NCBI GenBank assembly: GCA_018239665.1
Contig: JAFEGV010000001.1
Location: 24,797 to 88,796, forward strand
Reading direction: 5' to 3'
Length of the DNA stretch: 64,000 nt
Source of the DNA: Verrucomicrobiota bacterium
GTDB taxonomy: Bacteria; Chlamydiota; Chlamydiia; Chlamydiales; Rhabdochlamydiaceae
Shown here: in pieces, positions 1 to 64,000 of the stretch
How the letters are laid out: every line of letters begins with the position of its first letter
Numbering within the stretch: position 1 is the first letter of the stretch
Program-made: the position numbers and the translations under genes
The notes under the pieces: model-generated
The model's input: the letters and a program-made list of their open reading frames with translations, nothing else
What the model was told of the DNA's origin: nothing
Databases searched by the model: none

Positions 1-1
1 G

Positions 2-349
2 CCCAATCACCTTTTAGGCATCGGCGATCTTGAATCGATCGACCTGTGCGTCCCTTTAGGGATTGACACATTCGATTCCTCCTATCCGACGCGCGCTGCG
101 CGCCACGGGGTTCTCTTGACTAACCAAGGCCCGCTAAAAATTACCCGCAGCGACAATGCGACCGATTTCGGCCCTCCTGAAAAAGGGTGCGCATGTCCGA
201 CTTGCAAGCAGTTTTGCTTGGCATATCTTCACCACCTTTTTAAAGCTAAAGAGATGACCTGCATGACCCTTGCAACGGTCCACAACCTGTATTTTATGGT
301 GCAGCTGATGCAGACCTACCGGGAAAATATTCTCAACGACCAAGTTTAG
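2..349 (+). CDS. tgt: tRNA-guanine(34) transglycosylase (queuine tRNA-ribosyltransferase), C-terminal part; the 5' end lies outside the window
   Basis: The frame is open from the window edge. The translation PNHLLGIGDLESIDLCVPLGIDTFDSSYPTRAARHGVLLTNQG...CACPTCKQFCLAYLHHLFKAKEMTCMTLATVHNLYF matches the conserved TGT C-terminal half, including the PTR.ARHG box and the Zn site CxCxxC...H with 'YLHHL'. Confidence 0.85.
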   Translation, partial: PNHLLGIGDLESIDLCVPLGIDTFDSSYPTRAARHGVLLTNQGPLKITRSDNATDFGPPEKGCACPTCKQFCLAYLHHLFKAKEMTCMTLATVHNLYFMVQLMQTYRENILNDQV

Positions 350-358
350 TTGACATCC

Positions 359-380
359 TCCCCTCCCTAAAGGAAGGGGA
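359..380. repeat. Subterminal hairpin of the IS200/IS605 element (tnpB-proximal end, presumed RE)
   Basis: tcccctccctaaaggaagggga has an imperfect stem TCCCCT(C)C/GGAAGGGGA around a CTAAAGG-type loop. It lies 10 nt after the tgt stop and 13 nt before the tnpB stop. Confidence 0.6.
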
Positions 381-392
381 TTCCTACGGCGT

Positions 393-1667
393 TCAGCTAA
401 CAGTTAACTGACTCACTTCGGTGGGTTCCTGCTTCATTGAACGGTTTGACTGTACCCGCTCTCCACAGGCTAACAAGCGATATCCTCGCTCTAAAATATT
501 GATTGCACCGACCGTGTCGGCGTTATTCTCATACTCACACTCGACACACTTGAACTGGGCTTGTGTCTTGCGGTTGTCCTCAGATACATGACGACAGCAC
601 GGACAGGTTTGGCTAGTGTTGTATGCAGGCACAACAAGCAACATCCCGCCATTCCATTCCAGCTTGTATTCTAGCTGGCGGCGGAACTCGCCCCATCCCT
701 GATCCAGAATACTGCGGTTCAGTCTGGATTTCTGCTGCACCCCCCTACCCGGTTGTTCTTGTGTTCCTGCTGCTGATTTAGACATCTTACTTACCTGCAA
801 ATCTTCAATGCAAACGATCGCGTGGTTTTGACTGATCGTTGTTGTAGTTTTATGCAGGAAGTCTTTTCGGGCATTTGCTATGACCGTATGAATCTTCTGA
901 ACTTTGGCTTTCGCCTTTTTCCAATTATTGCTGAATTTAACTTTACGGCTCATGCGCCGTTGGTATTTGGCTAATCGTTGTTGGTGTTTTTTGAAGCTAT
1001 TGAGTGGTGCGATATGACTGCCATCGTTCATGGTAGCAAAACGGGCAATGCCAACATCGATACCTATTGCAGTTGTGGCTGTTGGAACGGACGGTTCGAC
1101 TGCGCGTTTTGTTTGAATCGACACAAACCACTTTCCACCATTGCTGGATACGGTGACATTGCACAGATCGCCTACTACGTTGCGGCTGTTGCGATAACGC
1201 AACCAACCGAGTTTCGGCAGGAAAATGCGGCTGTTGTCCTGGTCGAGTTTGATTTGTGTATGATCGGGATAGCGAAAACTATCGCCATTGCCTTTCCGCT
1301 TAAAACGTGGAAAGTCGGCGCGCTTGGCAAAGAAGTTTTTGTACGCTTTTTCCAAGTCTTTAAGGGCGTGTTGCTGTGGGTGGCAGGGAGCTTCTTTGAG
1401 CCAAGGTGTTTCCGTACCATTGCGCCAATCGGTAAGCTGCTTGGCCATTGCCACATAACCGATGAACTTATTTCCGGCTTCGTAGTTTTCTTTTTGCAAT
1501 GCCAATGCCTTGTTAAATACAAAACGGCACGACCCAGCGAAGCGGCGCATATCGCGTTCTTGCTCGCCGTCCGGCTGTAGTTCATATTTAAATGCTTGCA
1601 GTCGTTGCATGACTAAATTATAATTTTGTCCATGAAAAAAAACAATGAGATTTGCCATGGTAGGCAC
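393..1667 (-). CDS. tnpB: IS605 OrfB-family TnpB (RuvC-like, RNA-guided endonuclease family)
   Basis: 424 aa. RuvC triad contexts are present (GIDVGI; IVCIEDLQV; NADTVGAINILERG), as is the C-terminal zinc ribbon CPCCRHV...KCVECEYENNAD. Length and motif order are typical of OrfB/TnpB. Confidence 0.9.
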   Translation of the reverse strand: MPTMANLIVFFHGQNYNLVMQRLQAFKYELQPDGEQERDMRRFAGSCRFVFNKALALQKENYEAGNKFIGYVAMAKQLTDWRNGTETPWLKEAPCHPQQHALKDLEKAYKNFFAKRADFPRFKRKGNGDSFRYPDHTQIKLDQDNSRIFLPKLGWLRYRNSRNVVGDLCNVTVSSNGGKWFVSIQTKRAVEPSVPTATTAIGIDVGIARFATMNDGSHIAPLNSFKKHQQRLAKYQRRMSRKVKFSNNWKKAKAKVQKIHTVIANARKDFLHKTTTTISQNHAIVCIEDLQVSKMSKSAAGTQEQPGRGVQQKSRLNRSILDQGWGEFRRQLEYKLEWNGGMLLVVPAYNTSQTCPCCRHVSEDNRKTQAQFKCVECEYENNADTVGAINILERGYRLLACGERVQSNRSMKQEPTEVSQLTVS

Positions 1668-2047
1668 TGTGTATTTTTAATGCACGTCCATCTGGTCTTT
1701 GTTACGAAATATCGCCGTGAGGTGTTCACAAAAGAGATACTGGACAACCTACGTCCTATCTTTTCTAGTGTCTGTGCGGATTTTGAAGCTGAACTAGTGA
1801 AGTTCGATGGCGAAGATGACCACGTCTACCTATTGGTGAATTATCCGCCGAAAATTACAGTGTCAAAAATAGTTAATAGCCTGAAGGGGGTATCGAGCCA
1901 CCTGATTCGCAAAAAAACTATCCTACTATCCGCCTAAAATTATGGGGTGGGGCATTGTGGTCTCCTAGTTATTTTGCAGGCAGTTGTGGAGGCGCTTCCA
2001 TTGCTATTATCCGTAAGTACATTGAACAGCAGAGAACGTCACACTAA
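1626..2047 (+). pseudogene. tnpA: IS200-type Y1 (HUH) transposase TnpA, interrupted by a frameshift in an A7 run (1911-1917)
   Basis: Frame 0 gives the HUH motif (MHVHLVFVTKYRR) and ...VNSLKGVSSHLIRKK, then stops at 1937. The conserved C-terminus NYPTIRLKLWGGALWSPSYFAGSCGGASIAIIRKYIEQQRTSH* continues in another frame from 1916 to 2047. One extra A in the run would restore a single ORF of about 140 aa. Confidence 0.8.
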
Positions 2048-2086
2048 CCAACAAACCGGGAAGCGGCTACGCCGTCAGCGCTCTTG

Positions 2087-2108
2087 ACCCCGCCCTAAAG
2101 GGCGGGGT
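2087..2108. repeat. Subterminal hairpin of the IS200/IS605 element (tnpA-proximal end, presumed LE)
   Basis: accccgccc-taaa-gggcggggt forms a perfect 9-bp stem with a TAAA loop, 40 nt after the reconstructed tnpA stop. Confidence 0.65.
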
Positions 2109-2140
2109 TTGCCGCGCAACAGATCAACAACAAAAGGTCT

Positions 2141-2381
2141 ATACCCAAATAACATCAAAAGTTGGGAACTAGACAAGACCAGTTCGTGCCCAAGGGCACT
2201 TCACCTGCTCCGCACTGCGAAGGTTCACCGAACCTTCTCGTGTGTCCGCAGCCTTGATTTTGAGTCAGGCGAAGCCGACGCCGAAGCAGCTCAACTTGAA
2301 TAAGTTGGGCGATGGAGGCGGATCTCAAAATCAACGGCTGGCGACGCCGTCAAAAACCAACTTTTGATGTTATTTGGGTAT
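2141..2381. repeat. Palindromic MITE-like element with perfect 25-bp terminal inverted repeats
   Basis: atacccaaataacatcaaaagttgg (2141-2165) is the exact reverse complement of ccaacttttgatgttatttgggtat (2357-2381). The interior holds nested hairpins (gtgcccaagggcac; gaaggttcaccgaaccttc; ccttgattttgag/ctcaaaatcaacgg). Confidence 0.75.
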
Positions 2382-2421
2382 ATTGAGTAACATTGTTCCT
2401 TTTTTGAAAAGGAGCCGATCC

Positions 2422-3147
2422 ATGTTGAAATATGCCGTTCTATTTTTTATTGCCCTTCTGACCCATGGGTATACCATTGAGCCGCTTATCGTCGGGATTG
2501 CCGGAGGAACCGGATCCGGTAAAACGACGCTTGCCGATAAGCTCATCGAAGCATTTCCGGGACAGTCCGTCCTCATTTGCCAAGACTCCTACTATAAAGA
2601 CATCTCCAACCAGCCGATCGAAGAGAGGGCAAAGGCCAATTTCGACCATCCCAATTCTTTAGACTTTGACCTCCTGCGTGATCATTTGGTCGCGCTTAAG
2701 AACAATCAATCGATCAACGTTCCCCAGTACAGCTTCCATACCCACTCGCGCGAACCTCAGTCCACCCTCCTGCAACCGGCCGCACTGATCATCGTTGAGG
2801 GCATTCTCATCTTTGCCGTTGATGAAGTCCGCGACCTCTTCGACATTAAGATCTATGTGGACACGGACGATGATGTGCGCCTGCTGAGAAGGATCGAAAG
2901 GGACATGAAAGAGCGCTCGCGCGATTTCTGCAGCATCCGCGACCAATACTTAAAAACTGTCAAGCCGATGCACGATTCGTTTGTCGAGCCAAGCAAACGG
3001 TTTGCCGACGTGATCATCCCTTCCGACCGCAGAAATGTCAAAGGGCTCAGCATGATCGTCTCCAAACTTAAGGAAGAACTCCAATTGCATCAGCAAACGC
3101 TAACTTGCAATACATCCGATCATGGCTATAATGAGGAAAAACAGTGA
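2422..3147 (+). CDS. udk: uridine kinase
   Basis: P-loop GIAGGTGSGKTTLA is present, with DSYY, NFDHPNSLDFDLL, IIVEGI and VDTDDDVRLLRRIERD boxes. I prefer the ATG at 2422 (AAGGAG 7 nt upstream) over the tracked TTG at 2374, which lies inside the inverted repeat. Confidence 0.88.
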   Translation: MLKYAVLFFIALLTHGYTIEPLIVGIAGGTGSGKTTLADKLIEAFPGQSVLICQDSYYKDISNQPIEERAKANFDHPNSLDFDLLRDHLVALKNNQSINVPQYSFHTHSREPQSTLLQPAALIIVEGILIFAVDEVRDLFDIKIYVDTDDDVRLLRRIERDMKERSRDFCSIRDQYLKTVKPMHDSFVEPSKRFADVIIPSDRRNVKGLSMIVSKLKEELQLHQQTLTCNTSDHGYNEEKQ

Positions 3148-3156
3148 AAAAAACGG

Positions 3157-4599
3157 ATGCGGATCTTACTTACTGGCGCCAACGGCTACATCGGGGCTAG
3201 GCTTTTGCCCCTTCTTCTTGAAGAGGGGCATCACGTCATTGCCCTGTTGCGCCATCCGAAACGCTTTGACATCTCTTCTCTTAGGGAAAAGCAGGTCACG
3301 ACGATCTTCGCGGACCTGCTGGACAAAGGCTCTTTAGAAAAGCTGCCTAAACAAATCGATGCAGCCTACTATCTCGTCCATTCGATGAGCGATTCCGCTA
3401 AAGACTTTTCCGAATTGGAAGAAGAGTCTGCAAAAAACTTCATCGAAGCTCTTGAAAAAACTGAAGCGAAGCAGATCGTCTATTTAAGCGGACTGAGCAG
3501 CGACGCATCCCTTTCCCCCCACCTCTCTTCCAGAAGAAAAGTGGAGCAGATTTTATCGCATGGCAGCATCCCCTGCACGACCCTTCGGTCCGGAGTGATC
3601 ATCGGGTCTGGAAGCGCCTCCTTTGAAATCATCAGGGACCTTGTGGAGAAGCTGCCTTTGATGATTGCCCCTCGCTGGGTGCGCAACAGGACGCAGCCAA
3701 TTGCCGTATCCGACGTGCTGTTCTATTTAAAAGCTGTTCTGAACAATCCCGATACTTTCAGAAAGGCATTTGAGATCGGAGGCCCGGATGTTTTGACATA
3801 TCGGGAAATGCTCCTGCGCTATGCTTCGATCCGTGGGCTGCGCCGTTATGTGATCAACGTTCCCGTTTTAACTCCCAAGCTCTCCTCTTATTGGCTTTAT
3901 TTCGTGACATCGACCAATTTTTCCCTTGCAAGCTCTCTTGTCGACAGCCTGCGCAATGAGACGATCTGTTCCGATTTTCAGATCCAAAAACTGATACCCC
4001 ATCAATGTTTAAAATATGAGGAAGCGATCTCGCGGGCCTTGGAAAAAATAGAACAAAACGCCGTTGTTTCCAGTTGGCGCGACGCCATAGTCTTAAGCCG
4101 TCTGCAGCCTAATTTCCAGGAGCACATACGGATCCCCGCTACAGGATGCTTGTCCAACAAGCAAAGGATTGAGATCCATGGCAATCCTCAAGCTTCCATC
4201 GATGCGCTATGGGCAATCGGCGGAGAGACCGGATGGTATTACGCGAACTGGGCCTGGAAAATCCGCGGGTTCGTCGATAAGCTCTGCGGCGGAGCAGGAC
4301 TTAACCGGGGCAGAACGAATACAGACAAGATTGAAACCGGCGACGCCATCGATTTTTGGCGCGTGCTGGCTGCTGATAAAACAAATGGCCGATTGCTGCT
4401 TTACGCAGAGATGAAACTCCCCGGAGAAGCTTGGCTCGAATTCAGGATCTGCCGCGATGGTCCCAAGACTTTTCTCGAGCAAACTGCGACATTCCGGCCT
4501 AAAGGGGTTCTAGGCCGGCTCTACTGGTATTCCCTTCTTCCCATCCACAATTTGATCTTCCATGGGATGGCAAGGGCCATAGTCCGCGGCAACAGTTAA
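3157..4599 (+). CDS. NAD(P)-binding SDR/NmrA-like protein with a C-terminal DUF2867-like domain
   Basis: The N-terminal Rossmann motif MRILLTGANGYIGARLL is present. The 480-aa two-domain layout resembles SDR-DUF2867 fusion proteins. Substrate is unknown. Confidence 0.6.
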   Translation: MRILLTGANGYIGARLLPLLLEEGHHVIALLRHPKRFDISSLREKQVTTIFADLLDKGSLEKLPKQIDAAYYLVHSMSDSAKDFSELEEESAKNFIEALEKTEAKQIVYLSGLSSDASLSPHLSSRRKVEQILSHGSIPCTTLRSGVIIGSGSASFEIIRDLVEKLPLMIAPRWVRNRTQPIAVSDVLFYLKAVLNNPDTFRKAFEIGGPDVLTYREMLLRYASIRGLRRYVINVPVLTPKLSSYWLYFVTSTNFSLASSLVDSLRNETICSDFQIQKLIPHQCLKYEEAISRALEKIEQNAVVSSWRDAIVLSRLQPNFQEHIRIPATGCLSNKQRIEIHGNPQASIDALWAIGGETGWYYANWAWKIRGFVDKLCGGAGLNRGRTNTDKIETGDAIDFWRVLAADKTNGRLLLYAEMKLPGEAWLEFRICRDGPKTFLEQTATFRPKGVLGRLYWYSLLPIHNLIFHGMARAIVRGNS

Positions 4600-5195
4600 A
4601 CTGTTACAAGCTGCGACTCACTAGGTTCTGCAAGTTTGAGCTGCTGGGCGTAGCAACGGTAGCAAACGGGAAAGTAGCTCTCTTCCGCTCCAAGCTGCAC
4701 CGTAGGGCCGTCCAGTGTTGGAACCCCGTCAACGTGCTTGATGTTCATGATCGACTTTCGGTTGCAGTAATGGCATGTGGCCTTTACCTCTTCGATCGAA
4801 TCGGCAAGTTCCATAAGGCGCAACGAACCTTCAAAAAGCTTCGACCTGAAATCGGTGCGGAGGCCATAGCAAATAACGGGAATATCCTTGAGAAGGGTGA
4901 CCATGCGCAGCTGTTCGATCGTGCTTGCTGAAAAGAACTGGGCCTCGTCGACCAATATACAGCTGACCCCTTCCAAGTTCAGGTCGAGAATATTGGTTTC
5001 AGGGGTGACCAGGACATCCGCCGCCATCTCCAATCCTGCCCGAGACTTGATCTGTTCCCTGCCAAACCGGGTGTCCATTTCAGGTTTGAGCAATACGATC
5101 TTTTTGCCCTGCTGGCGGTAATTGTGCGCGACAGCTAGAAGGTTTAACGTTTTTGCACTGCCTACGGTGCCATGTCGAAAATAGAGTTTTGCCAT
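4596..5195 (-). CDS. tdk: thymidine kinase
   Basis: MAKLYFRHGTVGSAKTLNLL...VLVDEAQFF...ICYGLRTDFRSKLFEGS...CHYCNRK...CYRCY is colinear with E. coli-type Tdk, including the P-loop and the C-terminal zinc Cys pairs. Confidence 0.9.
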   Translation of the reverse strand: MAKLYFRHGTVGSAKTLNLLAVAHNYRQQGKKIVLLKPEMDTRFGREQIKSRAGLEMAADVLVTPETNILDLNLEGVSCILVDEAQFFSASTIEQLRMVTLLKDIPVICYGLRTDFRSKLFEGSLRLMELADSIEEVKATCHYCNRKSIMNIKHVDGVPTLDGPTVQLGAEESYFPVCYRCYAQQLKLAEPSESQLVTV

Positions 5196-5217
5196 TGGTC
5201 GGTCCCCCTTGATTTAT

Positions 5218-5376
5218 GAGGGAATTGCAAAACTCATTTGCCCGTTAAAATCGCTCTTTTGAGGCTGTTTGCGCCCGTTCTCCTTCCCCGACCCACTAGG
5301 GGTCGGCCTCGTCGAACGGGCGCAAACAGCCTCAAAATCATCAATTTTTTCTGGCAAAGCAGTTTTGCAATTCCCT
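5218..5376. repeat. Family-1 palindromic intergenic element (type copy)
   Basis: The termini are perfect 17-bp inverted repeats: gagggaattgcaaaact (5218-5234) and agttttgcaattccctc (5360-5376). A nested perfect 24-bp inverted repeat lies at 5257-5280 / 5314-5337, with a central hairpin ccgaccc/gggtcgg. Confidence 0.85.
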
Positions 5377-5477
5377 CTTATGCAAAATATAGCGTTGGGA
5401 TCCCAAACGCACAAGCAATTTCAGGAAAAAAATTTCTTGCTTTCATTTTTTTGGGCTTTTGAGCATAACAAAACACC

Positions 5478-5669
5478 TTAGCTCGACTTTGCACCTTTTT
5501 GGGTTCGAAGGCCTCGAGGTATTTGTTCTCGGGGAAGTTATTTATAACGGGAAAGGGTCCTTTAACCCTGTCCCGTTATAAATAATCTCCAAGTTCGACC
5601 TGCGGTCGAACGTCCGAGGGCAAATAGACGAGGCAGGCGAGCCCAAAAAGGCGCAAAGTCGAGCTTAGC
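5478..5669. repeat. Family-2 palindromic intergenic element, copy 1
   Basis: The arms ttagctcgactttgcacctttttgggttcg (5478-) and cgagcccaaaaaggcgcaaagtcgagcttagc (-5669) are near-perfect inverted repeats. Internal hairpins are gttatttataacggg...cccgttataaataa and gttcgacctgcggtcgaac. The architecture is the same as 63705-63894. Confidence 0.8.
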
Positions 5670-5697
5670 TGAAACCAATCCAAGGTAGAGGTAACCT

Positions 5698-6351
5698 ATG
5701 CTGATGACTGATATCCATGTCCGTACTTTCGTGGGCCCGGCTTTAAGGACCTATTTGCACAGCATTGCAAAACTGCGGATGGATGTCTTTCGGGAATACC
5801 CTTTTTTGGAAGAACCGGACCTGACTTTGGAAACCGCGAGATTGAAGCGTTACCTGACCAGCAAGGAATCGATCGGCGTGCTAGTCTTCGACAATACGAC
5901 GCTCGTCGGCGTTTCCCTTGGCATCCCCTTAACTCTAGAGCGGGACGAGATCCAAAGGCCGTTTCTTGATCGGTTCCATGATATCTCGACCTACTTCTAC
6001 TTCGGGGAGTCGGTCCTGCTCAAGCAATACCGGAACAGGGGCATCGGCCATCACTTCTTTGATGCGCGCGAAGCCCATGTCAAGCATCTGATCCAGTACA
6101 AGCACATCTGCTTTTTTGATCCGGTCCGTCCTGAAGATGACCTGCATAAGCCTGCCGACTACTTGTCTCCGCATGACTTTTGGCGCAAGCGGGGCTATGT
6201 CCACTGCCCCGATCTGCATTGTAAATTGGTATGGAAAGAACTAGAAGAAAAGCAACCTTCTGAAAAGTCTTTGACCTTCTGGATCAAAGACCTTCACGAC
6301 GATTACGCGCCTTTTGAGAGATCAAATGAATCCAAGAAAGGATTGTCTTGA
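5698..6351 (+). CDS. GNAT-family N-acetyltransferase (putative)
   Basis: Carries an acetyl-CoA-binding-like motif, LLKQYRNRGIGHHFF (Q/RxxGxG/A), in a 217-aa protein. Substrate is unknown. Confidence 0.5.
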   Translation: MLMTDIHVRTFVGPALRTYLHSIAKLRMDVFREYPFLEEPDLTLETARLKRYLTSKESIGVLVFDNTTLVGVSLGIPLTLERDEIQRPFLDRFHDISTYFYFGESVLLKQYRNRGIGHHFFDAREAHVKHLIQYKHICFFDPVRPEDDLHKPADYLSPHDFWRKRGYVHCPDLHCKLVWKELEEKQPSEKSLTFWIKDLHDDYAPFERSNESKKGLS

Positions 6352-7226
6352 AGCTCTTGTTCTAAAGAAGGCGGATAGGTGACTGTCAGCTTATAGAGGG
6401 TAGTTCCAACTAGAATAAGCCGTCCTTTGACCTGCTGATCGCCTTGCTGAAGGCGGAAGTCGAGAGAGCGATGCGCTTGATGCGTTGAGAACTTCTTATC
6501 GACGATCGTTGTTCCTGGCATGTACTTGACCATGATGTCCAAAGCGCCTTTAAGCAAGGTAGTTGATCCTGCCATCTTCCATTTCCGCGGAAGGTCCATA
6601 TAAGTCACTGAATAGTACACTTGTTTGTTCTGATGGGTTTTTAGCTCTTGGTAGTTAAGGACTTTGTTCGCTTCGGGGATCGGGAGCACTTTTGTCTCTT
6701 CTTGGGGATCGTTCGGGAAATGGACTTTGAAACCCGCATCGTCATAGGCATATTGGATCCAGCCTTCCTTCGACGAGAGTCCTTTTTCCAAGCCGATCGA
6801 CCACTTCGTCAAAGCGTTTCCAAAAATACTGGCTATTGCACAGCCGGCAATGATGATTAGAGCTGTAATCCGCCGCTTGAAGGAGAGGGCCATTTGACGG
6901 ATCAAAGTGTTGTTTGAACCGAAAAAAGATGCAGCCTTGAAGCTTTCCCAATAGCTGAGCTTGCGTCCTGTCCGATCAAAGATCTTGATGCCAAATAGAG
7001 CTTTTCCTGGAGTGGTCCCGGTCAGCGAGACTAACAAGGCCTCAATGGGGATCCAAAGGAAAGGAACTGCGAGAGCAAAAGCAAAGTAGTAAAGGGTATC
7101 AATGAACCAGGGAAAGAACATCGAGATGGTTCCGCCGACGAGGAAGAGGGATAGGTAGTCGACAAACCGAGCCAGAGCTCGAAACGATTTTGAAGGATTT
7201 TTTGAATTAAACAACCAAAAATGCAT
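6303..7226 (-). CDS. RDD-family membrane protein with a C-terminal extracytoplasmic domain
   Basis: RDD signature pieces FRALARFVDYLSLFLV and TPGKALFGIKIFDRTGRKL are present, with about 4 hydrophobic segments followed by a soluble domain of about 170 aa. Confidence 0.55.
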   Translation of the reverse strand: MHFWLFNSKNPSKSFRALARFVDYLSLFLVGGTISMFFPWFIDTLYYFAFALAVPFLWIPIEALLVSLTGTTPGKALFGIKIFDRTGRKLSYWESFKAASFFGSNNTLIRQMALSFKRRITALIIIAGCAIASIFGNALTKWSIGLEKGLSSKEGWIQYAYDDAGFKVHFPNDPQEETKVLPIPEANKVLNYQELKTHQNKQVYYSVTYMDLPRKWKMAGSTTLLKGALDIMVKYMPGTTIVDKKFSTHQAHRSLDFRLQQGDQQVKGRLILVGTTLYKLTVTYPPSLEQELQDNPFLDSFDLSKGA

Positions 7227-7416
7227 AAAACTCTCACCTTTTAATTAACATTGATAACAATTATACACCAATTGAACTAACAGATCAATTAAACTGATGT
7301 TTTAATTTAAAATTAAAAATCGCGATTAAAATGAAAGTAAAAAAGGCTTACCGAGTTAGAGTTCCAGGAGCCTTAGAAAGTATCTGAAAAAGGGAGGAAG
7401 AAATTATTTATTATAC

Positions 7417-7449
7417 GAGGAAATTGCAAAGCAGTTTTGCAATTCCCTC
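7417..7449 (-). terminator. Hairpin built from two inverted family-1 core motifs, 10 nt downstream of the stop of the 7459-8769 ORF (possible terminator)
   Basis: gaggaaattgcaaa-gc-agttttgcaattccctc gives a stem of about 14 bp with one mismatch. The downstream tract on the minus strand is only moderately T-rich. Confidence 0.4.
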
Positions 7450-7458
7450 TTGCAGATG

Positions 7459-24249: not shown

Positions 24250-25278
24250 TCATTTAATGTGCTGTTTTACAACAGCGATGAACTGCTCGATATCCTCCGG
24301 CTGAGTGTCCCATGAGGTCATCCACCTGACTTCCCCTTTTGCATCGTCCCACACCCAAAAGAAGGTATGCTCTTGCAATGCCGGGATCGTCTCTTTTGGC
24401 AGCAATGCAAAGACGGCGTTTGCTTCGACTTCACGGGTCAAAGGAATATGAGGAAGCTCCTCTTCAATCCTTCTATAGAGCAGCTGCGCCATCGCATTGG
24501 CATGGGAAGCGTTCTTCAACCAAAGGCCATCGGAGAGCAGCGCGACAAATTGCGCAGAGAGGTAGCGCATCTTCGATGCCAGCTGCATCCCCTGCTTCCG
24601 GATATAGGCAAACTCTTTGGACAACGACCTGTCGAAAAAGATCACGGCCTCGCCGAACATCATCCCATTTTTTGTACCGCCGAAAGAAAGGATATCGACT
24701 CCCAGATCGCGCGTAAAGGCGCGCAGCGGCATCTTTAGGGCTGCAGCCGCATTGCCAATCCGCGCGCCGTCCATGTGAAGGAGCATCCCATTGGCATGGG
24801 CAAAATCGGCGATCGTCTTGATCTCCTCAGGAGAATAAAGGGTTCCCAGCTCTGTCGTCTGGGTGATCGAGATCACTTTAGGTTGAGAGCGGTGCTGCAC
24901 TCCCCTGTCCACTAGGTAGGGGCGGATATGCTCGATCGAAAGCTTCCCATTTTGTTCGGGAAGGACGATCAGCTTGCAGCCTGTATAGTTTTCAGGAGCG
25001 CCGCATTCGTCCACGTTGATATGCGCTACGTTGGAGCAAAACACCGTCTGATGGGAGTGGGTGATCGCCTTTAGTCCCAGCACATTGGCAGCTGTTCCAT
25101 TGAAGACGAAATAGACATCGGAGTCCTTTCCAAAATGCTCTTGGAAAAGGCGGACAGCTTCCTGCGTCATCTCATCGGCGCCATACGCCCTCTGGTGGCC
25201 TTCGTTGCAGTCCATGATCGCCTGCATGATGCGAGGGTGGACCGGAGCAAAATTGTCACTAGCAAATGATCGGTTCAT
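24250..25278 (-). CDS. ltaE: low-specificity L-threonine aldolase (PLP-dependent, beta-eliminating lyase family)
   Basis: MNRSFASDNFAPVHPRIMQAI...AYGADEMT...FVFNGTAANVLGL...SFGGTKNG (PLP-Lys context) is typical of LtaE. Confidence 0.8.
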   Translation of the reverse strand: MNRSFASDNFAPVHPRIMQAIMDCNEGHQRAYGADEMTQEAVRLFQEHFGKDSDVYFVFNGTAANVLGLKAITHSHQTVFCSNVAHINVDECGAPENYTGCKLIVLPEQNGKLSIEHIRPYLVDRGVQHRSQPKVISITQTTELGTLYSPEEIKTIADFAHANGMLLHMDGARIGNAAAALKMPLRAFTRDLGVDILSFGGTKNGMMFGEAVIFFDRSLSKEFAYIRKQGMQLASKMRYLSAQFVALLSDGLWLKNASHANAMAQLLYRRIEEELPHIPLTREVEANAVFALLPKETIPALQEHTFFWVWDDAKGEVRWMTSWDTQPEDIEQFIAVVKQHIK

Positions 25279-25697
25279 AGATTTTTCCTTAAATAGTTAA
25301 AGCTGGTTCCTGCATCAAACCCATCGCGCTTGAAATCGAGATGGAAGCCCATTTTTTGATAAAACTCAGGCGCCTGAAAGCTCATCGTCTCGACAAAGGC
25401 AAAGCGGCAGCCGCGCTCCTTTCCATAGTCTAACGCACGCTGCATTAAGGCCTTTCCATATCCTAAGCCGCGATAGGCTTCCTCAACGTAGAGGTATTTG
25501 ATGTGAAGCTGTCCCCAAAAGTATTGGACTACAACACATCCGACCAATGTTTGCCCTTCAAGCATTTCAAAGGCAACGGGATCCTCGGAAAGCCCGTTCA
25601 TCCCGGTCGTTTGGACCGCATGCTTTCCAAACGCTTCGAAAATCCGCTGCTTGAGCTCGGGAGCAAGCGCGCCCTGTTTAATTTCTGTTTTCTTCAT
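25275..25697 (-). CDS. GNAT-family N-acetyltransferase
   Basis: 140 aa with motif A, VEEAYRGLGYGKALMQRAL. There are 4-nt overlaps with both neighbours. Confidence 0.7.
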   Translation of the reverse strand: MKKTEIKQGALAPELKQRIFEAFGKHAVQTTGMNGLSEDPVAFEMLEGQTLVGCVVVQYFWGQLHIKYLYVEEAYRGLGYGKALMQRALDYGKERGCRFAFVETMSFQAPEFYQKMGFHLDFKRDGFDAGTSFNYLRKNL

Positions 25698-26647
25698 AGG
25701 TGTTTTCCCATCGGCATTTCGCCGGGAGCGCTTGGATTGTCCTCGGGGTCGTCCAACGGCATAGGAGTGTAGCGATGACGCTGGTAAAAAGGAAAAGCCT
25801 TCGAACAGGACTCCACATGGATGCTTCGATAGCCTCTGATCTTAAGCCATTTTTCGATTAATTCCAAAAACAGCCCGCCATAGCCATGGCCCCTTTCTTC
25901 CTCTTCGATCTGCATCATCCTCAGCATAGCTCGATGTCCCGGCCATAATTGGACATGCGCGTAACCAACGATCTCCGTGCCGCGATACAACACCAGATGT
26001 TCATGTTCTTTGTGGTTAAACGTCCTCGTATTGGGATCATTGAGAATTCCTCTATCAGACAAATACTCCAGACGCAGCCGCTTGGCAGCATTCCATTCGG
26101 TCTGATCATTGCACTTCAGCATGCGGATCCGGTCAAAGCCTGCTTTTTTGAGCACATCGCGGATAAAGTCCCCCTTCCTGAGCGTGTAGCCGGTAAACGC
26201 ACCGTTCTCCTTTTGATGGGAGGTCTCGTCCTGCAAAAGCCCGATCTTAAGCGCAGCATATTCATCGCGCACAGACGGGTTGTTTCGCAAATAGTCTCGA
26301 AACAGAAGGTTCAGCTCGATCTCGGGATGCCCTTCTTCATAAACATGGAGGTTGACGCCGACATCGCCCCTCTTGCTAAAGCCATAGTGGAGCGGAATGT
26401 TGTACTCGCCTCTGTATTGAAAGCCGATCGACTCGAACTTCCCAATCGTTTGCTGAGGATCTTTGACAACGATGATCATATCGATCTTCGGCTTCGCCGC
26501 AAGCCCCGGCACAGCCGTCGATCCAACATGGTAAACGGCGATCAATTGATCGCCAAGCGCAGCCTTGATTATCGAGCTTTCCAACTCAAACATTGACGGC
26601 CACTGCGGGTTATAGGGAACAACCTCGATGTGTCTCATATTTTTCAT
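25694..26647 (-). CDS. GrpB (UPF0157) domain fused to a GNAT acetyltransferase domain
   Basis: The N-terminal half, IEVVPYNPQWPSMFE...VYHVGSTAVPGLAAKPKIDMIIVV, matches GrpB. The C-terminal half carries a GNAT motif, IEEEERGHGYGGLFLELI. Confidence 0.7.
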   Translation of the reverse strand: MKNMRHIEVVPYNPQWPSMFELESSIIKAALGDQLIAVYHVGSTAVPGLAAKPKIDMIIVVKDPQQTIGKFESIGFQYRGEYNIPLHYGFSKRGDVGVNLHVYEEGHPEIELNLLFRDYLRNNPSVRDEYAALKIGLLQDETSHQKENGAFTGYTLRKGDFIRDVLKKAGFDRIRMLKCNDQTEWNAAKRLRLEYLSDRGILNDPNTRTFNHKEHEHLVLYRGTEIVGYAHVQLWPGHRAMLRMMQIEEEERGHGYGGLFLELIEKWLKIRGYRSIHVESCSKAFPFYQRHRYTPMPLDDPEDNPSAPGEMPMGKHL

Positions 26648-26769
26648 AGGACAAGGCTATGTTTGAAGCAGAGTTTTAGTTAGGTTTTGGATCAACTATT
26701 GATAAAAGGTCGTTAAGGATCTGTCTACAAAGAAAGTTCGCAAAATCGAGCGAGCTACGAGTAAGAAAT

Positions 26770-26857
26770 TGGCGGAAGAGGTAGGATTCGAACCCACGGT
26801 CGGTTGCCCGACTTCTGTTTTCAAGACAGACGCAATAGGCCACTCTGCCACTCTTCC
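26770..26857 (-). tRNA. tRNA-Ser (anticodon UGA), CCA encoded
   Basis: The minus-strand sequence GGAAGAGTGGCAGAGTGG...TCTGT-CTTGAAA-ACAGA-(long variable arm)-GGGTTCGAATCC-...CTCTTCC-G-CCA has a 7-bp acceptor stem, anticodon loop CU-UGA-AA and a class II variable arm. Confidence 0.9.
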
Positions 26858-26970
26858 GCACGGACATACGTTTCGTGATTCGAATTCTTGAATCACTCTG
26901 CGTATTCAGACATGAAATTATACAAAACAAAACATATTTCTCAACTAGAAAAACCTAAGCGTAGGCTTTG

Positions 26971-28002
26971 CTACACTTGCTCGAGGAAGCGGAGGTCGTT
27001 CTCTGTGAACATCCGGATGTCGTTCACGCCGTAGCGGAGCATCGCTGAGCGCTCGATCCCAAGCCCCCATGCAAACCCTGAATAGACCTCAGGATCGATC
27101 CCGCCGTTCTTAAGGACTTCAGGATGGACCATTCCGGCACCGCAGACTTCCAGCCAGCCGGTGAACTTGCAGAGGCGGCAGCCTTTTTGCTGGCATGCTG
27201 TGCAGCCGATATCGACTTCGAGCCCCGGTTCGACGAATGGAAAATAGCTTGGACGGAAACGCATTTGGACCTTTGTCTGGAAGACTTTGCTCCAGAACTC
27301 TTCCATCGTGGCAAAGAGATCGGCAAAGGAAACTCCCTTATCGACATAGAGCCCTTCGATCTGGTGGAAGAAAACGTGGGACCGGGCGCTGATCGTCTCG
27401 TTGCGGTAGACGGTGCCCGGCGCAATGATCCGGATCGGCGGACGGTGGGTCTCCATGACGCGCAATTGGGTGTTCGAAGTGTGGGAGCGGAGGAGCATGT
27501 TAGGCGTGATGTAGAAGGTGTCCTGCATGTCGCGGGCGGGATGGTCGGGGGGAAAGTTCAGGCCTTCATAATTGTAGTAGTCGGAATCGATATCGGGGCC
27601 GTATTGAACGGAAAAGCCCATTCCGGAGAGGATCTCGATCATTTCGTCCATCATGAGAGAGAGGGGATGCTTGCGGCCGAGGTGGCGGCGGCGGCCCGGC
27701 ATGGTCACGTCGATCTTCTCTTGAGCGATCTGCTGCGCCTGTTCGACATCGGCATAGCTTGCTAACGCTTGCTCGCAGAGACGGGCGAACTCTTCTTTGA
27801 GCTCATTGATGACTTTACCGAGGTGTGGGCGGTCTTCGGCCGGAGCTTCGCGCAAATGGAGCATCAGGTCTTGGACAGGTCCTTTTTTCCCAAGGTATTT
27901 TACCTTGAGCTGCTCGACATCTTTGCTGAACTTGACCTGCTTGAGGTCGTCTTGAAACTGGTTGCGTAGTGAAGTGATCCGTTGCTGCACGAAGAACCTC
28001 AA
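26971..28002 (-). CDS. pheS: phenylalanine--tRNA ligase alpha subunit
   Basis: KYLGKKGPV, HPLSLMMDE, FPPDHPARDMQDTFY, LRSHTSNTQ, PGTVYRN, FHQIEG and GFAWGLGIERSAML are all present. The apparent start is TTG; its exact position is uncertain. Confidence 0.9.
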   Translation of the reverse strand: MRFFVQQRITSLRNQFQDDLKQVKFSKDVEQLKVKYLGKKGPVQDLMLHLREAPAEDRPHLGKVINELKEEFARLCEQALASYADVEQAQQIAQEKIDVTMPGRRRHLGRKHPLSLMMDEMIEILSGMGFSVQYGPDIDSDYYNYEGLNFPPDHPARDMQDTFYITPNMLLRSHTSNTQLRVMETHRPPIRIIAPGTVYRNETISARSHVFFHQIEGLYVDKGVSFADLFATMEEFWSKVFQTKVQMRFRPSYFPFVEPGLEVDIGCTACQQKGCRLCKFTGWLEVCGAGMVHPEVLKNGGIDPEVYSGFAWGLGIERSAMLRYGVNDIRMFTENDLRFLEQV

Positions 28003-28046
28003 GTATTGACTTGTCAGAATAAAGAGAGAATTGCAAAACTCCCTCT

Positions 28047-28080
28047 AAAAAAATACCCATGCCGTCAAAGCGGCATGGGT
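28047..28080 (-). terminator. Rho-independent terminator or attenuator between rplT and pheS
   Basis: On the minus strand a perfect 10-bp stem ACCCATGCCG/CGGCATGGGT with a 6-nt loop is followed by TATTTTTTT. It sits next to a solo family-1 core (28026-28042). Confidence 0.7.
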
Positions 28081-28103
28081 TGCAAATGATAGCAAAGCAG
28101 CGG

Positions 28104-28460
28104 TTAAGCTAATGCTTGCCTAGCAGTTCCAACAACAGCAGAGAAGCTGTTTGGATCGCGAATTGCCATATCGGAGAGCATCTTGCGATTCAATGTGCAC
28201 CCTGCTTTGCTCAGTCCATCGATTAATTTGCTATAGGACATTCCGTTGATCTTTGCACCAACGCCGATGCGCATGATCCACAATTTGCGGAAGTCACGCT
28301 TGCGTTGTTTACGATGACGGTAGTTGAATGCGAGGGCTGAAAGCACTGCGTCCAACGTCAGTCTCTTATGATTTTTTCGATCGCCTACAAATCCTTTTGC
28401 GCGCTTCATCAGACGTTTGCGCGAACGGTTTCTAGCCACCGCGTTTGTGACTCTTACCAT
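28104..28460 (-). CDS. rplT: 50S ribosomal protein L20
   Basis: MVRVTNAVARNRSRKRLMKRAKGF...FNYRHRKQRKRDFRKLWIMRI is canonical L20. Confidence 0.95.
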   Translation of the reverse strand: MVRVTNAVARNRSRKRLMKRAKGFVGDRKNHKRLTLDAVLSALAFNYRHRKQRKRDFRKLWIMRIGVGAKINGMSYSKLIDGLSKAGCTLNRKMLSDMAIRDPNSFSAVVGTARQALA

Positions 28461-28483
28461 GGTATTTCTCCAATTATCTTAAA

Positions 28484-28687
28484 TTATTCAACACCCATTA
28501 AGCGGGCATACATTTTTGTTTGACCTTTGTCCACTAGCGTCTGCTTTCTCAAATGGCGCTTACGCTTAGAGGCTTTTTTCGTCAAAATGTGACGGCGGCC
28601 AGGTCGGCTGCGAACCAACTTGCCAGTTCCAGTCACTTTAAATCTTGCTTTTACAGCTTTTCGTGTTTTCATCTTAGTCACGGTCAT
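28484..28687 (-). CDS. rpmI: 50S ribosomal protein L35
   Basis: KMKTRKAVKARFKVTGTGKLVRSRPGRRHILTKK is canonical L35. The start may be a few codons downstream. Confidence 0.9.
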   Translation of the reverse strand: MTVTKMKTRKAVKARFKVTGTGKLVRSRPGRRHILTKKASKRKRHLRKQTLVDKGQTKMYARLMGVE

Positions 28688-28702
28688 TCTCCACAGATAA
28701 AT

Positions 28703-29230
28703 TTAAGCATTCGGTTTTTTCTTGGCTCCAGGAGCTAAAACAACAGACAAATTACGACCCAGCATTTTCGGCGGCGATTCCGGCGTTGCCACATCGCTTA
28801 AGTCATCGCAAAATCTCTGCACCGCTCTTCTACCATACTCAGAGTGGAGCATTTCTCGGCCGCGGAACGTGCAGGTCACACGGACCTTATTGCCTTTGGC
28901 AATAAATTCCCGTGCATGCTTCATCTTGACTTCAATGTCATGCTCATCGGTGTTAGGCTTGATCTTGATCTCCTTCACCTTGACCTGATGCTGCGCTTTC
29001 TTCTGCTCTTTCTCTTTCTTCGTCAACTGATAACGGTACTTGCCGTAATCGATAATCTTACAGACAGGAGGCTCTGCATTGGGGGCGATCTCCACCAAAT
29101 CCAAACCAGCCTGCTCTGCGCGCGTAAGAGCTTCTAGCAGCGTCAACACTCCAACTTGGCCGCCATCTTCGTCGATGACGCGCACTTTCGGTACTCGAAT
29201 CTCGCGATTAATTCTCAAATTCAGAGTCAT
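28703..29230 (-). CDS. infC: translation initiation factor IF-3
   Basis: INREIRVPKVRVIDEDGGQVGVL...AGLDLVEIAPNAEPPVCKIIDYGKYRY...IKIKPNTDEHD...RGREM is canonical IF-3. The start choice is uncertain because IF-3 genes often use atypical starts. Confidence 0.9.
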   Translation of the reverse strand: MTLNLRINREIRVPKVRVIDEDGGQVGVLTLLEALTRAEQAGLDLVEIAPNAEPPVCKIIDYGKYRYQLTKKEKEQKKAQHQVKVKEIKIKPNTDEHDIEVKMKHAREFIAKGNKVRVTCTFRGREMLHSEYGRRAVQRFCDDLSDVATPESPPKMLGRNLSVVLAPGAKKKPNA

Positions 29231-30830
29231 TACTCCCGTTCAGTTCTATGATCATGTTTATAAACTCGTCCACTCCCATTTTCTCATTGTTGGGAGAGTC
29301 AGGGGTCCGATAGCTGATGCTATTGCTCTCTTGCTCCCTATCGCCGATCAATACGGCATAAGGGACATGTTCGCAAAGCGCATGGTGGAGCCGCGTTTTT
29401 AATGGGTCAGCTTTCCTATCATCGATCGTGAACCGGATACCGGCATTTTTCAGCTTTTGCTGAACTGCCTGCACATAATTACCGCTCTCATTAGAGAGCA
29501 CAATGATCCGCAGCTGTTCGGGACTTAGCCAAAATGGCCATCGCCCTTGATACCTTTCAACGCATAACGCCACCAATCGTTCAAGGGAATTAAACGCAGA
29601 CCTCGTGATACACGAGAAACCGCTTTTGACGTCCATTGAACCATCGATCCCAATAAAAGGTCCATCCCACCACCTTCCTAATGCATCAGCCATTCGCAAT
29701 TGAATGCGCGACTGCATTTCCAGCATTGGATCTTGGATGATGAGATGCTCCAGACGCGCTTCCTTCAATACATCTTGAAGGAGGCGGTAGCCTTTCGCCC
29801 CTTTAGAGTCCTTTTTTTGTATTCCAACATTTCCTGTGTATAAAATGATTTGGAACTCAAAACCTAGGATTTTAGGAATTTTGGTGATGAATTGCAAGGA
29901 AGAAATGCACTCCTGAAAAAGTTCTTCGTCATTTATGAACAGATGGGCCCGGTCGGAAATCCAGCCCACACTATCGAAAAGCTCATTTTTTAATTGCTTC
30001 TCATTGAGGCTGCTCAAATATGAGATCTCAGCAATTTTGCAGCTGCCGGCCGGACTGCTCTTTTGCCAAAAAGCGCGGTGGGCCAAAAATATATCAAATC
30101 CCGGCTCCTCATCTTCGCTGACATGCAGGCATGACGGGGTGGTCATCAACTGAAAATTTTGCTTCCGATGCTCGGCGCGCCACCATTGGACTAATGTGTG
30201 CTTGACCGCGTCCGCCTTCGGAAGCCATGCCCAGAGGCCGTCGCCCAAGTCTTCCATCGGCAGAAATAAGCCGCATTCTTCGATCAATCGAAGATGGTCG
30301 CTCTTTGCAAAGGAAGGGGCGGACTTTATAGCTTTTTTTAGGGCCTGCTTATCTTCTTCAAGGAACCCGATAATGCGGACCAGCGTATCCTCTCCAATGC
30401 GGATGGGATAGAACTCCACAAGCTTAAAGGCATAGGAGGGGTCCCACTCGTCCAACAGGGCCTCTTCGCACCAATCGGCAAACTCCCCCATCTGGACCAT
30501 GCTGACCAAGGCCCGGTCAAGGTCCCTTACTTTCTCCGCCAGCACAGGCTGGCCGACATGCTCCAAAAGAGAAGCGGCATTACCGGGCACCATTTCCAAG
30601 ACTTTAATAGGGGCTGCCCGTTTGAGAATTTGGCGCATCCGCTCTTCTAACTGAAAAAGGAACTCCGGCTGAAAGGAAAAGGGGAAAAGAAAATCGTAAA
30701 AAAAGATTTTAGACGTCCCCTGCCCTTGAAAGAGCAAGGTGTCGGGAAAAAGCTCAAGTGCTGCTGCAGCTAATACTTCAGCTGCAGTTTGGCGTGCTGT
30801 GTTCAAGGGATCAAATGGATCTGGTTTCAT
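29208..30830 (-). CDS. threonyl-tRNA synthetase-like protein lacking the TGS domain, with apparently degenerate editing and catalytic motifs
   Basis: 540 aa, colinear by eye with ThrRS from the editing (N2) domain to the anticodon-binding domain (WLSPEQLRIIVLSNESGNYVQAVQQKLKNAGIRF...VPYAVLIGDREQES). The HxxxH editing box reads QTAAE, CRGPH reads CEEAL, and the motif-2 region is shortened. It occupies the thrS position upstream of infC. Confidence 0.7.
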   Translation of the reverse strand: MKPDPFDPLNTARQTAAEVLAAAALELFPDTLLFQGQGTSKIFFYDFLFPFSFQPEFLFQLEERMRQILKRAAPIKVLEMVPGNAASLLEHVGQPVLAEKVRDLDRALVSMVQMGEFADWCEEALLDEWDPSYAFKLVEFYPIRIGEDTLVRIIGFLEEDKQALKKAIKSAPSFAKSDHLRLIEECGLFLPMEDLGDGLWAWLPKADAVKHTLVQWWRAEHRKQNFQLMTTPSCLHVSEDEEPGFDIFLAHRAFWQKSSPAGSCKIAEISYLSSLNEKQLKNELFDSVGWISDRAHLFINDEELFQECISSLQFITKIPKILGFEFQIILYTGNVGIQKKDSKGAKGYRLLQDVLKEARLEHLIIQDPMLEMQSRIQLRMADALGRWWDGPFIGIDGSMDVKSGFSCITRSAFNSLERLVALCVERYQGRWPFWLSPEQLRIIVLSNESGNYVQAVQQKLKNAGIRFTIDDRKADPLKTRLHHALCEHVPYAVLIGDREQESNSISYRTPDSPNNEKMGVDEFINMIIELNGSNDSEFEN

Positions 30831-30837
30831 GAATGGT

Positions 30838-30911
30838 TGGGATATAGCTGACTCGAACAGCTGACCTCCACGATGTCAACGTGGCGCTCTAACCAACTGA
30901 GCTAATACCCC
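30838..30911 (-). tRNA. tRNA-Val (anticodon GAC), CCA not encoded
   Basis: The minus-strand sequence GGGGTAT-TAGCTCAGTTGGTTAGAGC-G-CCACG-TTGACAT-CGTGG-AGGTC-AGCTG-TTCGAGT-CAGCT-ATATCCC-A forms a cloverleaf with one G-U pair in the acceptor stem. Confidence 0.9.
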
Positions 30912-30999
30912 AGATCAATTTTTTAATTTAGATGAACATCTTAGTACAGGCAGGAATTCAGTGCAAGAATTTCTTCATCCGCCTTCGAATAAAACACCC

Positions 31000-31031
31000 T
31001 CCTTTCGCAGGCAGCCGAAGGATGTTTTTTT
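31000..31031. terminator. Hairpin plus T-run downstream of nadB (possible bidirectional terminator)
   Basis: tcctttcg-caggcagc-cgaagga is followed by tgttttttt on the plus strand. The minus-strand reading has a weaker GTTTTATT tail after the same stem. Confidence 0.4.
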
Positions 31032-31099
31032 CTATTTTTCGATAAGTCCAATCCTAAAATTAATGAGTCCTGCACGCGCTTTTAATGATATTTATTTTT

Positions 31100-32653
31100 T
31101 TAATTCATTCTCCGGTAATGGCAGCCGATCGAGCGGCGGTTGCGGATAGCTCCTTCCGTGATGAGAAGAGCTGTTTGAATTCCATTGCGCAGCCCCAAAA
31201 GCTCCGGAGTGAGCTTGCAGCTGGAATAAAAGGAATCGATCTCAATCTTCAGCTCATGGAGCATTTTAAAGGCGCGGCTTAAGCGTTGCGCATCGCGCAC
31301 CAGTCCGACATAGTTCCACATGGTCTGCTTGATCGTCGTCCAATCTTGCTGGACCAGGGCGCTATCGACACATTGGTCGCTCATCACCCATTCTTCGACC
31401 GGAGGAAAATAGTCCTTTCTCTGATGCAATTGACCGCTCAAAGCATCGGCGCATAGTTTACTGAAGACAAGCGCCTCAAGAAGGGAGGTCGAGGCCAGCC
31501 GATTGCCCCCGTGGACGCCGGTGCAAGCGACCTCTCCGATCGCACGAAGCCGATGAATGGTCGTCCTGCCCTGCAGATCGACGGCTATTCCGCCGCAAGA
31601 ATAGTGGGCAGCAGGAACGACCGGGATCGGCTCGGAGGTCAGATCATATCCCTTCGCAAGGCAATGGGAATAGACCGTAGGGAAACGCCCTTTGATCCAT
31701 TCGGAAGAGCGGGAACTGATATCGAGCCATAGGTGCTGGCTGTCCACCTGCATCATCTCTTGATAGATCGACCTGGCGACAATATCGCGCGGCGCCAATG
31801 ATCCCCTGGCGTCATAGCGGTGCATAAACGCAGACCTGTCGATCGTGAGCAGCTCAGCGCCTTCTCCGCGCAGCGCCTCGGTGATCAAGAACCGCCGTTC
31901 ATAAGGCAGATAGAGCGTCGTCGGATGAAACTGGATGTATTCCATGTTCATGATCCGCGCGCCTGCCCGATAGGCCATTGCAAGTCCGTCTCCCCTCGCC
32001 TCTTTGGGATTGCTCGTATGCAGAAACACTTCTCCGACGCCCCCGGTGGCAAGGATGGTCTCTTTGGCGAAGTGGATCTTTACGTCGCCGTTTCGGTTGT
32101 CCATCACATAGGCGCCGACGCACGTCGAAGGATAATAGATGTCGGTGATCACTTTGGAATGGTGGGAAAGGGTGATCAAGTCAACTGCGGTCTGATCGGT
32201 CTTAAATTGGACATTGGGATGGTTTTTCACACGGTCGACGAGGGCGCCCATGATCGCAAGCCCTGTCTGATCGCGATGATGGATGATCCTGGGGCAGGAA
32301 TGGGCGGCTTCTTCCGTAAGCGCCAAATGCCCATTTTCAGTCCGATCGAAATTGATCTGGTACTTTTCTAACAAAAGCTCCTTGACGCATTTCGGGCCCA
32401 TCTGAACGAGGGCCTCTACCGCAGGAAGATGGGACAGTCCTGCTCCTGCATCAATGATGTCCTTTGCCAACTGCTGAGAAGAATCTCCATCCCCTTGATA
32501 GATGATCCCTCCTTGGGCCCAAGCTGAGTTCGACTCCAGTCCTGTGGGGCCAGCTCCCAGGAGGACAACGGAATGCCCTTTATCGGCAAGCTCAAGAGCG
32601 GCGATGCATCCTGCAAGCCCGCTGCCAATGATCAATACATCCGGAGTGTGCAT
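31100..32653 (-). CDS. nadB: L-aspartate oxidase
   Basis: The N-terminal FAD motif is DVLIIGSGLAGCIAALELA. Also present are ...AQGGI..., RFLITEALRGEGAELL, and the C-terminal helical domain. The 517-aa length fits NadB rather than SdhA/FrdA. Confidence 0.8.
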   Translation of the reverse strand: MHTPDVLIIGSGLAGCIAALELADKGHSVVLLGAGPTGLESNSAWAQGGIIYQGDGDSSQQLAKDIIDAGAGLSHLPAVEALVQMGPKCVKELLLEKYQINFDRTENGHLALTEEAAHSCPRIIHHRDQTGLAIMGALVDRVKNHPNVQFKTDQTAVDLITLSHHSKVITDIYYPSTCVGAYVMDNRNGDVKIHFAKETILATGGVGEVFLHTSNPKEARGDGLAMAYRAGARIMNMEYIQFHPTTLYLPYERRFLITEALRGEGAELLTIDRSAFMHRYDARGSLAPRDIVARSIYQEMMQVDSQHLWLDISSRSSEWIKGRFPTVYSHCLAKGYDLTSEPIPVVPAAHYSCGGIAVDLQGRTTIHRLRAIGEVACTGVHGGNRLASTSLLEALVFSKLCADALSGQLHQRKDYFPPVEEWVMSDQCVDSALVQQDWTTIKQTMWNYVGLVRDAQRLSRAFKMLHELKIEIDSFYSSCKLTPELLGLRNGIQTALLITEGAIRNRRSIGCHYRRMN

Positions 32654-32765
32654 CGTTTATCCCTCTTGCATCATAGGAAACCTTAAGGATAACGCCGCCC
32701 TGCTTTTTTAAGCCATTCCGAAAACGGAAGAGTTAATATCCTCTCATCCGATAGAATACTCCTAT

Positions 32766-41492: not shown

Positions 41493-42704
41493 TTAAAAAG
41501 GGTCCAAAGACCGATGGCATGGTTTTATTACTGCTTCTAGGGCTTCATTCATAATATAGAAACTGCCGCAAACGATGAGGAGCTCTCCTGCTTGTTCTGC
41601 AAGCATGAGGGCCTCTTCCATTGCTTCCGAGATCTTCGGATGGCAGGTATAGGCAGCGAACCGTTGCTGTTGAAGGGACTCTGCTAAAGCGTCCAAGGAC
41701 GCTGCGCGGGGGGTAGAGGCTTTGACCAGGTGCAGATGAACTGCTGACGAAAGAAGATATTTAAGGCAGGAAGCTGCATCTTTATCTTTGCAAAAACCGA
41801 CGAGGAACCGCTTGTTCCTATTCGGAAAAAATTGATTCAGGGCAAAGACTAGATGGGCAAAGGCGTCGGGATTATGGGCGACGTCAAAGATCACATTGCC
41901 GCGTTGTTCAAAACGGCATCTTGGCCGAGCTTTTAAGCCAACTTCAATGCTTTCATCCTGCAGATGAAATCGTTCTCTGAGCAGCGTCAGGGCGTTGCGG
42001 GCGGTAGCGCAATTTTCATCATCGAAATAGAAACTTGCGCAATCGGTCGCAATGAGCCGGCAGTTAAGTTGCTCCGCCCGCGTTCTAATCGCTTGGTTTT
42101 TCGCCTTAGGTCCCGTTACGCAGGGAACTGCTTGTTTGATAATTCCTGCTTTTTCTGCGGCGATCGTTTCTAGGTCGTCGCCCAAGAGGTGGGCGTGCTC
42201 TAGGCTGATGGATGTGATCACGCTGAGGATGGGATCGATGATATTGGTCGCATCGAGCCTTCCGCCCAATCCGGTCTCAATGACTGCAACGTCGACGTTT
42301 TTATTGCGAAAATGATGAAAGGCAAGTTGAGTTGCAAGCTCGAAAAAGGTCGCCTGCAGCTTCAAACGCTCATTGATCGAAAATAGGAGCTGCAACCCTT
42401 GGTTGGAGCTTTCGTCGTCAATCGGCTCTGAGTTGACGAGGATCCTTTCATTGAAGTGGAACAGATGAGGAGATGTGTAAAGACCGACCTTGTACCCTTC
42501 TTGTTCTAGGGCTTTTGCAATTTTAAGGCTGACCGAGCCTTTTCCATTGCTGCCGGCAATATGGATGCAAGGATAGGAGCGATGGGGAAAATGAAGTTCG
42601 CGTGCCAATGCGAGAGAATTGTTCAAGGCAAAGGGTTCGCGGCATCCAGAACTTTGATGCGCAGGCGCAGCGAAAAGTTTATCAAGAATGGGATTGCTTG
42701 TCAC
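41493..42704 (-). CDS. folC: bifunctional folylpolyglutamate synthase / dihydrofolate synthase
   Basis: Mur-ligase P-loop IHIAGSNGKGSV is present, with ETGLGGRLDATN and EHAHLLGD..IAAEKAGI. The 403-aa length is typical of FolC. Confidence 0.85.
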   Translation of the reverse strand: MTSNPILDKLFAAPAHQSSGCREPFALNNSLALARELHFPHRSYPCIHIAGSNGKGSVSLKIAKALEQEGYKVGLYTSPHLFHFNERILVNSEPIDDESSNQGLQLLFSINERLKLQATFFELATQLAFHHFRNKNVDVAVIETGLGGRLDATNIIDPILSVITSISLEHAHLLGDDLETIAAEKAGIIKQAVPCVTGPKAKNQAIRTRAEQLNCRLIATDCASFYFDDENCATARNALTLLRERFHLQDESIEVGLKARPRCRFEQRGNVIFDVAHNPDAFAHLVFALNQFFPNRNKRFLVGFCKDKDAASCLKYLLSSAVHLHLVKASTPRAASLDALAESLQQQRFAAYTCHPKISEAMEEALMLAEQAGELLIVCGSFYIMNEALEAVIKPCHRSLDPF

Positions 42705-43513
42705 AGGCGTCGCTGGAATATCTGGTTGAACGTTTCTTCATCTACCCAGGAACATCCTAGAGGAATGTAGCTCTTCGCGGCGCCGTGGAAATCTGAGCCG
42801 CCGCTGATCAGCATCTGCTTTTCTTTGGCCATTTTGACCCACCGTCTCTCCTGGTCGGCCAAAAATTTTGCGTAATGGCATTCGATCCCGTCGAAGGGAA
42901 GCTTGAGAAGTTCGCGGATCTTGTTCTGGTGGTCCATGAGGTGGGGATGGGCAAGGAAGGCTTTGCCGCCTGCCTTATGGATATGATCGATTGTCTCTTC
43001 CGATGAAATACTCTCGCCGCGCACAAAGCATTGGGCATCGTCGCCAATGTGCAGCTGAAAGGCCTGCTTAATGGTGGCGACATACCCTTTTTCGATCATG
43101 ATCTGGGCAATATGAGGGCGGCCCAGGATTGTTCCCCGCTGCAACAGCTCCTCTTCGGTGATCGGCATGCCGCGGGCCGTCAGCTTCTCCAAAATGGCGC
43201 GGTTCCGGTTAAGGCGGCGTTGCTTGTGCCGCTGGCACAGCGCGAGCAGGTCGGGATGATCGAGAATGACGTCGTAGCCGAGGATGTGGACGCTCATCTC
43301 TTTAAAGACGGAGGAAAATTCGACTCCGGCTACAAGAACAAGTCCGATCTCTTTGGCCTTAGGGATGGCCATTGGATAGGCATCGACGTTGTCGTGGTCG
43401 GTGATGCAAAGGGCCGACAGGCCGACTTCCTTGGCATGGACGACTAGCTCCTCGGGCGTAAAGCTCCCGTCGCTGCAAGTGGTATGCGCATGCAAGTCAG
43501 CTCGAAACATCAA
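42701..43513 (-). CDS. PHP-domain phosphoesterase (TrpH/YciV-like)
   Basis: ADLHAHTTCSDGSFTPEELV...ALCITDHDNVDAY...GVEFS...AHP... carries the PHP metal-binding His/Asp pattern. Confidence 0.8.
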   Translation of the reverse strand: MMFRADLHAHTTCSDGSFTPEELVVHAKEVGLSALCITDHDNVDAYPMAIPKAKEIGLVLVAGVEFSSVFKEMSVHILGYDVILDHPDLLALCQRHKQRRLNRNRAILEKLTARGMPITEEELLQRGTILGRPHIAQIMIEKGYVATIKQAFQLHIGDDAQCFVRGESISSEETIDHIHKAGGKAFLAHPHLMDHQNKIRELLKLPFDGIECHYAKFLADQERRWVKMAKEKQMLISGGSDFHGAAKSYIPLGCSWVDEETFNQIFQRRL

Positions 43514-43516
43514 TTC

Positions 43517-44386
43517 CTATTGTTGGTAAGGGATGCAACGGATCTCCATCTCGAGGTCCTGTCCCGTTTTCTCTTTGACGACATTCTTCACATGTTCCGA
43601 TAGCTGCAGAACATCTTTAGCTTTGGCATTGCCCTTGTTGACAATGAAGTTGGCATGCGTGGTAGAGACTTCGGCGCCTCCGATCCGCGTTCCTTTCAAT
43701 CCCGCCTGCTGGATCAGCGCTCCGGCTGACTGGGGAGATGGGTTGCGGAAAATGCAGCCGGCCGACTTGTCGCTATAAGGCTGGGTGCGTGTCCTGTACT
43801 CGATGATCGAAAGCTGTTTTTTACGGGCTTCTTCAGAAGGAACGAGCAAAAACTTAGCAGCGACGATCGCTCCTTTTTCATTGTGGAACGATGAGTAACG
43901 GTAAGAAAAAGTGATCAGGTTCTTTGGAAGCACTTCCAGAATGCCTTTCTCATTGACATAGCTCACTTCCATGAGCGATTCCTGAGTCTCCGCTCCACTG
44001 GCTCCCGCATTCATGTAGACAGCTCCGCCGACCGATCCGGGAATCCCTGATGCAAACTCCAGCCCCGACCATCCTTTGCGGGCCGTCTGTGCGCCGAGCA
44101 GCGAAAAGCTATAGCCCGCTCCGACAGAAACAACGGGCCATTCAAACTGGCAAAAAGAGATCTTATTTAAGATCACAAGTCCGTCGAACCCGCGGTCGTC
44201 GAACAGGCAATTAGAGCCTTTTCCGATGACGATATAAGGAAGCTTCTGCTGATAACAATAAGAGAGAACGGCTTGCATCTGTTCGATCTTGGAGATCTCG
44301 ATGAAAAATCGTGCCGGCCCCCCAATGCCAAATGTTGAATATTGGTTTAAAGGTTTTTCAACTTCGAACCGGAATGGAGGAGACAT
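43517..44386 (-). CDS. murB: UDP-N-acetylenolpyruvoylglucosamine reductase
   Basis: FGIGGPARFF, IVIGKGSNCLFDDRGFDG, GIPGSVGGAVYMNAGA and SAGCIFRNP are MurB hallmarks. Confidence 0.9.
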   Translation of the reverse strand: MSPPFRFEVEKPLNQYSTFGIGGPARFFIEISKIEQMQAVLSYCYQQKLPYIVIGKGSNCLFDDRGFDGLVILNKISFCQFEWPVVSVGAGYSFSLLGAQTARKGWSGLEFASGIPGSVGGAVYMNAGASGAETQESLMEVSYVNEKGILEVLPKNLITFSYRYSSFHNEKGAIVAAKFLLVPSEEARKKQLSIIEYRTRTQPYSDKSAGCIFRNPSPQSAGALIQQAGLKGTRIGGAEVSTTHANFIVNKGNAKAKDVLQLSEHVKNVVKEKTGQDLEMEIRCIPYQQ

Positions 44387-44394
44387 TTGACCTC

Positions 44395-44847
44395 TTAGGT
44401 GATCTCTGATTCGCCTGCGGAAACTAGACTAAGTTCTTTGCCTTCTTGCTCCTGATAAAGGGCATCGATAATGGCATTGACAAATGTGGCTGCTTCGGGA
44501 GTCGCGAATTTACGAGTGAGTCGAATGGCTTCAGCAATGGCCACTTTGGCCGGAATGTGCTCAGAATGGAGCAGTTCAAAGATCCCAAGCCGCAAGATAT
44601 TGCGCTCGATCCGAGGGATCCTTTCAAAATCATAGGACTTCGAGTATTGAGTGATGATCGCGTCGATCTCCCCTCTTTTTAATTGGACTGCATCTTTGGT
44701 CTCGATCGCCTGGCGCATCACTTTTTTTGAAACACACAGCTCTTTCATCAAAAGAGGGACCATCTCCTCATCTGTCGATCCGCCAAAATCGCAGCTGTAG
44801 AGTAGGAGAAAAACAATCTCTCGAAGCTTTTGTGGTGAAATAGTCAT
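44395..44847 (-). CDS. nusB: transcription antitermination factor NusB
   Basis: REIVFLLLYS..., ERIPRIERNILRLGIFELL....PAKVAIAEAIRLTRKF......FVNAIIDAL is the NusB fold signature. Confidence 0.85.
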   Translation of the reverse strand: MTISPQKLREIVFLLLYSCDFGGSTDEEMVPLLMKELCVSKKVMRQAIETKDAVQLKRGEIDAIITQYSKSYDFERIPRIERNILRLGIFELLHSEHIPAKVAIAEAIRLTRKFATPEAATFVNAIIDALYQEQEGKELSLVSAGESEIT

Positions 44848-44943
44848 AATCCTTGCCTAAAGAGCCGGTCATAAAGCCCAAGAGGATAACAAATATCTTT
44901 GTTTCCCTCTACCTCAAAACGCGCATCGGTTTAAAATTAAATT

Positions 44944-45408
44944 TTACAGTTGAGAGCGGAGCATCCAGGTAAACTTCTCATGGGCACCCAGCCGCCTTCC
45001 GATCATGTCGACCGTTGCAAAGTCCTTCTCATTATCAGCAACTTCCGCAACCTTTCTGGCATGGCAGATCAAGGTCTCATGGGCCTCGATCAGGCTTAAA
45101 AGCATTTCTTTAATGCTAAGGACCCTTTCCTCTTCTTTAACCCCGGTCATTTTTTTAAGGGCCCCAAAGGAGGCTTCGACAAAATATCCAAGGGTTCGGA
45201 TCCTCTCGGCTATCTCATCGATCGCTTCTGCCATGTCCCCATATTGTTTTTCGAAAAGCAGGTGAAGGGAATAAAACTCGGGACCGGTCAGGTTCCAGTG
45301 AAAATTCTGCGTCTTCAAATAAACCGCGTAGGTGTCTGCATGCATACGTGCCAGCCCCAAGCTGATCTCCTGCCGATTTTTTTCCGATATGCCTATGTGC
45401 AAGTCCAT
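44944..45408 (-). CDS. dps: Dps-family DNA-binding ferritin-like protein
   Basis: LARMHADTYAVYLKTQNFHWNLTGPEFYSLHLLFEKQYGDMAEAIDEIAERIRTLG shows the Dps ferroxidase-site pattern (H..W..G, H..F, D..AE). Confidence 0.85.
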   Translation of the reverse strand: MDLHIGISEKNRQEISLGLARMHADTYAVYLKTQNFHWNLTGPEFYSLHLLFEKQYGDMAEAIDEIAERIRTLGYFVEASFGALKKMTGVKEEERVLSIKEMLLSLIEAHETLICHARKVAEVADNEKDFATVDMIGRRLGAHEKFTWMLRSQL

Positions 45409-45514
45409 TGTTTTTCCTCCGATGCTACAAAAGTATTGAAAATTGCTCTCCCTTCTTGTTATACCGATCTTTAGTGCATGGTCAAGTTTTAACTAAAATT
45501 GCAGGTGATTTTTC

Positions 45515-46108
45515 GTGCTTGGGATCTTTCTGGATTCAGAGACCAACGGTTTGAATGCGATGAAGCATCGGATCATCGAGATCGCATTTAAAATTATCGA
45601 TGTGCGCACCGGAGAGCTGAAAGATCAGTTTCAATCCCACATTTCCGCCTCATTCGAAGAATGGGAAAAAAGCGACCCTGCAAGCCTTCAGGTCAACGGT
45701 TTCACTTGGGCCGAGGTCAGCCAGGCCTCTTCTCCGAAATCCGTTGGAGAAAACATCATCAAGCTGTTCAACAAGCATGACATTAAGCGGGGCGAAGCGG
45801 TCTTCATCTGCCAAAATCCTTCATTTGACCGGATCTTCTTTTCCCAGCTTATTGATGTCGACACGCAAGAAAAGCTCCTGTGGCCTTACCACTGGCTCGA
45901 CCTTGCATCCATGTACTGGGCCAAGGCGATCCACAAAACCCAGCTCGGAGAGGGAAAATATCCTTGGGAAACGGGCTGCTCGAAAGATAAGATCGCGACG
46001 GCCTTGTCCCTTCCCAAAGAAGAAAAGCCGCACCGCGCCATGAACGGCGTCAACCATCTCCTCCTCTGCTACGAATCGGTCGTCAACTTTCCGGAAAAGA
46101 AAGCCTAG
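45515..46108 (+). CDS. DEDD-family 3'-5' exonuclease
   Basis: ExoI is FLDSETNGL. ExoII is the FICQNPSFDRIF context. ExoIII is HRAMNGVNHLL. The apparent start is GTG. Confidence 0.7.
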   Translation: MLGIFLDSETNGLNAMKHRIIEIAFKIIDVRTGELKDQFQSHISASFEEWEKSDPASLQVNGFTWAEVSQASSPKSVGENIIKLFNKHDIKRGEAVFICQNPSFDRIFFSQLIDVDTQEKLLWPYHWLDLASMYWAKAIHKTQLGEGKYPWETGCSKDKIATALSLPKEEKPHRAMNGVNHLLLCYESVVNFPEKKA

Positions 46109-46239
46109 ATACGAACTCCAACTCAGCTCCTAGAAACATATCGGGGAAGAATTCATACTGCGAAGCTGAATTTTATACACATATTTATTGAAGCGATTAT
46201 AGAGATCTGGTTTGATGCGGATGAAGAGTACCCTCTTTC

Positions 46240-48414
46240 ATGCAGCGGAGCGTCATGAGAAGGCAATTGATCAAGATATGGCATATGGCCAGGACATTGA
46301 AAATCGATATCCTGACCTTTTTTCTTACTTTGATCTGCATATCTTTTCTTGCCCTTATTTCAATTACGAGATCGAAAAACTATAAGACCATTTTAAACTT
46401 CTCGAAAGAGGTGGCTGAGCAATGCTCCGTTCTGGTAAGCCAAAAATTTCGCGAGATTACAATGAGTTCGGAAAAGGTCTCCAAGGTCGCTGCCGGCTTT
46501 TTTCCCGAACTGGCCCCCTTTACTTTTCAGAATGAACCTTTGATCACGTATATGCTGAGCGTGATCAAGTATAATGGGCATTTTGCAAACATTTACATTG
46601 GACTGCCCAATGGCGGATTTATCGGTGTGATCGGAGGGCAGTTTGCCGATAAAAGAACCTATCTGACCGATCCGACAAAACCTTGGCCCGAAGAGGCAAA
46701 GTTCGTGCTCCAATTTGTCGATAGGGTTGCCAATCCTCCGACTGATACCTGGTACTATCTCACGGAGGACTTTAAACAGATCGATCAAGAAGTGCTCTAT
46801 AATTCGACCTATGATTCTCGAACGCGCCCCTGGTTTATCGGGGCGGTAAAGACACACTCGCTTTATTGGACTGAATTTTATCCTTTTCAGCCACAGATCG
46901 GAATAGGTATCTCGGTCGGGAATCCGATCTATGGCCAGCAAACTTCAACAGTTGGAAATTCCGACCCACTCCTCGCTAAGCCGGACATGAACCAATCTAT
47001 ATCCCCTAGGGAGGATCTGCTCGGGGTCATTGGCATCGACTTGACGATGGTGTTTTTAGACGATTTTATCAAAAGCCAAGATGTCAGCGAGCACGGCAAG
47101 GTGTTCATCACTAATGATGTCGGAAAGATCATTGTTCCAACTCGCGCGGAAGATATGGCAAGTTCGCCAATCGACTCGGCCCTCGTCTCCATGTTGTTCC
47201 AACAGTACTCCAACGACCCTCTCAAACCTGACAATGTAGCCCGCTACCAGGGAGTCGAATACTTAAGCTACACATCTAAACTTCCCGGAGTTTTTGGAAG
47301 GAACTGGTACATTATGACGATTGCTCCTTCAGACGATTTCTTTGCAGGGATGATCAAGGTGCAGCATAGGGTTTTATTATTTATTTTTGGTATTTTGTTC
47401 CTGGCCGCCCTTGTGGTGATCTATTTTGCCAAAAAAGTTTCCTTCCCGATCAAGAGGCTTGCAAGCGAGGTAGATAAGATCCGCAAGCTAGAACTGCTAA
47501 GCGAAGCTAGAATTCCTTCCAACATCAATGAAATCCAACAGATCGATAAGGCGATTGCATCGATGCGGCGCGTCATACGATCTTTTTGCAGGTATCTTCC
47601 CAAAGAAATCGTCAAAGACCTTATCGATAATCATGAAGAAATTACCCTCGGGGGCAAAAAGAAAGAGATCACGATATTTGTTTCCGACATTACTAATTTC
47701 ACTTCGATTGCCGAAGCCCTGCCAATGGATCAACTTACGGCTCTTTTAGGCGAATATTTTGACGTCATGTCGAAAATCATTCTTAAATCGCATGGAACGA
47801 TCGATAAATTTATCGGTGACGGGATCATGGCGTTTTGGGGCGCGCCGATCGAATTTGAGGACCATGCGCAAAGAGCTTGCATAGCGGCCCTCCAATGCCT
47901 TGCCATTATTACCGCTTTAAATGAAAAGAGGCGCGCATCCGGGGCGCCGGAGTTCTATACCCGTTTCGGAATCAATACGGGGACTGTGATCGTCGGCAAT
48001 ATCGGAACAGAGGAGCGGATGAATTACACGGCCATCGGCAATGCTGTCAATACAACGCATCGTCTGCAAGAAGAGGGCAAGCGCTATCACACTTCGATTA
48101 TTATTAGCGAAAAGGTCTATCAAAATCTTGGCAGCAATTTTGTTGTTCGTCCACTGGATGCCGTCGTAGTAAAAGAAAAAAAGGAAAAGAGCCTCATCTA
48201 CGAACTTGCAGGCGTTGAAGAAGGAGAGAAGGAAATACAAGCGGACTTGGAAAAAAGGGAGCTGTGCCGAGCGTTTACAGCCGCCTTTGAAGCTGTGCAG
48301 GCGGACGACTTGGAAAGAGCCTATGCCATCTTTTCTGAAATTGCAGCAAAGCATCCTGACGATTATCCCACCCAGATCCATTTAAAGCGAATTGAAGAAA
48401 GGCGGGGAAGATGA
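46240..48414 (+). CDS. membrane-bound class III adenylate/guanylate cyclase (TM - Cache-like sensor - TM - HAMP - cyclase - helical C-terminal tail)
   Basis: The Cache-like box is TRPWFIGAV...WTEFYPF, and the HAMP-like box is FPIKRLASEVDKIRKL. The cyclase core reads ITIFVSDITNFTSIAE...HGTIDKFIGDGIMAFWGAP...GINTGTVIVGNIG...YTAIGNAVNTTHRLQE. The start is ambiguous among several Met codons (46240-46285). Confidence 0.85.
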   Translation: MQRSVMRRQLIKIWHMARTLKIDILTFFLTLICISFLALISITRSKNYKTILNFSKEVAEQCSVLVSQKFREITMSSEKVSKVAAGFFPELAPFTFQNEPLITYMLSVIKYNGHFANIYIGLPNGGFIGVIGGQFADKRTYLTDPTKPWPEEAKFVLQFVDRVANPPTDTWYYLTEDFKQIDQEVLYNSTYDSRTRPWFIGAVKTHSLYWTEFYPFQPQIGIGISVGNPIYGQQTSTVGNSDPLLAKPDMNQSISPREDLLGVIGIDLTMVFLDDFIKSQDVSEHGKVFITNDVGKIIVPTRAEDMASSPIDSALVSMLFQQYSNDPLKPDNVARYQGVEYLSYTSKLPGVFGRNWYIMTIAPSDDFFAGMIKVQHRVLLFIFGILFLAALVVIYFAKKVSFPIKRLASEVDKIRKLELLSEARIPSNINEIQQIDKAIASMRRVIRSFCRYLPKEIVKDLIDNHEEITLGGKKKEITIFVSDITNFTSIAEALPMDQLTALLGEYFDVMSKIILKSHGTIDKFIGDGIMAFWGAPIEFEDHAQRACIAALQCLAIITALNEKRRASGAPEFYTRFGINTGTVIVGNIGTEERMNYTAIGNAVNTTHRLQEEGKRYHTSIIISEKVYQNLGSNFVVRPLDAVVVKEKKEKSLIYELAGVEEGEKEIQADLEKRELCRAFTAAFEAVQADDLERAYAIFSEIAAKHPDDYPTQIHLKRIEERRGR

Positions 48415-50504
48415 AAAACCGATCATCATTGTTATTTCGCAGGTCATGGTCGTTCAAGGTCTATATACTGACCCTCTTTCTTCTGTTGATTTTGATCTCA
48501 TTTTGTTCTGTGGGCGCGTTTGCCTTTTCGAAGCAATACGCCTCGGCCCTCTCTTTTTCTAAAGGGATCGCAAAACGTGCCGTAGCGGCCATCAATGAGA
48601 AATTGAATGCGATGGCCCAAAGTTCCGTACAGATCACTCAAGTAGCCGCCAATTACGTTTTAGAACTTGGAGACCTCTCCATCGAAGATCCTAAATTGAC
48701 CTTATTTATGCGCAACGTAATAAAAAACAATCAAAACTTTGCCAATTTCTACATGGGCTTCGATAATGGAAATTTCATAGGAAGCTACAATCATTCTTAT
48801 ACCGATACGAACACCTTTTTTTCCAAGCCGTCAGAGCCCTTGCCGGAAGGAACCGTTTTTTCATTGACCTACATCGATATGATTGCGAATCCCCCCATGG
48901 AAACAAGACGTTATTTGGATAAAGATTTTCATGAGCTTGCAAGAGAAGTTTTTAAGCCAGGGCCTTTTGGAGTTAAAGACCGTCCATGGTATGTAGGCGC
49001 AGTGGAAAAAGGGGGCGTTTTTTGGACAGGCATTTATCCATTTCTTTATATGAAAGAAACCGGGATCTCGGTCAGCAACCCGATGAAAGACCGAAACGGC
49101 ACGTTCAAAGGAGTTGTTGCGATCGACCTCCCTTTTGTCTTTTTGTCCCATTTTATCGAGGAGCAGATTGTTGGAAAAACGGGAAAAGCATTTCTTATTA
49201 ATGACCAAGGAAAGATCCTTGCTCCGATGACCCTGCCTGGCGATGAAAAAAAACGGGAGGAGCTAATATCGATTATAGCCGATGTGTATAAAGCCTACGT
49301 CTCTAAAGATCAGGATGAAGAGCGCTTTATTGTATCATACGATCATAAGAAGTACCTTACATACATCTCCAAGCTTCCCTTAGCTTTCCATGAAAACTGG
49401 AGGATCGTTACCGTCGCTCCCCTTAACGATTTTTTAGGAGCAACGCTCCTGATGCAAAAACAATTGTTGATCATCACTCTTGGCATTCTGTTATTAACAA
49501 GTTTTATCATTGTCAAGTATGCCGGCAGGATCTCCTCTCCAATCGCTATTTTGTCAAAGGAAGTGGATAAGATCGGTAGGTTGGACCTGAAAAGCGATCG
49601 GCAGATCAGATCGAACATCAAGGAGATATTATTAATCGAAAATGCCGTCGCCGCGCTCAGGCGCGCAGTCTATTCTTTTGCCAAATACATTCCCAAAGAG
49701 ATCGTCCTGGACCTATTCGAGAAAAAAGAAGAGATCGTTCTTGGAGGGGAAAAACGGGAATTGACGATGTTCTTCTCCAGAATATCCGAATTTTCAGACA
49801 TCGCTGAATCGCTATCGATCGATGTTCTATCACAGCTTCTTACCGAATACTTGGATAAAATGTCGAAGATCATCCTCAGCTCCAACGGCACCATTGATAA
49901 ATTCTTGGGCAATGGGATCATGGCGTTTTGGGGAGCTCCTCTCCCTGTCAGCGACCATGCTGCCAAAGCATGCACGACTGCGCTTCTTTGCAAAGTGATG
50001 ATTGCTAGATTAAATCAAAAGCACAAAGAAGCGGGAATGCCCGAATTTGTAACGCTGTTTGGAATCAATACCGGGACGGCGATCGTAGGGAATATCGGCA
50101 CGCAGGAACGGATGAACTACACCGCAATTGGAGATGCTGTGAATATTACCTCTCGTCTTGAACATATCGATAAGCTCTACCATACCTCGATCCTCATCAG
50201 CGAAAACGTCCATAAACAGCTCAATGATCAGTTCGTCATGCGCCCTCTCGACGAGATAGCGGTGAAAGGAAAGGCTCAAAAGGTTAAAATTTATGAGCTT
50301 GTCGGCAAATTTGGAGAGGATAAGGAGATCGAGCCTAAAGAGGAGCAGGTCTTGCTTTGCAACCTGTTCCGAGAAGCCTATGAGGCGGAGGAAGGCAATG
50401 ACATCAGGAAGGCCTATGATCTCTTTAAATCGATAGCGTCCAAGTTTCCCGAAGACTATCCAACCCAGCTTCACTTAAAGCGAATAGAAGACCGGCTCTC
50501 CTAA
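48411..50504 (+). CDS. membrane-bound class III adenylate/guanylate cyclase, tandem paralog
   Basis: Same architecture as the upstream gene (DRPWYVGAV...WTGIYPF; SPIAILSKEVDKIGRL; LTMFFSRISEFSDIAE...GTIDKFLGNGIMAFWGAP...GINTGTAIVGNIG). The start overlaps the upstream stop as ATGA. Confidence 0.85.
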   Translation: MKNRSSLLFRRSWSFKVYILTLFLLLILISFCSVGAFAFSKQYASALSFSKGIAKRAVAAINEKLNAMAQSSVQITQVAANYVLELGDLSIEDPKLTLFMRNVIKNNQNFANFYMGFDNGNFIGSYNHSYTDTNTFFSKPSEPLPEGTVFSLTYIDMIANPPMETRRYLDKDFHELAREVFKPGPFGVKDRPWYVGAVEKGGVFWTGIYPFLYMKETGISVSNPMKDRNGTFKGVVAIDLPFVFLSHFIEEQIVGKTGKAFLINDQGKILAPMTLPGDEKKREELISIIADVYKAYVSKDQDEERFIVSYDHKKYLTYISKLPLAFHENWRIVTVAPLNDFLGATLLMQKQLLIITLGILLLTSFIIVKYAGRISSPIAILSKEVDKIGRLDLKSDRQIRSNIKEILLIENAVAALRRAVYSFAKYIPKEIVLDLFEKKEEIVLGGEKRELTMFFSRISEFSDIAESLSIDVLSQLLTEYLDKMSKIILSSNGTIDKFLGNGIMAFWGAPLPVSDHAAKACTTALLCKVMIARLNQKHKEAGMPEFVTLFGINTGTAIVGNIGTQERMNYTAIGDAVNITSRLEHIDKLYHTSILISENVHKQLNDQFVMRPLDEIAVKGKAQKVKIYELVGKFGEDKEIEPKEEQVLLCNLFREAYEAEEGNDIRKAYDLFKSIASKFPEDYPTQLHLKRIEDRLS

Positions 50505-50599
50505 TAGATCAAATTTGAAAATCGACACATACCGCTCATGAATGATTTTTAGGGTAAAAGCCTGAGAATCGCCCCCCTCATTAAACTAATATTCAGACT

Positions 50600-50627
50600 T
50601 TGGCTTTAGAGAAGCGCTTGGTATAAT
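50600..50627 (+). promoter_or_regulatory. sigma-70-like promoter candidate for the 50649 ORF
   Basis: TTGGCT (50600-50605), a 16-nt spacer, then TATAAT (50622-50627) preceded by TGg (extended -10-like). AAGGA lies ahead of the ATG at 50649. Confidence 0.45.
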
Positions 50628-50648
50628 GGCGCTCATCCAAAAAAGGAT

Positions 50649-51542
50649 ATGCATCAGATGAGCTCTATCGGCCAGGCAGCTTCTTATCCTCCTCATGGTT
50701 CTATAATGGAATCCTATGCTCGCAATGCCCAGAAGGATTTTCTAAGAGACCAATCGAGAAAGCTAGTTCAAGAAGCGCACATTTTTTTTGAAGGATTGCC
50801 TCCGCAGGAAATTGTCGACTGCCCTATTGAGCACACCGATCCCGAGCTCATTTTTAAAGAAATTTTTACGCTCCAGCAATGCGCCGGCATATGCATCGGG
50901 GAACTGCATACCGATCATTCTCCCAAGCATCTTCTCTATACGCTCCTTCCCCAACTCAAGGCCATGGGGGTTAATACCCTATATCTAGAGCATATTAAGC
51001 ACGATCTGATGCAACAAGATTTAGATGATTGGTTTGAAGGAAGGACCGCTTGCCTTCCGATCCATGTTACCCAGTTTCTTGAGGATCTGGACCGCAAGTA
51101 TGGCCTCTGCTCCCCCTACAGCTACACAGGTCTTGTCGCAAGGGCAAAAGAAGTGGGAATCCGCATCATTGGATTCGATACGCAAGCAGCAGCCATTGCC
51201 GGCTGCCACCCCAATATCCCGATGAATAAAGAAAAGCGGGTTCTTGCCATCAATTATCAAGCAAAGAAGATCATTGAAGAGTCAAAACAAGGCTTGTTCA
51301 TCGTTTTAACCGGAGTAGACCATGGATCGACTCTTAGGCACTCGAAAATTCCCGGCATTTCTGAATTGATCCACTGCCCTTTTCTCATCGTTTCCGATTC
51401 AACAGAATACAAAAAGCCGCAGGTTCATCTTCATCCTCCTTCTCCGATCCAGCTGGGCTATGACAATGAAGAGGACACTGTTCATGCCGTTATCGTCCTC
51501 GAAAACCCTCCTATGGATTCGCAACGACGCAGGTCGCTTTAA
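50649..51542 (+). CDS. hypothetical protein with a ChaN/Tiki-superfamily-like GExH motif
   Basis: ICIGELHTDHSPKHLLYTLLPQLKAMGVNTLYLEHIKHD resembles the GxxH...E signature of the ChaN/erythromycin-esterase/Tiki fold. This rests on a motif only. Confidence 0.5.
   Translation: MHQMSSIGQAASYPPHGSIMESYARNAQKDFLRDQSRKLVQEAHIFFEGLPPQEIVDCPIEHTDPELIFKEIFTLQQCAGICIGELHTDHSPKHLLYTLLPQLKAMGVNTLYLEHIKHDLMQQDLDDWFEGRTACLPIHVTQFLEDLDRKYGLCSPYSYTGLVARAKEVGIRIIGFDTQAAAIAGCHPNIPMNKEKRVLAINYQAKKIIEESKQGLFIVLTGVDHGSTLRHSKIPGISELIHCPFLIVSDSTEYKKPQVHLHPPSPIQLGYDNEEDTVHAVIVLENPPMDSQRRRSL

Positions 51543-64000: not shown

Follow-up and report, generated by a model that had tools for sequence, protein, structure and literature searches.

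What is the 17-nucleotide core GAGGGAATTGCAAAACT that recurs in the intergenic DNA of this locus, and how did it reach its present positions? The window (the entire 64-kb stretch of DNA analyzed here) contains three exact copies of the core, at 5218-5234 (+), 5361-5377 (-), and 7433-7449 (-). Near copies are located at 28024 (+) and 63893 (-), with one mismatch, at 18936 (+), with two mismatches, and at 7417 (+), 18858 (-), 61622 (+), and 61787 (-), with three mismatches. The 10 matches (three exact and seven with one to three mismatches) compare with an expectation of 0.32 for the 64 kb, based on dinucleotide-preserving shuffles (n = 100), none of which reached 10. Not one of the 10 cores is positioned inside an open reading frame (ORF) of 200 or more residues, though such ORFs cover 82% of the window. 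An initial annotation had described the core as a dispersed motif limited to intergenic DNA, and both parts of this description are borne out. The motif is far above chance frequency in the window, it is absent from the coding sequence there rather than present at similar density, and it is not confined to this region, as cores are found in other genomes as well. The window copies are found in divergent (5218, 18.8 kb, and 63.9 kb), tandem (7417 and 28024), and convergent (61622) spacers, with no positional preference seen among the three types.

Table 1. Coordinates of the elements built on the 17-nt core in the window.
Feature	Positions	Strand	Basis or remark
Type copy, subfamily A1, full length, 160 bp	5218-5377	+	Perfect 17-bp terminal inverted repeats
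Target-site duplication TTAT of the type copy, left	5214-5217		Sequence
Target-site duplication TTAT of the type copy, right	5378-5381		Sequence
Two-core hairpin, 33 bp, GGCAAAGCAGTTTTGCAATTCCCTC	7417-7449		Core count and sequence
Degenerate element, about 102 bp	18773-18874		Right core 18858-18874, 3 mismatches
Degenerate short element, about 50 bp	18936-18985		Left core 18936-18952, 2 mismatches
Micro-element, 22 bp, GAGAGAATTGCAAAACTCCCTC	28024-28045		Left end and right-end tip
A1 element, 182 bp, decayed ends (3 mismatches each)	61622-61803	+	Between convergent genes
Right-end core of a broken element, 1 mismatch	63893-63909	-	Core count

In the type copy, the left and right subterminal arms differ from each other, and there is a perfect 24-bp inner stem (5257-5280 pairs with 5314-5337) as well as a central hairpin. 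As single-stranded DNA, the element would form one long stem (-63.6 kcal/mol, z = -13.9). The initial annotation had recognized this architecture, including the perfect 17-bp termini and the single long stem, and its coordinates are correct within two bases; the end that it placed at 5376 is at 5377. The element sits upstream of the thymidine kinase gene (4596-5195, minus strand), 22 bp from its start codon. It is probably a fairly recent insertion, as its ends and its target-site duplication are perfect.

The hairpin at 7417-7449 is located 10 nt past the stop codon of an ORF on the minus strand (7459-8769). Its sequence suggests an A1 element that has lost everything between the GCAAA of the left end and the GCAAA of the right arm. 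A target-site duplication was looked for in its flanks, and none is recognizable. The region at 18775-18985, previously described as a degenerate cluster, indeed consists of decayed elements. In the first of them the left core reads GGGCCGGTTGCAAAACT by eye, with five mismatches, and in the second the right end (around 18968-18985, CGTTGCAGTTCCCTTC) is badly decayed. This cluster and the element at 61622 are old, decayed copies. The latter had been considered a full element, and it does extend over 182 bp, yet its ends are degenerate, and no perfect target-site duplication is present at its flanks. Its termini overlap the stop codons of both convergent genes, TAG (61620-61622) of a 113-aa ORF and TGA (61802-61804, minus strand) of the pyruvate kinase gene, and both genes may owe their ends, or the present form of them, to the insertion.

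Two of the cores had been regarded as solo copies. The one next to rplT, assigned to 28026-28042, is present at 28024-28040 and is part of a two-ended element, in which the left end is fused to the final five bases of the right end. This element is located in the T-tract of the rplT terminator and is flanked by the duplication TAAA (28020-28023 and 28046-28049). The core at 63893-63909 is also present, and it is probably the right end of a disrupted A1 element. The segment 63670-63701 (GATAAAATCACCTTTTGGCCAGG) is similar to the A1 left arm, and the repeat at 63702-63894, which adjoins the core, belongs to a second family of palindromic repeats. Judged by eye from the sequence, 63670-63909 is probably a single A1 element split by this second repeat.

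Several other repeats are found in the window. The second palindromic family is about 195 bp in length and has ends like CTTAGCTCGACTTTGCAC. Its other copy (5474-5671), about 100 bp from the type copy, is 71% alike to 63702-63894, and the two match positions 1-178 of L060, one of the loci fetched from other genomes, at 79% and 71%, respectively. The region 2068-2383 includes a 243-bp element whose inverted ends (2140-2165 and 2357-2382, TATACCCAAATAACATCAAAAGTTGG) match perfectly over 26 bp. The interior of this element and the adjacent segment 2068-2133 have 78-91% matches in the same MAGs that carry the core (L104, L041, L080, L043, L099, L108, L086, and others), and the region is another mobile repeat common to the window and these MAGs. 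A 159-bp element at 13200-13358 has perfect 23-bp inverted ends (AACCCAACTTGTTCTCTACATTG), and no relatives of it were found among the fetched loci. Repetition is also seen in some of the genes. The adjacent WD40 beta-propeller genes at 21629-22906 and 22953-24239 (425 and 428 aa) are built of 120-nt repeats that are 65-86% alike, and a gene similar to them, with about 50% identity, is present in OY970364.1 (L050). The genes at 46240-48414 and 48411-50504 are tandem paralogs encoding adenylate/guanylate cyclases with a dCache sensor, and their stop and start codons overlap.

A scan for the exact core, with one genome per species, finds at least 113 stretches. Roughly three quarters of those listed have features of the family, either a partner core nearby or membership in a subfamily cluster. 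These come from MAGs deposited as Chlamydiae, Chlamydiales, Parachlamydiaceae, Waddliaceae, Rhabdochlamydiaceae, Simkania, Verrucomicrobia, and Victivallales, with a few labeled Acidobacteria or 'uncultured bacterium' (all labels as deposited). The remaining listed stretches are single matches in unrelated taxa, as would arise by chance. In the 2.28-Mb chromosome OY970364.1, at least 49 exact cores are present in the 27 eight-kb blocks that were fetched; this and all other copy numbers of the family across genomes are lower bounds. The proteins of the window have only 22-52% identity to those of the fetched loci, and the best full-length match (50.5%) is to a MAG deposited as Waddlia chondrophila. 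These weak similarities, together with the repeat families that the window has in common with the MAGs, suggest that its DNA is of chlamydial or other PVC origin.

In the fetched loci, inverted cores are always located at the outer ends of the elements, in pairs. Several unrelated classes of interior sequence carry the one common 17-bp end, as is expected if only the end is recognized. Among 74 inverted core pairs from these loci and the window, 32 are flanked by perfect 4-bp direct repeats directly outside the ends. When the flanks are permuted (1000 trials), the number of such pairs averages 1.3 and never exceeds 6, and shifted offsets give 0-5. The duplicated target sites are AT-rich, roughly TAWW. 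A perfect duplication is missing in about half of the 74 pairs.

An empty site was found for one of the window elements. In the rplT-pheS spacer of a short public contig (L116), 28024-28045 is absent together with one TAAA, and the flanks are 96.6% and 91.6% identical to the window on the two sides. This empty site is that of the 22-bp derivative, not of the 160-bp type copy. A short-read contig from the window's own genome (L114, 100% identical) breaks off 28 nt into the type copy. Assemblies stop in this way at repeats, and the break indicates that this genome has several copies of the element.

Pairs of exact inverted cores are also found at the two ends of much longer elements, with lengths of 1575 bp (L085 and L105), 1573 bp (L122), and 1555 bp (L074). 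All of these contain a single ORF of 383-390 aa, with DUF772 and DDE_Tnp_1. Every base of the 17-bp end agrees between the window family and L085, L105, L074, L122, L124, and L125. The curated models that fit the transposase best are the NCBIfam models IS1182 (86.7 bits, cut-off 270) and IS5_4 (61.5 bits, cut-off 140), and it passes neither of them. Its best annotated matches are IS1182/ISUnCu17-family transposases, with 43-45% identity, and the closest of them is an 'IS1182-like element ISUnCu17 family transposase', which aligns over 97% of the length with 44.7% identity. Judging from the nearest relatives, the ends, and the duplication, the partner would be best placed near the IS1182 family, in the ISUnCu17 group. 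A transposase or its remnant was not found in the 64 kb of the window by tblastn and profile searches.

Metagenomes contain more than 7,900 relatives of the transposase, most of them on contigs 1.5-2 kb long. In 80 related loci that were taken with their flanks (L117-L196), the elements are 1.45-1.8 kb in length and have the ends GAG[GC][GC]NNTTGCAAAAY, of which the chlamydial core is one variant. Target-site duplications at these autonomous copies are mostly uninformative, probably because repeats were collapsed in these short contigs and their flanks are arbitrary. In L056 (7201-7314), from a Parachlamydiaceae MAG, a 114-bp MITE has arms (ATTTGAGCGTTCTAGAATTGAA...) that match the right ends of the autonomous relatives L119, L120, L121, L123, and L129, and for that subfamily the parent element is therefore identifiable. 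The end GAGCCTCTTGCAAAA found in this group (L199 442-456 and L117-L196) is similar to that of IS26 of the IS6 family, GGCACTGTTGCAAA. This likeness is probably a coincidence, since the transposases are of unrelated types.

The inverted ends, the duplications, the one empty site, the autonomous insertion sequence with identical ends, and the occurrence of multiple subfamilies across genomes make it very likely that the 17-nt core serves as the terminal inverted repeat of a MITE family, with ends in common with an IS1182/IS5-type (ISUnCu17-like) insertion sequence. The window elements have all of the structural features of MITEs that were tested here. They are short and non-coding (160 and 182 bp, with no similarity to a transposase in the window), and they have terminal inverted repeats (5218-5234 and 5361-5377) and a duplication of fixed length (TTAT, TAAA, and those of the 32 core pairs). 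The ends are common with autonomous elements (L085, L105, L074, and L122), and presence/absence polymorphism is observed for 28024-28045 relative to L116. Of the 'high-copy REP/MITE-like family' that had been proposed, the MITE half stands, as the elements are short and non-coding, have inverted ends and 4-bp duplications, and are numerous in relatives; the REP half does not.

The DDE transposase of the ISUnCu17-like insertion sequence would recognize the 17-bp ends and excise or copy the element. Insertion would then take place at an AT-rich 4-bp target (approximately TAWW) by a 4-bp staggered cut, and the target would become duplicated in the process. Any mobilization of the window elements would have to be in trans, because they are non-coding and the 64 kb has no transposase. 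An autonomous copy elsewhere in the genome would provide the ISUnCu17-like transposase, and the family may be active at present, or it may have been mobilized in the past.

The solo cores and mini-hairpins are two-ended remnants rather than independent motifs. A perfect 20-bp palindrome, GAGGGAATTGCAATTCCCTC, recurs in other genomes, and other short elements have lengths of 22 bp (L010), 33 bp (L037), and 55-56 bp (L104 and L026). Many of these short elements of 20-56 bp retain intact 4-bp duplications. The solo cores and the hairpins of 20-34 bp would be products of internal deletion of full elements. The deletions may arise when slippage across the hairpin joins short direct repeats, such as the palindromic TTGCAA present in both ends. 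The 20-bp form is the expected residue of a deletion between the TTGCAA copies, one in each end.

The members of subfamily A1 in the window are 5218-5377 and 61622-61803, and relatives are present in L013, L034, L032, L029, and OY970364.1. The left arm (...AAAATCGCNCTTTTG) and the right arm (...AAAATCGATGATTTTG) differ from each other, and both are conserved across genomes. A conserved difference of this kind, seen in many genomes, would be expected of a derivative with an asymmetric parent. The A1 subterminal arms match neither end of any of the autonomous elements recovered, and only the 17-bp end is common to both; A-type arms are found in none of the 80 metagenome relatives. It is conceivable, and a possibility of some weight, that the subfamily A MITEs were moved by another, unsampled insertion sequence ending in A-type arms, and that the ISUnCu17-like element is a cousin with the same 17-bp end. 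A 183-bp palindromic element at 59012-59194 also suggests that there are several pairs of ends and transposases, as it keeps A-like arms (GCTTTGCCTGGAAAAATCGGAGATTTTT and CCATTCGCCTGGCAAAATCGTTCTTTT) and has the different end AGATCTYTTGCATAAC. However, the 17-bp end of the window family is identical base for base to those of the six autonomous elements named above, and the duplication has the same length in subfamily A and in the autonomous elements. In addition, MITEs commonly share the inverted repeat alone with the element that mobilizes them. The element at 59012-59194 is 78.5% identical to L034 4313-4499, has no clear target-site duplication in its flanks, and appears to represent a sister family in which the end has changed.

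The long stem of subfamily A raises the question of selection on its structure. In the consensus stem of eight A1 copies (from the window and elsewhere, at least five genomes), 89% of the cells are paired, and 24 of the 56 stem pairs have changes on both sides. Slid alignments give 4-12 two-sided pairs, and none of 500 shuffles matches the observed number. The compensated changes are nearly all Watson-Crick, with few G-U intermediates. The scarcity of wobble intermediates is better explained by complementarity at the level of the DNA, or by matched protein-binding arms, than by selection on an RNA. The conservation of both the asymmetry and the long stem, the Watson-Crick compensation, and the occurrence in genomes of several families give some grounds for regarding subfamily A as more than passive selfish DNA, with a selected DNA hairpin or cruciform, or matched protein-binding arms, serving the host or the element. 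The recurrent 20-22-bp palindromes, whose 4-bp duplications are intact, could then be true excision footprints or independently mobile 'nano-MITEs' rather than slippage debris. We consider this reading unlikely.

It is improbable as well that the elements, or some of their copies, are kept for a role in the host, as a structured RNA, a terminator, an RNA stabilizer, or a DNA hairpin, with transposition accounting for their arrival only. The maintenance of the A1 stem above the controls is consistent with such a role, as are the positions of the hairpin at 7417-7449, shortly past a stop codon, and of the 22-bp element, in the rplT terminator tail. However, the elements match no Rfam family, and a search of the window at the gathering score returned two tRNAs only. 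A scan for promoters and terminators around 5150-7500 gave counts at background and called no element as a terminator. The copies are found in divergent, tandem, and convergent spacers alike, many of them are decayed, and the pattern of compensation fits DNA symmetry or matched protein-binding ends better than selection on RNA. Evidence of a host function was not seen for the window elements.

The initial annotation had also proposed a RAYT or an IS200/IS605 TnpA as the partner, and this is contradicted by the same features that identify the family as MITEs. REPs are tied to a Y1 transposase, and elements of this type are not known to have either target-site duplications or terminal inverted repeats. 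A REP-type element kept by a RAYT or IS200/IS605 Y1 transposase acting on single-stranded hairpins would be palindromic, intergenic, and high in copy number, as the present elements are, but it can be dismissed as extremely improbable, given the 4-bp duplications, the true terminal inverted repeats in common with a DDE-transposase insertion sequence with the identical end, the length of the full elements (160-182 bp), and the GAGG at the head of the core, where the two large REP superfamilies have GTAG or CGTC (PMC3733652). Among the 20 window ORFs scanned with Pfam, no Y1 (RAYT) transposase appeared. A cyanobacterial origin of the DNA was also considered and rejected, as HIP1 (GCGATCGC) is not enriched in the window.

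Chlamydiae have been described as repeat-poor, except for expansions of transposases in some environmental lineages, and the cited papers on chlamydial genomes mention only transposases and unspecified repeats (PMC2878342, PMC9723776, PMC13229535). Literature searches on the core sequence and on MITEs in chlamydiae found no description, and the MITE family with the 17-bp end appears to be undescribed so far. It is selfish DNA of an ordinary kind. The family fragments short-read assemblies, as seen in the public contig of the window genome that ends inside an element, and it puts hairpins beside start and stop codons. Its insertion polymorphisms could be used for strain typing. With the same end present in MAGs of several deposited lineages, the family may be a marker of mobile DNA exchanged between chlamydia-like bacteria and other PVC members. 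The family is useful for annotation, assembly, and the comparison of strains, and leaves the known mechanism of such elements unchanged.

Several known systems can be compared with the window family. REPs are palindromic, extragenic, and high in copy number, like the elements here, and have lengths of 20-40 bp, and most of them fall into two superfamilies that carry a GTAG or CGTC tag at one end (PMC3733652). ISCaa15, from the amoeba symbiont Amoebophilus asiaticus, belongs to the IS1182 family and has a length of 1434 bp, an 18/18-bp inverted repeat, a 4-bp direct repeat, and a transposase of 457 aa (PMC3196728). By description, it resembles the partner element in its inverted repeat, its 4-bp direct repeat, and its intracellular host, while the transposase of the chlamydial partner has 383-390 aa. 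A copy of ISUnCu17 in L199 (442-1924) is 1483 bp in length, with the ends GAGCCTCTTGCAAAA and GAGCTTCTTGCAAAA and the 4-bp duplication ATGA. Its right end is the same as the chlamydial core at 13 of the 17 positions, and positions 4-7 of the end differ. ISUnCu17 is an autonomous element of Proteobacteria (Aeromonas caviae IncP plasmids), unlike the MITEs of the window.

Correia/NEMIS of Neisseria and RUP of Streptococcus pneumoniae are bacterial MITEs derived from DDE insertion sequences. The present family is like them in being short (20-260 bp), non-coding, intergenic, and present in many copies, with the potential to form long hairpins. As in these MITEs, its terminal inverted repeats are the same as those of an autonomous insertion sequence, and its duplication is of fixed length. 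A MITE has been cited from a Cardinium symbiont as well (PMC13229535). The present family is unlike other bacterial MITEs in the sequence of its end, its IS1182/ISUnCu17-like partner, and its hosts, which are MAGs deposited as Chlamydiota and other PVC bacteria. Two further peculiarities set it apart from them, the several unrelated interiors carried by one end and the recurrent 20-bp palindromic deletion product.

Follow-up and report, generated by a model that had tools for sequence, protein, structure and literature searches.

Two long palindromes in the window, i.e., the stretch of 64,000 nucleotides that was analyzed, are very probably copies of a non-coding MITE of approximately 181 bp that derives from an insertion sequence of the IS701 family. 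The assignment as a MITE follows from the combination of terminal inverted repeats (TIRs), target-site duplications (TSDs), empty orthologous sites, a burst of copies in a related genome and a non-genic position. The family is ordinary selfish DNA, but its hairpin fold has been kept unusually well by compensating mutations. The window is part of contig C111 of a 2.56 Mb assembly in 219 contigs (G000), whose GTDB genus is the one that includes Candidatus Acheromyda pituitae (G001), family Rhabdochlamydiaceae. The two copies, A and B, and their parts are located as follows, with the columns referring to the alignment of copies described below.

5482-5663, better-folding strand is the + strand of the window: MITE copy A, 182 bp, nhmmer score 192 bits
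5477-5481: left TSD of copy A, CTTAG, the same pentamer on either flank
5664-5668: right TSD of copy A, CTTAG, the same pentamer on either flank
5482-5499, + strand: left TIR of copy A, CTCGACTTTGCACCTTTT
5646-5663, + strand: right TIR of copy A, the reverse complement of the left end
5533-5591, + strand: central hairpin of copy A, with an AT-rich stem and a GC-rich tip (columns 55-114)
5593-5611, + strand: one-sided GC hairpin of copy A, GTTCGACC-TGC-GGTCGAAC (columns 117-136)
63708-63888, better-folding strand is the + strand of the window: MITE copy B, 181 bp, nhmmer score 186 bits
63703-63707: left TSD of copy B, TTTAA
63889-63893: right TSD of copy B, TTTAA
63758-63816, + strand: central hairpin of copy B
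63818-63836, + strand: one-sided GC hairpin of copy B, GTTCGGCC-TCC-GGCCGAAC

The original prediction, which was made from the letters of the window, described one architecture present twice, at 5478-5669 and 63705-63894. This description holds, as copies A and B align end to end with 74% identity over their full length, contain their parts in the same order and have the same fold, namely a single long hairpin with an additional side hairpin. The folding energy is -124.4 kcal/mol for A (z = -15.8) and -111.6 kcal/mol for B (z = -14.7), both relative to dinucleotide shuffles. The 'outer arm' that was described earlier takes in the TSD, and the borders of the element have been refined to those listed above. 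Two other genomes, G160 and G004, have an IS701-type element whose right-end terminus coincides base for base with positions 1-12 of the left TIR of copy A (CTCGACTTTGCA).

Within 5482-5663 there is no ORF of at least 50 amino acids, and a search for promoter-like sites in A, B and their immediate surroundings gave none. For terminator-like sites, the two copies do not clearly exceed what is expected from shuffles. A search of Rfam 15 returned no family; the best matches were plant miRNA hairpins with 26 and 21.5 bits, compared to gathering thresholds of 66 and 144. From the neighboring genes that had been named earlier, Pfam confirms tdk and pyk, while the call of a GNAT protein finds no such support, as the 217-aa ORF concerned (window 5698-6351, + strand) matches no Pfam family at E <= 0.001. 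Copy B is located 33 bp upstream of the start of the gene at the uvrA position.

The ends of the element and the bases next to them have the properties of a transposon. Full copies are 179-183 bp long and contain no transposase gene. All of them have the TIRs CTCGACTTTG(Y)AC at both ends, and among 71 copies, over 90% have alignment columns 1-10 paired with columns 182-191. When the 10 copies of G000 are aligned together with their flanks, the similarity ends at CTCGACTTTG...CAAAGTCGAG. The five flanking bases match within each of these copies and vary among copies, i.e., TTTAA, CTTAG, TTAAA, CTAAG, TGAAC and others. In a set of 87 non-redundant copies from 14 genomes, a perfect 5-bp duplication is present in 48 cases and a duplication with one mismatch in 16, and several of the remaining copies have a 6-bp duplication. 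By chance, a perfect 5-bp match is expected with a probability of approximately 1/1024 per copy.

Orthologous sites in related genomes point in the same direction. In G001, the spacer between pyk and uvrA measures 22 bp and the element is absent, and in G003 this spacer contains only a short element of another palindromic family, family 1 (the MITE being family 2). The family-2 element is also absent from the tdk site in G001, G002 and G003, which belong to the same genus as the genome of the window. At the tdk site, however, the footprint is not that of a clean excision, as G000 is without approximately 70 bp that G001 keeps. Copies A and B are lineage-specific insertions.

The original prediction implicitly treated the palindromes as part of the host, i.e., as cis-regulatory elements or as a structured non-coding RNA family instead of mobile DNA. 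Such a function would fit with the strong covariation and the intergenic position of the copies, and their strand and orientation bias is compatible with a transcript. However, it does not explain the TIRs, the 5-bp duplications, the empty orthologous sites, the near-identical burst and the existence of a transposase-bearing IS701-family parent with the same ends, and it is further contradicted by the lack of a conserved context, an Rfam match or a promoter-like site. A host function as the origin of these repeats is therefore highly improbable, and the element is to be regarded as a transposon. For genome annotation, this means that 181-bp palindromes of this type should be masked as mobile DNA, and that no promoter, terminator or RNA gene should be ascribed to tdk, pyk or uvrA on the basis of them.

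The number of copies agrees with the designation as a MITE. An nhmmer profile made from the first BLAST matches was run on the G000 assembly and yielded 10 full-length copies and a truncated one, as well as several short forms reduced to the arms. The alternative in which the window would contain the only two copies, as the remnant of a segmental duplication, is ruled out by this copy number and by the differing flanks. The short forms of G000 are 53-87 bp long (C140:16858-16944, C219:3987-4067, C137:23419-23471 and C149:2728-2789) and have little beyond the two termini. Presumably they arose from family 2 by internal deletion, or represent minimal MITEs.

Of 81 related genomes, BLAST detects the element in 16. 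These belong without exception to one GTDB family, in which they cover 13 of 72 genera, and the element is absent from the 32 other sampled families of the order. The highest number was seen in G010, with approximately 48 elements; a 12-base terminus has 51 forward and 46 reverse matches in this genome, compared to 0 for a reversed control. The 181-bp copies of G010 are near-identical to one another and occur in both orientations, and this near-identity indicates a recent burst. The MITE family accounts for part of the fragmentation of chlamydial MAGs. One of the G010 copies (L095, G010:C5:3623-3923) is a standard 181-bp copy except for approximately 21 central bases that read N, and was excluded from the alignments.

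G010 also contains a 160-bp sister MITE (L107-L112, e.g., C21:51920-52079) with the same termini and a different interior, save for a similar GC-tipped central hairpin. Three of its copies are located at GTAAC targets and two are seemingly recombinant, having either unmatched flanks or the composition of a 181/160 chimera. An element of the 160-bp type was additionally encountered in a contig titled 'MAG: Chlamydia trachomatis isolate MaH-04nov19-293' (L289, CAMAVL010000115.1), while elsewhere this type is found only in environmental chlamydiae. The label of this contig is probably that of a misclassified environmental MAG.

Concerning their genomic position, 81 copies with flanks were compared, of which 38 lie between tandem genes, 25 between divergent and 14 between convergent genes; three are located at a contig edge and one is doubtfully placed within an ORF. 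Consequently, 80 of the 81 are situated outside called ORFs, and even the single 'inORF' copy has complete ORFs at 13 and 44 bp to either side. Approximately 24 copies lie within 3 nt of the stop codon of a neighboring gene, which is explained by the targets often containing TAA or TAG. No conserved genomic context was found across the flanked copies. The two copies of the window both lie in divergent promoter regions, as was initially noted, but such regions are not a preferred site of the repeat. With a minority of the flanked copies in such regions and more of them between tandem genes, the placement in the window is coincidental.

The same applies to the vicinity of family 1. A family-1 core was reported next to both window copies and is indeed present in G000, at 117 bp from A and at 9 bp from B. 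Within a radius of 200 bp, no such core occurs near any of the other nine G000 copies, so the adjacency is real but coincidental and the two families do not form a composite unit. Family 1 is a small palindromic element as well, and it is likewise missing from the orthologous tdk site of relatives, but its termini differ from those of family 2 and both are coupled only by chance in the window. At the pyk/uvrA site, family 2 has inserted at TTTAA, either beside a family-1 remnant or within it. The tdk-adjacent element of family 1 (window 5218-5376) is absent from G001 (L116) and G003 (L114). In the latter genome, the tdk spacer contains a different insert of approximately 175 bp with a family-1-like terminus, only a few bases from the position of family 2 in G000. 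The tdk spacer is a repeated landing site.

A wider pattern search of relatives led to a candidate for the parent of the MITE. Contig C25 of G160 contains an element of 1501 bp that runs from CTCGACTTTGTACAC... to ...CTGCAAAGTCGAG, includes a single ORF of 417 aa and is flanked by a TTGAT/TTGAT duplication. The encoded protein scores 281.9 bits on the NCBIfam model NF049999 for IS701 (cut-off 170) and 80.2 bits on PF13546, DDE_5 (cut-off 27). Judged by these sequence features, this IS701-family element appears to be the autonomous partner of the MITE. Remnants of the parent with the same termini have been identified in G004, which belongs to the genus of the window, and in G118, G041, G007 and G025; they are 70-87% identical to the 417-aa protein. 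Outside the window, G000 itself has kept 81 bp from the right end of the parent as a remnant next to a membrane-protein gene (C144:25370-25449), with 90% identity to the end in G004.

The relation between MITE and parent is apparent from the ends. In the intact element and in the remnants, 12-18 bases match the MITE exactly at both ends. The left end of the insertion sequence, CTCGACTTTGTACA, and its right end, CTCGACTTTGCAACTTTT, are the two terminus variants of the MITE, in which the variants ..TTTGTACA and ..TTTGCAAC mirror the left and right end of the parent. Moreover, many copies of the MITE keep the left/right polarity, which is visible as a T.G 'pair' at columns 11/181 in 28 copies. 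The interiors of MITE and parent have no similarity.

Members of the IS701 family are described as having a length of 1400-1550 bp and direct repeats of 4 bp, and for emerging IS families repeats of 'around five' bp are mentioned (PMC2266710). With 1501 bp and one ORF, the parent falls within the published range. Its duplication, on the other hand, is 5 bp in the intact insertion sequence and 5-6 bp in the MITEs, and not the listed 4 bp (PMC2266710). This 5-bp duplication is a variant of the IS701 family and does not exclude the element from it. The MITE shares its termini with the parent and has short duplications at a near-palindromic, YTNAR-like target, while it differs from the parent by its near-perfect 181-bp palindrome and unrelated interior. 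Its host phylum is Chlamydiota.

In the genome of the window, no DDE_5 (PF13546), DDE_Tnp_1 or IS1634 transposase was found, and a tblastn search with the parent transposase gave nothing. The copies in this genome are orphans of which the transposase is gone. An intact IS701-type transposase was likewise not found in the copy-rich genomes G000, G001, G003 and G010, which are incomplete MAGs in which repeats are often unassembled. From the ends and duplications that MITE and parent have in common, we infer mobilization in trans, which would then also apply to these copy-rich genomes, although the burst in G010 seems to have no visible driver. In the proposed route, the DDE transposase of a 1.5-kb parent would recognize, in trans, the 14-18-bp ends CTCGACTTTGTACA... 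and CTCGACTTTGCAAC... of the MITE. The insertions themselves are located at AT-rich, near-palindromic pentamers such as TTTAA, TTAAA, CTTAG, GTAAC and TTGAA, with a duplication of five, or occasionally six, bases.

Some loci that could have represented autonomous copies were rejected. Inverted pairs of TIRs at a distance of 1.4-2.4 kb (G000:C14; G010:C10, C30 and C2) enclose ordinary genes and no transposase. Among the PF01609 loci of the 16 MITE-bearing genomes, the terminus is present only on an IS1634 element and on a broken copy in G025.

This IS1634 element provides a competing explanation, in which the MITEs are moved by an IS1634-family transposase instead of by an IS701-type parent, at least in the burst of G010. 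In this genome, an intact element of 1914 bp (NF033559, 372 bits) has ends, CCCGACTTTGACACCTGA, that match nine of the first 10 bases of the MITE, and its subterminal words GAAGGCC and TTTTTG are shared with the MITE as well. In general, the IS1634-family ends in G010 and other relatives, CCCGA(C/G)TTTGACAC, resemble those of the MITE. The duplications reported for the IS1634 family are AT-rich tracts of 5-6 bp (PMC2266710), exactly as in the MITEs, and no IS701-type transposase was seen in G010. However, a comparison of the IS1634 ends, CCCGAC/GTTTGACAC, with CTCGACTTTG(Y)AC shows that the agreement of 9/10 is followed by a required indel after base 10, whereas the IS701-type element matches 12-18 bases exactly at both ends and also shares the end polarity and the 5-bp duplication. 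Besides, the IS1634 copies examined lack a 5-6-bp duplication, one of them being flanked by a 414-bp direct repeat instead, and genomes positive for IS1634 are not enriched for the MITE. IS1634 as the parent was demoted in view of the exact ends of the IS701-type element in G160, and a role of its transposase is unlikely.

The IS1634 copy with the long repeat is located in L091 (G131:C1:1016876-1021423). It occupies positions 1277-3183 of this locus (1907 bp), has the ends CCCGAGTTTGACAGCTGA and is flanked by a perfect direct repeat of 414 bp. The latter resembles the long variable duplications that are reported only for IS1634 and IS1549, while other copies of the same insertion sequence have no short duplication.

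The second property of the family, besides its mobility, is the preservation of its fold. Pairing was analyzed in an alignment of 71 distinct copies (A2), in which the full structure comprises 75 pairs. RNAalifold predicts a long hairpin for these copies, with compensatory changes in 35 of 53 pairs. In the full structure, 94.3% of the cells are able to pair, compared to 85.2% in shuffles and 34-52% when the partners are slid. Changes on both sides occur in 44 of the 75 pairs, compared to 28 +/- 2 in shuffles. The number of cells with a double change amounts to 494, compared to 146 +/- 14 in shuffles and 49-120 in the slid controls, although these counts overstate the number of independent events as the copies are related. 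The earlier suggestion that both stems keep pairing despite their sequence divergence is thereby borne out, since double compensatory changes are present in 17 of the 22 pairs of the central hairpin and in 5 of the 8 pairs of the one-sided GC hairpin; at a single position, as many as five pair types occur. The covariation is strongest far from the ends to which the transposase binds, so that co-evolution of ends and transposase is ruled out as the explanation. Probably, the whole element is held as a long hairpin with a side hairpin through compensatory substitutions.

Alternatively, the compensatory changes could be a mechanical by-product of correction of one arm by the other, through hairpin-templated repair or gene conversion, or of masters that arose de novo by fold-back. 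In favor of such a process, the inverted repeat is long and near-perfect, far exceeding the 14-18 bp that the two ends of the parent have in common. Most of the double changes separate whole subfamilies and not single copies, and recombinant or chimeric copies do exist (L107, L109). The one-sided hairpin, however, is not mirrored in the other arm and still covaries, and a strand-symmetric process predicts neither a tolerance of G.T over A.C on one strand nor a bias relative to the orientation of genes. Both were observed.

In the 71 copies, G.T cells outnumber A.C cells by 217 to 76 when the polarity column is excluded. G.T is in excess of A.C at 35 pairs, while the reverse is true for 15 (p = 0.007). 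Singleton mismatches, which are presumably recent, are approximately symmetric (14 G.T and 22 A.C), in contrast to the inherited ones, and this difference also speaks against arm correction. Folded as RNA, the strand named in the list above surpasses its complement by approximately 11 kcal/mol on average, and in 64 of the 71 copies it is the better one. Of the 38 tandem-gene loci, 29 have the better-folding strand in the sense orientation and nine in the opposite one (p = 0.0017); the independence of these loci was checked by comparison of their flanks.

The excess of G.U, the advantage of one strand in folding and the orientation bias fit with selection on read-through transcripts. A symmetric DNA cruciform or arm-to-arm correction is rejected as the source of these strand biases, because it predicts none of the three; as an explanation of the compensatory changes in general, arm correction is regarded as rather doubtful. 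From the covariation and strand statistics, RNA-level selection on the co-transcribed element emerges as most likely, although the orientation bias could also result from an insertion preference or from the direction of replication. Lineages with a compact and stable hairpin in the transcript might be tolerated, or might be useful as a structure at mRNA ends, and would thus persist and spread. More specifically, it is tentatively suggested that the fold of one strand is under selection, either because the element is a co-opted or tolerated transcribed RNA module or because a folded single strand acts in transposition. In the first case, it might serve, for example, as a stabilizer of mRNA ends, as a processing site or as an insulating hairpin for the neighboring genes. 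For DDE elements of the IS4/IS701 group, the second case would come as a surprise.

The closest functional analog is bcr1 of the Bacillus cereus group, a mobile and intergenic element of approximately 155 bp with 5-bp direct repeats (Klevan et al. 2007, reviewed in PMC3184786). According to the account given in that review, its distribution is not conserved, its transcription has been shown and compensatory changes maintain a fold with a presumed RNA-level role (PMC3184786). The chlamydial element has no sequence relationship with bcr1 and differs in host, and the bcr1 fold is cruciform-like with two stem-loops. In addition, transcription was shown for bcr1, while the chlamydial element is known from sequence and has an identified parent with a transposase.

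Correia/NEMIS elements in Neisseria, Nezha in cyanobacteria and Chunjie in Geobacter likewise have TIRs as in an insertion sequence, direct repeats and a length of 130-235 bp. They form hairpins of approximately -100 kcal/mol or more, are intergenic and have empty and filled orthologous sites (PMC3184786). They differ from the chlamydial MITE by other parent IS families and other lengths of the duplication. To our knowledge, an extent of covariation as found here (44 of 75 pairs), a strand asymmetry or an orientation bias has not been reported for these three elements. A full-text literature search did not retrieve a description of the chlamydial IS701-derived element, nor of MITEs in chlamydiae. 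The family is not a new kind of element; what distinguishes it is how deep the covariation goes, together with its strand asymmetry and its biased orientation. As a natural data set it is clean: the lineages number in dozens, the parent is known and the empty sites are clear. It could help to answer the old question of why bacterial MITEs stay folded, and the G·U tolerance and the orientation bias make an RNA-level answer testable.

Finally, a scan of 185,579 species genomes recovered MITE-sized elements with the termini described above from many MAGs of Parachlamydiales, Rhabdochlamydiaceae and Waddliaceae, and from Chloroflexota. The elements in the Chloroflexota MAGs (L259, L263, L269, L273, L276, L277, L279 and others) are 163-184 bp long and have the identical 14-bp terminus CTCGACTTTGTACA. 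They are flanked by CTNAG duplications of 5 bp, their interiors are unrelated and their folds are weaker (-49 to -70 kcal/mol). The presence of MITEs with the same 14-bp termini in these hosts shows that miniature derivatives have arisen from this IS701 lineage again and again, in phyla that are far apart.

Follow-up and report, generated by a model that had tools for sequence, protein, structure and literature searches.

What role is left to a gene that resembles threonyl-tRNA synthetase (ThrRS), and occupies the place of thrS, if its product appears unable to act as a synthetase? The question is raised by a 540-aa open reading frame on a Chlamydiota contig (GenBank JAFEGV010000001.1, positions 24,797 to 88,796), the 64,000 nucleotides analysed here being referred to as the window. 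The original prediction was that a degenerate ThrRS paralog lies in the thrS slot before infC-rpmI-rplT-pheS, and the ORF is indeed found there on the same strand (29208..30830; this and all features below are on the minus strand). It was characterised with Pfam and NCBIfam profiles, MAFFT alignment, AF2 modelling with Foldseek and dN/dS. It is followed by infC, encoding IF3 (28703..29230; Pfam IF3_N and IF3_C), whose true start codon is uncertain from the junction analysis, and by rpmI (L35, 28484..28687), rplT (L20, 28104..28460) and pheS (26971..28002), all three identified with Pfam. A tRNA-Ser(UGA) (26770..26857; Rfam, ARAGORN) closes the cluster. At the other end, the paralog is preceded by a tRNA-Val(GAC) with an encoded CCA (30834..30912; Rfam tRNA 66.8 bits, ARAGORN).

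Pfam profile search of the 540-aa protein gave HGTP_anticodon (PF03129) as the sole match (residues 439-529, E 1.8e-16; 29244..29516), with no match to TGS, tRNA_SAD or tRNA-synt_2b. The TGS domain is therefore missing as predicted, and homology begins at about residue 66 of the E. coli enzyme. Against the NCBIfam thrS model TIGR00418 the paralog scores 187 bits, below the cutoff of 383.65. The AF2 model of the protein (pLDDT 87.3, pTM 0.86) has ThrRS structures as its best Foldseek matches: 1nyq (S. aureus ThrS; E 7e-38, TM 0.70), 1qf6 (E. coli ThrS) and 6vu9 (the latter two E ~1e-37). Judged on this model, the resemblance to ThrRS is far above chance. We are confident in a predicted overall ThrRS fold made up of an editing-domain-like N2 fold (residues about 10-170, 30321..30803; alignment and AF2/Foldseek), a class II catalytic-core fold (residues about 176-435, 29526..30305; alignment) and the anticodon-binding domain (ABD). 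Annotation of the paralog varies with the source, from hypothetical (NCBI PGAP) to anticodon-domain protein or, in some pipelines, threonyl-tRNA synthetase.

Residues were assigned by aligning the protein with MAFFT to the E. coli enzyme encoded in NC_000913.3, the numbering of which is used below. Family percentages refer to 177 cluster representatives, with 135 canonical ThrRS, 117 of them chlamydial, as controls. The editing box is degenerate as had been claimed: H73 is replaced by Gln and H77 by Glu, and C182 is kept but H186 lost. In the family H73 and H77 are each retained in 4% and H186 in 13%, K156 is mostly lost and D180 is found in 69%. The loop KPMNCPG (330-336) is deleted in the paralog, removing C334, and H511 is replaced by Thr, leaving H385 as the only member of the Zn triad by which threonine is selected; family-wide, C334 is retained in 0% and H511 in 1%. 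In motif 2, the ATP-binding arginine R363 is replaced by Ser (8% retained in the family) and D383 by Arg. Also lost are Y462, K465, Q479, T482 and Q484; no Thr-binding residue remains. The motif-1 proline and the equivalent of H309 are retained in the core, and the motif-3 arginine R520 is present, as in 90% of the family. The alignment bears out each of the changes that had been read by eye. The set C334/R363/D383/H385/H511 is intact in none of the 177 representatives and in all 135 controls; TGS coverage is likewise 0/177. On the evidence of these residues the paralog is catalytically incompetent, and would neither activate threonine, charge tRNA nor edit Ser-tRNA.

The same losses are seen in at least 177 cluster representatives, all of them from Chlamydiota. 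Clustered at 50% identity, the best 150 representatives each match at E<1e-93, and their lengths run from 268 to 612 aa. Within Chlamydiota the paralog is present in about 47 GTDB species genomes; all genomes bearing it are MAGs or uncultured. Matches from the genome scan in Lachnospiraceae, Patescibacteria and Desulfuromusa were rejected as family members, being ordinary active ThrRS caught by a short peptide pattern, and served only as controls. The paralog is absent from Chlamydiaceae-like genomes. A CT832-type gene was considered as the occupant of the slot in Chlamydia and ruled out; the slot there is an intergenic spacer beside nusB. The paralog is an ancient, widespread trait of non-Chlamydiaceae Chlamydiota. 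Its dN/dS is 0.11-0.20 (about 0.13), that of neighbouring genes 0.02-0.09, and its dN is 3-6 times theirs. Because dN/dS is 0.11-0.13 in each of the three domains, the paralog is a functional gene under purifying selection and no decaying pseudogene. A synthetase fold, catalytic residues lost family-wide and purifying selection together point to a pseudo-synthetase, and both the alignment and the family-wide losses support a degenerate copy of ThrRS at the position that thrS held ancestrally.

The surroundings of the paralog are largely constant. In 44/44 paralog loci the tRNA-Val(GAC) is the immediate upstream neighbour and has the same orientation, and, as a new observation, the ORF occupies the entire gap between this tRNA and infC in every one of them. 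In the window the CCA of tRNA-Val ends 3 nt before the paralog ATG; in 41/44 loci the start codon is 0-15 nt past the tRNA, leaving no room for a Shine-Dalgarno sequence, and a purine-rich tract is absent. At the other end, the ORF stops within -40 to +15 nt of the conserved IF3 N-terminus, again in 41 of the 44 loci, and shorter paralogs lacking the ABD likewise end on the infC start region. At the window junction (29208..29245) paralog and infC overlap by 23 nt, the last seven paralog codons overlapping the conserved IF3 N-terminus (L-N-L-R-I-N-R-E-I-R) in the other frame. A conserved C-terminal tail, [DNT]SE[LF]xN, was rejected as a protein motif: it results from reading the conserved IF3 N-terminus out of frame, and the tails are unrelated in loci where the paralog ORF stops before infC. 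A GGAG Shine-Dalgarno-like element for infC lies inside the last codons of the paralog; with this element of its own, infC may be able to dispense with upstream translation. Beyond pheS, tRNA-Ser(UGA) follows in nearly all loci that reach that far.

Upstream of tRNA-Val, a candidate sigma-70-type promoter for the tRNA-Val/paralog transcript was located by eye (30938..30966), with a putative -35 TTGCAC (30966-30961), a 17-nt spacer and a putative -10 TAAGAT (30943-30938); it is missing from the output of the consensus scanner. Nucleotide conservation in the window clade starts at this candidate -35 and extends into tRNA-Val, and most loci have a TTGC..-17/18-TA..AT element some 25 nt before tRNA-Val. 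The paralog had also been proposed to regulate the infC operon. The fixed tRNA-Val-paralog-infC geometry ties the ORF to the infC start and strengthens this link, but the tRNA-like operator that such a role brings to mind was not found: Rfam matched only the two real tRNAs and gave neither a tRNA-like operator nor a known leader RNA. The paralog leader is only 3 nt, and the RNA upstream of it is tRNA-Val(GAC) and not a set of NGU-loop anticodon-arm hairpins.

The reading that we favour, and consider reasonably probable, is that the paralog is a pseudo-synthetase that no longer catalyses but probably binds RNA or regulates, in a role coupled to infC expression. The geometry suggests that tRNA-Val, paralog, infC, rpmI, rplT, pheS and tRNA-Ser would be co-transcribed as one unit. 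Excision of tRNA-Val would then yield a paralog mRNA whose AUG has essentially no leader, and because translation of the ORF would run onto the infC initiation region, infC expression would be coupled to it. The protein itself would act as an RNA-binding and/or regulatory dimer.

In ThrRS, R583, E600 and R609 are the anticodon/operator-binding residues (PMC6430810). E600 is retained in 99% and R609 in 92% of the family, and R583 is His or Tyr in 81%; the window paralog has the equivalents of E600 and R609, with His in place of R583. This altered triad suggests that the ABD, where present, may have changed its specificity and bind a loop that resembles, or is related to, that of tRNA-Thr. The good conservation claimed for this domain is seen in part. 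Positions invariant in canonical ThrRS are retained at 80% or above more often in the ABD (6/13) than in the core (21/97) or N2 (11/39), but pairwise identity within the family is equally low across all three (0.32-0.35). The ABD is absent from 17/177 representatives (about 10%), having been lost independently in several lineages. These independent losses and the replacement of R583 weaken the proposal that binding of an anticodon arm is the core function. Any function of the paralog is therefore accessory, given its absence from Chlamydiaceae and the dispensability of the ABD in about 10% of the family.

Could the ORF matter only as a carrier? The protein would then be functionless, its frame kept open for ribosomes travelling from the tRNA-adjacent AUG to infC, for coupling or for protection of the mRNA, and the ThrRS-like sequence would be a slowly eroding relic. 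This would account for a gap filled end to end whatever the length of the ORF (325-567 aa in those 41 loci), for repeated ABD losses in which in-frame truncations still end on infC, for the raised dN and for the dispensability of the paralog in Chlamydiaceae. We nevertheless regard it as unlikely. A spacer would not keep 500 aa of structure at phylum-level divergence; the fold is predicted with confidence, dN/dS is far from neutral in all three domains and dozens of positions are conserved at 80% or above across 177 very divergent members. Among these positions are family-specific ones that canonical ThrRS lacks: the N2 motif EM.P.NAA..H..Q...A, the core helix ECISSLQFI (paralog residues 307-315) and the His or Tyr at position 583.

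Retention of the motif-1 proline and of many core structural residues, and the persistence of N2 and core where the ABD is lost, would suit a partner of canonical ThrRS or of another enzyme, forming a heterodimer through the preserved class II dimer interface. HisZ and SLIMP are precedents for pseudo-synthetases of this kind. The paralog is linked to infC, however, and not to thrS, and we find such a partnership doubtful. A more elaborate form of the favoured regulatory role is a tRNA-punctuated circuit. IF3 disfavours leaderless and non-canonical initiation, as in the autoregulation of E. coli infC through its AUU start codon. It would therefore throttle translation of the leaderless pseudo-synthetase mRNA, and thereby of the coupled infC, while the retuned ABD (R583 to His or Tyr) would sense tRNA or bind the polycistronic RNA. 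This circuit is speculative and, in our view, unlikely; if it were correct, a remnant of ancestral thrS would have been recycled in environmental chlamydiae as a cis and trans element of IF3 and translation-operon homeostasis.

A new enzymatic or sensory activity in a remodelled pocket that binds another ligand is suggested by family-specific conserved core residues (W266, C388, S399, S400, Q402 and S513) and by the frequent changes of D383 to Arg (35%) and K465 to Arg (39%). We judge it very improbable: motif 2, which binds ATP, has decayed and differs from member to member, and the pocket has no invariant polar constellation.

That the paralog might be the sole working ThrRS, with an unusual active site, is scarcely credible. 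Its classical thrS position, the synthetase label given by some pipelines and the frequent retention of H385, R520 and the H309 equivalent would favour it; set against these are the deleted Zn loop with two of three Zn ligands gone, the loss of the motif-2 arginine and of all Thr/ATP contacts, the score below the curated thrS cutoff, the hypothetical label from NCBI PGAP, the members without an ABD and the abundance of canonical ThrRS in environmental Chlamydiota. Searches of environmental chlamydiae gave about 80 ThrRS that are ~640 aa long and have the complete set of domains. The probes were sequences of C. trachomatis ThrRS and Chlamydia PheS, which matched database entries at 100% and about 91%, respectively; the evidence given here is that of the returned database proteins and not of the probes. 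The canonical chlamydial thrS has a conserved, CT581-like locus (thrS-ParA-like-UPF0137-CT_584-like) and is never beside infC. The expected canonical thrS is thus present across Chlamydiota, but no contig or assembly with both genes was found by tblastn of the window and all fetched loci, or among cluster members, contigs and a metagenome scan that used a chlamydia-specific Zn-loop motif. The same-contig pairs returned by the co-occurrence search come from Chlamydiaceae-like genomes only, where the paralog is absent. A JGI contig of 133,842 bp and an NCBI contig of 133,840 bp are similar in length by coincidence (GC 48% vs 38.5%, no overlap). Across the phylum, then, the housekeeping function belongs to a canonical ThrRS gene at another locus, and we infer the same for the genome of the window.

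A free-standing trans-editing factor clearing Ser-tRNA-Thr, in the manner of AlaX or crenarchaeal ThrRS-ed, can be dismissed as next to impossible: conservation within the family is highest in the N2 editing-domain fold and D180 is often kept, but the editing histidines and K156 are mostly gone and tRNA_SAD is not matched.

With the pseudo-synthetase reading thus preferred, the paralog can be set beside known systems. With canonical ThrS it shares the fold, domain order and position upstream of infC-rpmI-rplT-pheS, together with the motif-1 proline, motif-3 arginine, E600 and R609; it differs in lacking TGS and the Zn loop, in its destroyed editing and Zn/Thr/ATP sites, in scoring half the curated cutoff, in evolving several-fold faster and in an optional ABD. 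E. coli ThrRS regulates its own synthesis by binding anticodon-arm mimics in the operator of its mRNA. In common with that system, the paralog has a ThrRS-type ABD with two of the three operator/anticodon residues, heads the infC operon and has a tRNA-shaped RNA immediately 5' of its start codon. Here, however, that RNA is a genuine tRNA-Val(GAC) rather than a tRNA-Thr mimic, R583 is His or Tyr, no operator was detected by Rfam and, because the paralog would not be an enzyme, there would be no charging feedback. In animal mitochondria, tRNA punctuation is associated with leaderless mRNAs; to judge from its geometry the arrangement here is similar, in that the paralog AUG lies close to the tRNA 3' end and processing would free a (near-)leaderless mRNA. 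We know of no established examples of a tRNA-adjacent AUG as a regulatory device in bacteria.

Dead synthetase paralogs have proved to be regulators elsewhere, as with HisZ, SLIMP and the HisRS-like domain of GCN2. HisZ, a HisRS paralog encoded among the his genes, is the regulatory subunit of ATP-phosphoribosyltransferase with HisG as its partner; it too is a conserved bacterial class IIa synthetase paralog that has lost aminoacylation, but it lacks an anticodon domain and has kept its amino-acid pocket. SLIMP, the SerRS-like insect mitochondrial protein, is likewise a class II paralog without catalytic activity and is found alongside the active enzyme, as is presumed here for the same genome; it differs in being eukaryotic, mitochondrial and SerRS-derived, and in heterodimerising with a known partner, SerRS2. 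The split crenarchaeal ThrRS-cat and ThrRS-ed, with AlaX, are comparable as ThrRS-derived proteins performing part of the ancestral job, but there the catalytic or editing site is intact, and in the paralog neither is. The vertebrate ThrRS-4EHP complex, in which a ThrRS scaffold selects mRNA and initiates translation (PMC6430810), offers a scaffold that uses RNA through its ABD, which for the paralog is a proposal; that protein is an active eukaryotic moonlighting enzyme with no evolutionary link to the paralog.

We found no description of the paralog family in literature and supplement searches, and know of no described ThrRS-derived dead paralog in bacteria. That a dead ThrRS copy is conserved in hundreds of relatives, throughout most of this phylum of intracellular bacteria, suggests a non-enzymatic role, so far undescribed, that is linked to the translation genes beside it. 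A false threonyl-tRNA synthetase label on such proteins can distort metabolic reconstructions and the counting of marker genes. With its fixed place between tRNA-Val and infC, the paralog offers a testable model for control of a translation-factor operon in Chlamydiota, where the well-studied E. coli leader elements are lacking. The paralog also offers a model for the repurposing of an essential gene's original copy once another copy has assumed the essential task. By bit score, rather than by a phylogeny of paralog origin, infC-linked ThrRS from an unbiased set stand 25-50 bits above chlamydial ThrRS.

The open reading frame at 29208-30830 (-) encodes 540 aa and sits, as originally predicted, in the slot before infC-rpmI-rplT-pheS; gene calls place these four genes downstream on the same strand, with infC overlapping its final 23 nt, and a nadB-like gene precedes it. 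The protein is 100% the same as 'MAG: hypothetical protein JSR39_00255 [Verrucomicrobia bacterium]'. HGTP_anticodon is its sole Pfam match (residues 439-529, E 1.8e-16); TGS, tRNA_SAD and tRNA-synt_2b gave no Pfam match. Against TIGR00418, the curated thrS model, it scores 187 bits for a cutoff of 383.65. A PDB sequence search returned ThrRS structures only (1nyq, E 1.5e-27). The AlphaFold2 model, for which a family alignment of 24 sequences was the input, is confident (pLDDT 87.3, pTM 0.86); in Foldseek its full length aligns with the ThrRS of S. aureus and that of E. coli (E ~1e-37, TM 0.67-0.70). The paralog is therefore a ThrRS fold with an editing-domain-like part (N2), a class II core and an anticodon-binding domain. 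Both Pfam and the fold comparison confirm that TGS is missing, as had been claimed.

Residue numbers follow E. coli ThrRS (from NC_000913.3), to which the window protein was aligned together with relatives and canonical controls. In the editing site H73 is replaced by Q and H77 by E, H186 is lost and C182 is kept. The zinc loop KPMNCPG, including C334, is absent; R363 of motif 2 has become S, D383 R and H511 T. Tyr-462, Lys-465, Gln-479, Thr-482 and Gln-484 are all lost. The motif-1 proline and the H309 equivalent are retained. The alignment thus upholds each residue change previously read by eye in the editing boxes, the zinc ligand and motif 2. The zinc ligands and the motif 2/3 arginines have not all gone: C334, H511 and R363 are lost, but H385 and the motif-3 arginine R520 remain. 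No member of the family (0/177) keeps the catalytic set, and 157 of the 177 keep R520. Taking as invariant any position at least 95% conserved across 135 canonical ThrRS, and as kept any conserved in at least 80% of the family, the paralogs keep 11/39 positions in N2, 21/97 in the core and 6/13 in the anticodon-binding domain. The anticodon domain is, as proposed, the better conserved in this relative sense, but pairwise identity inside the family is equally low in every domain (0.32-0.35).

A word-indexed search located 33 relatives of 394-607 aa with the same losses. When 1.84 billion representatives were searched exhaustively with a profile, 1082 matched below 1e-30; the best 150 of these are all below 1e-93 and 268-612 aa long, none of canonical length. 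Among GTDB species genomes the paralog occurs in ~47 Chlamydiota (Rhabdochlamydiaceae, Parachlamydiales and a Simkaniaceae remnant), including 'Ca. Acheromyda pituitae' with 84% identity. The family is large and old, and no accident of one genome. The NCBI labels of many of the genomes mislead ('Verrucomicrobia bacterium', for example), and several members come from MAGs assigned to Verrucomicrobia, to Acidobacteria or even to Chlamydia trachomatis. The NCBI pipeline calls the proteins 'hypothetical' or 'His/Gly/Thr/Pro-type tRNA ligase C-terminal domain-containing protein' and other pipelines call them threonyl-tRNA synthetase, so naming is inconsistent across one family. A less eroded 567-aa form in 'Chlamydiales bacterium 38-26' still has LRHSAAQVL, GFYYDF and KERDHR; it nonetheless lacks C334, R363, D383 and H511. 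The anticodon-binding domain is wholly absent from 17 of the 177 representatives, as in the 410-aa member on JAYZJO010000024.1, and from several loci of unrelated clades; only ~325-339 aa are left at the Simkaniaceae locus. By sequence, N2 plus core is the persistent module and the anticodon domain is repeatedly dispensable.

Comparison of the paralog with four close relatives gave dN/dS of 0.11-0.14 for the whole gene, with similar values in all three domains; a relative at 62% identity gave 0.20. For the same genome pair the values are 0.02 (pheS), 0.035 (nadB), 0.056 (infC) and 0.09 (rplT), with paralog dN 3-6 times that of these genes. The paralog protein is thus under constraint, though much less than core housekeeping genes. 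The paralog combines a ThrRS fold devoid of catalytic and editing residues with purifying selection, and it is distributed across the phylum outside Chlamydiaceae.

In the anticodon domain of E. coli ThrRS, R583, E600 and R609 are named as binding both the anticodon and the operator loop that resembles it (PMC6430810). The family keeps E600 (99%) and R609 (92%), while 81% of members have His or Tyr in place of R583, an arginine present in 135/135 canonical enzymes. Such a combination resembles a retuning of RNA recognition rather than decay. Two conserved patches, EM.P.NAA..H..Q...A in N2 and ECISSLQFI in the core, are family-specific, have no canonical ThrRS counterpart and are candidate new interaction surfaces. 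Because of the triad pattern and these patches we favour a non-catalytic RNA-binding or regulatory pseudo-synthetase, which would be coupled to infC expression; a heterodimeric partner of ThrRS is one rival explanation.

The other rival, a pure carrier-ORF role, concerns the operon geometry. The paralog ORF fills the interval from tRNA-Val to infC end to end. By Rfam and ARAGORN, tRNA-Val(GAC) occupies 30834-30912 (-) and stops 3 nt short of the paralog ATG, and tRNA-Ser(UGA) at 26770-26857 (-), just past pheS, closes the cluster. Outside Chlamydiaceae, Chlamydiota share tRNA-Val-paralog-infC-rpmI-rplT-pheS-tRNA-Ser as a conserved unit (the window and comparison loci L002-L075). In all 44 paralog-bearing loci examined tRNA-Val(GAC) immediately precedes the paralog and shares its strand; in 41 the paralog's first start codon falls 0-15 nt past it, and the spacer has no purine-rich tract. 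About 25 nt upstream of tRNA-Val is a promoter-like TTGC..-17/18-TA..AT element, at which nucleotide conservation starts exactly in the window's clade; a consensus promoter scanner did not flag it. An isolated 96-nt 'tRNA-Ser(gga)' called by ARAGORN inside the paralog CDS of one locus (L003 10341-10436), seen in no other, is probably a false positive.

Towards infC, 41/44 loci place the paralog stop between -40 and +15 nt relative to the Arg codon conserved at the IF3 N-terminus, for an ORF of 325 aa as for one of 567 aa. The GGAG element for infC sits inside the paralog's final codons (29208-29245 (-) in the window). Eight nt past it, all paralog loci have a universally conserved CTG followed by AAY YTN MGA ATT AAT. 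The annotated infC ATG/GTG codons are only 0-2 nt from GGAG, which leaves the start ambiguous. Since nine loci offer no ATG, GTG or TTG, a non-canonical, E. coli-like start (CUG or AUU/AUC) is suggested. An apparent C-terminal 'SE[LF]xN' peptide motif in the paralog was rejected, being the IF3 N-terminus (L-N-L-R-I-N-R-E-I-R) in another frame. We infer that tRNA-Val and the paralog would be co-transcribed, that tRNA 3' processing would leave a leaderless or near-leaderless paralog mRNA, and that ribosomes finishing this ORF would be delivered onto the infC initiation region. Leaderless and non-canonical initiation are disfavoured by IF3, so through this arrangement IF3 could feed back on the operon that encodes it.

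The paralog is missing from Chlamydia, Chlamydiifrater and a related small-genome lineage mislabelled 'Victivallaceae' (L073, L074, L077), where infC is preceded not by a gene but by a 330-410-nt spacer beside a divergent nusB-murB pair. Here the rRNA methylase-infC segment is rearranged, with nusB-murB inverted and, as in Chlamydiaceae-type loci, tRNA-Val on the opposite strand ~2.5 kb upstream. Canonical thrS and pheS share chromosome-scale contigs in these lineages.

No second ThrRS was found in the 64-kb window. With C. trachomatis ThrRS as bait (100% identical to the database entry P0187; used as a probe only), ~80 environmental chlamydial ThrRS of ~640 aa were retrieved with TGS, SAD, core and anticodon domains; those aligned keep every catalytic and editing residue. 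Their zinc loop reads PMNCPG[CG]ML[YF] in 95% of environmental sequences and 0/18 outgroups, versus E. coli PMNCPGHVQIF. The neighbourhood, epimerase(-), thrS, a ParA-like gene, UPF0137 and a CT_584-like gene (L068, L070, L072, L076), occurs on contigs of up to 2.4 Mb, corresponds to C. trachomatis CT581-584 and never adjoins infC. The phylum therefore has canonical ThrRS at a separate, ancient locus. The expectation of a canonical thrS elsewhere holds at this level, but cluster-member listings, inspected contigs and a metagenome scan yielded no single contig or assembly with both genes. That both reside in the same genome is strongly inferred, because the paralog cannot bind zinc, threonine or ATP in the known way.

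A first bit-score comparison on the paralog's origin was set aside, being confounded by the way outgroups were obtained. Eight metagenome loci, chosen independently of the paralog, carry active-looking ThrRS upstream of infC, within ~800 nt in L079, L092, L098, L109 and L111 and 3.8-4.8 kb away in L095, L116 and L135. These enzymes have the chlamydia-type zinc-loop motif and 48-56% identity to chlamydial ThrRS, on contigs of 31-45% GC. Judged by bit score, the 16 paralogs that are least eroded match these enzymes better than chlamydial ThrRS by 25-50 bits, which hints that the paralog may be the original infC-linked copy and the working enzyme the copy at the CT581-like locus.

Dead synthetase paralogs such as HisZ and SLIMP are a known kind; the chlamydial one differs in being ThrRS-derived, and what is new is that such a protein holds one constant position, after a tRNA and before infC, across a phylum. 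We found no description of the family in the open literature or in supplements of chlamydial comparative-genomics papers. Elsewhere in the window, a 694-aa ORF at 34367-36451 (-) has low-complexity, serine-rich sequence at both termini and a basic tail, a composition that recalls the effector-like proteins secreted by intracellular bacteria. Just downstream of tRNA-Ser, a 317-aa ORF at 25694-26647 (-) looks by eye like a GrpB/UPF0157-type nucleotidyltransferase-like N-half fused to an acetyltransferase-like C-half.
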